Notes: a model not told the origin generated them from the letters alone. A stretch of 64,000 nt of DNA from Planctomycetaceae bacterium (GCA_040374745.1 JBEITT010000014.1:4680-68679), one strand, 5' to 3'. Counted from the stretch's first letter, positions 1-64,000 are shown. Program-made: numbers and translations.

Positions 1-9
1 TACAGGTTA

Positions 10-1368
10 TTGAATCATCCCGGTTCTGTCGGTAGCTCAAAAAGGGCTTGTGTGATGCGCACGGATCATCAGGTCGATCAGGAACTTAAGGTGGCGGCCG
101 AGGCTGCGAAAAGGCAGGCTTTGCTGGATGAGCTGATGACACAGTTCAGCCCGAAAGGCCCTTCTGAAACGATTCTTGTGCATGATCTTGCAAGTGTCAG
201 GTATTCGCTGATTGACGCTGATTCACGACGCACATCGCTTCTGGATTCACTGCGAATATATGCCGAAAGTCTTTTTGAAGAGCGACAGGACGCCTGTTTT
301 CACAAGGAATTTACTGCCTGGCAAAAGTCGCCGGTCACACACAGGCAGGTCATTCTCTGCAGATCCGCTGGTGTCGAAATGCTGAGGGACCTTTGGCTCG
401 GCATCATTCGCTATAATACTGAAAACACGACCCTTGGTGAGCCCTGGGTTCTCTTCTGGCTTCTGCCGCAGCTAGGTGGCAGTCTCAATCCATTTCAGGC
501 CAATGAAGACGGGCAGGAACTCGTCAATTGTTTCTTAAGCATATTTGCTGACACAACCGAATTTCTTGAACATTGGAAGCAAATCGCTCCTGCCGATTCG
601 TACCAGGCTATGAAAAAATGGTGTGAAACATGCAAATTCAGCAAATATCAGACTCTCAAGCGAGTTGGTGAAATCTGCAATCGCGAAATAAGTGCCCTCG
701 ATAAACGCCTTGAATTGCTTCAGGAAGCTGAAGAGACTGCCAGAAAACAGTACACTCACAGTTACAGGGCATCAGGCGAATACAACGAAAGCCTGCGAAA
801 CCTCAATGCCGATCGAAAGGTGCTGCAGCAGCATCACGACCAGACCCTGCGCATGCTGACCCAGATACAGGACCGACGCTTGCGGGAAATAGCAAGAAAA
901 GCAGAGCGATTTACAGCTAAACAAATAAAATCAATGGATAGTAATCAGGATAATGACGGGAAATCTCAAATACAGGAATGCAGGCCGGATATTATCCGGT
1001 TTGAACGCAAACCCGAGCAATCAGCAATTTTCCGGCACGACGTACTGATGCCAAAAACTGCCGACGCCACCAAAATGCCGGTGTTGGCCAAGGTCATTGA
1101 AAATGCCAGTGAACCACTTCTGTCAGATGACGATCTTGTTGAGCTGGAAATCAATCTTTCCCGCGATGAAATCCGCGAAGTCTCTCATGTTCATGCAGCA
1201 CAGTTGATCAGACTTTGGGAAGATCACGATTTTGATTCTGACATGGACCGGTTCACAACAGTCTTCGGCAATCTCGTCAATAAAGACGACCAGAATGCTA
1301 TCCGTGAACTCTTTGCCGAGGAACGGAACCGGCGACATGAGAAAAACAAACTGCTACAAGTCGCCTGA
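10..1368 (+). CDS. hypothetical protein, no family recognised
   Basis: 452-codon open frame (TTG at 10; first in-frame ATG at 55). Charged, helix-rich sequence with no catalytic or binding motif I can name. Confidence 0.45.
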   Translation: MNHPGSVGSSKRACVMRTDHQVDQELKVAAEAAKRQALLDELMTQFSPKGPSETILVHDLASVRYSLIDADSRRTSLLDSLRIYAESLFEERQDACFHKEFTAWQKSPVTHRQVILCRSAGVEMLRDLWLGIIRYNTENTTLGEPWVLFWLLPQLGGSLNPFQANEDGQELVNCFLSIFADTTEFLEHWKQIAPADSYQAMKKWCETCKFSKYQTLKRVGEICNREISALDKRLELLQEAEETARKQYTHSYRASGEYNESLRNLNADRKVLQQHHDQTLRMLTQIQDRRLREIARKAERFTAKQIKSMDSNQDNDGKSQIQECRPDIIRFERKPEQSAIFRHDVLMPKTADATKMPVLAKVIENASEPLLSDDDLVELEINLSRDEIREVSHVHAAQLIRLWEDHDFDSDMDRFTTVFGNLVNKDDQNAIRELFAEERNRRHEKNKLLQVA

Positions 1369-1684
1369 TGCCTGAACTCACCTGGCTGTAGAAAACACTC
1401 AAAAATCTGATGACCCGCCCGATGCCACACCCGCAGTATCGGCGGATAATCGTGTTTTTTTCGAATTCCGTTTCAGTTTTCAGGGCTTTTCGGCCCGGTT
1501 TTTCAGTGATAATTGAAGACTGTCTTTTTTTCATTCATCCGGGCATCGGTCTGCTTTATTTCAACCCCTGCTGAATACTGAAAACCCCACTTTATTGAAA
1601 CGGTCTAAATTCAAACCAGAGAACATTTCTGTTTCAGATCCGTTGCTTTTTCCTTGCCCTGAATTTACTGTCCAAATGCCGATA

Positions 1685-1693
1685 TGTTATAAT
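1685..1693 (+). promoter_or_regulatory. extended -10-like element TGTTATAAT upstream of the 1761 ORF
   Basis: Exact TGnTATAAT string read at 1685-1693, about 70 nt upstream of the GTG/ATG start at 1761/1767. The -35 region (TTACTG, 17-nt spacer) is weak. Confidence 0.3.
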
Positions 1694-1760
1694 CCCATTA
1701 GAATCACCAAACGACATGATCGTCTCCTGGCTGATCCTTCGCCGATGTTGAACCGGGCTT

Positions 1761-2255
1761 GTGCAAATGGAAACCGAACCAAAGCCGACTCTGATGGATT
1801 TTCTCGCCAAATATGCTGTGATTGGCGAGACAATTGCAATTTTTGTAGCGGTCATTTCAATCTGGATTCAGTGGTCGCAGGAAAATGAACTTGCCAGAGC
1901 CGAAAATGTGCGTGCACTGGTTGAACAGGCTGCTGAATTTCAATTTACCATCATCAATTCCGACGATCTCACCGATGTCTGGTTTAATTACGGCAAAAAG
2001 CCGGATATGACACCAACCCAGCGATTTCAATATCGATCAATGCTCAGCCAATGGCTGATCATTCACGAGAATATTTATTTTCAGAACCAGATCGGCCTGT
2101 TCGACGAAACTTTATACCGATCGTGGGATGCTGATCTTCGGCTCAATCTGAACAGGCATGACCTGGCTGCCCTGGGAATGACACTCGACAAAATGTTTCC
2201 CACTGAATTTGGCAGACATTGTGTTGAAATCTTGAATGGTGAAACAATCAAATGA
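1761..2255 (+). CDS. small membrane-anchored hypothetical protein
   Basis: 164-codon ORF. Hydrophobic N-terminal segment (YAVIGETIAIFVAVISIWIQW) followed by a soluble helical domain. No family confidently recognised. Confidence 0.5.
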   Translation: MQMETEPKPTLMDFLAKYAVIGETIAIFVAVISIWIQWSQENELARAENVRALVEQAAEFQFTIINSDDLTDVWFNYGKKPDMTPTQRFQYRSMLSQWLIIHENIYFQNQIGLFDETLYRSWDADLRLNLNRHDLAALGMTLDKMFPTEFGRHCVEILNGETIK

Positions 2256-2400
2256 CAAACGTCGATTTTATTATGGACTAGCTAATGCACAGGCGAGTTT
2301 CTCTGCCAGGGCCACTGGTAAATCCGCGAGTGTTTCGGTATCATCCGCATGAGAAAAAGAACCTGGTCAGGACGCAATAACGGACGGGAACGGGGCGGGC

Positions 2401-3801
2401 ATGAACGGTTCAGACGGAAGCGGCAAGGCATGGGGCGGGCGTTTTCACGGCGGCACCGATAAGCGGGTCGAAGCCTTCAGTGAAAGTATTTCATACGACC
2501 GCCGGCTGTTTCATCACGACATCACCGGCTCGATTGCTCATGCCAAAATGCTTTCGACTGTGGGCGTTATGACAGCCGACGAGGCATCTGCCATAGAAAA
2601 GGCACTGCGAGAGATAGAAGCCGAAATTGAGGCAGGCCGTTTTGAATATTCGCTGGCCAAAGAAGATATTCATATGCATGTGGAGTCGGCTCTGATCGCC
2701 AGGCTGGGCGACACAGGCCGCAAGCTGCATACCGGCCGCAGCCGCAACGACCAGGTGGCGACCGACTCCAAGCTGTGGACACGTGATGCCCTTGACCGGG
2801 TGGATGGCCTGGTGGCAGGCTGGATGGCCGCCATGGTGCGGGCCGGGCGGCGACACCAGAACGCGGTGATTCCTGGTTATACACACCTGCAGCGGGCACA
2901 GCCCATACTGGCCGGGCACTATTTTCTGGCCTATGTGGAAAAATGCAATCGCGACCGGAGCAGGCTGGCCGACTGTCGTAAAAGGCTTAATGAATCGCCT
3001 TTGGGTGCGGCCGCCCTTGCGGGCACCAGTCTGCCGATTGATCGCGAAATGACGTCCAGAAGCCTCGGTTTTGACCGGCCCGCTGCCAACAGTCTGGACG
3101 TTTCAAGCGACCGCGACTGGGCGATTGAAAGCGTTTTTGTGCTGACGATGATTCAGCTGCATCTGTCGAACTGGGCTGAGGAGTGGATTCTCTGGACCAC
3201 GGCAGAATACGGCTTTTTATCGCTGCCCGATGAATACTGTACCGGTTCATCGATCATGCCGCAGAAGAAGAACCCTGACGTGCTGGAACTGACTCGTGGA
3301 CGGGCGGCCCGTGTTGTGGGAGACCTGACGACACTGATTACACTTGTCAAGGCACTGCCGCTGGCCTATAACCGCGACCTGCAGGAAGATAAAGAACCGC
3401 TTTTCGATGCCTTTGACACGGTAGAGGCCTGCCTGGCACTCGCAGCCCTGATCACCGATGGGGCGAGACTGCGTGAAGACAAGATTCGGGGCCGGATTGA
3501 CGAAGGTTTTCTTGATGCCACCGCACTCATGGAGGCTCTGATCAAGCGGAGAATTCCGCAGCGATCTGCCCACGAACTGGTGGGTCGGCTGGTTGGCCTT
3601 TGCGAGAAAAAAGGTTGCCGTCTGGCGGATTTGTCAGAGACAGATCTGAAGACAGTTGACACACGTCTGGATGGTTCGCTGCGAGACGAATTGGGCGTGG
3701 ATCATGCCGTGGCGGGCTATCAGAGTTTTGGTTCCAGTGCACCGGGCGAAGTAGAACGACGATTGTCGCACTGGGAAGCGACATTGGGGCTGAAAAAATG
3801 A
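2401..3801 (+). CDS. argH: argininosuccinate lyase
   Basis: N-terminus [26 protein letters not shown], fumarate-lyase signature [12 protein letters not shown], and a typical 466-aa length. Confidence 0.95.
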
Positions 3802-3835
3802 AATGGCATGATGCAGTTTCATTAAATACTCAAAA

Positions 3836-4828
3836 TTGTCGAAATGGCAGGGATGTGACATTGTGCGGGTATTGATCACAGGCATCACTGGGTTCGTGGG
3901 GCAGCACCTCACTCGCCATCTGGCAGCAAGTGGCGATGTGATCTGGGGCTTGTCAAACTCAGGCCAGTGGCCGGAAGAATACAGGGCCGAGCTTTCGCGG
4001 CTGGCCCGTGTTGACAGCATGGATCTGGCCGATTCAGACTGCATGGAGACACTTGTCGAAATGCTTGATCGCCGCCAGCCCGAAGCGATTTATCATCTGG
4101 CGGCACAATCAAACCCGCAGGCCAGCATGGACGACCCCCGGGGTAGTTGGGCAGTCAACCTGGGCGGAACATTGAATCTGCTGGAATCGGTACGGGAATC
4201 AAGTGTTAAACCGCGAGTGCTGGTGGTCAGTTCGGGCGTGGTTTATGGCAACCCGGCACCAGACCGTATTCCTGTGCGGGAAGACTGCCCTGAAATGCCG
4301 ATTAATCCCTATTCAGCCTCAAAGGTTGCGGCCGATATGCATGCCCTGCAGGCGCACCTTGGTTATGGGCTTAATACAATTATTGCACGACCGTTTAATC
4401 ATGCCGGGCCGGGTCAGTCGCCTCGCTATGTGCTGGCCAATCTGGCCCAGCAGGCGGCTGAAATTGTGTCTGGCAAAAAGCCGGCCATGCAGACGGGTAA
4501 CCTGGAAATTGTCAGAGACTTTACGGACGTCAGGGATATTGTCAGAGGTTACAGGCTCCTTATTGAAAAAGGCCGGACCGGCGAGATATATCACCTGGCG
4601 CAGGGGCGGGGAACGCGGCTGTTTGACTCACTGGTAGTTCTCAGAAAAATCACTGGCCATGCACTGCCACAGGAAGTGGATACCTCACGCCTGCGAGGGG
4701 CTGACTTGCAATTGCTGGTGGCCGATGTTTCTAAAATCTGGGCCGACACAGGCTGGCATGCGGAAATACCTCTGGAAACCACAATGAAAGACCTGTTTGA
4801 AGGCTTTCTGAAAGCATTATCAAAATAA
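3836..4828 (+). CDS. NAD-dependent epimerase/dehydratase family protein (GDP-sugar dehydratase/reductase-like)
   Basis: Rossmann motif ITGITGFVGQHL and YxxxK motif YSASK. TTG start at 3836; an alternative GTG at 3863 would give the usual VRVLITG N-terminus. Confidence 0.85.
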   Translation: MSKWQGCDIVRVLITGITGFVGQHLTRHLAASGDVIWGLSNSGQWPEEYRAELSRLARVDSMDLADSDCMETLVEMLDRRQPEAIYHLAAQSNPQASMDDPRGSWAVNLGGTLNLLESVRESSVKPRVLVVSSGVVYGNPAPDRIPVREDCPEMPINPYSASKVAADMHALQAHLGYGLNTIIARPFNHAGPGQSPRYVLANLAQQAAEIVSGKKPAMQTGNLEIVRDFTDVRDIVRGYRLLIEKGRTGEIYHLAQGRGTRLFDSLVVLRKITGHALPQEVDTSRLRGADLQLLVADVSKIWADTGWHAEIPLETTMKDLFEGFLKALSK

Positions 4829-4839
4829 TAAACATTATA

Positions 4840-6378
4840 TTATTTCAACTGCAATCGTGGGTCGCCAAGGTCAAGTTTATAAAGTATTTGATTATAGTCA
4901 TAGCGAGGCGTTGGGTTTTCATTACCTGAGAATGTAGCCGTGTATGTCCCTTCCAGATAAATGATCCGGCCATCGGCTGAATCAAGCTCGGGATGATGGG
5001 CAACATTATAAAAGCTGTATTTTTCATGTGTCATAATCTTAACGGCTTTTTGCCAGGGACCGGTCAGATTGTCAGACTCAGAAAACCAGATTTCACCGAG
5101 TAGAGAAGGCTTTCCAAAGATTTGACCAAAGATCATGACCCATTTCTGCCGATAATCGTTCCATGCCAGAGTGCCACGGGCTGTAGTAATTGTTTCACCC
5201 GACGGAGATTTCAATTGAATCGGACATTCTTCGAGCTTGAGAAGGCCTTTTTTAATGAGAGATTCCTGCAGCTTTTCATTCCAGTGAATGGCCTTTTTCT
5301 GCCAGGTGAATTGCAATCGACCTGATGAGTCTCTCTGAATTTGTGGATGATCAGGATTTGACTCGGGTTTCAAACAGGTGTAGATTTCATAATCATTCGG
5401 ATTACAATAACTTTCAAATAAGGCTTTAACTCGACAGAAGGGGAAAGGATTACAAAAATAGAGCCATTTCTGACCATTTTCTTCAACCACAAGATCATGT
5501 GCGCCATCAGGAGCGGAAATGCAATCAGGTGGATAATCGTGAACAGCTTCAAAGATTGATTTCTCATCATTCCATGCTGCGATACCGCGTCGATAGACGT
5601 CCATCGGAGGTTTGATTTTGGAAAACCAGCCGACAAGCCTTTCTTTACCATTTTTATCAGGCACGCTGGCCAGGGCTGAGAGCCATGTGGGGCCATCGCC
5701 TGGCATCCGACAGGATTCCGAGGCGAAGCCAGTCTCTTTATTCGTGAAATATTGTAATGGAATTGTATTTTCCGGGTCCCATGTTTGTGGTCCGGGAACT
5801 GAAGTGCGGGCGGATGGCATATGAAAATTGCCCAGGGGATAGGCCATCCGATTCGTGTCGCCCCACATCCAGTGCAATTCGTTTTTATAACGGGTCATCT
5901 GTACGGAATCCTGACCGGTGACTCTGGCAGTTGTCAGGGCGAGTGGATCATCAGCCCGAACCAGCCCAGCGAGCTGACTTTCCGCAAGTCGACCAGCGCC
6001 GGTGATACGAAAAAGTCGCTCAGCAATCTGGGTTCGTTTGATTTGTAGCTCAGCAGTCTTCCCAGGCTCTACTTTCAATCTTTTTCCCGCGAAGCCGAAG
6101 CCATCTTTGGCAAATTCATAGCCGTGCGATTTCAATTGAAAAAAGACTTCCTCTCCCTGTAATTCAGGCTCTGTCCAGGCCGAAACGCCAGCGTTGTCGG
6201 TATATCTGACAAATTGGTGAACCGTTGATATCTGAACAAGGGGTACGGGGCGACGTGTCTCGGAGTCGATGACTCTAATAACAAAAGGTTTGGCTTGTTC
6301 TGTTGCGGAGATACCAATCGAAGGCAATTGCAACCCACTCAGGCAGATTGCAACTGTCATTGATCTTAAAATTGACAT
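4840..6378 (-). CDS. secreted hypothetical protein (signal peptide, N-terminal beta-sandwich-like segment)
   Basis: 512-codon ORF with signal-like N-terminus MSILRSMTVAICLSGLQLPSIGISA. Visibly lower GC than its neighbours. Stop of the upstream gene lies 4 nt away (operon-like). Function not recognised. Confidence 0.6.
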   Translation of the reverse strand: MSILRSMTVAICLSGLQLPSIGISATEQAKPFVIRVIDSETRRPVPLVQISTVHQFVRYTDNAGVSAWTEPELQGEEVFFQLKSHGYEFAKDGFGFAGKRLKVEPGKTAELQIKRTQIAERLFRITGAGRLAESQLAGLVRADDPLALTTARVTGQDSVQMTRYKNELHWMWGDTNRMAYPLGNFHMPSARTSVPGPQTWDPENTIPLQYFTNKETGFASESCRMPGDGPTWLSALASVPDKNGKERLVGWFSKIKPPMDVYRRGIAAWNDEKSIFEAVHDYPPDCISAPDGAHDLVVEENGQKWLYFCNPFPFCRVKALFESYCNPNDYEIYTCLKPESNPDHPQIQRDSSGRLQFTWQKKAIHWNEKLQESLIKKGLLKLEECPIQLKSPSGETITTARGTLAWNDYRQKWVMIFGQIFGKPSLLGEIWFSESDNLTGPWQKAVKIMTHEKYSFYNVAHHPELDSADGRIIYLEGTYTATFSGNENPTPRYDYNQILYKLDLGDPRLQLK

Positions 6379-6382
6379 GGGA

Positions 6383-8821
6383 TTATTCGCCGTTCAGCAG
6401 CCAGGATGCAATTTCTGCATCGGTCGGTCGGCCTTTACTGCCATCAAGTCGAAGCTGGGAATCTACACCTTCAAAGCGATAAATATCACTGATTTTCTGG
6501 GTGTCGAGTGAGCGGGATGGAGCCGAGATCCAGAGAGGCCCGGGAGCGGCCAGCGAAGCGGCACCCTGAAGACCGCCTGCCTGGGCCCAACCTGCGAATT
6601 TCAAACCGGCTGGAATGTAGCCGCCAAGTTTCTGGTCGTCCCAGCCTTCAAGCGAGATGAATGTCCGACCAATGTTTTTTACCAGTGGTCGCAGCCAGAG
6701 AGCCAGCGACCCACCACCATGCTGTGCAGCGATGTGAACCAGACGGGTGTCGGGGCGGCTCTGTGCAAATGCAATCACGCCTGCAAGATCCTGTGCATGA
6801 TCATGGGCTATCGAAGGGTTATAACATTCAAAATGAGCGGTTGCAGGGCGGGTGGTTGCAGACGAAACTGGTTCGAAATTTGATCCGACAAAAATTGGAT
6901 CAAATGCAATGACCGATGCACCGGATTTAAGAATCTCGCTGGCCAGTGGTTTGATTTCGCCGCTGGAGCCGATCAGCCCCGAAATCCCGCCGGAAGCATA
7001 ATAAACCACACTCACGCCGTTGAAGCGATCTGGGCGAAGTTCGACAACTGGAATATTGTCATTTTTGCCATTGCGGCCAATGTGAAATTTTATGATTTGA
7101 ATATTGGGGCCGAAGAGGTCAGTTGTTACTCTTGTCGATTTCAATTCGCCAGCCGTGGGGAAAGTGGCACCTGCACGCACGGTGTGAATGGTTCTGAGTG
7201 CATCCCGGCTCGCCTGCCATTCGGAAGCAGTGGTAGGTGAAAGCCATTTTTCAAGTTGGCGTTTCTGGATGGCGATCAGGTCTTTTTCCAGGGCTTCTGG
7301 CGATTTCATTTCGCGGGCGATACGGTCGTCTTCTTTGGTTGTAAGCAAGGTGTCGGCGGATTCAATTGTCAATTCAGGCTCGCGCAGGGCGGGCGAATCC
7401 TCACGGTTCTGAAGCCATCGGGCAAAGAAGGGATATACGGCGTTTCGCGAAATGCGATTGTAATTGTGGTCGAAATTGAAAATGGTTGCGGTGACAAGGT
7501 CGGATCGGCCATAAAGACCATAGACTTTGGCAAGGGCTGGATAAACAGACGTCATGGTGTTACTTGTCCAGTCGCCGGTGGCACCAACAAGCCTCATTGG
7601 TTTTGGTGCATGAATGGCCCCGATTTCAACGTTGTCTGTAAACAGTCGCATGCCGGCGGTATTTTCGCAGACGCAGCCACCCTGAAAGTTCTCGGAAATC
7701 ATGACGACGGGGGCTGCGGCGGCAATGCGATCATCAACGCCCGTCAGTAGAAATGTCTGGGTGCCGCCGCCTGATTCACCGGTGCAGCCGATGCGGGTGG
7801 CGTCAACGTCTGGCAGGCTTTCCAGCCAGTCGAGGGCACGAATGGAATTGAAAGTCTGGAATCCGACAAGATTCAGACCCCAGCGATTTAAATTATCATT
7901 GGAAAATTCATGCTTGAAAGGCTTGGAATCGTTGTAGCCGACCATATCATGCATAAATACAATGAAGCCGAGTTTGGCCAGGCGAATACAGCGGGCCTGC
8001 ACGGCTTCGTTCATGCGGCCATCAGCATAGTGGCCGTGGGGCGATAGAATGGCCGGTAGCTTGCCTTTTACATTTTTTGGTTTGTAGAGATTTCCGCAGA
8101 GATGAAAGCCCGGGACGGTTTCAAGGGCGACTTTTTCAATCGTGTAATCGCCGCGGTCGATTTTGCCGATAACCTTGGGGTGAAGAGGTGTTTTGGGCCA
8201 CATGGGCCAGATGCCAAGGGTAACGAGCAGTTGCTCGCGGAGGGCACGACGGCGGTTCTGCCACTCGACAAGAGTCGATGGTGGAATGAAATTGGCGCCT
8301 TCACGATTGGTGCGGATGGTGGTGCGGCGGGCGTCGGGTGCAATTTCAAAGCCACTCACGAGCTTTCTAAGTTGATCGGCAGCGGCAGGCGTGGCAGAAG
8401 TTGAAATCAGGAGCCAGTTAGGAGCCTGCGATTTCATTTCCGGTTTCTTCTCGGTTCCTCGGTTGATTTTCTTGCCGGAGACCTTGTATTCTCGGCCTGG
8501 AACGGCCTTTAATTCGCCGATGGAAATGAAATTCCATTTGTCAACCTTGTTGGTGGCCGGGCCAGTGGCTTCCAGCTCAATTTCATGGTCTTTCAGGCCG
8601 GCCTTCCAGCCACGACCGGAAAGGTCGATGGCGAAGAGATAAACGGGCTGATCTTTGCCGACAGAGCCGGAGGGTAAGGTGAATCGGGCTTCATTTTCAA
8701 CGATTGAGAAGCCCGTCAAAATGGCGGAATGGGCAGTTTCGTTTTTTTCCTGTGCTGCCATAGGCAATGACAAAACCATTGCAGAGAGGCAGGCAAGGGT
8801 GATTTGGGCGAGGCGTCTCAT
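6383..8821 (-). CDS. secreted alpha/beta hydrolase (acetyl-xylan-esterase / dienelactone-hydrolase-like)
   Basis: Nucleophile elbow GCTGESGGG. Signal peptide MRRLAQITLACLSAMVLSLPMAAQ begins at the internal ATG 8821; the track ORF extends to 8899 without signal logic. Confidence 0.7.
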   Translation of the reverse strand: MRRLAQITLACLSAMVLSLPMAAQEKNETAHSAILTGFSIVENEARFTLPSGSVGKDQPVYLFAIDLSGRGWKAGLKDHEIELEATGPATNKVDKWNFISIGELKAVPGREYKVSGKKINRGTEKKPEMKSQAPNWLLISTSATPAAADQLRKLVSGFEIAPDARRTTIRTNREGANFIPPSTLVEWQNRRRALREQLLVTLGIWPMWPKTPLHPKVIGKIDRGDYTIEKVALETVPGFHLCGNLYKPKNVKGKLPAILSPHGHYADGRMNEAVQARCIRLAKLGFIVFMHDMVGYNDSKPFKHEFSNDNLNRWGLNLVGFQTFNSIRALDWLESLPDVDATRIGCTGESGGGTQTFLLTGVDDRIAAAAPVVMISENFQGGCVCENTAGMRLFTDNVEIGAIHAPKPMRLVGATGDWTSNTMTSVYPALAKVYGLYGRSDLVTATIFNFDHNYNRISRNAVYPFFARWLQNREDSPALREPELTIESADTLLTTKEDDRIAREMKSPEALEKDLIAIQKRQLEKWLSPTTASEWQASRDALRTIHTVRAGATFPTAGELKSTRVTTDLFGPNIQIIKFHIGRNGKNDNIPVVELRPDRFNGVSVVYYASGGISGLIGSSGEIKPLASEILKSGASVIAFDPIFVGSNFEPVSSATTRPATAHFECYNPSIAHDHAQDLAGVIAFAQSRPDTRLVHIAAQHGGGSLALWLRPLVKNIGRTFISLEGWDDQKLGGYIPAGLKFAGWAQAGGLQGAASLAAPGPLWISAPSRSLDTQKISDIYRFEGVDSQLRLDGSKGRPTDAEIASWLLNGE

Positions 8822-9023
8822 GGTGAAAATGGATCCCAGTGGCAGCGGATGGTTTTCATTCGATCGCATGACCGGTATGATAATTGCACATTCAAGCATA
8901 TTAAGAAGATTGGGCTGTCAAGGGTAATTTTTTCTTCCTGATTTTTGGTCAGGCAGATACCCGGGCCGCCACTTCGCCACCCCTTTTGCCCTTCACCATG
9001 CCGTGCCGGGAGTGCCATCATCC

Positions 9024-12000
9024 ATGATCAGAAGACTTTGCGCGGGCTTGGCCGTGTTTCTGGCCGTTGCCGGCCTGACGATCAACTCAGCCGACTGGAG
9101 CCCCGGCTATAAGCCACCTGCTTTCGCCATTCGCGACGCCAAGATCGTCGTAAAGCCTGGCCAGGCCATTGAAAAGGGCACTATCGTGGTGCGCCGGGGG
9201 CTTGTCGAGCAAGTGGGCAAGGCCGAAGAAGTGAAGCTGGCGGCCGACACCTTTGTGGTTGATGGCAAAGGGCTTACGGTTTATCCGGGCTGGATCGACG
9301 CCTACACCTTGAATGGTCTGGGCTCAGGCGTGACACGATCTAAAACCGGCACGGGACGGAATTTGCCGGTGATTGACTTTTCATCGCCATTCACGCCGCC
9401 GGACGACCGGATTGGGATCACGCCAGAATTTCAGGTGGCTGAATCGCTGGCACTTTCCGATGGCACGGCAGAAGGCAGGCGAAAACTGGGCTTCACGTCG
9501 CAGATTGTGGCTCCGGGCGGTGCGATTCTGACCGGTCAGGGGGCACTGGCATCGACTACGGGATACCCTCGCCGCGAGATTATTATTGTGCCGGAAGTCG
9601 GCCTGCATGTGAATTTGAGGCCACCTTTTGAGCCAAACCCGGCCCCGACCACGGCATCGCCGACACCTGGGCCGGGCGGATTCCGGTTTCGAGGTGGTGG
9701 CAGTTCGGGAGGGCCCACGGGCTATCCTTCGGCCCTGATGGGGATTATCGCTCATTTACGGCAGAATGTTCTGGATGCCCGGCACCATCGGCAGCAGCTT
9801 GAGCATTATGCCAAACATGGTGGCAATCGCGTGGCTGCTGACCCGGCTCTTGACACGATTCTGGCGGCGATCGACGGTAAATTACCGGTCTGGTGGCAGG
9901 CCGAGTCGCAGGACGAGATACACCGGGCACTTGATTTATCAAAGGAATTTGGCTTTAAGCCGGTGATTGTAGGCGGGCGAGAGGCTTATAAGGTGGTGGA
10001 CCGGTTGAAAGCGGAAAAAGTGCCGGTGATTCTGAAGCTGACCCATTCGGCCAAGCCGAAGGTGCCGACAAAAGAGGAATATGCAGCAAAGAAGATTGAA
10101 GAACGAAATGAGCCGCTGCGATTGCTGGAAGATCGGCTGGCCCAGTGGAAGAAGCGTGTGGCCGGGCCTGGTCTGCTTCATAAAGCTGGCGTGAAAATCA
10201 GCTTTTCAACTGATGGTCTGCAGCGGTCAGATCAATTTACCGAAAAGGTGCGAGACCTGATCGCCGAAGGCTTGCCTGAATCGGCAGCCCTTGAAGCGAT
10301 GACGCTGAATGTGGCTGAATTGGCTGGCGTTGGCAAGAGCCTGGGCACTTTGGAAAAAGGCAAGGCCGGGCATCTTGTGGCACTGACTGGCGACTTGAAT
10401 GACGCCAAGGCCAAAGTGCGTCTGGCGGCGGCCGACGGGCTGATGTTCGACTTTGACGCACCAACTGTATTTCCGAAAAAGGCAGTGGCTGGCGGACCTG
10501 GCGGTGGAAGTGGCCAAGGTGGCCTTGGTGGCGGCGGAGGTCCGGGTGGGCGTCGGCCGGATGCAACCAAGAAAGGCGGCGGGGGCGGAAGAAGACCTCC
10601 TGAATTTGACGAATACCAAACGGGTGCGACCCAACTTTCGGCCCGTGACTTGATCCGTGGGGAAGCTGCTGAGGAAGAAGTGGCCGAAGTGGCCGAACTT
10701 CAGAAGGACGAGCCACAGAAGCCTGAGGCGAAAAAAGGCGGCGACAGGCCCGAAGGCGGGCGGAATCGGCCAGAACGTGATATTGAAAAGCCGAAGGGCG
10801 ATCGGCCTGCAGGGGGCCGCGAGAGACCCCAGGGCAAGGATCAGCCGAACGGAAAAGATGAGCCAAAGGGAGACTCAGCCAAATCAAAGGATGCTGCGGA
10901 AAAAACGAAGCAGCAGCCTGCCAAACCGGCCAAACCGTTTGTCGATACGCCAATCGAGCTTGAGGTGGACCGGGCGATTGGCAAGAAAACAGGCGGTAAT
11001 GTGCTGATTCGCAATGCCACGGTGGTCACGGTATCGAAAGCGGGCATTCTGCCGAAGGCTTCGATACTGGTTCAGGGGGGCAAGATTGCCGCGATTGGCA
11101 CGGACCTGAAGGCACCCGAAGGCGTGATGGAGATCAATGCCGAAGGGCTTTATGTAATGCCGGGCATGATTGACACGCACTCGCACATGGCGATTCAGGG
11201 CGGTGTGAACGAAGCGACGCTTTCGATCGTGCCGGAAGTGCGGGTGGCCGATGTGATTGACGGCGATGACCCGGCGATTTATCGGGCACTGGCGGGTGGC
11301 ACCACGGCGGCGCGGCTTCTGCATGGCTCGGCCAACACGATTGGCGGGCAGGATGCGATTATCAAGTTGCGGCCAGGGCACCCGGGTCGGGATATTCTGT
11401 TGCGAGACAGTAAGCGGCCTCAGGGCGTGAAATTCGCCCTGGGTGAGAACGTGACCCGGCGGACCAACCGCTTCCCAACCACGCGGCTGGGTGTAGAAGC
11501 CACAATTGAGCGAGCGTTTCAGGAAGGCAAGGCCTATGCCGATGCACAAAAGGCCTGGGAAGCGGCCAGCAGGAAAGACCCGGCCACAGCAGGCCCGCCA
11601 CCCCGCCGCGACTTGCGGCTTGAGGCCCTTGCCCGGATTGTAGGAGGCGACATCAAGATTCACAGCCACTGCTATCGGGCCGACGAGATTTTGATGCTCC
11701 TGAGAACGGCCGAACGGCACAATGTGCGCGTGCAGTCGCTGCAGCACGTGCTGGAAGGTTACAAAGTGGCAGCCGAAATTGCGGCCCACGGTGCCAGTGC
11801 TTCGACTTTCTCCGACTGGTGGGCATATAAGGTAGAGGCATTTGACGCCGTGCCCGCCAATGCGGCGATTTTGACCGAGGCCGGGGCCAATGCGGTGATC
11901 AAGAGCGACGATGCCGAACTGGTGCGGCACCTTAATCTGGAAGCTGCAAAGTCCGTCAAATATGGGGCGATGCCTGAAGAACAGGCACTGGCACTGGTAA

Positions 12001-13640
12001 CGATCAACGCGGCCCGCGAGCTGGGGCTGGATCACCGTATGGGCTCGATTGAAGTGGGCAAAGACGCCGACCTGGCGATCTTCGACGCTCATCCGCTGGA
12101 TACGCTGAGCCAATGCAGGCTCACGCTGATCAATGGCGAAATTGAATTCCAGAAAGGCAAAACACTGGAAGAGGCAACCAAGCCGAAGAAGCTGGGCGAG
12201 TTGGCCCGCAACCCGAATGCAAGCAAGAAACGGGTGCTAGACTTCAAGGATGATCCTGACAATCGTCGGGTACGTGCCTTTGTGGGCGGACGTGTTCATC
12301 CGGTGGATGGTCCGACAATTACCAAGGGCGTGGTTATTGTGGAAAATGACCGAATCAAGGCGGTAGGTGGGGCCGACACGCCGATTCCGAACGGTGCGGA
12401 GGTGGTGAACCTTGAAGGGCTTGACATCTGGCCGGGTCTGATAGATTCTGGCAGTCGAGTGGGTCTGACGGAAGTCGGTAGCCTGCGGGAAACGCAGGAT
12501 GTTGCCGATTCAGCTACATTCCAGCCAGAACTGATTGCCGGTACGGCCCTGAACCCGGATAGTGAAATCATCCCGGTTACGCGTGCCAATGGCGTGCTGA
12601 CGGTGCTGGCCCAGCCGGGCGGCGGAGTGATTTCAGGACAGAGTTCGCTGGCGAATCTGGCCGGCTGGGTGCCATCGCAGATGGTGCTAGTCGATAAAGT
12701 GGCCCTGCAGGTGCAGATACCAGGCTATGTGCCGCCGAGGGATTCAGGCCTTGAGAGCAAGCGTGCGTCTCATGAATGTGAGTGCGAAGAGATGGCTACG
12801 GGCTTTGCCGACCATGCCCACGAGGCTATGGCCGATGATCCTTCACCTGAAGTAGAGAACATCAGGAACGAAGCGCGTCAAAGGCGAACCCAGCGGCTTG
12901 AGGAGATAGCCGACCAGTTCAAGCAGGCTTCTGCCTATGGCAAGGCCCGCGAAGCGGCGGCAAAGGGCGAAGTGGTGGCCTTTAAGGCCGACCCTCGCAT
13001 GGAGGCCATGCTGCCTTATGCCAGGGGCGAGAAGCCGGTAATCTTCCAGGCGAACCACCGGGCCGAGATTCTGGACGCTCTGTTCCTTGCCAAGGCCCTG
13101 AAGCTCAAGGCAATAATTGGCGGTGGGCAGGAGGCCTGGAAGGTGGCTACCGAACTGAAGGAAGCGGGTGTGCCAGTGCTGATCAGCGGTGTATTACAAC
13201 TGCCTGGCGAAAGCCACGATCCTTATGATGCCCCTTATACCAATGCGGCGAAATTGCAGGCGGCAGGTGTGAAATTTGCATTACAGTCTGGTGGCGGCGG
13301 GCCAGACGAAGCCACGGCGGCCCGGAACCTGCCTTTTGAGGCGGGCACGGCGGCAGCTTTTGGCCTGAGCGAAGAGGCGGCCCTGAAGAGCGTGACGCTG
13401 GCCCCGGCCGAGATTCTGGGCGTGGCCGACCAGCTTGGATCCATCAAGGCGGGCAAGAAGGCGAATCTGGTTGTGAGCCGAGGCTCGATCCTTCAGGCCA
13501 CAACGCCAGTCGTTTTGCTGGTGATTGATGGCCGCGTGCTGAAGCCGGAAAGCCGCCATACAAGGCTGGCCGATAAATATCGCGAACGCCTGCGACAGGT
13601 GAAGGAAGGCATGGTGCCGCTGGGCGTGAAGGGCAAGTGA
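9024..13640 (+). CDS. giant amidohydrolase-family fusion protein (three amidohydrolase-like modules plus a low-complexity linker)
   Basis: Signal-like MIRRLCAGLAVFLAVAG at ATG 9024. The middle module keeps the metal motif PGMIDTHSHM (HxH at 11178-11186). The first module (PGWIDAYT, ~9282) and third module (PGLIDSGSR, ~12444) lack the His pair. Gly/Pro/Lys-rich linker at ~10491-10937. Confidence 0.8.
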   Translation: MIRRLCAGLAVFLAVAGLTINSADWSPGYKPPAFAIRDAKIVVKPGQAIEKGTIVVRRGLVEQVGKAEEVKLAADTFVVDGKGLTVYPGWIDAYTLNGLGSGVTRSKTGTGRNLPVIDFSSPFTPPDDRIGITPEFQVAESLALSDGTAEGRRKLGFTSQIVAPGGAILTGQGALASTTGYPRREIIIVPEVGLHVNLRPPFEPNPAPTTASPTPGPGGFRFRGGGSSGGPTGYPSALMGIIAHLRQNVLDARHHRQQLEHYAKHGGNRVAADPALDTILAAIDGKLPVWWQAESQDEIHRALDLSKEFGFKPVIVGGREAYKVVDRLKAEKVPVILKLTHSAKPKVPTKEEYAAKKIEERNEPLRLLEDRLAQWKKRVAGPGLLHKAGVKISFSTDGLQRSDQFTEKVRDLIAEGLPESAALEAMTLNVAELAGVGKSLGTLEKGKAGHLVALTGDLNDAKAKVRLAAADGLMFDFDAPTVFPKKAVAGGPGGGSGQGGLGGGGGPGGRRPDATKKGGGGGRRPPEFDEYQTGATQLSARDLIRGEAAEEEVAEVAELQKDEPQKPEAKKGGDRPEGGRNRPERDIEKPKGDRPAGGRERPQGKDQPNGKDEPKGDSAKSKDAAEKTKQQPAKPAKPFVDTPIELEVDRAIGKKTGGNVLIRNATVVTVSKAGILPKASILVQGGKIAAIGTDLKAPEGVMEINAEGLYVMPGMIDTHSHMAIQGGVNEATLSIVPEVRVADVIDGDDPAIYRALAGGTTAARLLHGSANTIGGQDAIIKLRPGHPGRDILLRDSKRPQGVKFALGENVTRRTNRFPTTRLGVEATIERAFQEGKAYADAQKAWEAASRKDPATAGPPPRRDLRLEALARIVGGDIKIHSHCYRADEILMLLRTAERHNVRVQSLQHVLEGYKVAAEIAAHGASASTFSDWWAYKVEAFDAVPANAAILTEAGANAVIKSDDAELVRHLNLEAAKSVKYGAMPEEQALALVTINAARELGLDHRMGSIEVGKDADLAIFDAHPLDTLSQCRLTLINGEIEFQKGKTLEEATKPKKLGELARNPNASKKRVLDFKDDPDNRRVRAFVGGRVHPVDGPTITKGVVIVENDRIKAVGGADTPIPNGAEVVNLEGLDIWPGLIDSGSRVGLTEVGSLRETQDVADSATFQPELIAGTALNPDSEIIPVTRANGVLTVLAQPGGGVISGQSSLANLAGWVPSQMVLVDKVALQVQIPGYVPPRDSGLESKRASHECECEEMATGFADHAHEAMADDPSPEVENIRNEARQRRTQRLEEIADQFKQASAYGKAREAAAKGEVVAFKADPRMEAMLPYARGEKPVIFQANHRAEILDALFLAKALKLKAIIGGGQEAWKVATELKEAGVPVLISGVLQLPGESHDPYDAPYTNAAKLQAAGVKFALQSGGGGPDEATAARNLPFEAGTAAAFGLSEEAALKSVTLAPAEILGVADQLGSIKAGKKANLVVSRGSILQATTPVVLLVIDGRVLKPESRHTRLADKYRERLRQVKEGMVPLGVKGK

Positions 13641-13651
13641 TTGAAGGTGGC

Positions 13652-13694
13652 AAAGCCCCGGGTTATTTCAATGATTGGAATAGCCCGGGGCTTT
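13652..13694. terminator. bidirectional stem-loop between convergent genes
   Basis: aaagccccggg (13652-13662) pairs with cccggggcttt (13684-13694), an 11-bp stem flanked by A/T runs. It overlaps the stop of the minus-strand gene. Confidence 0.55.
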
Positions 13695-14331
13695 ATTCTT
13701 TGGGGAGTATGATAAAACCTCCTGCCGGCTCACCAAAGGCTGTAAATTGCATTTGGCTGAAATGCAATGCCATCAGGGCACACAGGGCGGCATCAATGAA
13801 ATCAATTTCATGAAAAAATGGTAAAATGATATTGTTTTGTTGTAATATGGCAGACCGGTCAGCTAATTTATTTCTAGCCAGTAATTTACAACCTGACAGA
13901 CGACATGCAATGGCGTGTGGATAGGTTTCAAAACAGGTCGAATCTGAAATGCAATCAGGTGTACCAGAATAAAGAGAATGGGATTGATTTAATTTCAAAT
14001 AGAGTTTTTCGCCCTGGAGCATCCAGTTGTAATAACCGGTGGGGTGGGCAACAGCTTCATTCCGGCGGGGGGTGAAGAAGCAGGAAATACCCGAGCGGGA
14101 CAGGTCGGTTTCGGCCAGGCGAGGGGCATGTGTCGGTCGCCAGGCGCAGGGGCTGTCCACGCCGATATAGCGGGCTTTGTGCCTGTTCAACCAGTCAGCC
14201 AGGGTTGATTCGTCGGTCGAGTGAATCTGGTCAAAGAAAGAGCCAGCTTTCAAGATCACGGCGTGAAAACCTTTGCGTGGTCCGCCCACGTCGATTCCGG
14301 CGGTGATGAGCGGTTCTTTGGCCGGGGGCAC
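13693..14331 (-). CDS. DUF429-like predicted RNase H-fold nuclease
   Basis: N-terminal ITAGIDVGGPRKGFHAV, central IGVDSPCAW, and C-terminal IDFIDAALCALMA follow the DUF429 pattern as I remember it. Assignment not verified. Confidence 0.5.
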   Translation of the reverse strand: MPPAKEPLITAGIDVGGPRKGFHAVILKAGSFFDQIHSTDESTLADWLNRHKARYIGVDSPCAWRPTHAPRLAETDLSRSGISCFFTPRRNEAVAHPTGYYNWMLQGEKLYLKLNQSHSLYSGTPDCISDSTCFETYPHAIACRLSGCKLLARNKLADRSAILQQNNIILPFFHEIDFIDAALCALMALHFSQMQFTAFGEPAGGFIILPKE

Positions 14332-14461
14332 GATTAAAACACCAATAGCTTCTTGAGATTCATATGCATAACCAATAAAGTAGCATAATCAGGCCATCAG
14401 GCGAAGCATGCCGGCGGCCATCCTTCATGCACATAAAACCGGAAAAAACGGGGAGAAACCC

Positions 14462-15985
14462 ATGCCGTCGCCAGCCAGAGACTGCGTACTTGTGATTGAC
14501 CAGGGCACGACAAGCTCGCGTGCGATTGTTTTTGACCGGCAGGCCACGGCCCTGGGCACCGGCCAGTTTGAGGTGAAGCTGGCTTACCCGGCCAGCGGAT
14601 GGGTGGAGCAAACGCCGGCCGAGCTGATTGACTCGGTGGCGGCGGCAGTGGCGTCGGCCCTGTCGGCATCGGGCGTTTCAACCGACCGGATTGCCGCGAT
14701 TGGCCTGACCAACCAGCGTGAAACGACGCTTGTCTGGGAGAAGGCGACAGGCCGCCCCATTGCTCCGGCGATTGTCTGGCAGGATCGACGCACGGCCGAC
14801 TTCTGCCGCCAGTTGGCGGACCATTCCGCCCAGGTCCGGGCCAAAACCGGGCTGGTGATCGACCCGTATTTTTCATCGACCAAGATCCGCTGGATTTTGA
14901 ACAATGTGCCGGGTGCCCGTGCCCGGGCCGAGGCGGGTGAGCTGCAATTTGGCACAGTGGACAGCTTCTTGATTCACCGGATGACAGGCGGGGTGTCACA
15001 TGTGACGGATGTCACGAATGCTTCGCGCACGATGCTGATGGACTTGCATTCGGGGCAGTGGGATGCCGAAATGTGCCGGCTTTTTGAGGTGCCGTTGGCC
15101 GTTCTGCCTGAAATTCGGCCCAGTGTGGGGAATTTTGGAGTGACCAAAGGCTTGGGCTGGCTGCCCGACGGGCTGCCGATTTTGGGTGTGGCTGGCGACC
15201 AGCAGGCGAGCCTGGTGGGACAGGGGTGCGTGCGAAGCGGTCAGGCCAAGTGCACTTATGGCACCGGGGCGTTTTTACTGTCGCACACGGGTGGCAAGAT
15301 TGTGACGAGCAACAATGGCCTGCTGGCCACGCGAGCGGCCACATTAACAGACGGGCTGGCGCAATTTGCCCTTGAGGGGTCGGTGTTTGTAGCCGGGGCG
15401 GCGGTGCAGTGGGTGAGGGATGGCTTGAAGGCGGTGGCTTCGGCCCCTGAAATTAACCCGCTTGCTGAAAAATCAGATCCGGCCAGCGGTCTGATATTTG
15501 TGCCGGCACTGACAGGCCTGGGGGCACCTTACTGGAACCCCGAAGCAAGGGGCACGATCTTCGGGCTGACACGGGCGACATCGCTGGCCGACCTGGCTCG
15601 GGCGACGCTTGAGGGCGTAGCCTTTCAGGTGGCTGATTTGATCGATGCAATTGTGACCGACACCGGCATGCCGCTGGAGGAGATGAGTGTGGACGGCGGG
15701 ATGTCTGATTCCGACCTTTTCCTGCAGCTTCAGGCTGATATTCTGGCACTTTCGTTGCGGCGAAGCCTTCAGCGAGAGGCCACGGCTCTGGGCGCAGGCG
15801 TGCTGGCGGGCCTGGGTGCCGGTTTGTGGGGCAGCGTGGCCGATGCATTTGCGAGCCAAACCGGTGCCCAGCGGCGATTTGTGCCTGAGAAGGGCAATGA
15901 CTGGCGTCATGAGGCCATGGCCCGGTGGCGACGGGCGATTGCGGCGGTGAATGGGTATTATGATCAGGGTCGGGGCGATTCTTGA
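14462..15985 (+). CDS. glpK: glycerol kinase
   Basis: VLVIDQGTTSSRAIVFD, NQRETTLVWEK, GDQQASLVGQG. Start placed at ATG 14462 (MPSPARD...) rather than the track start 14408. Confidence 0.93.
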   Translation: MPSPARDCVLVIDQGTTSSRAIVFDRQATALGTGQFEVKLAYPASGWVEQTPAELIDSVAAAVASALSASGVSTDRIAAIGLTNQRETTLVWEKATGRPIAPAIVWQDRRTADFCRQLADHSAQVRAKTGLVIDPYFSSTKIRWILNNVPGARARAEAGELQFGTVDSFLIHRMTGGVSHVTDVTNASRTMLMDLHSGQWDAEMCRLFEVPLAVLPEIRPSVGNFGVTKGLGWLPDGLPILGVAGDQQASLVGQGCVRSGQAKCTYGTGAFLLSHTGGKIVTSNNGLLATRAATLTDGLAQFALEGSVFVAGAAVQWVRDGLKAVASAPEINPLAEKSDPASGLIFVPALTGLGAPYWNPEARGTIFGLTRATSLADLARATLEGVAFQVADLIDAIVTDTGMPLEEMSVDGGMSDSDLFLQLQADILALSLRRSLQREATALGAGVLAGLGAGLWGSVADAFASQTGAQRRFVPEKGNDWRHEAMARWRRAIAAVNGYYDQGRGDS

Positions 15986-16020
15986 GACAAGTGCTGGCAG
16001 CAGATGAACGGGGATTATAG

Positions 16021-17160
16021 ATGTCAACTACCATACTGACGGATATTTCGCGAAATATTGCCTCGCAACAGGCTACGGTGCATGCCTCCGGCGTAACGGC
16101 GACTTTGCACACGCTGCAGGGCGGCCGGCGGGCCGGGGTGCAACTGCTGGAACTGGCCAATCAACGCATGAGCGTTTCGATCATCCCTACAAGGGGCATG
16201 GGTCTGTGGCGTGCACACATTGCCGGGCAGAAGATTGGCTGGGATTCGCCGGTGAAGGACGGGCCGGTGCATCCGTCGTTTGTCAATCAGGCGGCGCTGG
16301 GTGGCCTGGGCTGGCTCGAAGGGTTTGACGAAATGATGGTGCGGTGCGGCCTGACGCAGAACGGTCCGCCTTCGCCTGTGACTGAGCCATTTGCCATTGG
16401 CCTGCATGGGCTTATTGCCAATCGCCCGGCACATTATCTGGCCGTGCATGAAGCGTCTGACCGTCTGACCGTCGAGGGGCATGTGGACGAGGCATGCCTG
16501 TTTGGCTATAACCTGCGACTGGTGTCGCGGATCACGCTGCTGAAGGATTCGAACCGGGTGGAAGTGGAAGACGAGGTGATTAACCTGGGCGACGGTGTGA
16601 CCGACCTGGAGCTGCTTTACCACTGGAATTTTGGATCGCCATGGTTGGAAGGCGGCGGTCAGCTTGTGGCAGCGGTTGAGGAAGTGGTGCCGCGCGATGC
16701 CACCGCCCAACGCGGTATCGACAGTTACGACATCTATGACGGGCCGATGGTGGGCTATGCCGAGCAGGCGTTTTTCTTTCGGATGAAGGGCGATGCCGAG
16801 TCGGGCCTGACCACCGTCATGTTGAAGAATGCCGGGGGCGACAAGGGCCTGGCATTGCATTACAACGTGCGGCAATTGCCATGTTTTACCCTCTGGAAGA
16901 ACACTGCCGGGCAGAAAAGCGGCTATGTGACGGGGCTTGAGCCGGCCACGAATTATCCTAATGCCAAGACTTTTGAGAAAGAGCAGGGCAGGGTAATTGG
17001 ACTGATGCCGGGGGCGAGCCATTTGGCAGTGACAACGCTGGAAGCATTGGTGGAAAAAGCGGATGTGGCACGGGTGGAGGCCGAGATCGGTCGACTTCGC
17101 AGCGAAACGCAGCCAGTGGTTCATCGCCAACCGGTTCGGCCCATGGCCACCGGCGGCTGA
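16021..17160 (+). CDS. aldose-1-epimerase-like / DUF4432-like protein
   Basis: 379-codon ORF. Its beta-rich sequence has GMGLWRAH and LHGLIANRPA segments that resemble mutarotase-fold DUF4432 proteins from memory. Weak assignment. Confidence 0.45.
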   Translation: MSTTILTDISRNIASQQATVHASGVTATLHTLQGGRRAGVQLLELANQRMSVSIIPTRGMGLWRAHIAGQKIGWDSPVKDGPVHPSFVNQAALGGLGWLEGFDEMMVRCGLTQNGPPSPVTEPFAIGLHGLIANRPAHYLAVHEASDRLTVEGHVDEACLFGYNLRLVSRITLLKDSNRVEVEDEVINLGDGVTDLELLYHWNFGSPWLEGGGQLVAAVEEVVPRDATAQRGIDSYDIYDGPMVGYAEQAFFFRMKGDAESGLTTVMLKNAGGDKGLALHYNVRQLPCFTLWKNTAGQKSGYVTGLEPATNYPNAKTFEKEQGRVIGLMPGASHLAVTTLEALVEKADVARVEAEIGRLRSETQPVVHRQPVRPMATGG

Positions 17161-17180
17161 TTGGAGAATTAATGAACGAA

Positions 17181-17204
17181 AAAAGCCGGCGAAAGCCGGC
17201 TTTT
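17181..17204. terminator. bidirectional rho-independent terminator
   Basis: aaaagccggc GAAA gccggctttt: a 10-bp stem with a GAAA loop and A4/T4 flanks, between convergent genes. Confidence 0.7.
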
Positions 17205-17235
17205 ATTGGGTGCTGAACATATCGTGAGGGGATCG

Positions 17236-18621
17236 TCAGATGTGAACCGACTCGCCCAGGGCCTGGCCGGCGGCTTCCATGATGGCTTCCGAAAATGTCG
17301 GGTGCGGGTGCATGGCGTGCATGATCTCTTCTTCGGTGGCTTCCAGCTTCTTGGCCATGACCAGTTCCGAGATCATTTCCGTTGCTTCGGCCCCGATGAT
17401 ATGTGCGCCCAGGAGTTCACCAAGTTTAGCGTCGAAAACCAGTTTCACAAAGCCTTCAGTCTCGTCAGCGGCCTGGGCACGGCCACTGGCAATGAATGGG
17501 AATTTGCCGATGCGAACGCTGTAACCCTTTTCTTTTGCCTGTTTTTCGGTCAGGCCAACCGAGCCAATGCCTGGCACCGTGTAAGTGCAGCCAGGGATGA
17601 TGGAATAATCAACCGTGCGGGGGTGCTTGCCAAATAGCGTTTCCACGCAGGCGATCGCTTCGTGATGGGCCACATGGGCCAGCCACGGCGGGCCGATGAT
17701 GTCGCCCACTGCGTAAAGGCCTTCGACGTTGGTCTTAAAGCCTTTTTCTTTATCAACCTTGATATGATTTTTCTCAATGACGACGCCCAGCTTGGCATCG
17801 AGCACTTCCTCAACATTGCCGACAACGCCGATAGCCACGAGCATGGCTTCGGCTTCGATTGACTGCTTGCCCTTGGGTGATTCGACTTCAACCTTCACGC
17901 CTGAGCGTGATTTTTCAACCTTGCCGGTTTTAGACGAGGTCAGAATCGTAATTCCTCGCTTGGTCAGGCTTGCCGCCAGTGCAGCTGAGATTTCTTCATC
18001 TTCGCCGGGCACGATGCGGTCCTGCATCTCAACCACGGTGACCTTTGTTCCAAGGGCATTGTAGAAATAGCCGAATTCCAGGCCAATGGGTCCGGCACCA
18101 ATGATCAGGAGGCTCTTGGGCTGGGCCGGCAGAGACATGGCCTCTTTGTAGGAGATGATCTGCTTGCCGTCAAATTCGCCGCCTGGCAGAGGCCTGGGCC
18201 GCACACCTGTGGCGACGATAATCGCCCCGGCGGTCAAGATTTTATCGCCAACCTGCACCTTGTGAGGGGCCACCACTTTGGCCACACCGGCGACATGATT
18301 GACCTTATACTTGCGGAAAAGGCCTTCAATTCCCTTGTTCAGGTTGCCTGCCACGTTGCGGCTGCGTGCAATGATCTGACTGAAATTCCACTTGCTGGTG
18401 CCTTCAAACCCGAAGGCCTTGCCATGGCCGTTGATCATCTCGACCAGATGGGCGTTGGTCAGCAGGGCCTTGGTCGGAATGCAACCCCAGTTCAGACAGA
18501 TGCCACCCAGCTTGTCTTTTTCTACACACAGCGTTTTTTTGCCGAGCTGGCTGGCCCTGATAGCTGCGGCGTATCCGGCGGGACCACCGCCAATGACAAT
18601 CAGGTCGTAGTCGTAAGCCAT
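17236..18621 (-). CDS. lpdA: dihydrolipoyl dehydrogenase (E3)
   Basis: FAD motif VIGGGPAGY, redox disulfide CLNWGCIPTK, C-terminal HPTFSE. Confidence 0.95.
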   Translation of the reverse strand: MAYDYDLIVIGGGPAGYAAAIRASQLGKKTLCVEKDKLGGICLNWGCIPTKALLTNAHLVEMINGHGKAFGFEGTSKWNFSQIIARSRNVAGNLNKGIEGLFRKYKVNHVAGVAKVVAPHKVQVGDKILTAGAIIVATGVRPRPLPGGEFDGKQIISYKEAMSLPAQPKSLLIIGAGPIGLEFGYFYNALGTKVTVVEMQDRIVPGEDEEISAALAASLTKRGITILTSSKTGKVEKSRSGVKVEVESPKGKQSIEAEAMLVAIGVVGNVEEVLDAKLGVVIEKNHIKVDKEKGFKTNVEGLYAVGDIIGPPWLAHVAHHEAIACVETLFGKHPRTVDYSIIPGCTYTVPGIGSVGLTEKQAKEKGYSVRIGKFPFIASGRAQAADETEGFVKLVFDAKLGELLGAHIIGAEATEMISELVMAKKLEATEEEIMHAMHPHPTFSEAIMEAAGQALGESVHI

Positions 18622-18692
18622 TGCTCTTTTTACCGTTGTAGCAGGTTAGTGAATCGGGATGAACTTTGATTGATTGCCGCTTTGTATGGAAA

Positions 18693-19997
18693 TCAAAGCA
18701 GCATGCTGGAAGGCTCTTCCAGGAAGTTTTTCAGGGTCCTGAGGAAGTCGGCAGCAGCAGCACCGTCAACTGCGCGATGGTCTGCTGTCAGGGTGACACT
18801 CATCATGGTACCCACGGTGATCTGGTCATTCACCACGATCGGCCGTTTTTCGGCAGCAGCAACGGCCAGAATGGCTACCTGTGGCAGGGCTAAAACGGCG
18901 TCGAACTGCTTCACGCCGTACATGCCAAGGTTGGAAATGGTGAAAGTTCCGCCCGACATCTGATCGCCCGTGAGCCGACCGGCACGTGCGGCTTCATAGA
19001 GTTTTTCACTCTCGATGCGAATATCACGCAGACCATAGGCATCAGCATTTCGCAAAACCGGCACGATCAGGCCGCCGTCCAAAGCGACAGCGATACCGAC
19101 ATTTACTGCCGCATGCCGCACAATGGCCGCCTGGGCCAGGTTCGCATTATCGCCCTGGAATGTGGCATTCACGGCCGGGTGCCGACGCAGGCTCATCGCC
19201 ACGGCCTTTGTTACGAAATCGCCGACGGAGAGCTTAATACCTTCGGACGATAGTGTTTTGTTGAGCCGTTCACGCACGCGGGAAATTTCATCCATACGGA
19301 TGTCAACCGTCACATGAATTTCAGGGGCCTGCGTCTTGGCGGCGATCATGCCACGGGCAATGGCCTGACGCATGCGATCCAGCGGAATACGCTCATCTTC
19401 GCCCAGCGGAACGAATAGCTTCGGAGCTGGCTTGGCCGCAGCAGGTTTGGCGGAAGGAGCGGTAGAAGGTGCCGATTTCGGGCCGCTGGCAAGATAGGAT
19501 TCAACATCTGCACGCACAATACGGCCCGATGGACCAGTGCCAGGAATGGATGCGATGTCGACACCGGCAGATTCAGCCACCCTGCGAGCCAGAGGGGATG
19601 ATTTCACCCGGCCTGAGGCTGGAGCGGCGGCCACAACCGCGGCGGCAGTCGCCACGGCACCTGTAACAGCAGCGGCCGGTGCAGGAGTGCCATTGGTGGC
19701 AGCGGCGACGGGGGCACTGCCCGAGCCGAGGGAATCAGCCACCTGCTTGGGGTCTTCGCCTTTCTTGGCAAGCACTAAGATGCGCGTGCCCAGGGGAATA
19801 TCCACACCTTCGGCAACGTCAATCCGGGCGACGGTGCCTTCGTCAAACGATTCCACCGGCATCACGGCCTTGTCGGTCTGCACTTCGGCGATGGTGTCGC
19901 CTTCCTTGACCTTGTCGCCGACCTTGACCAGCCATTTGACAATCGAGCCGCTTTCCATCGTGGGGCTGACTTTGGCCAGTTTCACTTCTATAGGCAC
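18693..19997 (-). CDS. pdhC: dihydrolipoamide acetyltransferase (E2) of pyruvate dehydrogenase complex
   Basis: Single lipoyl domain with EVQTDKAV, an Ala/Pro linker, an E3-binding segment SPLARRVA, and catalytic DHRAVDG. Confidence 0.92.
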   Translation of the reverse strand: MPIEVKLAKVSPTMESGSIVKWLVKVGDKVKEGDTIAEVQTDKAVMPVESFDEGTVARIDVAEGVDIPLGTRILVLAKKGEDPKQVADSLGSGSAPVAAATNGTPAPAAAVTGAVATAAAVVAAAPASGRVKSSPLARRVAESAGVDIASIPGTGPSGRIVRADVESYLASGPKSAPSTAPSAKPAAAKPAPKLFVPLGEDERIPLDRMRQAIARGMIAAKTQAPEIHVTVDIRMDEISRVRERLNKTLSSEGIKLSVGDFVTKAVAMSLRRHPAVNATFQGDNANLAQAAIVRHAAVNVGIAVALDGGLIVPVLRNADAYGLRDIRIESEKLYEAARAGRLTGDQMSGGTFTISNLGMYGVKQFDAVLALPQVAILAVAAAEKRPIVVNDQITVGTMMSVTLTADHRAVDGAAAADFLRTLKNFLEEPSSMLL

Positions 19998-20063
19998 TTT
20001 GGCATCTCCCGGGGAATGACTTTGATTAATTCAGGTGAATCCACATTGCCAGTGAATTCAAAT

Positions 20064-20093
20064 CCCCGCCATGATTCAATCAGATTGGCGGGG
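20064..20093 (-). other. intercistronic stem-loop between pdhB and pdhC
   Basis: ccccgcca (20064-20071) pairs with tggcgggg (20086-20093), an 8-bp GC-rich stem in the 151-nt gap inside the PDH operon. Confidence 0.4.
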
Positions 20094-20148
20094 AAAATAA
20101 TTTTCGGCGGTGTCAGGAAAATGACAGGTCCGCCGGAGTCTATGAATT

Positions 20149-21132
20149 TCAGGCCTTGCGGTAAAGCACGTCGTTGATCTTCTCAACAATCCGGTCAACC
20201 GTCGGCAGCATTGAGGCTTCCAGCTTACGGTTGTAAGGGATCGGGGCATCCTTGGCGGTGACTCGCCGGATAGGGGCGTCAAGCTCGTCAAAAATCTTCT
20301 GGTAGATCCGATCAGCCACGCCAGCCCCAATGCCGCAATAGGGCCAGTTTTCCTCAATAATCACGCAGCGGTGTGTCTTAAGGATGGATGTCAGGATGGT
20401 ATCCATATCCAGAGGTCGCAGGGTGCGAAGGTCGATGACCTCAGCCGAGACGCCTTCACCGGCCAGCTTTTCAGCGGCGGCAAGCGTATTTATGATACTG
20501 CGGCTGTAAGTCAACAGAGTCACGTCGGTGCCTTCACGCACGACATTCGCCTTGCCGATCGGCACGGTGTAATCGCCTTCTGGCACTTCGCCTTTTTCGC
20601 CGTAGAGATTTTCATGTTCAATGAAGATCACCGGGTCGTCGGAACGGATAGCCGATTTGAGCAGGCCCTTGGCATCGGCGGGCGTGGCCGGCATGACAAC
20701 CGTCAGGCCCGGGAAATGCGAATAGATGGCTTCCAGCCGGTGCGAGTGCGTGGCCGCCAGACAGCCGGCCATGCCGGATGAGCCGCGAAAGACGATGGGC
20801 ACGGTGAACTGGCCGCCCGACATATATCGCATGTTGGCGGCATTGTTCAGAATCTGGTCGATCGCCACCAGGCTGAAGCTGAAGGTCATGAATTCAATGA
20901 TCGGGCGCAGGCCGACCATGGCCGAGCCGATGCCGATACCAGCGAAGCCTTCTTCGCTGATGGGCGTGTCGATCACGCGGCGTGAGCCAAATTTTTCCCA
21001 GAGGCCCTGGCTGACTTTGTAAGCCCCATTGTATTCAGCTACTTCCTCACCCATGAGATAGACGCTGTCATCGCGTTCCATCTCTTCGGCCATCGCCTGG
21101 TTGAGTGCGTCACGATAGGCAAGGGTGGGCAT
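20149..21132 (-). CDS. pdhB: pyruvate dehydrogenase E1 beta subunit
   Basis: MPTLAYRDALNQAMAEEM...MGEEVAEYNGAYKVSQGL. ATG at 21132 lies 1 nt after the pdhA stop (21134-21136). The track ORF start 21219 overlaps pdhA. Confidence 0.93.
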   Translation of the reverse strand: MPTLAYRDALNQAMAEEMERDDSVYLMGEEVAEYNGAYKVSQGLWEKFGSRRVIDTPISEEGFAGIGIGSAMVGLRPIIEFMTFSFSLVAIDQILNNAANMRYMSGGQFTVPIVFRGSSGMAGCLAATHSHRLEAIYSHFPGLTVVMPATPADAKGLLKSAIRSDDPVIFIEHENLYGEKGEVPEGDYTVPIGKANVVREGTDVTLLTYSRSIINTLAAAEKLAGEGVSAEVIDLRTLRPLDMDTILTSILKTHRCVIIEENWPYCGIGAGVADRIYQKIFDELDAPIRRVTAKDAPIPYNRKLEASMLPTVDRIVEKINDVLYRKA

Positions 21133-21133
21133 T

Positions 21134-22150
21134 TCAGTCTGACTCCTGTGGGATATAAGGCGCCACCGTAATATCGGTGTAAAGATCTTCCGGGCCGGGC
21201 TCGGGGCTGTTTTCAGCAAATTCGATAGCCGCTTCCACTTCGGTCTTCACTTCTTCGCGCATCTGTTCGAGTGATGATTCATCAATCCAGCCACGCTGAA
21301 GCAGTCGATTTTCCCAGAGGGTGATCGGGTCACGCTGCTTGGCCTTGTCCAGATCATCCTTGGTACGATACTTCTGCGGATCAGACATCGAGTGACCACG
21401 GAAGCGATAAGTAATGGCTTCAATAAAGGTCGGGCCTTCGCCGGCACGGGCACGATCTATGGCCATCTGTGTGAGTTCAGCCACTTTTTCAACATCGTTG
21501 GCATCAACACGATAGCCTGGCATATTGAAGGGTTCGCCACCGCGGACGGTGAGGTCGAGTACGGCACTTGAGCGTTCAAGTTGCGTGCCCATGGCGATCA
21601 GATTATTTTCAACATAGTAAATGGCCGGCAGTTTCCACATACCTGCCATGTTTAACGCTTCGTGAAAACTGCCCTGATTTATGGCGCCATCACCGAAATA
21701 GCACAGGCAGACCTGATCAGTACCACGATATTTTGAGGCAAAAGCCACACCGGTGGCCAGCGGAATGTGGCTGCCAACGATCGCATGGCCACCCAGAAAG
21801 CCTTTTTCCTTCTCGAAATAGTGCATCGAGCCGCCCTTGCCACCCGAGCAACCGGTGGATTTGCCCAGGAGTTCAGCCATGGCCGGCTTGGGATCCATGC
21901 CGCGAGCCAGTGCGTGGCCATGGTCGCGATAGGCGGTGATGAGATAATCGTCATCGCGAAGCATGCCAATCGATCCGACAGCACAGGCTTCCTGACCATT
22001 GTAAAGGTGGCAGAAGCCGCCAATTTTCTGATTCTGATAGAGATAAGCGGCTCGCTCCTCGAATCGCCGAATCAAATGCATCTGCCGCAACCACTTGAGG
22101 GCTTTGGATCGATCAACGATCGATTTCGGAGCGGTTTGTACCTGGGACAT
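21134..22150 (-). CDS. pdhA: pyruvate dehydrogenase E1 alpha subunit
   Basis: TPP-binding region YFGDGAINQGSFHEALNMA and C-terminal RFRGHSMSDP. Confidence 0.93.
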   Translation of the reverse strand: MSQVQTAPKSIVDRSKALKWLRQMHLIRRFEERAAYLYQNQKIGGFCHLYNGQEACAVGSIGMLRDDDYLITAYRDHGHALARGMDPKPAMAELLGKSTGCSGGKGGSMHYFEKEKGFLGGHAIVGSHIPLATGVAFASKYRGTDQVCLCYFGDGAINQGSFHEALNMAGMWKLPAIYYVENNLIAMGTQLERSSAVLDLTVRGGEPFNMPGYRVDANDVEKVAELTQMAIDRARAGEGPTFIEAITYRFRGHSMSDPQKYRTKDDLDKAKQRDPITLWENRLLQRGWIDESSLEQMREEVKTEVEAAIEFAENSPEPGPEDLYTDITVAPYIPQESD

Positions 22151-22384
22151 GACCTGTCGTCACTCCTCGTCCTCGCGTCTCAATCGTGCGGCCGGACGCT
22201 TAGTCCGCACGCCGGGGCTTTTGCTTTGCCTGCCAATACAATCTGATTCACTACGGCCTGAAAGATATGAAAAGTTTTCGTATCTTTCCTGATTTAAGGC
22301 ATCCCTTCATCAACCGCGTGAATCTTGGCTGAATGAAAGGATTGTGCCAAATTTACATGCATTCGTCCAGATCGGTCGAAAACT

Positions 22385-25066
22385 TCAGGATTGTCTGAGA
22401 AGTTGTCTCAGCACAAACGGCAAAATCCCACCGTTCTGATAATATCGGATTTCCTGCGGTGTATCGATTCGTACTTTTGCATAAAAATCCTGTTCAATAC
22501 CATCTGCCCGACTCACGCGTATCTTCAACAACCGCCCGTTGCTGAAATTGGAGTCGAGCATGTGGGGTAGCCCGACCGTTTCGAAGATTTCTTCACCCGT
22601 CAGTCCGAGCAGGGTTGCATTCTGACCCTCAACAAACTGTAAGGGTAGGATACCCATTCCAACCAGATTTGACCGGTGAATTCGTTCATAGCTCTCGGCA
22701 ATCACCAGACGAATACCGAGTAGAGCCGGACCCTTGGCAGCCCAGTCGCGACTGGATCCCGAGCCATATTCCTTTCCGGCCAGCACCACCAGAGGTGTAC
22801 CACGCTTCTTGTAGGCTTCGGAAGCGTCGAAAATCGACATCACTTCGCCTTCGGGCAGAAGACGGGTAACACCACCTTCAGTTCCAGGAGCTAAATGGTT
22901 ACGCAGTCGAATGTTGGCGAATGTGCCACGCACCATCACCTCGTGATTGCCACGCCGGGCACCATAGCTATTAAAATCCTGTGGTGCAACTCCATTAGCC
23001 ACAAGGTATTTGCCAGCAGGGCCGCTGGCCTTGATATTGCCAGCTGGCGAGATATGGTCGGTGGTGATGGAATCGCCCAGCACGGCCAGTACACGGGCAC
23101 CGGCAATGTCGCCTATGGGTGCGGGCTCCATGCCCATTTTCTCAAAATATGGCGGGTGCTTGACATAAGTGCTGTCGCCCTGCCAGGCGAAGCGGTCGCC
23201 GGTGGGCACGGCCAGGCTTTGCCAGTGCTTGTCGCCCGCGAAAACTTCGCCGTATTCTTTCTGGAACATCTTGGTCTGAACAGACTTGGCCACCGTCTCG
23301 GCAATCTCGGCCTGGGTCGGCCAGATGTCTTTGAGATAGACAGGATTGCCATCATTTCCAGTGCCGATGGGTTGGCTTGTCAGGTCAATATCAACCGTAC
23401 CAGCCAGAGCATAAGCCACTACCAGAGGAGGGCTTGCGAGGTAATTGGCACGGACATCGGCATGTACGCGTCCTTCAAAATTGCGGTTGCCTGAAAGCAC
23501 AGCCGCCACGACCAGGTCATCCGTCTGGATGGTCTTGGATATTTCATCGGCGAGTGGGCCGGAGTTACCGATGCAGGTGGTGCAACCATAGCCGACAACC
23601 TGGAAGCCAAGTTCATCGAGTGCAGCCTGAACCCCTGCTTCAGCCAGGTATTCTGTTACCACTTTCGACCCTGGGGCCAGGCTGGTCTTGACCCAGGGCT
23701 TACTCTTAAGTCCTTTGGCTACAGCTTTTTTAGCGACCAGACCGGCAGCCAGCATGACAGACGGGTTCGATGTATTGGTGCAGCTTGTGATGGCCGCAAT
23801 GACCACATCGCCCGCTTTCACGTTGGTCGCGCCAGATGTGGTTGAGGGGGCGGGCTTTACTTTGCGATAGTCGGCCAGAGCGGTTTGATAACTTGTCTGC
23901 ACATCGCCCAGGACTACGCGATCCTGCGGACGCTTGGGGCCAGCCAGGCTTGGCACGACAGTGGCCAGGTCTAGTTCCAGCGTATCGGTGTAAGTGGCTG
24001 CTGGGGTGTCACTTGTGTGGAACAGGCCCTGCTCGCGGGCATAGGCTTCAGCCAGCCGGATCTGGTTGGCCGGCCGGCCTGAAAGTTCCAGAAAGCGAAG
24101 GGTCTCGGCGTCAATCGGGAAGATGCCGCAGGTGGCGCCGTATTCGGGAGCCATGTTGGCGATGGTAGCACGGTCGGCCAGGGGAAGTTCGGCCAGACCT
24201 TCGCCGAAGAATTCGACGAATTTACCGACAACTCCTTTTTTACGAAGCATTTGCGTAATGGTGAGGACAAGATCAGTTGCGGTCACACCTTCACGCAGTT
24301 TACCATGAAGCCGGAAGCCAACGACCTGCGGCAGTAGCATGGCAACCGGTTGGCCGAGCATGGCGGCTTCAGCTTCGATCCCGCCGACGCCCCAGCCTAG
24401 CACGCCCAGGCCGTTGATCATGGTGGTGTGGCTGTCGGTGCCGACGAGCGTGTCAGGATAAGCCAGTGGGCCACCTTCGGCTTTATCATTTACAAAAACA
24501 ACGCGGGCAAGATATTCCAGATTGACCTGGTGCACGATACCGGTTTCGGGGGGAACGACGCGGAAGTTCTCAAGGGCGTTTTGGCCCCATCGCAGAAAGA
24601 CGTAGCGTTCCTTGTTTCGCTGATATTCCAGTTCGGTATTGGTGGCGAAGGCGATGCTTGAACCGGCGGCGTCAACCTGCACTGAGTGGTCGATGACCAG
24701 TTCCACTGGCTGAAGCGGATTGATTTTGCCGGGGTCGCCGCCCATATTGGCCATGGCGTCGCGCATGGCGGCCAGGTCAACCACGGCGGGCACGCCGGTG
24801 AAGTCCTGCAAAAGCACGCGGGCAGGTGTGAAGCTGATTTCGTCGGTCGGTTCGGCGGTGGCGTCCCAGTTACCGACAGACTTGACGGTATCGGCGGTGA
24901 CAGAGATGCCATCTTCCGTGCGCAGAACATTTTCCAGCAAAATTTTTATGGAAAATGGCAAACGGTTCAGGTTAATGCCGTGGCGCTCGAGAGCCGACAG
25001 GCGAAAGATGCCGTAAGTCTTGCCATCAACAGAAAATGAACCATACGCGCCGAACGAATTCTTCAT
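22385..25066 (-). CDS. acnA: aconitate hydratase
   Basis: 893 aa. Fe-S ligand motifs ITSCTNTSNP and GCTTCIGNSG. Confidence 0.95.
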   Translation of the reverse strand: MKNSFGAYGSFSVDGKTYGIFRLSALERHGINLNRLPFSIKILLENVLRTEDGISVTADTVKSVGNWDATAEPTDEISFTPARVLLQDFTGVPAVVDLAAMRDAMANMGGDPGKINPLQPVELVIDHSVQVDAAGSSIAFATNTELEYQRNKERYVFLRWGQNALENFRVVPPETGIVHQVNLEYLARVVFVNDKAEGGPLAYPDTLVGTDSHTTMINGLGVLGWGVGGIEAEAAMLGQPVAMLLPQVVGFRLHGKLREGVTATDLVLTITQMLRKKGVVGKFVEFFGEGLAELPLADRATIANMAPEYGATCGIFPIDAETLRFLELSGRPANQIRLAEAYAREQGLFHTSDTPAATYTDTLELDLATVVPSLAGPKRPQDRVVLGDVQTSYQTALADYRKVKPAPSTTSGATNVKAGDVVIAAITSCTNTSNPSVMLAAGLVAKKAVAKGLKSKPWVKTSLAPGSKVVTEYLAEAGVQAALDELGFQVVGYGCTTCIGNSGPLADEISKTIQTDDLVVAAVLSGNRNFEGRVHADVRANYLASPPLVVAYALAGTVDIDLTSQPIGTGNDGNPVYLKDIWPTQAEIAETVAKSVQTKMFQKEYGEVFAGDKHWQSLAVPTGDRFAWQGDSTYVKHPPYFEKMGMEPAPIGDIAGARVLAVLGDSITTDHISPAGNIKASGPAGKYLVANGVAPQDFNSYGARRGNHEVMVRGTFANIRLRNHLAPGTEGGVTRLLPEGEVMSIFDASEAYKKRGTPLVVLAGKEYGSGSSRDWAAKGPALLGIRLVIAESYERIHRSNLVGMGILPLQFVEGQNATLLGLTGEEIFETVGLPHMLDSNFSNGRLLKIRVSRADGIEQDFYAKVRIDTPQEIRYYQNGGILPFVLRQLLRQS

Positions 25067-25249
25067 GGGTTTAGAAACCTGATCACCAATGAGATACTGG
25101 TCGAATGCAAACGGATTACGGGCTTTGCATTTATCACATAGCTATATGTTGCGGAAAATGTTGATCAATCGCAATAGGAAAATTTCGGTGCGATCGCTTG
25201 TAAGGAGCTGAGTTGAAAATAACTGTCAAACAAAATCACCAGAATGAAA

Positions 25250-25274
25250 TGCCGGGTTGAGATACGGCCCGGCA
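25250..25274 (-). terminator. possible terminator after the radical SAM gene
   Basis: tgccggg / cccggca 7-bp stem with an 11-nt loop, followed on the minus strand by a T-rich tract (atttcattctggtgatttt). Confidence 0.35.
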
Positions 25275-25316
25275 GGATCCTTCCACGACTTTTAACTCTA
25301 ACTTATCATCATCGAT

Positions 25317-26270
25317 TCAGGCCCAGAGCCGTGTACCGGGGCCGGGTGATTGCCAGTTATTACAGAGCGAGCAGATGGTGAGATCAGCACCGCGTTTCTG
25401 CATGTGCTTGCGGCGAGCTTCGGTCAGGGCCTCGCCAGTCCATATCTCATTAAGCGACTGGAAGTTGAAGTCGCCAACAATGTGTGATTCGTTCCAGTCT
25501 TCACAGCAAAGCACGGCCTTGCCGTCAGCCCAGATATTGAGGTCCCGGAAGGGCAGTACACACTGACTTGCCTTCATGCGGCCCGGCTTTTCGCCGGTTT
25601 CGGAATAGGTGACGCTGGCCAGGCGGCTGGAAAAACCACCCATACCAACATAGTCAGCCACGCCTGCCCATCGCTCAAAGAAGAGATCCTGCTCGGCGAT
25701 TGTCTGGGGCATGGCAATCATACCCACACGGATTTTGGGAAAAGTTAAGCCCATGGCATTGCGAATGTTAATTAGTTGTCTAACATTGGCCTCGACCTGA
25801 TCAAATTTCAGATTCACGCGGATTGATTCGGCTGTTTGGGCGGTCGCTCCGTCGATGGTCACATTAACCGTGTGAACCTTGTGCTTGATAAAGAGATAGG
25901 CTTTTTCCTGATCAAGCCGGTGGCCGTTTGTATTGACGATCAGCTTGAATGGGTGACTGCGGGAGCTGATAAATTCGAAATAATTCGTCAGGGTGTCAAC
26001 TGGCAGAGTGCAGATTTCACCGTAGCCATTGGGGCAGAGGAACGGCACACCCGCCTGGGCACACTCGTCGACGATCTTTTGAAAGAGAGGAAAAGGCATG
26101 ACGCGCTTGGGGCGATGCATCTCAAGTCTGGGGCAATGGATACAGCGTGCATCGCAGGCTGCAGTGATCTCGAAATTGAGAACTTGAGGGCGGCGAGGCC
26201 AGTGCCGCGATTCCAGAAAATCCTTGGTAGCTTGACGCATCGTAGAAGGGATCGTAAGCGAAATTGCCAT
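25317..26270 (-). CDS. radical SAM protein with C-terminal SPASM/twitch-like Cys cluster
   Basis: CxxxCxxC motif CDARCIHC near the N-terminus. C-terminal cysteines in CVLPF...VLCCEDW...CSLCNNW. Confidence 0.8.
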   Translation of the reverse strand: MAISLTIPSTMRQATKDFLESRHWPRRPQVLNFEITAACDARCIHCPRLEMHRPKRVMPFPLFQKIVDECAQAGVPFLCPNGYGEICTLPVDTLTNYFEFISSRSHPFKLIVNTNGHRLDQEKAYLFIKHKVHTVNVTIDGATAQTAESIRVNLKFDQVEANVRQLINIRNAMGLTFPKIRVGMIAMPQTIAEQDLFFERWAGVADYVGMGGFSSRLASVTYSETGEKPGRMKASQCVLPFRDLNIWADGKAVLCCEDWNESHIVGDFNFQSLNEIWTGEALTEARRKHMQKRGADLTICSLCNNWQSPGPGTRLWA

Positions 26271-26589
26271 GAGTTGTCATCCCGACTGGCCGGAAATGTT
26301 GAGAGGAGTGTTGCGAAATGTCACCAAAAATTGCCTGACATGACTTAGTTCAGAATTGGGCCTTGTGGTAAAAAAAACTTGATTCGGACGGTTTTCGAAG
26401 GGTGTATGATCAATCTCAATCGGCTGATTTTCGAACGGTATATGGAGCTGGTAATAATTGCCAAAAAATATTCGGGCGTGGGCTGGACGGATGGAAGATT
26501 CATGCGGGATGAATTAGACTCGCTGCAGAATCTCCTGGGCAGGATGCGAAATCTTCAGCCGGCTGGGCCAAGTGTGGAAGGGGTAAGAA

Positions 26590-27597
26590 GTGTCGGTTCG
26601 AATTGCCACGATGGACGACGTTTACCGGGCCCGCGAGGTACTTCAAGGGCACATTTCGCCAGCGCCGATGGTGCGGTCGTATGCCTTGGAGAAACGCCTT
26701 GGACTTACCAGCGAAAGACGAGTCTGGATCAAGGATTATGGCTGGACCCCCGTTGGTTCATACAAGCTGATGGGTGCTTTGAACTGGACGCACAACCATG
26801 CATCCGGGATTGGCGAACGGCCGATTGCCGCGCATTCATCAGGCAATTTTGCATCAGGGATCTCATTTGCCGGCAGTCGTTACGGCAAGCGGGTAATCAT
26901 CGTGATGCCCGAATCGGCACCTCAGGTAAAATTCAACCTGACGCGATCGTTCGGAGCCGAAATCCGGACTTATGACATTGCGACTGACCACCTGACGGGC
27001 ATTCGTGACAAGCTGACGCGGCAGATTGCCGAGTCTGAAAATGCTGTGCAGGCATCGCCTTATGACGACCCAGACGTGATTGCCGGCAACGCTGTGGGTG
27101 GGCTTGAAATTGCTGAGGAACTTCAGCGTCAGGGTCGGCAATTATCGCATTTTTATTGTCAGGTAAGTGGTGGTGGGCTGATGGCCGGTCATGCCCTGGC
27201 ACTGGGCGAGTTGTGTCCAGAGGCGGAAATAATAGGAGTGGAGCCAGCCGGTGCCGACGATTTCAGGCAGTCGCTGGCTGAAGGCAGACGGGTGCGGCTG
27301 GAAAAGCCTCAGAGCATCTGCGACGGCCTGCTTTCATATGATGTGGGGGCACACAACTGGCCTTTGTTGCAGAGATATGTTTCCCGATCGGTTTCGGTCA
27401 GCGATGTTGATACGCAGCGGGCGATGCAGTGGATTTATCGCGTGCATGGACTGCGCACCGAGCCGTCGGGTGCTATAGCCTCGGCGGCAGCGATGGCCGA
27501 AGCAGGCACACTGAAAGGTGATGGAGATGTGGTGATTGTGCTGAGTGGGCGCAATGCCGATGAATCAGCCTTCCTGAAGTGGATTGGTGAGGTTTAA
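26590..27597 (+). CDS. PLP-dependent threonine/serine dehydratase-family enzyme (serine racemase / hydroxyaspartate ammonia-lyase-like)
   Basis: PLP-lysine context VGSYKLMGALN and glycine loop QVSGGGLMAG. GTG start 26590 is preceded by GGAAGGGG; alternative ATG at 26611. Confidence 0.8.
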   Translation: MSVRIATMDDVYRAREVLQGHISPAPMVRSYALEKRLGLTSERRVWIKDYGWTPVGSYKLMGALNWTHNHASGIGERPIAAHSSGNFASGISFAGSRYGKRVIIVMPESAPQVKFNLTRSFGAEIRTYDIATDHLTGIRDKLTRQIAESENAVQASPYDDPDVIAGNAVGGLEIAEELQRQGRQLSHFYCQVSGGGLMAGHALALGELCPEAEIIGVEPAGADDFRQSLAEGRRVRLEKPQSICDGLLSYDVGAHNWPLLQRYVSRSVSVSDVDTQRAMQWIYRVHGLRTEPSGAIASAAAMAEAGTLKGDGDVVIVLSGRNADESAFLKWIGEV

Positions 27598-27744
27598 GTT
27601 TGATCAGAAAACAACTTTCAGTCGATTGCCGATTTGATCAAACAGGTATCGGGTCTGTATGATTTTGTTGGAATGCCAGAATAACAATATGTGGTTGTTG
27701 AAACCGATATGAACTGATTTTCAACCCGAGAAGACCTGATTTCG

Positions 27745-28092
27745 ATGCTCAAGCTGGAAACTTTCCCGAATCAATTTCCCGACCGCGATTACGAAGTGGA
27801 ACACACATGCCCGGAGTTCACGGCCGTGTGCCCCAAGACGGGCCAGCCGGATTTCGCGACAATTGTTATCTGCTATGTTCCTGATCTGCATGTGCTTGAG
27901 CTGAAAAGCCTGAAATATTACCTTTTCAGCTTTCGTGACCGGGGCATTTTTTACGAACACTCGATTAACACCATCCTGAACGACCTTGTCGCCGCATGCA
28001 GCCCGCGAAAAATGGTGGTTACCGGCCACTTCAATGCCCGGGGCGGAATCACTTCCAAAATTACTGCCACGTTTTCAGCCGGCAACCGCTGA
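27745..28092 (+). CDS. queF: NADPH-dependent 7-cyano-7-deazaguanine reductase
   Basis: [19 protein letters not shown] plus the QueF motif [13 protein letters not shown]. 115 aa, type I size. Confidence 0.9.
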
Positions 28093-28116
28093 TCATTAAA
28101 GTGCAGGGGGCCGTGC

Positions 28117-29514
28117 ATGTCGCACGCTGATTTTAACAGCCTGGCCACAGCCGACAAAGCCTACTGCTGGCACCCTTTTACGCCTGTATCTGACTGGGAG
28201 GCTGGCGAGCCGCTTATTATTGAGCGGGGTGAAGGCGTCTATCTGTTTGATATTCAGGGCAACCGCTATATTGACGGCACCTCAAGCCTTTGGTGTGCAG
28301 CTTTGGGGCACAGGCACCCCAGGCTTGATGCGGCCCTTTCAGAGCAGGTTGGGCGCATGGCTCACAGCACATTTCTGGGGATGACTCATCCTGCGGCGAT
28401 AGTGTTGGCGAAAAGGCTTGTGGAAAAGGCTCCGGCAGGCCTTCAAAGAGTTTTTTATTCTGACAATGGTGCGACTGCGGTCGAAATCGCCCTGAAAATG
28501 GCATTTCAGTATCATCAGCAGAAAGATTGCCCCGAGCCTGGCAGGACTCGGTTTCTGGCGATTGAAAATGCTTATCATGGCGACACACTGGGCGATGTTT
28601 CGGTGGGCGGAGTTGACCGCTTTCATGCCATGTTTCGGCCTCTTCTTTTTGAAACTTTGCGAGCCCCTTCGCCCTATTGCTATCGATGCCCGCTCAAGTT
28701 GCAATATCCTGGATGTGGTTTGGCCTGTCTTGATGAAGCGAAAAAGTTGATAGACATTCATGCTGAATCGCTTGCAGCCGTAGTGGTCGAACCGGTGGTG
28801 CAGGGTGCGGCAGGCATGATAGCCCAGCCGCCTGGCTGGCTGGCCGGGCTGGCGAATTACTGCCGCGAGCGGGGCGTGCTGCTGATTCTGGACGAAGTGG
28901 CCGTGGGTTTTGGTCGAACCGGGACGCTGTTCGCTTGTGAACAGGAGGGTGTTTCGCCCGACTTTCTGTGTATCGCAAAGGGATTAACGGGTGGTTATCT
29001 GCCATTGGCGGCGACGCTGACAACCCGTAATGTTTATGAAGCGTTTCGTGGCGATGCCTCAGAGCCGAAGACGTTTTACCATGGTCATACATTTACGGGT
29101 AATCCGCTGGGAGCTTCGGTTGCATTGGCGGTGCTTGATGCATTTGAGCAGGATGGTGTGCTGGAGAATGTGGCTCGGCAATCGCAGAGGGTTGTTGATA
29201 GGTTTCAGGCCGAGCTTGCCCCGCGACGGTTTGTGGGCGAAATTCGCCAGCGGGGTCTGTTGTGCGGTATTGAGCTGGTGCGAAACAGGGTAAGCCACGA
29301 GGCTTTCGATTATCAGCTGAAAACCGGCTGGCGGGTTGTGCTGGAAGCACGCCGGCGTGGGCTGCTGGTGCGTCCGCTGGGCGATACAGTGACCTTTTTG
29401 CCGCCACTTGTCAGCACAGATGCCGAGATAGATGCCATGCTAGATATTCTCATTGGTTCATATATACATGTGGAAGTTGAATTGATTCAGGCAATGGCAG
29501 ATGGAACCGGATGA
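28117..29514 (+). CDS. bioA: adenosylmethionine-8-amino-7-oxononanoate aminotransferase
   Basis: Class-III aminotransferase motifs DEVAVGFGRTG and IAKGLTGGYLPL, with a BioA-like N-terminus YCWHPFT. Confidence 0.92.
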   Translation: MSHADFNSLATADKAYCWHPFTPVSDWEAGEPLIIERGEGVYLFDIQGNRYIDGTSSLWCAALGHRHPRLDAALSEQVGRMAHSTFLGMTHPAAIVLAKRLVEKAPAGLQRVFYSDNGATAVEIALKMAFQYHQQKDCPEPGRTRFLAIENAYHGDTLGDVSVGGVDRFHAMFRPLLFETLRAPSPYCYRCPLKLQYPGCGLACLDEAKKLIDIHAESLAAVVVEPVVQGAAGMIAQPPGWLAGLANYCRERGVLLILDEVAVGFGRTGTLFACEQEGVSPDFLCIAKGLTGGYLPLAATLTTRNVYEAFRGDASEPKTFYHGHTFTGNPLGASVALAVLDAFEQDGVLENVARQSQRVVDRFQAELAPRRFVGEIRQRGLLCGIELVRNRVSHEAFDYQLKTGWRVVLEARRRGLLVRPLGDTVTFLPPLVSTDAEIDAMLDILIGSYIHVEVELIQAMADGTG

Positions 29515-30254
29515 TGTTACCAGGCCTTTTTATCACAGGCACTGATACGAATGTGGGGAAGTCGTGGGTCACGGCAGCCATTGCCGATTGCCTGCGGCGA
29601 AGTGGCCACACGGTGGGCGTGATCAAGCCGGTGGCAACGGGCCTGACGGACATTTTTGCAGAAGATACAGATGCCGTGACACTGCTGAGGCATGCCGGCT
29701 GGAAAGTGAATGAACAGAACCTCAAGTTGGCCTGCCCCCTTAGATTTGAAGCAGCTGCCGCACCAACTGTCTCGGCAAGGGCTGAGGGAAGACGGCTGGA
29801 CTGGCAGGAAGTGGTTGACGGCGTGAATGCTTCGCTGGAAGGTTGGGCGAAATTCGATGCCGATTTAGTGCTGGTCGAGGGTGTGGGGGGGCTGGAGTGC
29901 CCAATAGCTGAGGGCGGCAGGACGGTTGCTGACCTGATAGAGCTGCTTGATTTCCCGGCACTGTTGGTGGCCAGGCGTGGGCTTGGCACCCTGAGCCACA
30001 CGATTTCAGCGGTGAAGAGGCTTAGGCGAGGAACAGCCAGAATTGCGGGCATCATTTTGAATCAGACGCCTGCCGACACACCGGATGGGATTCCGGAATC
30101 AACTGCCGCACTGGAATTATCGGGACGTGTTGGGCATGTAGCGATTTTACATGACGGATTGGCAGCAAAAGAGCCGGGGGAACTTGCACGGCAGATGGAG
30201 CATCTGGGGTGGCATGCACGGCTGGGCGTGCCAAGGTGGGAAATGATTGTTTAA
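29511..30254 (+). CDS. bioD: dethiobiotin synthase
   Basis: P-loop FITGTDTNVGKS. ATGA start/stop overlap with bioA at 29511-29514. Confidence 0.9.
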   Translation: MMLPGLFITGTDTNVGKSWVTAAIADCLRRSGHTVGVIKPVATGLTDIFAEDTDAVTLLRHAGWKVNEQNLKLACPLRFEAAAAPTVSARAEGRRLDWQEVVDGVNASLEGWAKFDADLVLVEGVGGLECPIAEGGRTVADLIELLDFPALLVARRGLGTLSHTISAVKRLRRGTARIAGIILNQTPADTPDGIPESTAALELSGRVGHVAILHDGLAAKEPGELARQMEHLGWHARLGVPRWEMIV

Positions 30255-30468
30255 TCGTGATTTCAGAAACCTAAAAATAATTTCTGATAAAGTTGGTATT
30301 GTTTTTTTGCAAAATAATTCTGATTTCATTTGCCTGCTTCACGCCGTCAGTCTAGCTTGATGAAAGTTGATGACAAGCTCAGGCGAAGCTGGCTTTTCAT
30401 TTTCAATCCTCTCCACAACCTGATTCAGTTGCATTCATTTACTCAGGAAGTGGCTGATTTCATCACAG

Positions 30469-30714
30469 GTGAGAGCCATGAGTGTCATTCCCGAAGGAAC
30501 AATTGGTACACGGTTCATCTATGTTGGGATGGCACTTCTCCTGTTCATGAGTTGTGGCTGTAGCGGCGGTGAGAAAACAGTACCAACAGTCGATGTGCCC
30601 AAGGGCGGCAAGGATACGACAAGCCGGGATATATCCAACCCTCTGGAAACCAATCCCGAGGCCAGGCCGGTCGCAGGTGGCAAAAGAAACCTGATACAGG
30701 CGATCAATCAGTGA
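30469..30714 (+). CDS. possible small lipoprotein
   Basis: 81-codon ORF with a hydrophobic stretch ending in LLLFMSCGCSGG (lipobox-like), directly upstream of the DUF1559 gene. The short ORF leaves this weakly supported. Confidence 0.35.
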   Translation: MRAMSVIPEGTIGTRFIYVGMALLLFMSCGCSGGEKTVPTVDVPKGGKDTTSRDISNPLETNPEARPVAGGKRNLIQAINQ

Positions 30715-30736
30715 ATTATAGAAAATGAATTGAATC

Positions 30737-31840
30737 ATGTTGGGAAAAAGACGGGGGAGCAGGCAAATGAAGCGGACCGAATTTGAAAGCAAACTTCTTC
30801 ATCGTGGATTTACGCTGATTGAACTTTTGGTGGTGATTGCCATCATCGCTGTGCTGATTTCGCTTTTGTTGCCTGCAGTGCAGAGTGCCCGCGAGGCAGC
30901 CCGGCGTGCCCAGTGCGTGAATAATCTGAAGCAGATTGGTCTTGGCATAGCAAATTATGAGTCGAGTCATGGATCGTTTCCGCTTGGTTCATTTATGATG
31001 AGCCCGCCGGGCGACCCTTTTGCAAGGCCCTGCAGCGGCCGGCACGAGGCAAGTGTTTTTGTCTCGATCCTGCCATTTATTGAGCAGGCGCAGATTTTTG
31101 CGGCATTTAATTCGAATGTGCATTATTTCACCTTTCAGAATTCCACGCTTCTGAATATTGGAATCTCTTCACTGTGGTGCCCCAGCGACCCATCGGTCAG
31201 CCAGTCGTCGAACCTTCCGCCCAACGACGACGCATCGGTGAATGTCTCGGTGCCCATACGACATAACAGCTATAAGGCCAATACCGGCACATGGTACACG
31301 CCCGGGCGTTTTGATGACCCAGGCTGCCCGAGCAAGAATTTCACGCAGCTTTATGCCCAGGCCAATGGGCTGATTTATTTTTACAGTTCAGTTCGCCTGG
31401 CGCAGGTAACCGACGGCACCAGTAACACCATGGCCTTCTGCGAAACGGCATATGGTCGGCTTTCGGCTGGAGACCAGCAGGAATGGCACTGGTGGATTTC
31501 AGGTAATTATGGCGACACCATGTTCACCACTTTTTATCCCCTGAATCCCTACAATAAAATCAGAAACCTGAATGTAAATTATGGAATCAATACAACAGTT
31601 CGGGTTTCGGCTGCTTCAAGCTATCATCCGGGTGGTGCAAATTTTGCTTTTGCCGATGGATCGGTAAGGTTTATCAAGGATTCAATTGACCACTGGCCAT
31701 TTAACCCAGCCAATGGTCTTCCGACAGGTGTCACACAGTCAGCTGGTATTTACAGCCTTGTTCCACCCGTACGATTTGGGGTTTACCAGGCACTTTCGAC
31801 ACGCAATGGTGGCGAAGTGATCAGCGCAGATTCTTATTAA
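30737..31840 (+). CDS. DUF1559 protein with prepilin-type N-terminal cleavage/methylation domain
   Basis: [46 protein letters not shown] and C-terminal [18 protein letters not shown], a hallmark Planctomycetota family. Confidence 0.9.
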
Positions 31841-31855
31841 TTTCTGTGAATCATT

Positions 31856-31891
31856 AAAACCGGAGAAGTCAGACCAGACTTCTCCGGTTTT
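31856..31891. terminator. bidirectional rho-independent terminator
   Basis: aaaa-ccggagaagtc-agacca-gacttctccgg-tttt: an 11-bp perfect stem between convergent genes. Confidence 0.75.
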
Positions 31892-31913
31892 CAAACCGTC
31901 AAAGCAAATTTGC

Positions 31914-32315
31914 TCAGAAACCAGGGCGGGGTGGTGTTGGAACCGGTGGTGTCGGGGCCGGGGCCGGTGGCACTGCAGATGGAGACGTGGGCAGGGCTGA
32001 CTTCATATCGTCAGCTTCAACATCTTTGGGTTTTTTGATGGTGACAGGTTCAGGAGCTTCCTGAATGGGTGTCACGCCTGGTGGAATTGGTGCTCCGCCC
32101 GGAATGACCGGGGCTGCCGGCGTGTAAACCGGTTCGCCCATATAGGCACCATTGTGGCCATATTTCTCATTTCCTCGCATCAGAAGTGAGCCGCCCTGAC
32201 AATCGGGGCCATAGCATGGCTGAGGAAAGTTATCGGCACCGTCGAACATTACACAGCCGACATTGGCCAGCGAACTGGAGAGGATCATTCCCAATACAAA
32301 ACGACGGAATTTCAT
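31914..32315 (-). CDS. secreted proline-rich lipoprotein-like protein
   Basis: MKFRRFVLGMILSSSLANVGCV signal/lipobox at ATG 32315, preceded by GAGAAAGGA. Pro-rich C-terminus. The track ORF extends to 32351. Confidence 0.5.
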   Translation of the reverse strand: MKFRRFVLGMILSSSLANVGCVMFDGADNFPQPCYGPDCQGGSLLMRGNEKYGHNGAYMGEPVYTPAAPVIPGGAPIPPGVTPIQEAPEPVTIKKPKDVEADDMKSALPTSPSAVPPAPAPTPPVPTPPRPGF

Positions 32316-32735
32316 GGCGACGAGCGTCCTTTCTCGACTTTCGTTGGTCATTTCGACCAGTGACCGGCGATCCTGCCGGCTTTAAGACTTAACTTTAATC
32401 GTCGAAAAACAAATCTTTTCCACAGCCGTTCAATCTAATGCAAATTCAATCAACCGTGAAAATTATTTTATTTGGAATAATCGTTACAGACCGCCTTTCA
32501 TGGCTATCCTGTGATTTAGAGAGAAAATATAGAACTCTTTCAAAAAAAATGCCGGATTGAGTTCTCTTTTTTCAACCCGGTTAATAGGTTCCTTCTGGAA
32601 GAAGTCTGGCTGTGCTTCATTAGTGGTGGCAGTCGGTCACGAGCCGGGCTAGGGTTCGTCTCCAGGGAATGATAAATCAAAATGGAATGCTCGGGCCTCA
32701 AAAGGAGTTGAGATCGATGAGGAGCAGGGTAGGCC

Positions 32736-33605
32736 ATGACACCAGCCAGAAACGAACACTCGGAAAATTCACCCAGGAATGGCTCGTCGGGATGGTCGGC
32801 CATTGCACCTTATCTTAATGAAATTCAGAAGATACCGCTGCTTTCAAGCCGTGAGGAGAAGCAACTTGCCCGGCGGGTGGCCCAGGGCGATGCCGAGGCC
32901 CGCGATCTGCTGATTCGGTCGAATCTGCGGCTCGTGGTCAACACGGCCCGGCATTTTGTGGGCCGGGGGCTGAGTGTGGAAGACCTTATTGAGGAAGGCA
33001 ACCTGGGGCTGATGCGGGCTGTAGAAAGCTATGATGCCGAGGCCCCAACAAGGTTTAGCACTTATGCAGTTTACTGGATTCGGCAATCAATGCGGCGTGC
33101 GGTGATTAATCAGGGCAAAAGCCTTCGATTCCCTGCCTATCTCGTGAATCTGATGACTAAATGGAATCGAGCCGCACGGGTTCTTGAAGACAAACTTGGT
33201 CGTCCGCCGACCGACGACGAAGTAGCTGGCCTGATGCAATTGACAAAGCGGAAGAAGGATGTAGTGGTGTGGGCACTGAATGTGCTGCGAGCCCTTCCTT
33301 CCAAACAGAACAACGCACTCGATGACGACATGAACATGGAAGACATGATCATGGATCAGCGATTTGCCGGGGTTGACGAACTGGTTCATCGCAAAGACTG
33401 CCTGGAACGTATCTTCCAGAGCATTCATCTGCTGGACGACCAGGAGGCCGAGATCCTCCGCATGCGATTTGGCCTTGAGGGCGGCGAATCGATGGGTATT
33501 GTTGACACGGCCCGAAGGCTGTGTATTACACGCGACCGGGCCCGGTATCTTGAGAAAAAAGCACTTGAGCGGCTACGCACTTTGAGCCGTGGCGGGTGGG
33601 GGTGA
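32736..33605 (+). CDS. sigma-70 family RNA polymerase sigma factor
   Basis: Region 2 (DLIEEGNLGLMRAVESYD, FSTYAVYWIRQSMRRAV) and region 4.2 (VDTARRLCITRDRARYLEKKALERLR). Confidence 0.9.
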   Translation: MTPARNEHSENSPRNGSSGWSAIAPYLNEIQKIPLLSSREEKQLARRVAQGDAEARDLLIRSNLRLVVNTARHFVGRGLSVEDLIEEGNLGLMRAVESYDAEAPTRFSTYAVYWIRQSMRRAVINQGKSLRFPAYLVNLMTKWNRAARVLEDKLGRPPTDDEVAGLMQLTKRKKDVVVWALNVLRALPSKQNNALDDDMNMEDMIMDQRFAGVDELVHRKDCLERIFQSIHLLDDQEAEILRMRFGLEGGESMGIVDTARRLCITRDRARYLEKKALERLRTLSRGGWG

Positions 33606-33843
33606 ACAAAAAATTCATTCCTGCGGCACACTGACCATTCCACCACAATCGATATTTCGGGTTTATCCATAATTGCGATTCAGGTTGTGCCTGGCTTGAT
33701 CTGGCCATTAAAACTTCATATCTTCACTTAGCTGCCCATTTATAATCCGAGTAGCTCATTAATGTTGATTAATCTGGCTATCCAGTAACTTTTTTTAAAA
33801 AATTATTTTAGCCGCAATATTTATCAAATCGGAGAGCCGTGTG

Positions 33844-34019
33844 ATGCGATCTTACAGGTGCAATGATTGAACGCTGCGCTGAAACAGGACTTTATGTTGG
33901 CTATGTGCCAGGCTTTCCGGGTACACATTCACAGGGTGAGACGCTGGAAGGGTTTGGAAGATGTTGAACCGAAACTTGAGTCAGTATTTATCGGCACGCA
34001 GAACCTTCAGTTAGCTTGA
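33844..34019 (+). pseudogene. hicB: hicB-like antitoxin remnant (frameshifted, internally deleted)
   Basis: Conceptual reading gives MRSY / GAMIERCAETGLYVGYVPGFPGTHSQGETLEG, then in another frame EDVEPKLESVFIGTQNLQLA*. This needs one frameshift near 33856 and a frame change/deletion near 33950. Confidence 0.55.
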
Positions 34020-34020
34020 T

Positions 34021-34242
34021 ATACCGAAATTGCCTGTACTCAAGCCATTGGCAGTTGTGTCGAGGCTGGAAGCCCTTGGATTTGTTGAAATGCGGCAGCA
34101 TGGGTCACATAAGCAATTTCTTCATTTGGACGGACGAGTCACAACGATCCCATCCCACTAGGGTCAGGATATTTCTCCGGTATTACTGCGAAAAATTGCC
34201 CAGGATGTAGGAATGACAGCTGAGGAGTTTGTTACGGCTTGA
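34021..34242 (+). pseudogene. hicA: hicA-like toxin remnant (start codon lost, in-frame TAG)
   Basis: Reads IPKLPVLKPLAVVSRLEALGFVEMRQHGSHKQFLHLDGRVTTIPSH*GQDISPVLLRKIAQDVGMTAEEFVTA*. ATA replaces ATG at 34021; TAG at 34159-34161. Confidence 0.65.
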
Positions 34243-34420
34243 TTATCGAATCGGTTTTGTCAGTTAATTCTCATGAACCACAGACTTTTACAATTTAATG
34301 ATCTCCGATTGCATTGGCGTTTTTGCGTTAAAATCGATAAATTATCAGACTTGAAGACGGTAAATACTCTGAAAATATGCCCGGTGGCGGGTAAATCCGT
34401 ATAGAGGTCAGCGGCTGAAC

Positions 34421-37255
34421 ATGCCCGGTTATCATTTCTCGCGAATCGAAAAAAAGTGGCAACAATACTGGGAAGAGAACAAGACGTTCAAAACCCTTGA
34501 TTTCGTGCCGGGCAAGCCAAAATTTTACGCGCTCGACATGTTCCCCTATCCCAGCGGTGCGGGACTGCACGTCGGTCACCCGGAAGGCTATACCGCCACC
34601 GACATTCTTTGCCGATACAAACGCATGCAGGGGCAAAATGTCCTGCACCCCATGGGCTGGGACGCTTTCGGTCTGCCCGCCGAGCAATATGCCATCAAGA
34701 CAGGCACTCATCCACGGCTGACGACCCAGCAGAATATCGACAACTTTCGTCGGCAGATCAAGTCGCTTGGTTTTTCATATGACTGGGATCGCGAGGTTGA
34801 CACCACCGATCCTGCCTATTTTCGCTGGACTCAGTGGATCTTCCTGAAGATCTATGACACCTGGTACGACCCCGACTTTGTCTGGACCGACCCAAAAGGC
34901 TGCCAGCGAAAAGGCAAGGGGCGACCCATTACCGACTTGCCCATTCCACCTGATTGCTCAGATTCCGCAGCCTATCGCGACGAACACCGCCTGGCCTATC
35001 GGGCCGAAGTGCCCGTGAACTGGTGCCCCGAGTTGGGCACTGTGCTGGCCAACGAGGAAGTGAAAGACGGAAAATCAGAGGTAGGTGGATTCCCTGTCGT
35101 GCGTCTGCCCCTCAAGCAGTGGATGATGCGGATTACAGCCTACGGCGAACGGCTGATCGACGATCTGGAAGATCTCGACTGGTCGAAGGCCATTAAGGAG
35201 ATGCAGCGTAACTGGATCGGGCGTAGCGAAGGAGCTTTTGTCGATTTCTATCTGGGCGAAGCAAAGAAATATCACGAATGGGCCCGCCATCGCAGCGTGA
35301 AACCTTTCCCGGCCACGCCCGGCGACGACTGCATTCGGGTTTTCACCACCCGTCCCGATACTCTTTTCGGGGCCACCTATATGGTGTTGGCGCCTGAGCA
35401 TCCGCTGGTTGACTCGCTGACCACGCCCGACCAACTGGCTGCAGTGGCGGCTTATCGGGCTGATGTGGCCGCCAAGAGCGACATGGAACGCATGGACGCC
35501 AACCGCAGGAAAACTGGCGTTTTCACTGGCGGTTATGCGATTAACCCATGCACATTTGAGCCGATCCCGGTCTGGATCGCCGATTATGTGCTTTATGGCT
35601 ATGGCACCGGAGCGATTATGGCCGTGCCGGGTCACGACGAACGCGACTTTGCGTTTGCCAAAGTTTTTGGCCTGCCGATCAAGCGGGTTGTGGCCGATAA
35701 TCTGATTGAATACGACAAAGATCTGACCGAAGCCGAAACGGCGGAAGGTTTGGCAGTCAATTCAGCCAATAATGAATTTAATTTGAATGGATACCCGACA
35801 GCCGAAGCAAAAAAAGCAATAGTCGAAGAGTATCTGCAGTATAAGGGTGTCGCCCGGCTGACGATCAATTACAAGCTGCGAGACTGGCTTTTCAGCCGCC
35901 AGCGATACTGGGGCGAACCGTTCCCGATTCTGCTGGACGAAGCGGGCAATGCCCATGCGGTGGATGTGGCGGAATTACCGGTGCAGCTGCCTGAGATGGA
36001 GGATTTCAAGCCATCGGGCAGGCCCGAGCCACCACTTTCAAAGGCGACTGAGTGGGTGAAATATTCTGACAAATATCAGCGAGAGACTAACACCATGCCA
36101 CAGTGGGCTGGCTCGTGCTGGTATTACCTGCGTTATATGGATGCCAGAAACACGACTGCCCCCTTCAGCCCCGAGCATGAAAAATACTGGCTGCCGGTTG
36201 ATCTTTACATCGGCGGAGCCGAACACGCCGTTTTACACTTGCTTTACAGCCGATTCTGGCACAAAGTGCTTTTTGACCGGGGCCTGGTGCACACGCAGGA
36301 GCCTTTCCAGAAACTGGTCAACCAGGGGATGATCCTGGGCGAGACGGAAAATACGGTTTATCAGGACGCCGATGGCTTGTATGTCAGCGTGGATGAAGCA
36401 ATTGTTGACGAAACCGGTTCCTATACAATGCGGGGCGGTCGCCGGGTTGATCTGAAACTTGTCAAAGTTGAGCCAGAGGCCACCACCAAGCAGGGTGACC
36501 GGATAGTGCTTGCCGCCGACCCGGAAGTGAGGGTAGAGGCCAAAGCGCACAAGATGTCGAAAAGCCGGGGGGGCAACGTGATTAACCCTGACGATGTGGT
36601 GCGTGAATACGGGGCCGACAGCCTGCGGCTTTACGAGATGTTTATGGGCCCGCTGGAAGCGACCAAGCCCTGGAGCATGAAGGGGGTTGAGGGCGTTTCG
36701 CGATTCCTTGCCCGCGTGTGGCGTCTGGTTGTTGACGAACATGCCGAGATGCCACAGCTTGATCAACGCGTGCATGATGTAGAGCCAGACACCGAGACGG
36801 CCAAGGCTCTGGCCCGGGCTATTGCCGGCGTGACCGAAGATTTTGAGGAACTGCGATTTAACACGGCCATTTCAAAGCTGATGGAGTTCACCAACTTCAT
36901 GACTGGCCGCGAAGTGAGGTCGAAAAAGGCACTGGCCGATTTTGTGCTGATTCTGGCACCGATGGCACCACACCTGGCCGAGGAACTTTGGGAACTCCTG
37001 GGCCACAATGGTACGCTGGCTTATGAGCCATGGCCGAAATATGACCCAGCCTTGCTGGTGGAAACGGAAGTTGAGATGGTTCTTCAGATCAACGGAAAGG
37101 TGCGAGGGCGGGTGACATTGCCCGTTGAAGCCGACGAAGAGACTGTGAAAAAAGCCGCCCTTGCCGACCCGAAGATCGCTGCCTTAATTGCCGGAAAGTC
37201 GATCAAAAAAGCGATCGTGGTGCCCGGCAAGCTGTGTAATCTGGTAATCGGTTAA
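34421..37255 (+). CDS. leuS: leucine--tRNA ligase
   Basis: HIGH-type motif [13 protein letters not shown] motif KMSKSRGN, 944 aa. Confidence 0.97.
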
Positions 37256-37268
37256 AAAAAGAAAAGCG

Positions 37269-37303
37269 AAAGCCTTTTCAGCGATATGCTGAAAAGGCTT
37301 TTT
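37269..37303. terminator. bidirectional rho-independent terminator
   Basis: aaagccttttcagc-gatat-gctgaaaaggcttt: a 14-bp stem followed by a T-run, between leuS and the convergent minus-strand gene. Confidence 0.8.
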
Positions 37304-37332
37304 AAGTATTATTTTCAGTCATCAGGCAAGTG

Positions 37333-38157
37333 TCAGTCAAGAACGCCCAGGCGTGGCACTTCGGTGGATTCACCCAAATCACTTGCACTGCTGCGATTAC
37401 TTGTTTGGTAGGTTGCGCGGCCCGAGACATCGCCGAATTTGGGCGATCGCCAGGCACTGGGCTTGGTGCCAGGCGAGGTACTTCCACCAGTTTTATTTTC
37501 TGGGACACTGGATGACGAACCACTGCCAGATTGGCCGGGGCGACGAGGCTCAAGATATTCCAGCCTCGGTTCAGGGTTGCCTGAGCCAGTACCACTGCCA
37601 CTGGCGGGTGATGTGGCTGAATCAAGCGGTGGGTTGGTTGTGGGCCGATTGCCTGAACCGCCGATGGGCGGATTATCCATAATGATTTTGGGAGCTTCTG
37701 TGGCCGGGGGAGGGCTGTCGGGGCGGGTTCCCGAAATTCCACCGGAAATAGAATTATTGTATTTGCTTGTTGATTCAGGCGACGTGGGCTGGGGCCTGGC
37801 GTCTTCGAATGAGGGCACGATGTTGGTCACAGTGCCGCCTGGCCGTGCCTCAAGCTGGGTGGCGGGAGGCTCGGAACCGTTGATCGTTGTATTGGGTGCA
37901 ACGCTGCCGGGTTGTTCGACAACCACCGAGCCGGGTGTTTCAATGGCGTCCAGGCCGGGATTGACGACAATGGCGGGTCGGCGAAATGGGTTGGTAAGGA
38001 ATCTTGGGCGCTGAACGCTGCGAATCTTGCCATTATTGCAACCGGAAACATTCACGGCGCACAGCATCAGAAGCAGGACGGATCGGCGTCGAAACGCATT
38101 CCACGAAAAACGGAAATTCAATGGGCTGGGACGCATGGTGCAATCGCCTGATGTCAA
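37333..38157 (-). CDS. secreted Pro/Gly/Ser/Thr-rich lipoprotein-like protein
   Basis: Signal/lipobox RRRSVLLLMLCAVNVSGCNNG followed by low-complexity sequence. Alternative start ATG 38136. The opposite-strand ORF 37439-38014 lacks any signal. Confidence 0.5.
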   Translation of the reverse strand: MTSGDCTMRPSPLNFRFSWNAFRRRSVLLLMLCAVNVSGCNNGKIRSVQRPRFLTNPFRRPAIVVNPGLDAIETPGSVVVEQPGSVAPNTTINGSEPPATQLEARPGGTVTNIVPSFEDARPQPTSPESTSKYNNSISGGISGTRPDSPPPATEAPKIIMDNPPIGGSGNRPTTNPPLDSATSPASGSGTGSGNPEPRLEYLEPRRPGQSGSGSSSSVPENKTGGSTSPGTKPSAWRSPKFGDVSGRATYQTSNRSSASDLGESTEVPRLGVLD

Positions 38158-38376
38158 ATCTGTGCGGCAGACTTATTATCTCAGAAGCCTGAACGCACGT
38201 GGTGCAGCAATCAAGTTGTATCAAATGAAATTTACATTTCAAATTGAGTCTTGACTGAATAATTATTCAATTTCTTTATTGATTACCTGATAATTTCATT
38301 AAAATCCTCAGTCTTGATTTTTATGAGATAATATTTCGAAAAAAGATTAAAGTTTCAATCCGCTGGCAAATCGCAC

Positions 38377-38403
38377 AAAAAAAGCCGGGCAAGATGGCCC
38401 GAC
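38377..38403 (-). terminator. probable terminator of the 38444-38911 gene
   Basis: On the minus strand, a cgggc/gcccg 5-bp stem with a 6-nt loop is followed by T7 (A-run 38377-38383 on the plus strand). Confidence 0.4.
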
Positions 38404-38443
38404 TTTGGGTAAGTCGAAATGAGTTTCAATTCCATTCCTGCTG

Positions 38444-38911
38444 TCAGGGCAGAAGACCCGACGAGCCTGAATTGATAGGCGGAGCTTCAGAAGTTCCATT
38501 AAAGCGAGGCAGATTCACCACTTTGTTTTGGGCTGAAGGAATTTCGTCATAGGGTGTCATGGAGAGTGTGGTTGGGGTGATAGTTGCTGAAAAGGCGTGG
38601 CAGCCATTGCAGCCTGTGTAGGGAATAAAACGCTGCGAACGCATGACATACGGATTGAAATACTGCGGGAAGATCAATTGATCGGCGGGCAGCATCATAT
38701 AGCGTTGAACGTAATATTCGGCATTACGGCCGGTGCAGATGGCGTTTTTATTGCCTTGGTCCCAGAAACCATAGCCGTCTGGGTTTCCGTTTGGGAAGCC
38801 CCAGCCCAGACCTGGTCCGGGTGGCAGTTCGCCGCCTTCGGGAGCGGGTGCCGGAAAGTTGCCGGCTGAAACCAGTGTCAGCCCTACCAGAAACATCATA
38901 TGAGACAACAT
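38444..38911 (-). CDS. small secreted hypothetical protein
   Basis: Internal ATG at 38911 is preceded by TAAGGAGAT (Shine-Dalgarno-like) and starts a signal peptide MLSHMMFLVGLTLVSAGN. The longer track ORF (to 39238) would overlap the trpG start. Confidence 0.55.
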   Translation of the reverse strand: MLSHMMFLVGLTLVSAGNFPAPAPEGGELPPGPGLGWGFPNGNPDGYGFWDQGNKNAICTGRNAEYYVQRYMMLPADQLIFPQYFNPYVMRSQRFIPYTGCNGCHAFSATITPTTLSMTPYDEIPSAQNKVVNLPRFNGTSEAPPINSGSSGLLP

Positions 38912-39207
38912 CGTTCCGATCTCCTTATCATATACCAGCGATGTGCTTGCATTCACCGGATTTAAGGTGGTCGAAATGGTTTTCACCACCCTGGCCGGAA
39001 TACCAGTTCTGATAAAATATGACACACATTCCGCCGCGAGCGAGGGCACCATGGGCCAATCGATCTTCCCATTGACCGGCCTGATCGGTACGATGCTTAC
39101 TGACGTCCCATTTTGACACCCTCGGCACAGCTGTTCATCCATGCATGCATGGCCAGTTTGTTTCATTGGGTGCCGTCGATTGAACCCTGCACCACTATTG
39201 CATCGTA

Positions 39208-39807
39208 ATGATATTGCTGATTGATAATTACGACTCATTCACCTACAACATCGTGCAGCGATTGGGCGAGATAGACCCGACGCTGGAAGTCGCGGTTTAT
39301 CGCAACGACCAGCTAACTATTGAGCAGATCGAAGCATTGGCGCCCGAAAAAATTATCATTTCGCCTGGGCCATGTACGCCTAAAGAGGCCGGAATTTCTT
39401 GCGATGTCATCAAACATTTTGGTGGCAGAATTCCAATTCTGGGTGTCTGCCTGGGTCATCAATGTATGGGCGAGGCTCTTGGCGGCAAAGTGGTGCGGGC
39501 CGACAACATCATGCATGGCAAGACATCGTTAATTTATCATGATGGAAAAGGTGTCTATCGTGACATTCCAAGCCCTTTTGAAGCAACGAGATACCACAGT
39601 CTGGTGATTCATCCTGGCCATGTTCCCGAAGGCATGGAAGTGGTGGCCTGGACAGACCAGAAAGAAATTATGGGTGTGCGCCACAAATCATGGGAGATGG
39701 AGGGCGTGCAGTATCACCCGGAAAGCTTTCTTACATCGCACGGCATCAAACTGCTGGCCAATTTTGTCGAGCGGACCTGGCCAACCGAGCCGCCAAGGAC
39801 CGGATGA
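39208..39807 (+). CDS. trpG: anthranilate/aminodeoxychorismate synthase glutamine amidotransferase component
   Basis: MILLIDNYDSFTYNIVQ, catalytic GVCLGHQ, and HPES. trpG versus pabA cannot be distinguished from sequence alone. Confidence 0.9.
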   Translation: MILLIDNYDSFTYNIVQRLGEIDPTLEVAVYRNDQLTIEQIEALAPEKIIISPGPCTPKEAGISCDVIKHFGGRIPILGVCLGHQCMGEALGGKVVRADNIMHGKTSLIYHDGKGVYRDIPSPFEATRYHSLVIHPGHVPEGMEVVAWTDQKEIMGVRHKSWEMEGVQYHPESFLTSHGIKLLANFVERTWPTEPPRTG

Positions 39808-39837
39808 ATATTTCGTAACATTCTGTGAGGAGAGGGT

Positions 39838-41079
39838 TTGATGCTGAGTGTTGACGAAGCTTTCCGGCAGGTGATCGGCTGGTGCGAGGCACTGTCAGTG
39901 TCGGAACGCACTCTGGACGAGTGCATGGGTGCCATTCTGATGGAGGAAGTGCTTGCAGACCAAGATCTTCCGCCATTTGACAAGGCTCTGGCTGACGGCT
40001 TCGCCATAGCTTCGCAGGATTTGGTAAACAAGCGTTCGGCCTTTCAGGTAGTGCAGACGATCCGGGCGGGTAGCAACCCCACGGTTTCGCTTTCTGCCGG
40101 ACAGGTGGCCCGGATTATGACTGGTGCTCCATTGCCTCCCGGAGCCGATGCCGTAGTCATGTGGGAACATGTGCAGCAGATCGGGACCGATCAGATTGTG
40201 GTTCCTCCTGACAGGCCGGTTCGGCCGGGGCTGAACGTGCTGGCCCGGGGGCGTGAAATCGCACGTGGCGAAATTGTTCTGCCGCGAGCCATTCGCTTAA
40301 ATGGGGCGGCGATTGGTGTTCTTGGCTCGGTTGGGCGAAGCCGTGTGAAGATTGTACCTCCGCCTCGTATCCGTATAGTACCCACAGGCGACGAACTGGT
40401 GGAAATTGACCAGCAGCCTGGCCCGGCTCAGATTCGAAATTCTAATGCTTATGTGCTGAGGTCGCTGATCGATCAGGCCGGAGGCCTTCCTGAGGTGATG
40501 CCCATTGCCAAAGACGACCCGGCCTCGCTTGCTGAAAGCCTTGCAGCTGGCCTTCATGCCGACATCCTGATCGTCACGGGCGGCGTCTCAACCGGCGAAG
40601 CGGATTTTGTCCCCGATGTGCTTGCCACATTGGGCGTTGAGCCTGTTTTTCATCGCGTCAGGCTAAAGCCGGGCAAGCCGCTCTGGTTTGGTGTGCGTCA
40701 CTCGGCTGAAGAACTGGGGCAGAAGCCAGTGCGTAAGGTGCTGGTTTTTGGGCTGCCGGGCAACCCGGTAAGTGTGGTTGTCAATTTCCTGCTTTTCGTG
40801 AAGCCGGCGATAATGGCACTACGAGGAATTTCTACTGAACCTGCTGTTCACTCAACAGTTACGTTAGGTGAAGCCGTTGAAAATCGTGACGAACGACCGT
40901 CATATATCCCCGCCCGCTTAAGTAGAAGGCACGACCGCGTGGTGGCCGAAACGGTTAACTGGGCCGGCTCTAATGATCTTCGGGGTGCTGCTCTGGCCGA
41001 TGGGTTTATTCTTGTGCCCGGTGGGCCATGCCGTCTGGCAGCCGGTTCAAGTGTCTCGTTTTTGCCTTTGCTTACCTGA
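39838..41079 (+). CDS. moeA: molybdopterin molybdotransferase
   Basis: MoeA/gephyrin-E pattern: PPFDKALADGFA, TGAPLPPGADAVV, IRNSNAY, TGGVSTGEADF, KPGKPLWFG. Confidence 0.9.
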   Translation: MMLSVDEAFRQVIGWCEALSVSERTLDECMGAILMEEVLADQDLPPFDKALADGFAIASQDLVNKRSAFQVVQTIRAGSNPTVSLSAGQVARIMTGAPLPPGADAVVMWEHVQQIGTDQIVVPPDRPVRPGLNVLARGREIARGEIVLPRAIRLNGAAIGVLGSVGRSRVKIVPPPRIRIVPTGDELVEIDQQPGPAQIRNSNAYVLRSLIDQAGGLPEVMPIAKDDPASLAESLAAGLHADILIVTGGVSTGEADFVPDVLATLGVEPVFHRVRLKPGKPLWFGVRHSAEELGQKPVRKVLVFGLPGNPVSVVVNFLLFVKPAIMALRGISTEPAVHSTVTLGEAVENRDERPSYIPARLSRRHDRVVAETVNWAGSNDLRGAALADGFILVPGGPCRLAAGSSVSFLPLLT

Positions 41080-41111
41080 TCAACGGTCACTCCAGGGTTT
41101 ACAAAAAGTTC

Positions 41112-42827
41112 ATGGATGATCAACTTCTGGAAACTGAATTGGCTCAACGGCCGGAATTTCAGGCAACATCTGCAAAATCAGGTTGGTTGCCTGAGTTACG
41201 GGCAATCTGTTCGGGCGGATTGCTCTGGGCGGCCTTTCCGCCAAACAATCTCTGGTATCTTGCCTGGGTGGCGCTGGTGCCTCTGGCCGGAATCTGGGTG
41301 GATCATCCGAAACTGAGTCGCCGCAGGCTTTTACGTATAGGTCTGGTGGGCGGGTTGACGTTCTGGCTCCTGGCCATAAAATGGGTGCGGCTATCCGACC
41401 CTTCGGCCTGGGTGGGCTGGCTGGTCATGTCGCTTGCGCTGGCGGTGTGGTGGCCAATTATGTTATTACTGGTCAGGCAGTTGCATCAAATCAAAAATTG
41501 GCCATTGTTGCCCTCGTGGGTGGTGACGTGGGGCTTTCAAGAGTTTGCCAGGGAATATTACCTGAGCGGTTTTCCGTGGTATTATCTGGCCCACACGCAT
41601 TATCGTCAGGTCTGGCTGATTCAGGTTGCTGACATTGCCGGCACAACGGCAATCAGTCTCTTGATGATTGCAGTGAATGTGCTGATTGCCGAATGGTTTT
41701 TTGGAGGCCAACCGGGCTGGCAGACTGCACCCAAAGGCTGGAAAAGAGGTGTGGTTTTCTGTGGCCTGTGCCTATGTTTTTGTTTAGTTTACAGTCAATT
41801 TCGTACAAAACTGACCAAGTTCATACCCGGCCCACGTGTGGCTCTCCTGCAGTCTGATATTCCGCAGTCGCGTCGTTTGAATCCGGATCAGAATGATCTT
41901 GTCGAAACTTATCGCAGGCTCACACAGAAAGCACTTGACCAACACCTTAAAACATTCCCTGATAACAGTTCCACGCTTGATCTGATCATCTGGCCAGAGA
42001 CGTCATTTCCTTATCCGGTGCTGGTGGGCGACCCAACACTGAATGAACCGTCATATAAAAGAGTGCTGAAAGAATATATTGAAAGTGAACAGGCGGTGGA
42101 TGACTGGTATGCCCATCGCAATGAGTCGCAGGAAATGATGAATGCGTGGGCGAAACAGGCAACCGCAGCAATAATGGTGGGGGCCAATGCGTGGGACATC
42201 AGCCCGAAAGGTTTTCGTAAGTATAACACAGCTATCATGTTCCAGCCTGATTTGCCGGTTGTGCATTATTATAAGATGCATCTGGTGCCTTTTGGCGAAT
42301 ACATTCCGTGGACCGACTTTTTGCCAATAGTGGCCGAGTTGGCTCCGTTTCCGCCTGACCAGCGGCCAAACCTGAAGCATGGGGAAGTGGCTCGGCTGCT
42401 ATCATTGAAAAATCGTTGGAAGATGGCACCTTTGATCTGTTTTGAAGACACGGTGCCGCATGTGGTGCGTCGGTTTTTTGCGGGGAACGCTCGTTCAGAT
42501 CAGGACAGTGACGTTGATTTATTTGTGAATATTTCAAACGACGGCTGGTTCCGGGGCTCTGAGGAGCACGAGACGCATCTTTCGGCAAGTGTTTTTCGGT
42601 GCGTTGAGACAAGAACAGCCATGGTTCGTTCCGTCAATACCGGTATTTCTGCGATTATTGATGGCAATGGTCGGGTTGTATCGGAAATCCCGATCGGGCG
42701 GGAGGATGTACTTACAGGTGTGGTTCCGATTGATACAAGATCAAGTGTTTACAATACTTGTGGCGATCTATCCGGGGTCGTTTCCAGTCTTCTCGCTGTG
42801 TTGGGATGCCTGTTTCGAAGGCGATAG
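41112..42827 (+). CDS. lnt: apolipoprotein N-acyltransferase
   Basis: Polytopic N-terminal half, then CN-hydrolase motifs IIWPETSFP, KMHLVPFGEYIP, and LICFEDT. Start placed at ATG 41112, just after the moeA stop. Confidence 0.9.
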   Translation: MDDQLLETELAQRPEFQATSAKSGWLPELRAICSGGLLWAAFPPNNLWYLAWVALVPLAGIWVDHPKLSRRRLLRIGLVGGLTFWLLAIKWVRLSDPSAWVGWLVMSLALAVWWPIMLLLVRQLHQIKNWPLLPSWVVTWGFQEFAREYYLSGFPWYYLAHTHYRQVWLIQVADIAGTTAISLLMIAVNVLIAEWFFGGQPGWQTAPKGWKRGVVFCGLCLCFCLVYSQFRTKLTKFIPGPRVALLQSDIPQSRRLNPDQNDLVETYRRLTQKALDQHLKTFPDNSSTLDLIIWPETSFPYPVLVGDPTLNEPSYKRVLKEYIESEQAVDDWYAHRNESQEMMNAWAKQATAAIMVGANAWDISPKGFRKYNTAIMFQPDLPVVHYYKMHLVPFGEYIPWTDFLPIVAELAPFPPDQRPNLKHGEVARLLSLKNRWKMAPLICFEDTVPHVVRRFFAGNARSDQDSDVDLFVNISNDGWFRGSEEHETHLSASVFRCVETRTAMVRSVNTGISAIIDGNGRVVSEIPIGREDVLTGVVPIDTRSSVYNTCGDLSGVVSSLLAVLGCLFRRR

Positions 42828-43107
42828 TTACGAAATAAATTTATCCAGCCTTCCTATTCAATACAAATTATGCAAATTATCTCAGTTATTTATTCTTCTG
42901 TATTTGCTCATCACGCTGATTTATTGTAAATTACGAAAGACTGATCCTAGTGTACCACTTGAATGTGTATTGGCTGTCGGTGGGGTTTGGAGAGGTAAAT
43001 CTTTGATTTATCCCTTGACCTTGGACGGTTTGAGTGGGATAGGATTACAGTAGTTGAAGTTTGGAGCAGGGGCTGCACTGGTCGAATTGAATCGGGAAGG
43101 TGTGGAC

Positions 43108-43629
43108 ATGGGCAAACTGGGCAAGCGACTGGTATTTGTACTGTTAAGCCTGTCATTGACGCTCATGGGTGTATCGTTCGCCGTGAATGCGACCGCCACG
43201 GACTGGAAGAGCAAATTAAAAGCTCAGTCTGAGGTTAAGGGCAGGCTTTCTTTGCGTCTTGAGGTGTTGACGAAGGCTATTGAGACCGAAGAGAGAGAAC
43301 TGGCTCTGGCTGCCAACCTGAAAGCCGACCAGGATAAGTCTTATGGTGCTCGTTTGACGCAGCTAAACGGCCGCGTTGCCGCCACCAAGAAGACGATGGA
43401 CAAGACACATACTGATTATCAGGCCTCACAGAATCAGTTCAGTACTGATCTGAAGGTTCAGGAAAAGATTTCAGCCGATCTGGCAGCCCTGCGAGAGCAG
43501 ATTGCGGCTGTTGAGAAGCAGAAGTCCGAATTTGATACACAGAACCAGCAACTGCTGGATTTGGTGAGCGAACTGGAGCGGGAAGTCGCGGAACTTCAGC
43601 GAGCCAGGGAACTGCTAAACGCGAAATGA
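43108..43629 (+). CDS. single-pass membrane coiled-coil protein (paralog 1)
   Basis: MGKLGKRLVFVLLSLSLTLMGVSFAV...DWKSKL followed by ~130 aa of heptad-like charged sequence. The N-terminus parallels the next gene. Confidence 0.6.
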   Translation: MGKLGKRLVFVLLSLSLTLMGVSFAVNATATDWKSKLKAQSEVKGRLSLRLEVLTKAIETEERELALAANLKADQDKSYGARLTQLNGRVAATKKTMDKTHTDYQASQNQFSTDLKVQEKISADLAALREQIAAVEKQKSEFDTQNQQLLDLVSELEREVAELQRARELLNAK

Positions 43630-43711
43630 ATTGGTCGATCTGCCGGAGTTGGATCCGGTGGATTCGCATGAGACCAGGGGACCTCAGTAACGTCGGGACG
43701 AGTGACCTGCC

Positions 43712-44569
43712 ATGACCCAACTCGGAAAATTATTGGTCGTTGCCATCACGATTCTTGCGATGGTCTTCCTTGGCCTTTCAACGGTCGTTTTTATGACGGC
43801 TGACAACTGGAAAGACAAGGCTCTCGCGGAAACGAAAAAACTAAAAGATAGCCAGGCGGAACTGAGCAAGGCACAGGAAGCCGCCCAGCAGGCCATCACG
43901 GAAGGTGAGCGGCTGGCGAACGAACACAAGAACCAGCTTGCCCAGAAGGAGCAGGTAATCCGTGATACGGAAAACCGAATGAAGCTGGTTGAAAATGACC
44001 TTGTTGAAGTTCGTAAGGAACTTTCCATCGCTCAGGCTACGGCGACGCTGAGTTCTGCTGAATCTGGCACGCGGGTAGCTGAGACGGAATCGCTGCGAGA
44101 TAGTCTCAGATCTGCTCAGGATCAGGCCAACACGCTAAAACTTCAGGAAAAAGATCTGAATCAGCGAGTGGTTGACCTTACCAAAGATTTGGAAACAGCA
44201 CGCAAAGTGAACAGTCGCTTGCGTGAAGAGGTTGCCACGCTAAGCACCACATTGACCAAAGCTGGACTTTCGGCTGATGTGAAGAACGTGACAGCTTTGG
44301 CCAGCCCACCTGAAGTTGAAGGGCAGATTTCACGGGTTGACGAAACGGGGCAGCGGATTGAGCTTTCCATCGGATCTGATGACGGTCTGGTGAAAGGTCA
44401 CGAGTTGTTCGTATATCGCCGCACACCTCAGGCCCAGTATATAGGCAAGATTCGTATCATCGCGACAGATCCGGAACGCTCTGTTGCGACCGTAGTTGGC
44501 AAAACTTACCTTGGCACTAAAGTGACGGAGGGTGACATTGTCTCCACCACGATCAAACCGCGGAGCTAA
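43712..44569 (+). CDS. single-pass membrane coiled-coil protein with C-terminal beta-rich domain (paralog 2)
   Basis: MTQLGKLLVVAITILAMVFLGLSTVV...DNWKDK, a long coiled coil, then GQISRVDETGQRIELSIGSDDGLVKGHELFVYRR...GDIVSTT. Confidence 0.65.
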   Translation: MTQLGKLLVVAITILAMVFLGLSTVVFMTADNWKDKALAETKKLKDSQAELSKAQEAAQQAITEGERLANEHKNQLAQKEQVIRDTENRMKLVENDLVEVRKELSIAQATATLSSAESGTRVAETESLRDSLRSAQDQANTLKLQEKDLNQRVVDLTKDLETARKVNSRLREEVATLSTTLTKAGLSADVKNVTALASPPEVEGQISRVDETGQRIELSIGSDDGLVKGHELFVYRRTPQAQYIGKIRIIATDPERSVATVVGKTYLGTKVTEGDIVSTTIKPRS

Positions 44570-44807
44570 AGCCGCTCCGGCCAAGGCGGCCAAAGCCGCC
44601 AAAAGTCGTCCGGCAGGGGGTGGATCCCGTTCAGCTGCTTCGGCGGGCTTATGGGATGAATATCACACGCTGCTTGCCGTATCTCTTGGGGCCATTATTG
44701 TCGGTGCGTTGATGCTGGTACTGGTTCTTAACAAGTACGGTTTCGACACGACAGCCAAGGGTGGCGCCAGCCTTGATTCGCCGGCAATCACACGCAATCT
44801 GGCTTGA
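44532..44807 (+). CDS. small basic protein with one C-terminal transmembrane helix
   Basis: ORF overlaps the end of the previous gene. KAAPAKAAKAAKSRPAGGG tail, then LLAVSLGAIIVGALMLVLVL. Start uncertain (GTG 44532, or TTG 44538 six nt after GGAGG). Confidence 0.4.
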   Translation: MTLSPPRSNRGAKAAPAKAAKAAKSRPAGGGSRSAASAGLWDEYHTLLAVSLGAIIVGALMLVLVLNKYGFDTTAKGGASLDSPAITRNLA

Positions 44808-44920
44808 TTATCGCGGCCTGTGTCGCACAAAATATTGAAATATTCAATCGGAGCGTGGTGGATCATTCCATCATGCTCTTCTATTTTTTAGGGTCCTGAC
44901 CTCTGCGGAGCATCTCTCCC

Positions 44921-46402
44921 ATGCGGATTGTCCTGGTGGCTTCCGAGGCTATGCCCTGGGCGAAAACCGGTGGCCTGGCTGATGTCGCCGGTGCTTTGCC
45001 TGAAGCACTAGCCGAACTGGGGCACGATGTCACTCTGGTGATACCAAATTACCGGATCGTCAGTCGGATCAGCCCCACACCTTCAGTCACGCCATGGCGC
45101 TATCAGGTGCCCCTTGGCGGTGGCCATGTTGAAGGTGGTGTATCCATGGGGCGATCGCCCCACGGGAATGTGCGGGTGCTTTTTATCGACCAACCGCAAT
45201 TTTTTGACCGCGAAGGTATTTATTCAGCCCACGGAGCCGATTTTCCTGACAACCCGGCCCGGTTCCTTTTTTTCAGCCGGGCAGCCATTGAAGCAGTGCG
45301 ACTGGCGGGTATCAAGCCTGACATATTTCATGTGAACGACTGGCACACTGGAATTCTGCCAGTTTATTTACGAGAATTTTATGCCGTTTGTCCGGAAGTC
45401 AGCGGTGCTGCCTGCGTCATGACGATTCATAACATGGCCTATCAGGGCCGCTATGGGCAGTGGGTTGTGCCGCTGGCCGAACTGCCTTGGCGGCTCTTTG
45501 ACTGGCGAGTGCTTGAATTCTATGGCCAGGCGAATTTTCTGAAAGCCGGCCTGGCCTACTCCCAGAAAATAACGACAGTCAGCCCGACTTACGCGCGTGA
45601 AATTCAGACACCAGATTATGGCCATGGGCTTGAAGGCCTTTTGCAACACCGTTCAGGAGATCTCAGCGGTATTGTCAATGGAGTTGACACCGACGACTGG
45701 AACCCCGCCACCGACCCCAACCTGCCGCAAAACTACGATATTCATTCGTTTGCCCGTGGCAAAGCGGCTTGCAAGGCTGTGCTGCAACAGCAGCTTGGTC
45801 TGCCGGTTGAGCCCGAAACCCCCATGCTGGCCCAGATTGGCAGGCTGGACATGCAGAAGGGTTGGGACTTGCTATTGCCGGTTGCTCATGACTTCCTCAG
45901 GCAACAGCATTGCCAATTGGTGGTGCTGGGCACAGGTGCCTGGAATTATCAGGAAGGGTTGATGGCATTAGAGCGACGATTTCCAAACCAGATTCGTGCC
46001 ATCATGCAGTTTTCGAACCCGCTGGCCCATCAGATTGAAGCCGCGGCTGACCTGTTTCTCATGCCCAGCCTTTATGAACCCTGTGGTTTGAACCAGATTT
46101 ACAGCCAGATTTATGGCACCATTCCTATAGTTCGTCGCACCGGTGGACTTGCCGACACCGTGACGGACCCGGCCGATGCCATTAACGGTGAGAAACCAGC
46201 TACAGGCATCGTCTTTAATCATGCTGATCAAAGCGGCCTTCGATGGGCTATTGACAGGGCTTTGGCCATCTGGCGCGAGCCCGCCAGACGCAATGAACTG
46301 ATTGAAGCGGGAATGAAGAAGGATTGGTCATGGCGAGCCAGTGCCCAGGAATATATTCGGGTTTATAAGTCGGCTATCGCAGCCATGAAAAAGACTGTTT
46401 GA
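44921..46402 (+). CDS. glgA: glycogen synthase (ADP-glucose type)
   Basis: MRIVLVASEAMPWAKTGGLADVAGALP and the GT5 C-terminal motif PSLYEPCGLNQ. Confidence 0.95.
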   Translation: MRIVLVASEAMPWAKTGGLADVAGALPEALAELGHDVTLVIPNYRIVSRISPTPSVTPWRYQVPLGGGHVEGGVSMGRSPHGNVRVLFIDQPQFFDREGIYSAHGADFPDNPARFLFFSRAAIEAVRLAGIKPDIFHVNDWHTGILPVYLREFYAVCPEVSGAACVMTIHNMAYQGRYGQWVVPLAELPWRLFDWRVLEFYGQANFLKAGLAYSQKITTVSPTYAREIQTPDYGHGLEGLLQHRSGDLSGIVNGVDTDDWNPATDPNLPQNYDIHSFARGKAACKAVLQQQLGLPVEPETPMLAQIGRLDMQKGWDLLLPVAHDFLRQQHCQLVVLGTGAWNYQEGLMALERRFPNQIRAIMQFSNPLAHQIEAAADLFLMPSLYEPCGLNQIYSQIYGTIPIVRRTGGLADTVTDPADAINGEKPATGIVFNHADQSGLRWAIDRALAIWREPARRNELIEAGMKKDWSWRASAQEYIRVYKSAIAAMKKTV

Positions 46403-46455
46403 AATTTCGCCAGCCGCAAAGGTCTCCCTATTGCAATCTCAAATAATTCATAAAT

Positions 46456-46483
46456 AAAAAACCCGCCGGATTTGCGGCGGGTT
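46456..46483. terminator. stem-loop terminator between glgA and the protease gene
   Basis: aaaaa-acccgccg-gatttg-cggcgggt: 8-9 bp stem. The T-run is on the minus-strand side, so it fits the protease gene best. Confidence 0.6.
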
Positions 46484-46514
46484 CATGTGCGAGCTGATGA
46501 TGTCCGGCGGCGAA

Positions 46515-47828
46515 TCAATAAGCACTGGCATTGATCAGTGGCTCATAGAAGGCGTCGGGATCGCCTGATGTGGAGCTCCAGGGAGCGATCCCAAACACAC
46601 CAGCAGGTCCGCTACTGAGATAGGCGGTCGGGGCGGACTTAATGACCGAATCTCTTATCTGAGCTGGTGTGAACAATGGGTTTCGGGCTTTGCACAGGGC
46701 CGCCGTGCCTGCCACGTGCGGCGATGCCATGGATGTTCCGCTAAGGGTTGAGTAGGTACCCCCCGGATAGGTGGAATTGACATTCACGCCAGGGGCAACC
46801 ACATCCACACCATTTTCGGCACCCGAGTCATCGGCATAGTTCAGTCCAAAATTACTGAAATAGGCCAGGGTTCCATCGGGAGAGAGCGCCGAGACGGTAA
46901 TCACACCATTATTAGTGCTGTTTGCGGGGCTTGTCGTTCTGGTGTCTGTCGCACTGTTACCCGCCGCTACAACAAAGACAACACCTGAGGCAACAGCTTT
47001 ATCAATTGCACTTTTGAGAGTGGGGCTGTCTCCCCCGCCCAGACTCATGTTGGCCACTTCTATGGTGCTGGCATTGGCCGTGACCCAGTCAACCCCTGCA
47101 ATCACGCCCGACATTGTTCCCGAGCCGGAATTATCCAGTACACGAACAGCCCAGAGCCTTGCCCCGGGTGCCACCCCCACCACGCCAATGGTGTTGTCTC
47201 TGGCCGCCACGGTGCCGGCCACGTGGGTTCCGTGGCCATTTCCATCGGTATAATTGCTTGCTGTGCGGCTGGTAAAATTTCTGCCACCGACCACGTTCAG
47301 GTCAGGATGAGTTTTGTCGATACCGGTATCAATAATGGCTACATCCACATCAACACTGCCAGAACCGTTCCCGGCAATTGTGGAACTGGTAGTCGCTCCG
47401 ATTCGCTGAATACCCCAGGGAATAGATTGGGCAGGCTGCGGAGGTGTCGAGCCACCCGAGCCTGGCTTGGCCTGGAGCTGAACGACCTGATCCTGTTCAA
47501 TATTGGCCACACGTGCATCAGCCTGAAGAGACTGCAAGGCGGCAGGTGTTAGATCTGCTGCAAAACCTTTGCGTGCATAGCCGTATTTGTGGACTACGCT
47601 GACTCCGTTTCGGTTTGCGACGGCATCAACCCGTCTCAGATCGCCGGGATTGTCGTCGATTCCAGGTTCTTCACTCAGTGTGACAATAAATCGCCCTGGA
47701 ATGTATTGTGGTCCCACCTGTGCCTGAACAGATGCCGCCGTGCCCAGAAAGGCAACCGCGAAGGCAAGAACATGAAAAGGTCGTGATTTTGAAATCTTTG
47801 TGAATGATCTGCCTGCTGCGGCCAACAT
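46515..47828 (-). CDS. secreted subtilisin-like serine protease (peptidase S8) with propeptide
   Basis: Catalytic triad contexts DTGIDKTHPDL, HGTHVAGTVAA, and GTSMASPHVAGTAAL. N-terminal signal peptide. Confidence 0.92.
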   Translation of the reverse strand: MLAAAGRSFTKISKSRPFHVLAFAVAFLGTAASVQAQVGPQYIPGRFIVTLSEEPGIDDNPGDLRRVDAVANRNGVSVVHKYGYARKGFAADLTPAALQSLQADARVANIEQDQVVQLQAKPGSGGSTPPQPAQSIPWGIQRIGATTSSTIAGNGSGSVDVDVAIIDTGIDKTHPDLNVVGGRNFTSRTASNYTDGNGHGTHVAGTVAARDNTIGVVGVAPGARLWAVRVLDNSGSGTMSGVIAGVDWVTANASTIEVANMSLGGGDSPTLKSAIDKAVASGVVFVVAAGNSATDTRTTSPANSTNNGVITVSALSPDGTLAYFSNFGLNYADDSGAENGVDVVAPGVNVNSTYPGGTYSTLSGTSMASPHVAGTAALCKARNPLFTPAQIRDSVIKSAPTAYLSSGPAGVFGIAPWSSTSGDPDAFYEPLINASAY

Positions 47829-48041
47829 TTCTCTACACTCCTTAAAGCTGGCAAGATTTGTAGCCTTGCGACCAACGATGCCTCATAGGAAGAAGACGGA
47901 AAAGAGTGTAAAACGTGACAGAGATTTTGATTCGTTTGTCAGTAATTCAGTTTTTCAGCAGTCAGATTAGAGTTGCTGCTTGGGTTTAGCATTTCAAAGA
48001 CAATGTCGAATCGTCCGGATTATTTCACGATTGTTCTGGCA

Positions 48042-49040
48042 TTACTCCAGCGTTAGCACCACTTTTCCAGCCAGCTTGCGAGATCCGCCCAGGGTCGCGT
48101 CTTCCAGAAACTGATGTGCTTCGGCCGTTTGATTTAAGGAGAATGTTTTGCCTACCAAAGCCCGAAGCTGGCCGGTGGCCGCCCAGCGAGTCATAACCTG
48201 TGCTGCTGAACGTTGCACCTCTGGCGGGAACTGGAACATCGCAAACCCGAAAATCGAAAGATTTCTGGGATAAAACGACCCCAGCGACGGAAAAACCGGC
48301 ACCGCAGTGCGGCCAGCCATCACGATAAATCGGCCGCCCTGGGCCAGCAGCGGAAAACTGCCGACAAAATCTGGCTCGCGCTGAGTTTCATACCACAGAT
48401 TTAAACCACCTGGCGCAAATTCCAGCAGCGATTGTGTAAGGTTACCTGAATTATAATTCACGACAAGATCGGCACCCAATTCGCGACAGAGCCGCATTTT
48501 TTCGTCGCTGCCTGCCGTGGTGGCTACACGGGCCCCGGCCGCCTTGGCCATTTGAATCACCATTGATCCCACTCCGCCAGAGCCACCCGAGACATAAACC
48601 GATTCGCCCGGCTGCAACCTGCCACGATCAAAAAGTCCCAGGTGGGCTGTGATTCCTGTCAGGGCCATTGCGGCCATATCTATGTCAGAAACACCGATCG
48701 GGGCAAGATAAAGCCAGTCCTCATGCACGCTGGCAAGCTCGCACGCCGTGCCCTGCCGCCCCACAATTCCCTGATTTGAGCCCCAAACGCGGTCGCCAGG
48801 CTTAAACCGGCTGACTTCTGCCCCAACTTCTACCACCTCGCCTGCCAGGTCGCAGCCCGGAACCTGCGGCTGGTTCAGCGGCATTGCCACTGTGCCTGCC
48901 CGCACATAAAGATCAATCGGGTTCAGGGCACTGGCACGCACCCGCACCCGCACGGCCCTGGGTTCAAGTGGTTGTTCGGGCAGATCGCCGTACTGAATTA
49001 CCGAGGCAGGACCAGTTGCTTTGAAATATGCAGCTTTCAT
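48042..49040 (-). CDS. NADPH:quinone oxidoreductase / zeta-crystallin-like MDR family protein
   Basis: MKAAYF...RVRVRASALNPIDLYVRAG, GDRVWG, and nucleotide-binding VSGGSGGVGS. Confidence 0.88.
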   Translation of the reverse strand: MKAAYFKATGPASVIQYGDLPEQPLEPRAVRVRVRASALNPIDLYVRAGTVAMPLNQPQVPGCDLAGEVVEVGAEVSRFKPGDRVWGSNQGIVGRQGTACELASVHEDWLYLAPIGVSDIDMAAMALTGITAHLGLFDRGRLQPGESVYVSGGSGGVGSMVIQMAKAAGARVATTAGSDEKMRLCRELGADLVVNYNSGNLTQSLLEFAPGGLNLWYETQREPDFVGSFPLLAQGGRFIVMAGRTAVPVFPSLGSFYPRNLSIFGFAMFQFPPEVQRSAAQVMTRWAATGQLRALVGKTFSLNQTAEAHQFLEDATLGGSRKLAGKVVLTLE

Positions 49041-49095
49041 TTTAGTTTTATTTCAGTCCGGGGTGGCTTGATTCAGGATCTACTTTACTGCGAAT

Positions 49096-49464
49096 CTATT
49101 TCGGAATACCAATTTCGACAATTTCTCCGGTGATACGCACCGGGTATGTTGAAACACGAGTGCGGGGGCTGTCGAGCCAGCAGCCTGTTTCCAGGCTGAA
49201 TCGCCAGCCGTGCCAGGTGCATGTCACGGCTTTATCGTCAACCAGGCCATCGGCCAGCGGGGCACCCTTGTGGGGGCAGGCGTCGTCGATGGCATAAAAT
49301 TGGCCTTCAGTGCGGAAGATGGCGATCAGTCGACCGCTGATTTCTACAGGCACACCGACGTCGTCGGTGATGTCAGACAGTTTGCAGGCCGGGAAATATT
49401 CGAATTCCGCGTCGCTCATTCTCAGGCTTTTCTTGAGTCGGTGATGTCGGGCCGGGATTGGCAC
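49096..49464 (-). CDS. Rieske [2Fe-2S] protein, NirD-like
   Basis: Rieske ligand motifs CPHKGAPL and CTWHGWRF. Alternative start ATG 49419. Confidence 0.85.
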   Translation of the reverse strand: MPIPARHHRLKKSLRMSDAEFEYFPACKLSDITDDVGVPVEISGRLIAIFRTEGQFYAIDDACPHKGAPLADGLVDDKAVTCTWHGWRFSLETGCWLDSPRTRVSTYPVRITGEIVEIGIPK

Positions 49465-49580
49465 ACTGCGCGACCGGCCAGATACCTGATATTATATGCT
49501 AAAGAATGGGCCTGAGGGGTAGTTATTGCCACTGAAGGCCTGAGATCCAGATACTCAGTCATTTTCAGCGGTAAACCATC

Positions 49581-50186
49581 ATGACCACACCCGCCAGTGA
49601 CACTCGCCTTTTCTGCGTTTTTTGTGGCAGTCAGTCCGGTGCCCGCTCGATTTATTCCGAAGCGGCTAATGCGGTGGGTTATGAAATTGCACGGCAGGAG
49701 ATGGGCCTGGTTTACGGGGGCGGCAAGGTGGGCCTGATGGGCCAGGTGGCTGATTCAGTGCTGGCTCATGGCGGGCCAGTGGTGGGTGTGATTCCTGATG
49801 TGCTGATGGTCAGCGAGCTGGTGCACGAAGGGGTGACACGGCTGGAGGTAGTGCGATCGATGCACGAACGCAAGGCCCGCATGGCCGAGCTGGCCAGCTT
49901 TTTTCTGACCATGCCTGGCGGCATCGGCACTTTTGAAGAGTTTTTCGAGATTTTGACCTGGGCTGTGCTGGGTATTCACCAGAAGCCAATTGGATTATTG
50001 AATGTCGATGGCTATTTCGACCCGATCCTGAGCCTGCTAAGGCACGCGGTAGAGGAGAAATTTCTACGCCCGCAGCATCTTGATCTGATACTTGTTGGCG
50101 AAGACCCCGCCGCTCTGGTGAACAAACTCGCCACGCACGAGCCACCCTCGCCGGGCCGATTGTGGCTTGATCTCAAACAATCGTAA
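49581..50186 (+). CDS. LOG-family (TIGR00730-type) nucleotide phosphoribohydrolase
   Basis: VFCGSQSG, GLVYGGGKVGLMG, and the PGGIGTFEEFFE motif. Confidence 0.9.
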   Translation: MTTPASDTRLFCVFCGSQSGARSIYSEAANAVGYEIARQEMGLVYGGGKVGLMGQVADSVLAHGGPVVGVIPDVLMVSELVHEGVTRLEVVRSMHERKARMAELASFFLTMPGGIGTFEEFFEILTWAVLGIHQKPIGLLNVDGYFDPILSLLRHAVEEKFLRPQHLDLILVGEDPAALVNKLATHEPPSPGRLWLDLKQS

Positions 50187-50188
50187 GT
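50127..50188. repeat. direct repeat copy A (3' end of LOG gene)
   Basis: Hand alignment with 52211-52272 gives 55 of 62 positions identical. Covers the last 19 codons, the stop, and 2 nt. Confidence 0.85.
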
Positions 50189-52210
50189 GAGTTCGTTTGG
50201 TTGTTGAGTGAATGAGTAATATTACTTGTCAAGATTGGTATTAGATAATTCGGCGTAGTCGTGAAGTTGCTGAACTTTGAATTGTTTGTCGATTTCAACT
50301 CGTTGCATGATCTGATCTGGGTAGGGCAGCACGTATGATTGTGAATTTTCTTTTTTCAAGTGGGTTACAATCTCCTGTGTTTTCCTGAATTTTTCCGCGT
50401 TCTCCATCCAGAACAAAATGTCAACGTCGATCACCTGAATATCCATTCTCCAACTGTCTTTTTTCTGAAAATAAACAAGAGGTTTGCCGAATGTAAAATC
50501 GGTGATAATATTTGTCGTTTTGTTTGGATTTACTGGTATGGCCTGGTCGATTTCATTGATTAAATGCTTGGGATTATGAAAATGAAAATCGAAAGGCACA
50601 AAATAATAGGTGGATGGCCTCCAGTGATTGACACGAAGTTCGGGGACGATGCGAGGTACCAACTCAGAGGTAATTAAACCGACTGAAAAATAAAACGCTA
50701 AATTGATAAACGGGATTGCAGCGATCAGCTTGATTGCATTTCGTTTCGAGATATTGATCTCCTGCAGGACGCATGAAAAAATGATGGAAAGGCTTGGTAG
50801 AGCGATACCCATCATGAGAATTCTGCGCTGGATCATATAAGCTGACGTGAACAACATGGTTGAAAAGATGATAAAGAAGTGAACTGATAAATTATCGATG
50901 GATAGCCTTTTTACTTTTCTGATATTTGCTGCGGCGATGAGAAAAACGATGGGATATTGAAATACGATCCAGGCAAAAAATAAGACCAGTCCTTTGGGGA
51001 GACTTCTCAAATTGACGTAGGCAGTGAAAAATGTGTTTAATTGATCGGCCAAAGTTGTACTGGTTTTATTCGGAGACATGAGAAATGCAAAAAAAGGAAT
51101 TAAAACACTTGCCGAGCCGGATAATGCAATCAGTGTATGCTTAATAAATATCTTTGCTTTATGTTTCAATAATAACGAGGGCAATAATACAACAGAAAAT
51201 AAAATGACTGAAAGAGTGTGGTTGAGTAATGATAATGCCAGAAATACACCTGTAAGATAGCTGTCTTTATCTCGTGGACTCGTGGTGTTGTATAGTTTCT
51301 GAAATAACATTAAAACAAGCATCCATAATACTATCAGCAAACCATATGATTCCTGTATACAAAATACAAATAATGAGGTGTTTGAAAAGCCAAACAATAG
51401 ACAGGCTATAATACGAATTCTTTTACTGAGCGTATAGTGACTCAATAACTGGTACAATAATGCAACAGAAGCAGCACCACTTGCGACAGAGATTAGAGAA
51501 AGTGCAATGTGAGGTGCCATGCCAGTGATGGTCGTGATGAAATAACCCAGAAAAATGAGCAGGCTGTGATGGCCCATTCCAGTTGTGAGAGAACGCACGC
51601 CGAAATCGCGATCAAGAACATAGAGAGAGAGTTTTGACGAATCCCCCCATAGCGGTTCTCTGGCCATAAGCAAGCCGTAGAAAGCAAAAAGCAGAGCGAA
51701 AAGAGTCATGCCCGTGAAATCACGATGCTTAATGGCTGTCTCACTGGAATCGATTTGATTAGTCTGAATGCTTGCAGAAAGATGGTTCATGGCAACGATC
51801 AGCCTTCTGACGAAAAAAGTCTCGCATGTCCAGGCAATTATCAAATCGGCCCGGCTTGATGTTATTTTAATCAATCTCAGTTCAAGTTTCCACATGATCC
51901 AGGTTATTGTTTCATGAGTAAAGATCTCGACTTTCGCACTATTAATTCAAATTTCGATTTGAATTTGCAATTACTCTCAATGGCAAGTTAGACGCTATCT
52001 GGTTCTTCTAAAATCTCTATCGATTTTCGCCTCTATGAAAAGGCCGTCATCGAGCATCTTGACAGGTGTTCAAGCCAATGTCTCATGACAGGGACGGACC
52101 AATAAATCGCGTACCCGCTTTTCGTGAACTTCTGCGAGTCTTTCCAGCCCAAATGACGACGCCCACCTTCCGCAACTTCAGTCAAATCGCCGCCGGATGG
52201 CTCTTTGCCG
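50189..52210. mobile_element. AT-rich inserted segment 1 (putative integrated island, no recombinase seen)
   Basis: Bounded by repeat copies A and B. A hand-counted 50-nt sample gave ~38% GC versus ~56% for a 50-nt sample across the 3' end of the LOG gene (repeat A). Confidence 0.45.
50222..51895 (-). CDS. polytopic membrane protein, GT-C / DUF2723 (TMEM260-like) glycosyltransferase-like
   Basis: A 557-codon ORF in AT-rich DNA is unlikely to be spurious. About 10 hydrophobic helices, a first-loop segment EPLWGDSSKL...GMGHHS reminiscent of the DUF2723 WDSGE...HPPG region, and a soluble C-terminal ~130 aa. Likely start ATG 51790 (MNHLSAS). Confidence 0.6.
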   Translation of the reverse strand: MWKLELRLIKITSSRADLIIAWTCETFFVRRLIVAMNHLSASIQTNQIDSSETAIKHRDFTGMTLFALLFAFYGLLMAREPLWGDSSKLSLYVLDRDFGVRSLTTGMGHHSLLIFLGYFITTITGMAPHIALSLISVASGAASVALLYQLLSHYTLSKRIRIIACLLFGFSNTSLFVFCIQESYGLLIVLWMLVLMLFQKLYNTTSPRDKDSYLTGVFLALSLLNHTLSVILFSVVLLPSLLLKHKAKIFIKHTLIALSGSASVLIPFFAFLMSPNKTSTTLADQLNTFFTAYVNLRSLPKGLVLFFAWIVFQYPIVFLIAAANIRKVKRLSIDNLSVHFFIIFSTMLFTSAYMIQRRILMMGIALPSLSIIFSCVLQEINISKRNAIKLIAAIPFINLAFYFSVGLITSELVPRIVPELRVNHWRPSTYYFVPFDFHFHNPKHLINEIDQAIPVNPNKTTNIITDFTFGKPLVYFQKKDSWRMDIQVIDVDILFWMENAEKFRKTQEIVTHLKKENSQSYVLPYPDQIMQRVEIDKQFKVQQLHDYAELSNTNLDK

Positions 52211-52272
52211 CTCGCCTCACACGATCCACCCTCGCCCGGCCGCTTATGGCTTGATCTCAAACAGTCGTAAGT
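52211..52272. repeat. direct repeat copy B (orphan copy of LOG 3' end)
   Basis: Translates to LASHDPPSPGRLWLDLKQS*, versus the LOG C-terminus LATHEPPSPGRLWLDLKQS*. Confidence 0.85.
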
Positions 52273-52343
52273 TGTATTTGAAATTAACCGCAGAATTTCA
52301 TCGCCGATCATCAATATTGTTGTATAAACAAATTTCACCTGCC

Positions 52344-52406
52344 ATTTGCCCGGCGGGCCCGGTGGCGGTATGATCGGGCAATACACCGGCCGGAACTGCC
52401 ATGATT
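52344..52406. repeat. direct repeat copy C (orphan copy of aminoacylase promoter/leader)
   Basis: Hand alignment with 53676-53738 gives 57 of 63 identical. Contains TTGCCC-17 nt-TATGAT at 52346-52374. Confidence 0.85.
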
Positions 52407-52435
52407 TTTTTACAAGTCTTATTTTGTAAATTTCT

Positions 52436-52741
52436 TCATGAATCGAGGGTTAAAACTTTTGCAAGTATTTCCGGGTTGCCAGTCAAAGCCTTATAAGCAT
52501 CATCTTCGCTATTCAGCGAAAGTTCAGCAAAAACAAAATCGGGATTTAAAAGTTTCAATTCCGCAACTTTTTGAATATCATTCAGGATTGCATTTGTGGA
52601 TTTTGCCATAAAATCCGGCGTTATGGCTGACCAATCAACTCGCAGCAAAGGTGGGTATTCTTTTTCAAGCTCAGTGAGCTGTGCAATCTGTTTTTTTCTA
52701 ATCAACCCAAGTTTGTTTGCTTTTTCAATTGTTAATCCCAA
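52436..52741 (-). CDS. hypothetical protein (possibly the 3' part of a TGA-interrupted 137-codon gene)
   Basis: 101-codon ORF with a TTG start and no RBS. The same frame is open upstream to an ATG at 52849, interrupted only by TGA at 52763-52765. Confidence 0.35.
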   Translation of the reverse strand: MGLTIEKANKLGLIRKKQIAQLTELEKEYPPLLRVDWSAITPDFMAKSTNAILNDIQKVAELKLLNPDFVFAELSLNSEDDAYKALTGNPEILAKVLTLDS

Positions 52742-52886
52742 TAGTTTTTTGGCCTCAGTATGTCATTCCTGAAATGCTATCTGAGCAGGCATTAGATTGC
52801 CCTTAAGCGAATTCTCATTTTTCTTAATTCTTTTTTCCAAATACAACATAGTTTTCTGTAATTTCTCAGTTTTTAATTTTGCTTTT

Positions 52887-53441
52887 TTATCTGAACGGAA
52901 AAAAAAGATAAATTATAATAACTGTAAAAAGGGGTGAAATAAGAATAGTAAACATTATTAAGTGGTTTACAAATTGGTTATTAGAGTTTTCGGAAGCCAA
53001 CTCGTCCGAGATTTTCGAAAATTCGTATTTAAGCGATGAATAAACAGAAACAGGCTCGACTAAATCGTTTAAACATGCATTCAATTCGACCAGACGATTT
53101 GAATGCATATATTTTTGTAATTTTAATTTTGAAAAAACATAATTTGCATGATCATTAATAATTCTGCTGTAAAATTTATTTAAAAGGAACTCAAACCGAC
53201 CCTTTGCATCGCTATTCAAAAGCCATTGCTCTTCTCGCTGGGCTATGGCGATCATCTCCATCTTCTGATTATGCTTATTTTGCGCATGCGCCTGAGCGTG
53301 AAGTATCTTTGTTTGAGCAATTTGATGAGCTTCCATCAGTTCCCGGGAGGCTCTCTCTTCCCAAAGATATGCATTATTAGCTAAGTCTCTACCAAATTCA
53401 GAAAAATGCTTTATGCCTTTACTGTCTCGATATTGCGACAT
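52887..53441 (-). CDS. hypothetical tail-anchored membrane protein
   Basis: 184-codon ORF in very AT-rich DNA. Helical Gln/His/Lys-rich body and a C-terminal hydrophobic helix LIMFTILISPLFTVIIIYLFF. Confidence 0.45.
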   Translation of the reverse strand: MSQYRDSKGIKHFSEFGRDLANNAYLWEERASRELMEAHQIAQTKILHAQAHAQNKHNQKMEMIAIAQREEQWLLNSDAKGRFEFLLNKFYSRIINDHANYVFSKLKLQKYMHSNRLVELNACLNDLVEPVSVYSSLKYEFSKISDELASENSNNQFVNHLIMFTILISPLFTVIIIYLFFPFR

Positions 53442-53675
53442 GTCGCTATCTCACGATTCAAGTCAATGGACTACCACACGATCTTCAAAATTGACCAGTT
53501 ATAGTAATTATCTGAGGTTTCTGTCACTTTTCGAAAAAAAACAATAATTGCAGCGTGCTATATGCGATAAACAATACTTATGTATAGATTTATGAGAACT
53601 ACTGGCAAATAAAAAAAACGCCTGACCCTGAATTAAACCACAAGAAGTCATATTGAAATATTACTTTTTCAGAGT

Positions 53676-53738
53676 ATTTGCCCGGTGGGCCCGGTGGCGG
53701 TATGATCAGTCGATACACCGGCCGGAATTGCCACGATT
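53676..53738. repeat. direct repeat copy D (promoter/leader contiguous with aminoacylase gene)
   Basis: See copy C. Ends 30 nt upstream of ATG 53769. Confidence 0.85.
53678..53706 (+). promoter_or_regulatory. sigma-70-like promoter candidate for the D-aminoacylase gene
   Basis: TTGCCC (53678-53683), a 17-nt spacer, and TATGAT (53701-53706), 63 nt upstream of the start codon. Confidence 0.4.
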
Positions 53739-53768
53739 CAGTCCAAAATCTACCCGCCAGAGGCCGAT

Positions 53769-55466
53769 ATGTCGCCCAGAATTCGCCCATCGCTGTTTGC
53801 GTTTTTTGCTCTCGTGCTTTCAATGTGTACAAATTTTGATGTCGCCAGGGCAAAAGATCAGGATGGTTATGACCTTGTGATCAAAGGCGGGCGAATTGTC
53901 GATGGCACTGGCAACCCGTGGTTTTTTGGTGATTTGGCAATCAGTAAAGACCGTGTTGTAGCGGTGGGCAAGTTGCCCGGACTACCTGCAAAACGTACGA
54001 TCGACGCGACTGGCATGGTGGTCACCCCCGGCTTTATCGACATTCATTCCCATTCTGACGATCTTCTGCTGGAAGACGGACACGCCCAGAGCAAAATACG
54101 CCAGGGTGTGACGACCGATATTCTGGGCGAAGGGCGTTCGGTTGGCCCCAACCAGGGTAAGTTGGCACCACAGGTGGCCAATGTGCGTGGCCAGAAAATT
54201 ACATGGACGACCATGGCCGGCTATTTTGACGCGATTGACCGGCTGGGCAGCAGCATTAATGTGGCAAGCTATGTCGGGCTTGATAACCTGTGGGAATGCG
54301 TGATGGGCAAGTCGCACGCCAGGCCCAATCCTGCACAAATCGACGAGATGAAAAAGCTGCTGGATGAGGCCATGGCCGAAGGGGCACTGGGTTTGTCGTC
54401 CATGTTGATGATGCCGCCGGGGTCGCTGGCCACAACTGACGACCTGGTTCAGCTTTGCAGCGTGGTGAAAAAGCACGGTGGTATCTTTTCGTCGCACATT
54501 CGCAGCGAAGGGCTGGATATTTTTGATTCAGTCAAGCAGGTGATCGAGGTGGCCGAGCTGGCCGGCGTGCCGCTGGACATTATTCATATTAAAATTGCCG
54601 ACGAAAAGCTGTGGGGCCGCATGAATGAAGTGGTCGGTCTGATTGAAGCCGCCAGGGCCCGTGGCGTCAATGTTCAGGCCAATGTTTATCCTTACACCCG
54701 AGGGAATAATAACCTGGCCAGCATCATTCCGCCCTGGGCCCATGAGGGCGGCAACTCTGCAATGATCGCCCGGTTGAAAGACACGGCTGCCCGGCAACGG
54801 CTGAAAAGCGACATCAAACAGGGCATTGATGGCTGGTATAACCACTACACGGCGGTGGGCGGCGACTGGTCGCGCATGCTCATCAGCGGGCAGGGGCCTT
54901 ATCAGGGGCAAACGATGGATAAGGTCATCGCCAGCAAATCGGCCGGAAGGCAGCCCGCACCCGACCCGCTGGACGTGCTTTTTGACGTATTGATTGAGCA
55001 GAACGGAAGTGTGCCGACAGTTTACGCTCATCATGAAGAACGTGACATGAACCTGGCCATGCGTCAGCCATGGTGCTCAATTGGTTCTGACGGTTCGGCT
55101 TACGCAATCGAAGGCCCGTTGCGAAGGGGCAATCCTCACCCGCGTAACTTTGGCACCTTTCCGCGAGTGCTTGGCGTATATGTGCGGGATAAGCAGTTGC
55201 TTACGCTTGAAGACGCGGTACGCAAGATGACCTCGCTGAACGCCGCGCGGGTGGGTATCACCGATCGGGGCACACTCAAGGCCGGTAATTTTGCCGATGT
55301 GACCATTTTTGACCCGAAGACGGTGGTTGACCAATCGATATTTACGGCCCCTTTTACTTACAACAAGGGAATCAACCAGGTGATTGTCAACGGCGTGGTG
55401 GTGCTTGATGGTGAACAACACACGGGTGCCATGCCGGGGCGGGCCCTTAGGCGAAAAAGCCCCTGA
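53769..55466 (+). CDS. N-acyl-D-amino-acid deacylase (D-aminoacylase) family amidohydrolase, exported
   Basis: Signal peptide, then [33 protein letters not shown] and the metal motif [11 protein letters not shown]. Confidence 0.88.
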
Positions 55467-55564
55467 TGGCAGATCAAGTAAAAACTGCACCCTTGCGGCG
55501 CAGCGGCCATGGCAGAATAATCAGATTGACAGACATGTATTTGATCAAGGGAGAGTTACCAAAA

Positions 55565-56398
55565 ATGAGCACAGATGCTTTGAATCGCCGACATTTTACA
55601 CGGACATCGCTGGCTTCGGGCTTTGCCGCAGCTGTTTTGCCGGTTTCGGCCGACACGATCACCACCGACATCAATGGCTTGGAAGCAGGCGAGGTGAAGA
55701 TCAAGACCAAAGACGGCGAGATTCCGGCCTATCGTGCAATGCCCGCGGAGGGTAAAGATTTCCCCGTGGTGCTGGTGGTGCAGGAAATTTTTGGTGTGCA
55801 CGAGCATATCAAGGATGTTTGCCGAAGGTTTGCCAAGAAGGGTTATCTGGCCATCGCACCTGATCTTTACGTGCGGCAGGGCGATGTTTCAAAGTTGACG
55901 GCGTTTCCTGAAATTCTGAAGATTGTCGGGCAGGTGCCTGATGAGCAGGTGATGGCCGACCTTGACGCCACAGTGGCCTGGGCGAAGGAGTCGGGTAAAG
56001 GGAACACGGCCCGGTTAGGCATTACAGGCTTTTGCTGGGGCGGCCGGGTGGTCTGGCTTTATTCGGCCCATAATACGCAGCTAAAGGCTGGCGTGGCCTG
56101 GTATGGCCGGCTGGTTGGCATGGCCGACCCGCTGCACCCGAAGAACCCGATAGACCTGGTGGCAAATTTAAATGCACCTGTGTTGGGGCTTTATGGCGGT
56201 GCCGATAATGGCATCCCGAACAACACGGTCGAGCAGATGCAGAAGGCACTGAAAGATGCAGGCAAGCCTTCAGAAATTAAGCTATATCCTGATACACCTC
56301 ATGGTTTTCATGCCGATTATCGGCCGACATACCGCAAGGAAAATGCAGAGGATGGCTGGAAACGTCTGCTGGAATGGTTCAGCAAGAATGGTGTTTGA
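55565..56398 (+). CDS. dienelactone hydrolase family protein with twin-arginine signal
   Basis: [26 protein letters not shown] (TAT-like), nucleophile context ITGFCWGG, C-terminal [12 protein letters not shown] 55565 is preceded by GGGAGAG. Confidence 0.88.
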
Positions 56399-56433
56399 AG
56401 CCGTATGGCTTGACTATTAACACAATAAATAAA

Positions 56434-56468
56434 GGGTGTCGCGGGCAAATCCGGGACACCCTTTTTTT
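56434..56468 (+). terminator. rho-independent terminator
   Basis: gggtgtc...gacaccc stem (7 bp, plus 3 more after one mismatch) followed by T7. Confidence 0.7.
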
Positions 56469-56495
56469 AAAGAGTATTTGATCTGATCACCAGGC

Positions 56496-57767
56496 TCAGA
56501 CGTTTCGCTTCAGTTCCCAGGGCGAGCGATAAGGGCGAGTCAGCATGGCATTGGCCAGGTCGTCGCCGGGGATCATTTCGCGTTCGGCGTTCCAGACGAT
56601 CTTGCGGCCTGTGCGAATGGCGATATTGCCCAGGTGGCAGACGGTGGCTGAACGGTGGCCAATTTCCACATCGGTGATTGGCTTTTCGCGGCTGCGGATG
56701 CAGTCGGCCCAATTCTGGAAGTGGTTGTTGCTCACCGTCACGCGGTGCTTTTCCGGAATTTCCATCGTCAGCACGTCCGGGTTATTTTCGCAGGTAATCT
56801 TCGAACGGGTGACCGACAGATTGCCGTGTTCGCATTCGAAGAGCACACCACCAACGGGTTGATCCTGCCCGGCGATGAGTGTGGTGCCGGGATAGGTGTA
56901 AGTGACCTCGAAATTTTCAGGCACTTCATACCAGTTATCGTTGTGATAGCGGGCCTTGCCGCTGATTTCCAGCGGGCCGCTGTTATCCATGTTCAGGGCC
57001 CACTGCACAATATCAAGGTGATGGGCACCGAAATTGGTAAGTTGGCCGCCTGAATAGTCCCAAAAGAAGCGGAAGAGATAGTGTACGTGCTTTTCGTTAT
57101 AAGGCTTCAGCGGGGCAGGGCCGAGCCAGCGGTCGTAATCGAGATTGGCTGGCGGCTGGCTGTCGGGCACGGCCGGGCCGCTGAAATTCACGCCGGGGAT
57201 GCCTACGCGTGCCGTTTTAACCTTGCCCAGAAGGCCTGCCCGGATGATTTCAACCGCCTGGCGGAAGCGTTTGTCTGAACGCTGCTGCGAGCCGGTCTGC
57301 ACGACGCGATTGTATTTCCGCGCGGCTTCGACCATGGCACGGCCTTCGGTCACGAAGAGTGAGAGAGGCTTTTCACAATAAACATCTTTACCGGCTTCAC
57401 AGGCTTCAATCGTGGGGATGGCGTGCCAGTGGTCGGGCGTGACGATGACCACAGCGTCAATGTTTTTGTCTGTATAAAGTTCGCGAAAATCCTTGACGGC
57501 CTTTACACCCTTGGCTTTTTTGGAGTCTTCGACGAGCTTGGCGGCCTTGGCCAGAATTTCAGAATCGACGTCGCAGACGGCGGTCACGTCAAAATTCTTG
57601 TTTTTCAGCACTTCCTTAAGGTTATTCGTGCCCTGGTTCCGCACGCCGATATGAGCCGTGCGTATACGTTCGTTGGCCCCAAAGGCTCGGGCGGGAATAA
57701 GGGTGGGCATCCAGGCGGCAGCCAAGCCAGCACCCGCAGTGGCAATAAAATCACGACGATTCTGCAT
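56496..57767 (-). CDS. Gfo/Idh/MocA family oxidoreductase with twin-arginine signal
   Basis: MQNRRDFIATAGAGLAAAW, then a Rossmann-type IRTAHIGVRNQG and the family-typical VYCEKPL. Confidence 0.9.
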   Translation of the reverse strand: MQNRRDFIATAGAGLAAAWMPTLIPARAFGANERIRTAHIGVRNQGTNNLKEVLKNKNFDVTAVCDVDSEILAKAAKLVEDSKKAKGVKAVKDFRELYTDKNIDAVVIVTPDHWHAIPTIEACEAGKDVYCEKPLSLFVTEGRAMVEAARKYNRVVQTGSQQRSDKRFRQAVEIIRAGLLGKVKTARVGIPGVNFSGPAVPDSQPPANLDYDRWLGPAPLKPYNEKHVHYLFRFFWDYSGGQLTNFGAHHLDIVQWALNMDNSGPLEISGKARYHNDNWYEVPENFEVTYTYPGTTLIAGQDQPVGGVLFECEHGNLSVTRSKITCENNPDVLTMEIPEKHRVTVSNNHFQNWADCIRSREKPITDVEIGHRSATVCHLGNIAIRTGRKIVWNAEREMIPGDDLANAMLTRPYRSPWELKRNV

Positions 57768-58124
57768 GATGTTTTGAGCTTTCAGTGTTCGAAAAGGGAG
57801 GGCTGTTTGCCATCTTTTGATTCTTCCATTTCAGTTTCGCGAAGTGGTTCTGAATCTGCAAGACACAACCGGAGAAATTAGAATACTGACTTTAGAGATT
57901 ATGTAAGAGTTTGCAATTTCTTGGGATAAGATTAATGTTGGAATTTGCATGTTCAAGTCATCACTGGCTTGTCAAACATTTAATCCTGTTATAAACTTTT
58001 GTGACATATTGCCAAAATCCGATTCTCAAAAAGAATCCAATCTGTCAGAAGTATCGGGTTACCCTGATATTTCTGCCCCTGCCGTCTCCCAAAACTCTCC
58101 AATCGCAGGAATCGAATAAAGACA

Positions 58125-59522
58125 ATGTTAAGCTGGATGGGCTCGCCAATTCGACTTTGCGACGGCCTGAATCGGCGAGAGATTATGCGCGTGGGTGGTC
58201 TGGGTTTTGCCGGAGGGCTATCTCTGGGTCAGCTTGTCAGGGCCGAAGCCGAAGGTGTGCCGAAGCTCAAGCCCCGGGCAAAAAATTGCATCGTGCTGAT
58301 GTTGACAGGCGGCGTGCCGCAACATTCCACATGGGACCCCAAGCCCGACGCCCCTGAACTGGTTCGTGGGGCTTATGGGCCAATTGCCACCAACGTGCCA
58401 GGTATTTCGTTCAGCGAACTGATGCCGCTGACGGCCCGCCATGCTGACAAACTGGCCGTACTTCGAGCCATGAGCACCGACGACAATGCCCACAGCAGTT
58501 CGGCCTATTACATGCTGACGGGTCGGCCGCATGCACCCAAGAATTTTGAGAATGCCAAGCCCGGTGCGCCAAACGACTTTCCCAGCCTGGGCGGCATGGT
58601 CATGGCTCTTGGCCGACGTGTATCGGGCGGGGCCTTTCCGGGGTCAATGACCTTGCCTCTGCGCGTGGCTAACACCGATGGCAGTGTGTGGCCGGGCCAG
58701 GATGGCGGCTTTCTGGGACGATCAAGCGACCCATGGCTGGTGAATTTTGACCCTCGCCAAGCTCGGCCCTCGATTGCCGAACTCCAGCTTGACACAGGGC
58801 TTGAGCCACAACGTGCCATTGGCCGGCGGGGCTTGATGGAGCAAATCACACGGCTGATTGATGATCGGGCGGCAAGGGTGTCGGATCTTGATCCACACAC
58901 GGCTCGGGCTTGGGAGCTGATTACCCGGCCCCTGGCTCGGCAGGCTTTCGACATTGGCCTGGAACATGAGGCCACACGAGATCTTTACGGGCGATCGCCT
59001 TTCGGGCAGACCGTGTTGATGGCCCGGCGAATGGTGGAACAGGGCGTGCGCCTGGTGCATGTCAACTGGTATCGCGGCCCGGATGAACCTGACGCCAATC
59101 CGGTGTGGGATTCGCACCGAGATGAAACGAATCGCCTGAAAAACGTGCTGGTGCCGCCGATGGACAAAGCCATTTCCGGCCTTTTGAGTGATCTGGAATC
59201 TCGCGGCCTTCTGGAAGAAACCTTAGTCGCCGTGGTTTCAGAATTTGGCCGTAGCCCACGGCTCGACGGGGCTCAGGGTCGTGGCCATTGGGGGCACGTT
59301 TTCAGCGTAGCCCTGGCGGGCGGCGGCATCAGGGGCGGGGTGGTGCATGGTGTATCCGACGCACAGGCTGCCTGGCCGAAGGAAGGTCGAGTCGCGCCAG
59401 AAGACCTTCATGCCACAATTCTTACTCTCATGGGAATCGACCCCGGTACCGAACTGACTGACCCGCTTGGCCGACCCCTTGTTCTGAGCCGGGGCGAAGT
59501 CATCCGGCCCATTCTGGCGTAA
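58125..59522 (+). CDS. DUF1501 domain protein (sulfatase-fold)
   Basis: CDGLNRREIMRVGGLGFAGGLSL N-terminus, plus DTHxx-type WDSHRDE and EFGRSPR segments typical of DUF1501. Confidence 0.9.
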   Translation: MLSWMGSPIRLCDGLNRREIMRVGGLGFAGGLSLGQLVRAEAEGVPKLKPRAKNCIVLMLTGGVPQHSTWDPKPDAPELVRGAYGPIATNVPGISFSELMPLTARHADKLAVLRAMSTDDNAHSSSAYYMLTGRPHAPKNFENAKPGAPNDFPSLGGMVMALGRRVSGGAFPGSMTLPLRVANTDGSVWPGQDGGFLGRSSDPWLVNFDPRQARPSIAELQLDTGLEPQRAIGRRGLMEQITRLIDDRAARVSDLDPHTARAWELITRPLARQAFDIGLEHEATRDLYGRSPFGQTVLMARRMVEQGVRLVHVNWYRGPDEPDANPVWDSHRDETNRLKNVLVPPMDKAISGLLSDLESRGLLEETLVAVVSEFGRSPRLDGAQGRGHWGHVFSVALAGGGIRGGVVHGVSDAQAAWPKEGRVAPEDLHATILTLMGIDPGTELTDPLGRPLVLSRGEVIRPILA

Positions 59523-59525
59523 AAG

Positions 59526-60719
59526 ATGAAAAATAGCCGTTTTGCTTTAAGCGTTTATCTAGTTTTTCTCTTATTCGTGAATGCCTCACTTGCCCCAGCA
59601 CAAAGTGAAATTGGTTACACACAACTGCAAACCAACTTGCCAGGCGGGCGGCATAACAATATTCGCACCATGCGTGCCATGCTGGTGCGGGCCGACGGAG
59701 TTGGCCGAAGGCTGATTGCGGCAGAACTTGCCGCAGATGACCCGAATGCCTGGACACAGTTCGCCGGCTGGTCGCCTGACGGCAAAATGGCGATAGTCGG
59801 TCGGGGCTGGCAAAGCCAGACCAATGCAGCACTTGAGGAATCAACCAGGCAGTTTCAGTTCAACGCCAAAGGGTGGCTTTACGACAGCTATCTGGTCGAT
59901 GTGGCGACGGGCAAAAGCGAGAATGTAACAGCTCGCGAGCGTGTCAGTTTTTATAATGCAGGGCTCTTCTACTGGCCTGACGACACGAAAAAGCTGGGCT
60001 TCACAGCCCTGATTGAGGGGCAGTCGCACCCTTTCCGGATGAATCTTGATGGTTCGGGAAAAGTCGATCTGACGAGTAAATCCAGTGAATTCACCTATGG
60101 TTTCAGCGCGTCGCCTGATGGCAAGCGAATTTCATACCATAAAAATTATCAGGTTTACCTGGCCAATGCTGATGGTTCAGCGGCAGAGAAGGTGGAATCG
60201 GGTAATCCATTCAATTTCGGGCCGACATGGTCTACTGATGGCCGGTGGCTGCTTTTCCTGAGCGGCGAGCACAATAATTGCCACCCCTATGTAATTAAAG
60301 CTGATGGCAGCGGGCTGAAAAAGGTAGCTGACAGAGGGACATATACCGGTTCTGTTGAATTTCTTGATGTTTTTGACCATCACCAGGGAAGCAGCGACAC
60401 ACCGGTCTGGGCCCGCGACGGCAAAACGATTTTTTACACGGCGCGGGCGGGTGATAATGTCGAGCTTTTTCAGGTCGGGCTGGATGGATCAAAAAAGCAG
60501 ATGACAAGATCACCGACAGGAACGATTCATTATCACCCGACCCCTTCGCCGGATGGGCAATGGTTGGCTTACGGGTCGAAACGCAGCGGAGTAAGGCAAA
60601 TTTTTGTTTTGGATCTGAAGTCGTTAGAAGAGAAGCAGATAACGCAACTGGAAAAAGGCCATGCGGCGATGTGGCCGCACTGGCGACCTGAGCAGGCGTC
60701 AGTGAAATCAAAAGAATAA
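59526..60719 (+). CDS. secreted TolB-like beta-propeller (PD40/WD40-like repeat) protein
   Basis: Signal peptide, with repeated SPDG motifs (WSPDGKMAIVG, ASPDGKRISYH, WSTDGRWLLFLS, PSPDGQWLAYGS). Starts 4 nt after the DUF1501 stop. Confidence 0.8.
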   Translation: MKNSRFALSVYLVFLLFVNASLAPAQSEIGYTQLQTNLPGGRHNNIRTMRAMLVRADGVGRRLIAAELAADDPNAWTQFAGWSPDGKMAIVGRGWQSQTNAALEESTRQFQFNAKGWLYDSYLVDVATGKSENVTARERVSFYNAGLFYWPDDTKKLGFTALIEGQSHPFRMNLDGSGKVDLTSKSSEFTYGFSASPDGKRISYHKNYQVYLANADGSAAEKVESGNPFNFGPTWSTDGRWLLFLSGEHNNCHPYVIKADGSGLKKVADRGTYTGSVEFLDVFDHHQGSSDTPVWARDGKTIFYTARAGDNVELFQVGLDGSKKQMTRSPTGTIHYHPTPSPDGQWLAYGSKRSGVRQIFVLDLKSLEEKQITQLEKGHAAMWPHWRPEQASVKSKE

Positions 60720-61187
60720 GACAGTTGGTTAAGATGCTTAATCAGGCTTGAAAAATCGTTCAATCGTGAAAGAAAATGATTCTCGTAAGTTCTTATGAGT
60801 CTGTCGAGTGGCGCGATTTTCCGGAAAATTCGCTTTCCTGCGGGTCGTTCTCAAGGGAAGAGATAAATGCGCTCTTGCCGAAAGTGGTCATCATTTTTCA
60901 TGATAGTAGTATACACAGATTGTGAAACTTTGGGCCGGGGCATCAGGCCGGGCTTGTCCCTGTTGCGGTGCCGCTGTCGGAAACTGATAAATCACATACG
61001 CTATCATCCGGATTCCCATCATCCGATTATCAGTGGCTGATACCAGGGTTTCTCAAATTTTCGTCGGGATCGACTGAATTGTGCCGACAGATTCTGTCCT
61101 GGAACGGTTGCAGGTCACTGCTCCGCTCCTGCCCGTTGATCATTCCGTTTTGGCCTATGCTAATTAACTCTGGGGAAGCAGACCTCG

Positions 61188-62105
61188 ATGAGTGAATCTG
61201 ACATCATCATTGAAACAAAAAATCTGACGAAGGTTTACCGGGATTTCTGGGGCCGGCCTAAGGTTCAGGCCCTGAAGGCTCTTGACCTTCAGGTTCGCCG
61301 GGGAGAGATCTTCGGGCTTCTCGGGCCAAACGGCTCGGGCAAGACAACGACAATCAAGCTGTTGCTGGGCCTGCTTTTCCCTACGGAAGGTGAAGCCCTG
61401 ATATTCAACGAGCCGACCACCAATGTGAAAAAGAACGAACGGATCGGCTACCTGCCGGAAGAGTCGTATCTTTACAAGTTTCTGAACGCTGAAGAGACTC
61501 TTGATTTCTACGGTCGGCTCTTCAAAATAAGCGGTGCCGAGCGTCGCAAGCGGATTAATAACCTGATCGATATGGTCGGACTCAACCATGCCCGGCATCG
61601 CCAGCTTCGAGAATACTCTAAAGGTATGCAGCGGCGTATCGGCCTGGCACAGGCGATTATTAACGACCCTGAGCTTGTGCTGCTTGATGAGCCGACATCG
61701 GGTCTTGACCCAATCGGCACTGCCGAAATCAAGGACCTGATTCTTGATCTGCGCAAGCAGGGCAAAACAATCGTGCTTTCCGGCCACCTGCTGGCAGATA
61801 TGCAGGATATTTGCGACCGGATCGCGATTCTGCACCGTGGCGAGTTGCGAGAACTCGGCCGCGTAAACGACCTGCTTACAGTGCAGGATATTACACAGAT
61901 CAAGGTCAAGGATCTGCCAGAATCGGCAGTGGCCGAGATTCGCCAGGTGATTGAGCGACACCATGGCAACCTGGTGGCTGTTGATCATCCGACCACCACA
62001 CTTGAAGAGCTGTTCCTGCGTATTGTGCGCGAAAGCGACCAGTTCCCGGGTCGCCGCCACGTGGCCGATCGATCAAAGAATGATCCGGTTGGCGCGGGCA
62101 AGTGA
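61188..62105 (+). CDS. ABC transporter ATP-binding protein
   Basis: Walker [10 protein letters not shown], signature YSKGMQRR, Walker [13 protein letters not shown]. Confidence 0.93.
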
Positions 62106-62235
62106 TTTGACTTTCAGTATCTGACGCCCCGGCAGGGTCGCCGTTGATTTGAAAAGACGAACCCTTGCGACGATCAGATTTGATCCTGAATCATGACACA
62201 ATCTCTTTGAGATATTGACTGGGAAGATATAAATC

Positions 62236-64000
62236 GTGATTGACACTCTTTTTACAATTGCTCAGGCAGGGGCGGCCGCTGCAGCGGAACCCGTACCGCC
62301 GCCAGTCTGGGTCCAGAATCTTCTGGGCTGGCTGTATCTGATTGGCGACCCTGCCTTTACAACTAAAGGTCTGATGGGTTCGCTGCTGACGTGGACCAAA
62401 ATTATCGGGCTATTCTGCCTGATGAGCTGGATTGGGGCTCGAACCCTTTCTGCTATCAAGCAGCGTATTGAAATGCCTGCCCTTTCCGGCATCGCCGCCG
62501 CAGGCCTGCTGGGCGGGCTTGCAAGCATTCTTCTGCAGCAGTTGCAGCGTACCGGCCGACTTTCCATGCCGCTGATTGGCGGGGTATCGCCAGCGGTCAT
62601 TCTGGGCATCGTATCACTCATTGCCGTTCTGGTCTGGGTGGAAGCGATGCTCTGGATCTCGATGAAACGTGATTCAAACCGCGGCGACCGTACCCTTCTG
62701 CTGGCCATGCACCTGGCATTGGGCTTCGGAATATTCAATGGAATGCTCATTTACTACTTTGCTGTAGTGCCGCCTGGCATGACAGTAACGATTGTTGATT
62801 TTATTGCCCAGGGTGCCCGTATGGGCTTGACCTACATGGGCTATGCGGCCCTGTTGCTTCTGATTGTTCGGCTGGGCATGGAAATGAACATGTTCAACCC
62901 AATCCGGACACTGGCAATAGCTTGGTTGGCCCGCAAGGAGGCCAATCGCCGCATGTGGGCACCTTATGTGGTGCTGAGCGTTTTTCTGGTGGTGCTGGCC
63001 TTCACTCACTGGTTCCTGGTGCCACCCCGCCCGGCCGAGATGAGCCGCCTGTTTGTGGGCACACTGACGCTTCTGTGTTCGCTTCTGATCACGCTGATGA
63101 TCATCTTCCTCTCTCCGCTTTCGTTACCCACCGACATTCAGCAGCAGACGATTTATACGATTGTTTCAAAACCGGTGAGTCGTCTGGAGTTGATCTGGGG
63201 GCGGATTGTCGGGTATATGACACTCGTCACAATGATGATCGGGCTCTTTGGTGCCATCAGCTACATCTATCTTGTCCGGCAGGTCAACAGTACGATCCGA
63301 CTGACCAACGAAGAAGCCGACCGCGTACGCACGGACAACCCGCTGCGGGCCACCCAGCTTGATGAACAGTCGGAACAACTGACGGCCCGCATGTCGGCCC
63401 GCGTGCCTGTCAAGGGCTCGCTGGTGTTTCGCGACTCGCGTGGCGTACCGCAGATCAAGGGGATCGATGTCGGCCAGGAATTGGAATATCGCACCCACGT
63501 GGAAGGGGCCACTCCATCCAAGGGGATTTGGCGGTATGGTGTGGTTTCCCACCCGTTTGACGAAGTGGGCAACATGGCCGCCCGTGACGGAGGCAAGCTA
63601 CCCGGCAAGCAGAATTATCCACTTCTGGACCGCCGCATTCCGGTTGATAACTTCCTCAAGCCTGGCACAATCGAGTTTATCGATAACCAGATTGTGTTGC
63701 TCAACAGCCGCAAGGCAGGTGGCGAATCTGGGCTTGATTCTGCGATCAGCAGTCTGCAGGAACAACGCCGGCCGCTGGCCAACAAAGACGCCGAACTGCA
63801 GGCCGAATTGAAGAAGGCCCAGGCCGCCAACAATCAGCCCGAAATTGAGCGGATTCAAAGCGACCTTGCGGGTTTTCACTCTGACCCCTTCCGGATTGAG
63901 ATGTCTTTCACGATTTATCGAACGACCAAGGGGCGTGTGGGCGAACCGGTTTTTGCTTCTATCAAGGCGACAAACCCTCGCACCAACGAGCAATACGATA
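62236..64000 (+). CDS. ABC-2-type permease-like large membrane protein (5' part; runs off the window)
   Basis: Not in the supplied track. I read an uninterrupted frame from GTG 62236 (preceded by GGGAAG; in-frame TAA at 62230) to the window end, about 588 codons. It has several hydrophobic helices, the segment QQQTIYTIVSKPVSRLELIWGRIVGY typical of ABC-2 permeases, and then a long soluble region. Confidence 0.7.
   Translation, partial: MIDTLFTIAQAGAAAAAEPVPPPVWVQNLLGWLYLIGDPAFTTKGLMGSLLTWTKIIGLFCLMSWIGARTLSAIKQRIEMPALSGIAAAGLLGGLASILLQQLQRTGRLSMPLIGGVSPAVILGIVSLIAVLVWVEAMLWISMKRDSNRGDRTLLLAMHLALGFGIFNGMLIYYFAVVPPGMTVTIVDFIAQGARMGLTYMGYAALLLLIVRLGMEMNMFNPIRTLAIAWLARKEANRRMWAPYVVLSVFLVVLAFTHWFLVPPRPAEMSRLFVGTLTLLCSLLITLMIIFLSPLSLPTDIQQQTIYTIVSKPVSRLELIWGRIVGYMTLVTMMIGLFGAISYIYLVRQVNSTIRLTNEEADRVRTDNPLRATQLDEQSEQLTARMSARVPVKGSLVFRDSRGVPQIKGIDVGQELEYRTHVEGATPSKGIWRYGVVSHPFDEVGNMAARDGGKLPGKQNYPLLDRRIPVDNFLKPGTIEFIDNQIVLLNSRKAGGESGLDSAISSLQEQRRPLANKDAELQAELKKAQAANNQPEIERIQSDLAGFHSDPFRIEMSFTIYRTTKGRVGEPVFASIKATNPRTNEQYD

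Follow-up and report, generated by a model that had tools for sequence, protein, structure and literature searches.

Imperfect direct repeats at a flexible island site in a planctomycete genome resemble scars left by DNA exchange among related species

Two pairs of imperfect direct repeats, A/B and C/D, located between a LOG-family gene and a D-aminoacylase-like gene in a 64,000-nucleotide stretch of planctomycete DNA (hereafter, the window), seem to be scars left when related planctomycete species exchanged DNA at a variable hot spot of gene insertion, rather than sites where two mobile elements attached. This junction is a flexible genomic island site in uncultured freshwater Gemmataceae-like planctomycetes, at which species carry either nothing or different single-gene AT-rich cassettes. 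The best explanation for the arrangement found in the window, and a reasonably probable one, is a single one-sided import of a tract of sister-clade DNA next to a resident island, designated seg1; the locus would then be a common type of genome island whose history happens to be unusually legible.

Repeats, cargo and recombinase search

Computed alignment reproduced the repeat pairs described in the initial annotation, with 55/62 identical positions for A and B and 57/63 for C and D (Table 1), and B, the 71-nt spacer and C form one contiguous 196-nt block, as had been described. Gapped local alignment added nothing convincing outside these limits for either pair, and the repeat edges are therefore sharp. 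Patterns of the repeat cores (≤3 mismatches) occur in exactly two copies each in the window, where none were expected from shuffled sequences, and among 188 loci fetched from public metagenomes the cores are restricted to this junction; a dispersed repeat family (REP/MITE-like) was rejected on these counts. The reading frame of B was confirmed (translation LASHDPPSPGRLWLDLKQS followed by a stop codon), and the seven A/B differences had been correctly sorted into four synonymous third-position changes, one E to D replacement, and two changes that together give T to S. As had been proposed, the divergence between A and B is that of coding sequence and not that of a recent target-site duplication. 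Single-strand folding of C, D and the promoter block of the empty site gave z-scores of about 0, with no hairpin signal; an integron cassette array with attC sites was rejected because of these values for C/D and because A and B consist of normal coding sequence of LOG. D presumably represents the functional promoter copy for the D-aminoacylase gene.

Table 1. Features of the junction between the LOG and D-aminoacylase genes, in window coordinates
Feature	Position	Strand	Description
LOG-family gene (TIGR00730 / Lysine_decarbox)	49581-50186	+	Intact, resident lineage; Pfam 4.5e-42, NCBIfam 3e-58
Repeat A	50127-50188	+	Resident LOG 3′ end: last 19 codons, stop, 2 nt
Seg1 proper	50189-52032	-	AT-rich resident island, GC 0.395; one intact gene and its upstream region
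Seg1 gene	50222-51895	-	Intact, 557 aa, multi-pass membrane protein
X	52033-52210	none	GC 0.54, host-like; hypervariable between strains; ends at junction 52210/52211
Repeat B	52211-52272	+	Truncated LOG 3′ end, sister-clade (L060/L174/L187) ancestry; decaying pseudogene fragment
Spacer	52273-52343	+	LOG/D-aminoacylase intergenic DNA of sister-clade type
Repeat C	52344-52406	+	Orphan promoter-block copy, TTGCCC-17-TATGAT, now directed into seg2
Seg2	52407-53675	-	AT-rich cassette, GC 0.344; single gene, about 52442-53441
Repeat D	53676-53738	+	Promoter block upstream of D-aminoacylase gene; consensus-like -35/-10
Leader and first ~35-40 codons of D-aminoacylase gene	53739-53890	+	Sister-clade ancestry
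D-aminoacylase-like amidohydrolase gene	53769-55466	+	Pfam Amidohydro_3 7.7e-23; body resident lineage

The GC content of seg1 as a whole (50189-52210) is 40.4% and that of seg2 34.4%, as compared with about 55% in the flanks and with a minimum of 45–46% and a mean of 54% in same-sized windows elsewhere in the stretch. The AT-richness ascribed to both segments thus holds overall, but not for the final ~170 nt of seg1 (52040-52210), in which GC reaches 54%. GC3 is 0.31–0.43 in the cargo ORFs vs 0.52–0.67 in neighbouring genes, and among the fetched loci the DNA of seg1 and seg2 was found only at this locus. The seg1 protein has just four distant homologues (36–40% identity), which lie within glycosylation/exosortase clusters, and shows weak GT-C hints (TMEM260-like, PMT_2); seg1 is 98.5% identical at the nucleotide level among strains, vs 99.7% for the core. 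The X allele of L173 is 79% identical to that of the window and contains indels, with flanks 96–100% identical; an ORF of 45–58 aa in X is without homologues and carries a frameshift in L173, and the contig ends of about 10 assemblies cluster in X. In the seg2 gene, an A8/T8 run near 52894-52899 holds a frameshift that divides the gene in two; it was seen in five assemblies, and the resulting ORFs of 184 aa and 101 aa in two frames jointly span the full-length protein P0020 (331 aa) with 59–64% identity; no family was assigned to this gene by Pfam, NCBIfam, PHROGs or PADLOC.

In agreement with the initial annotation, no integrase or transposase signature was detected by these four resources in any cargo ORF. 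The gene calls for roughly 10 kb to the left and to the right also contained no recombinase, and a tblastn search with a planctomycete integrase returned nothing in the window. A "transposase-like" ORF at 52066-52254 was discarded, being without homologues and frameshifted in L173, as was a transposon or insertion sequence, given the lack of a transposase and of terminal inverted repeats and duplications that are 62–63 nt long and about 10% diverged.

Alleles of the junction and ancestry of its parts

The ADH-Rieske-LOG synteny is kept in all relatives, among which at least four alleles of the junction are found. In the empty allele (L060 and L174), the LOG gene, 167 nt and the D-aminoacylase gene follow one another and each repeat is single-copy. 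The L187 allele consists of an intact LOG gene followed by the spacer, C and seg2, without seg1; the L176-type allele (L176–L185) contains a different gene, encoding NHL repeats with a weak PEP-CTERM match, and no repeats; and the composite allele is carried by all ~25 contigs of the window species. This different content at one site bears out the insertion hot spot that had been suspected. The junction of C with seg2 is common to L187 (GATT followed by TCTTTACAAGTC) and the window (GATT followed by TTTTTACAAGTC), which agree at about 97% of positions over the start of seg2, and the presence of seg2 varies among very close relatives (L187 vs L060/L174). A resident allele predating import, with the order LOG-seg1-X-D-aminoacylase gene, was not found among the relatives' loci.

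The window flanks are 89–93% identical to the L176 type and 85–89% identical to L060/L174, and the body of the D-aminoacylase gene shares 91% identity with L176 and 85% with L174. B-spacer-C, at 94–95% identity to L060/L174, and D with the leader and the first ~35 codons of the gene, at 94–100%, fall inside the L060/L174 sister clade. The spacer is identical to L060 and to L174 at 68/72 positions each, while those two differ from one another at 6/72; identity to L174 is 60/63 for D, 30/30 for the leader and 90/96 for the first 96 nt of the gene. Between L060 and L174, the junction regions diverge at about 2.7 times the rate of gene bodies, vs a junction/body divergence ratio of 0.36 between the window and L174 (Fisher p = 1.7e-6). 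A change-point was detected in the D-aminoacylase gene, with 10 differences in 198 nt before 53874 vs 64 in 527 nt after it (Fisher p = 0.002); sister-clade ancestry begins at 53676 and persists to about 53890, from 53895 onward the closest grouping is with the L176 type, and a homologous crossover lies at about 53874-53895, inside the gene. The block between the segments, previously regarded as a preserved empty site, is indeed organised exactly as the real empty site of L060 and L174, but it is imported sister-clade DNA rather than preserved native sequence.

A is of resident type and B of sister-clade type, each along its whole length. A has the same synonymous states as the L176-type species at three repeat positions (9, 33 and 36) and two private synonymous changes at positions 27 and 54, and B agrees with the sister clade (L060/L174/L175/L187) at positions 9, 27, 33, 36 and 54. 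The same sequence as B ends the intact LOG gene of L187, where spacer, C and seg2 follow. Position 3 is C in both A and B, G in the sister clade and T in L176; what looks like a private 5′ change of B, at position 7, is strain-specific decay. The LOG gene end is ~99.8% conserved within the window species, and A is conserved among strains, while B and C decay within the species: B accumulates strain-specific changes, with its stop codon lost in L007, and position 53 of C differs in L173.

Proposed history and competing explanations

In the one-sided import that we infer, the resident layer would have comprised the LOG gene with its own 3′ end (A), with the AT-rich seg1 gene directly behind it and X next; X may be what is left of the D-aminoacylase leader and first 19 codons of the resident lineage. 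The second layer would be a ~1.7-kb sister-clade tract, from 52211 to about 53890, derived from a donor with the order intact LOG gene, spacer, promoter copy C, seg2, promoter copy D, leader and start of the D-aminoacylase gene, so that seg2 would have travelled with the tract. The right end of the tract would have been joined by homologous recombination within the D-aminoacylase gene and the left end by an illegitimate join at 52210/52211, through homology-facilitated illegitimate recombination or a comparable one-sided process. By chance, the fragment taken up would have started 57 nt upstream of the donor LOG stop codon, leaving B as the remnant. The A/B "repeat" would accordingly be one gene end in two orthologous alleles from two species, which would explain its synonymous divergence pattern. 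Since L187 has LOG-spacer-C-seg2 without seg1, seg1 was probably not inserted between A and B; rather, B would have arrived after seg1, as the truncated left end of the imported tract. The C/D duplication around seg2 would have been present beforehand in the donor lineage or have formed there, either as the same kind of overlap scar or through duplicative insertion by an unspecified mechanism, and an att-type or other duplicative insertion may apply to this pair.

X is unrelated to LOG and there is no homology across 52210/52211, where one shared G (1 nt of microhomology) can be read from the window sequence. Against the import stand this 1-nt microhomology, the nearly equal overlaps (62 nt for A/B vs 63 nt for C/D), which the import treats as coincidence, the C that A and B have in common at position 3, unlike both the sister clade and L176, and the lack of the resident pre-import allele among the relatives' loci. 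The right seg2 junction is also out of view in the donor lineage, so that C-seg2-D may not have moved as one unit. The X alleles are 21% apart between near-identical flanks, which hints at another, unseen lineage with X beside B; a single event in the window species would then be too recent or too local to account for the junction.

An alternative is that two independent site-specific integrations occurred, similar to that of e14 in icd: either cassette would have been a small integrative element with an attP of ~62–63 nt, one matching the LOG 3′ end and the other the promoter, the element replacing what was displaced and the recombinase having been lost or acting in trans. The direct repeats exactly flank each AT-rich segment, a functional gene end and promoter are kept, a real empty site exists, seg2 is polymorphic between L187 and L060/L174, and the near-equal repeat lengths suggest a common mechanism. 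Relative to L060/L174, the private changes of D (11, 35) and C (33, 53, 59) also loosely fit one crossover, with one exception among the five sites. A duplicated, replaced gene end is known for e14 or phage 21 in icd and for tRNA-targeting islands (PMC6379469); as in icd, the gene 3′ end is duplicated here with mostly synonymous differences, and the gene keeps a functional copy with a pseudo-copy at the far end of the insert. Unlike in icd, no integrase is present, the copies are not reciprocal hybrids, and the "displaced" copy comes from the lineage of another species and not from that of the host. Two att-type integrations with element-borne replacement ends, as put forward in the initial annotation, are unlikely: the reciprocal attL/attR hybrids are not seen for A/B, A being resident and B sister-clade at all informative sites, and the "native" parts are sister-clade DNA, so that an extra import would be needed whose crossover coincided with the att crossover. 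In addition, the change at B position 7 reflects strain-specific decay, no recombinase occurs in the segments or nearby, no attP-like copy of either repeat core was present in the viral contigs searched, A/B and C/D have no significant common core, and no hairpin signal was obtained. The unoccupied attB-like site in L060/L174 is equally expected under a recombination model.

It is improbable that the repeats are long target duplications formed in situ by capture at ~62–63-nt staggered breaks (e.g., by end-joining), as exact copies that diverged in place. The similar length of both duplications, the rapid decay of B and C within the species, and the mere 3/63 differences (11, 35, 59) between C of L187 and D of the window, from which C and D may have begun identical, are in keeping with such an origin. 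However, for A/B a gene end with ~99.8% conservation within the species would have had to acquire five synonymous changes, three of them converging on L176-type states, the sister-clade ancestry of the block and gene start would be left unexplained, and no bacterial mechanism is known to give ~60-nt duplications. Improbable, too, is a dedicated mechanism by which single-gene AT-rich cassettes enter promoters or the ends of genes and ~62–63 nt of target are duplicated in the process; if real, it would regenerate the host gene end or promoter with a recombinase in trans or independently of any recombinase, and would account for the near-equal overlaps, the shared cassette orientation and the seg2 polymorphism, with the sister-clade ancestry being a separate, superimposed recombination. 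An assembly chimera of contigs from two co-occurring species is very hard to credit: the locus does combine DNA of two related species, and numerous contigs end close to 51.9–52.1 kb, but the X/B junction, the whole block and both seg2 junctions recur with strain-level variants in independent assemblies (L005, L007, L015, L016, L173, L013 and L014; two pipelines, different samples), and no shared sequence at 52210/52211 could cause a false join.

Comparison with known systems

Homology-facilitated illegitimate recombination was reportedly described by de Vries and Wackernagel in 2002 and by Prudhomme and colleagues in 2002. Its features are found here as a homologous switch in the D-aminoacylase gene, a non-homologous join at 52210/52211 and the donor-type allele of L187; in contrast to those cases, microhomology at the join is minimal and the mechanism is read from sequence alone. 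In the "displacement" arrays of Vibrio T6SS effector-immunity loci and of Rhs C-terminal displacement, one-sided recombination stacks displaced gene ends (PMC5361080). The one-sided import resembles both in combining one homologous anchor with one non-homologous join, and the arrays in stacking incoming DNA beside the resident sequence with orphan fragments of a conserved neighbour gene; unlike the arrays, it is anchored downstream, within the D-aminoacylase gene, and has orphaned a promoter and a 62-nt gene end instead of a toxin/immunity module.

In aquatic bacteria, flexible islands are exchanged when homologous recombination takes place in the core genes next to them (Lopez-Perez et al., 2014, PMC4033161). 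The cassettes of the present locus are single genes and the hosts uncultured planctomycetes, unlike in those islands, and a second island layer with partial flank copies would have been added rather than swapped because one end of the exchange was illegitimate. As in flexible islands, the site is fixed between conserved core genes, the cargo is atypical and differs among close relatives, the recombination tract reaches into a flanking core gene, and the cargo carries cell-surface hints, namely a membrane protein with weak glycosyltransferase similarity and the NHL-repeat gene with its weak PEP-CTERM match.

Layout and composition of the junction

Two pairs of imperfect direct repeats lie between the LOG gene and the D-aminoacylase gene: A and B, copies of the LOG 3′-end, enclose the AT-rich segment seg1, and C and D, copies of the promoter block of the D-aminoacylase gene, enclose the AT-rich segment seg2, with a 71-nt spacer separating B from C. 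The repeats lie exactly where the initial annotation had placed them, and its identities of 55/62 (A/B) and 57/63 (C/D) were reproduced; the repeat core patterns (≤3 mismatches) occur in two copies each in the 64-kb window and zero times in shuffles. Gapped local alignment identified no convincing further homology beyond the limits of A/B and C/D. Independent assemblies, made by two pipelines from several samples, show the order A-seg1-B-spacer-C-seg2-D again and differ from one another at strain level; the layout is therefore not an assembly artefact.

The DNA enclosed by the repeats is compositionally foreign. The GC content is 40.4% for seg1 and 34.4% for seg2, versus 45–46% for the lowest same-sized windows elsewhere in the window, and GC3 is 0.31–0.43 in the cargo ORFs versus 0.52–0.67 in neighbouring genes, a discontinuity in both base composition and codon usage that bears out the AT-rich composition described initially. 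As had been observed for the two segments, no recombinase signature was detected in seg1, in seg2 or in the genes within ~10 kb on either side.

Features of the LOG–D-aminoacylase junction (positions in the window)
Feature	Position	Strand	Description
LOG gene	49581-50186		TIGR00730/LOG-family
A	50127-50188		Last 19 codons, stop and 2 nt of LOG gene
seg1 gene	50222-51895	minus	557 aa, single intact gene of seg1
X	52033-52193		Host-like GC, right end of seg1
B	52211-52272		LOG-end repeat paired with A
C	52344-52406		Promoter-block repeat paired with D
seg2 gene	~52442-53441	minus	184-aa and 101-aa ORFs, single ~331-aa gene, frameshifted
D	53676-53738		31-93 nt upstream of D-aminoacylase gene; contains TTGCCC-17-TATGAT
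D-aminoacylase gene	53769-55466		D-aminoacylase-like amidohydrolase

Alleles and ancestry of the repeat copies

The source is an uncultured planctomycete whose nearest public relatives are MAGs with the labels Isosphaeraceae, Frigoriglobus or Gemmataceae. Among members of the window's 90% LOG protein cluster, four alleles of the junction were found. In the empty allele (sister-clade loci L060 and L174), the LOG gene is followed by 167 nt and the D-aminoacylase gene, with a single LOG end, spacer and promoter block, an order colinear with B-spacer-C and the leader in the window. The seg2-only allele (L187), whose LOG is of the same type as that of MAG contig L175, has an intact LOG gene, spacer, promoter block and seg2, without seg1, and its C|seg2 junction is the same as that of the window. 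In the different-cargo allele (L176–L185), an NHL-repeat gene of 318 aa with a weak PEP-CTERM match occupies 1.5 kb of AT-rich DNA; this allele lacks a duplicated LOG end or promoter and differs in the D-aminoacylase N-terminus. The composite allele has the window's arrangement and appears fixed in the window species, being carried by ~25 contigs. The empty junction hypothesized in the initial annotation occurs in L060 and L174. In L176 (8607–10143), as in L177–L185, which represent the sister species nearest to the window, the NHL-repeat gene starts 2 nt past the LOG stop and the D-aminoacylase N-terminus is replaced; therefore, the left edge of the variable region matches that of the window species almost to the nucleotide. 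A JGI metagenome scan with LOG returned distant relatives only (≤84% identity), and the D-aminoacylase loci L018–L021 differ in synteny and are uninformative on this junction.

In genes of both flanks, the window is nearest to the L176 type (89–93% nucleotide identity), the L060/L174 clade being at 85–89%. B-spacer-C is 94–95% identical to L060 and L174, and relative to the same loci D is 92–95% identical, the leader 97–100% and the D-aminoacylase gene, over its first 96 nt, 89–94%; identity to L174 falls from ~95% to ~87% at 53874–53895, downstream of which the window groups with L176. This likeness of the junction does not reflect conservation, because the same regions differ by ~6.5% between L060 and L174, whose gene bodies are 97–98% identical (junction/body divergence ratio 2.7, versus 0.36 for window–L174; Fisher p = 1.7e-6). 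At repeat positions 9, 33 and 36, A agrees with the L176 type, and it has two private synonymous changes besides, and B has the sister-clade state at positions 9, 27, 33, 36 and 54, an apparent private change at B position 7 being limited to some strains. B and C gain further strain-specific changes, including loss of the B stop codon in L007, and A is conserved. A and B are one gene end from two lineages, and are neither target duplications nor reciprocal attL/attR hybrids; the hybrid reading seemed to hold with L060 as the sole outgroup and was dropped after the addition of L174, L175, the L176 type, L187 and strain alleles, which placed A with L176 and B with the sister clade.

Origin of the composite allele

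The history proposed for the composite allele bears the signature of homology-facilitated illegitimate recombination. In the simplest history, the resident chromosome would already have had seg1 immediately after LOG, and a ~1.7-kb tract would have come from an L187-type sister-clade donor, starting 57 nt before the donor LOG stop and running through the spacer, C, seg2, D and the leader to end within the D-aminoacylase gene. On its right, the tract would have been joined by homologous recombination inside that gene, and on its left without homology at 52210|52211. The synonymous-biased divergence of A and B described initially follows from their two-lineage origin: A would be selected as the working LOG end, and B would have been selected for as long as it belonged to the donor's gene and is now decaying. 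The locus is a flexible island of a known kind, scarred by recombination, and the site between its two flanking core genes is a hot spot. The composite resembles the stacks of displaced gene ends described for Vibrio T6SS and Rhs loci (PMC5361080), and the locus fits the picture of flexible islands that undergo exchange through flanking core genes (PMC4033161).

C and D could be an overlap scar of this sort that had arisen in the sister clade beforehand, or could derive from a duplicative or site-specific insertion of seg2. The pair may initially have been identical or nearly so, because C of L187 and D of the window differ at just 3/63 positions; the presence or absence of seg2 is polymorphic among very close relatives, which is compatible with either origin. 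Under the import model, the near-equal overlaps of 62 and 63 nt are a coincidence, and a small residual chance is left that seg2 (less likely seg1) entered via a dedicated mechanism that duplicates a ~60-nt target. Site-specific integration of the kind seen for e14 in icd (PMC6379469) has a surface likeness to A/B but fails there on its tested defining features, since no recombinase is present and A and B are not reciprocal hybrids. The insertion hot spot of the initial annotation is retained, and its att-type integration is not supported for A/B. The best alignment for a recombination core common to A/B and C/D was not significant (p ~0.05), and a search for terminal inverted repeats, or for likeness among seg1, seg2 and L176-island ends, gave only a 10-nt match, non-significant after multiple tests. 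Transposon, dispersed-repeat (in the 64-kb window and 188 loci) and integron-attC readings fail their tests (attC-like hairpins, z ~0), the Rfam match for structured RNA is at chance level only, and a phage origin was rejected, the 101-aa seg2 ORF and both repeat cores being absent from viral contigs.

The locus reveals no new mobile element or recombinase; it is an unusually readable natural record of variable-island growth in uncultured planctomycetes, with intermediate alleles (empty, one cassette, different cassette, composite) visible in public metagenomes. It also calls for caution, as a gene end that is imperfectly repeated, in direct orientation, on either side of AT-rich DNA mimics att sites: the two copies can be alleles of one sequence from different species, united by one-sided recombination, and island-finding tools that rely on such repeats to call att sites would misclassify this locus.

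Stretch X and the cargo genes

X, immediately left of the 52210|52211 join, has two alleles in one species that are 21% apart with indels, and its flanks are 96–100% identical; at most of the differing sites, L173 has A/T where the window has G/C. Contig ends of ~10 assemblies cluster in X because it has two divergent alleles between near-identical flanks. The 45–58-aa gene called in X by annotation pipelines is not real. An ORF at 52066–52254 was rejected as the N-terminus of an IS transposase: it has no Pfam/NCBIfam match, no plasmid match and zero homologues among 5.8 billion proteins, and is frameshifted in L173. An ATG at 52153 is followed by MTTPTFRNFSQIAAGWLFA, which resembles a signal peptide start; X may be what is left of the leader and first 19 codons of the resident D-aminoacylase gene.

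The two ORFs of seg2 jointly span, in two frames, the full length of a 331-aa relative, and the frameshift, at an A8/T8 homopolymer near 52894–52899, is shared by 5/5 independent assemblies; the gene either has become a pseudogene or is prone to slippage (phase-variable). Family-database searches found no annotation for this family, which combines a conserved N-terminal region of ~150 aa with a transmembrane helix; in relatives, the C-terminal domains vary.

The seg1 product is a multi-pass membrane protein with a soluble C-terminal domain and four homologues only, all distant (36–40% identity), which sit in glycosylation/exosortase clusters on GC-rich planctomycete-like contigs. Its domain matches are weak and GT-C-type (TMEM260-like; PMT_2 in one homologue), and its predicted structure (pLDDT 49) is too poor for fold search. 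Within the window species, the gene shows 98.5% nucleotide identity and is ~5 times more diverse than the flanking core genes (99.6–99.8%); in the L001 assembly it is broken into 125-aa and 409-aa ORFs. On a 64% GC contig (L082, 4469–13250), four paralogues of 531–555 aa lie close to genes for a GFO/Idh/MocA oxidoreductase and a DegT aminotransferase, a neighbourhood that suggests that the family works in sugar modification. On an unrelated planctomycete-like contig (L083), a distant homologue adjoins a tyrosine integrase, and ~150 nt from the 3′ portion of a GT2 glycosyltransferase gene (7509–7656) recur 1.5 kb downstream (9048–9197; 78% identical). Between the copies lie a gene for an HNH_2 endonuclease and an ORF of 79 aa; this is a further case of gene-fragment displacement, here within a glycosylation island.
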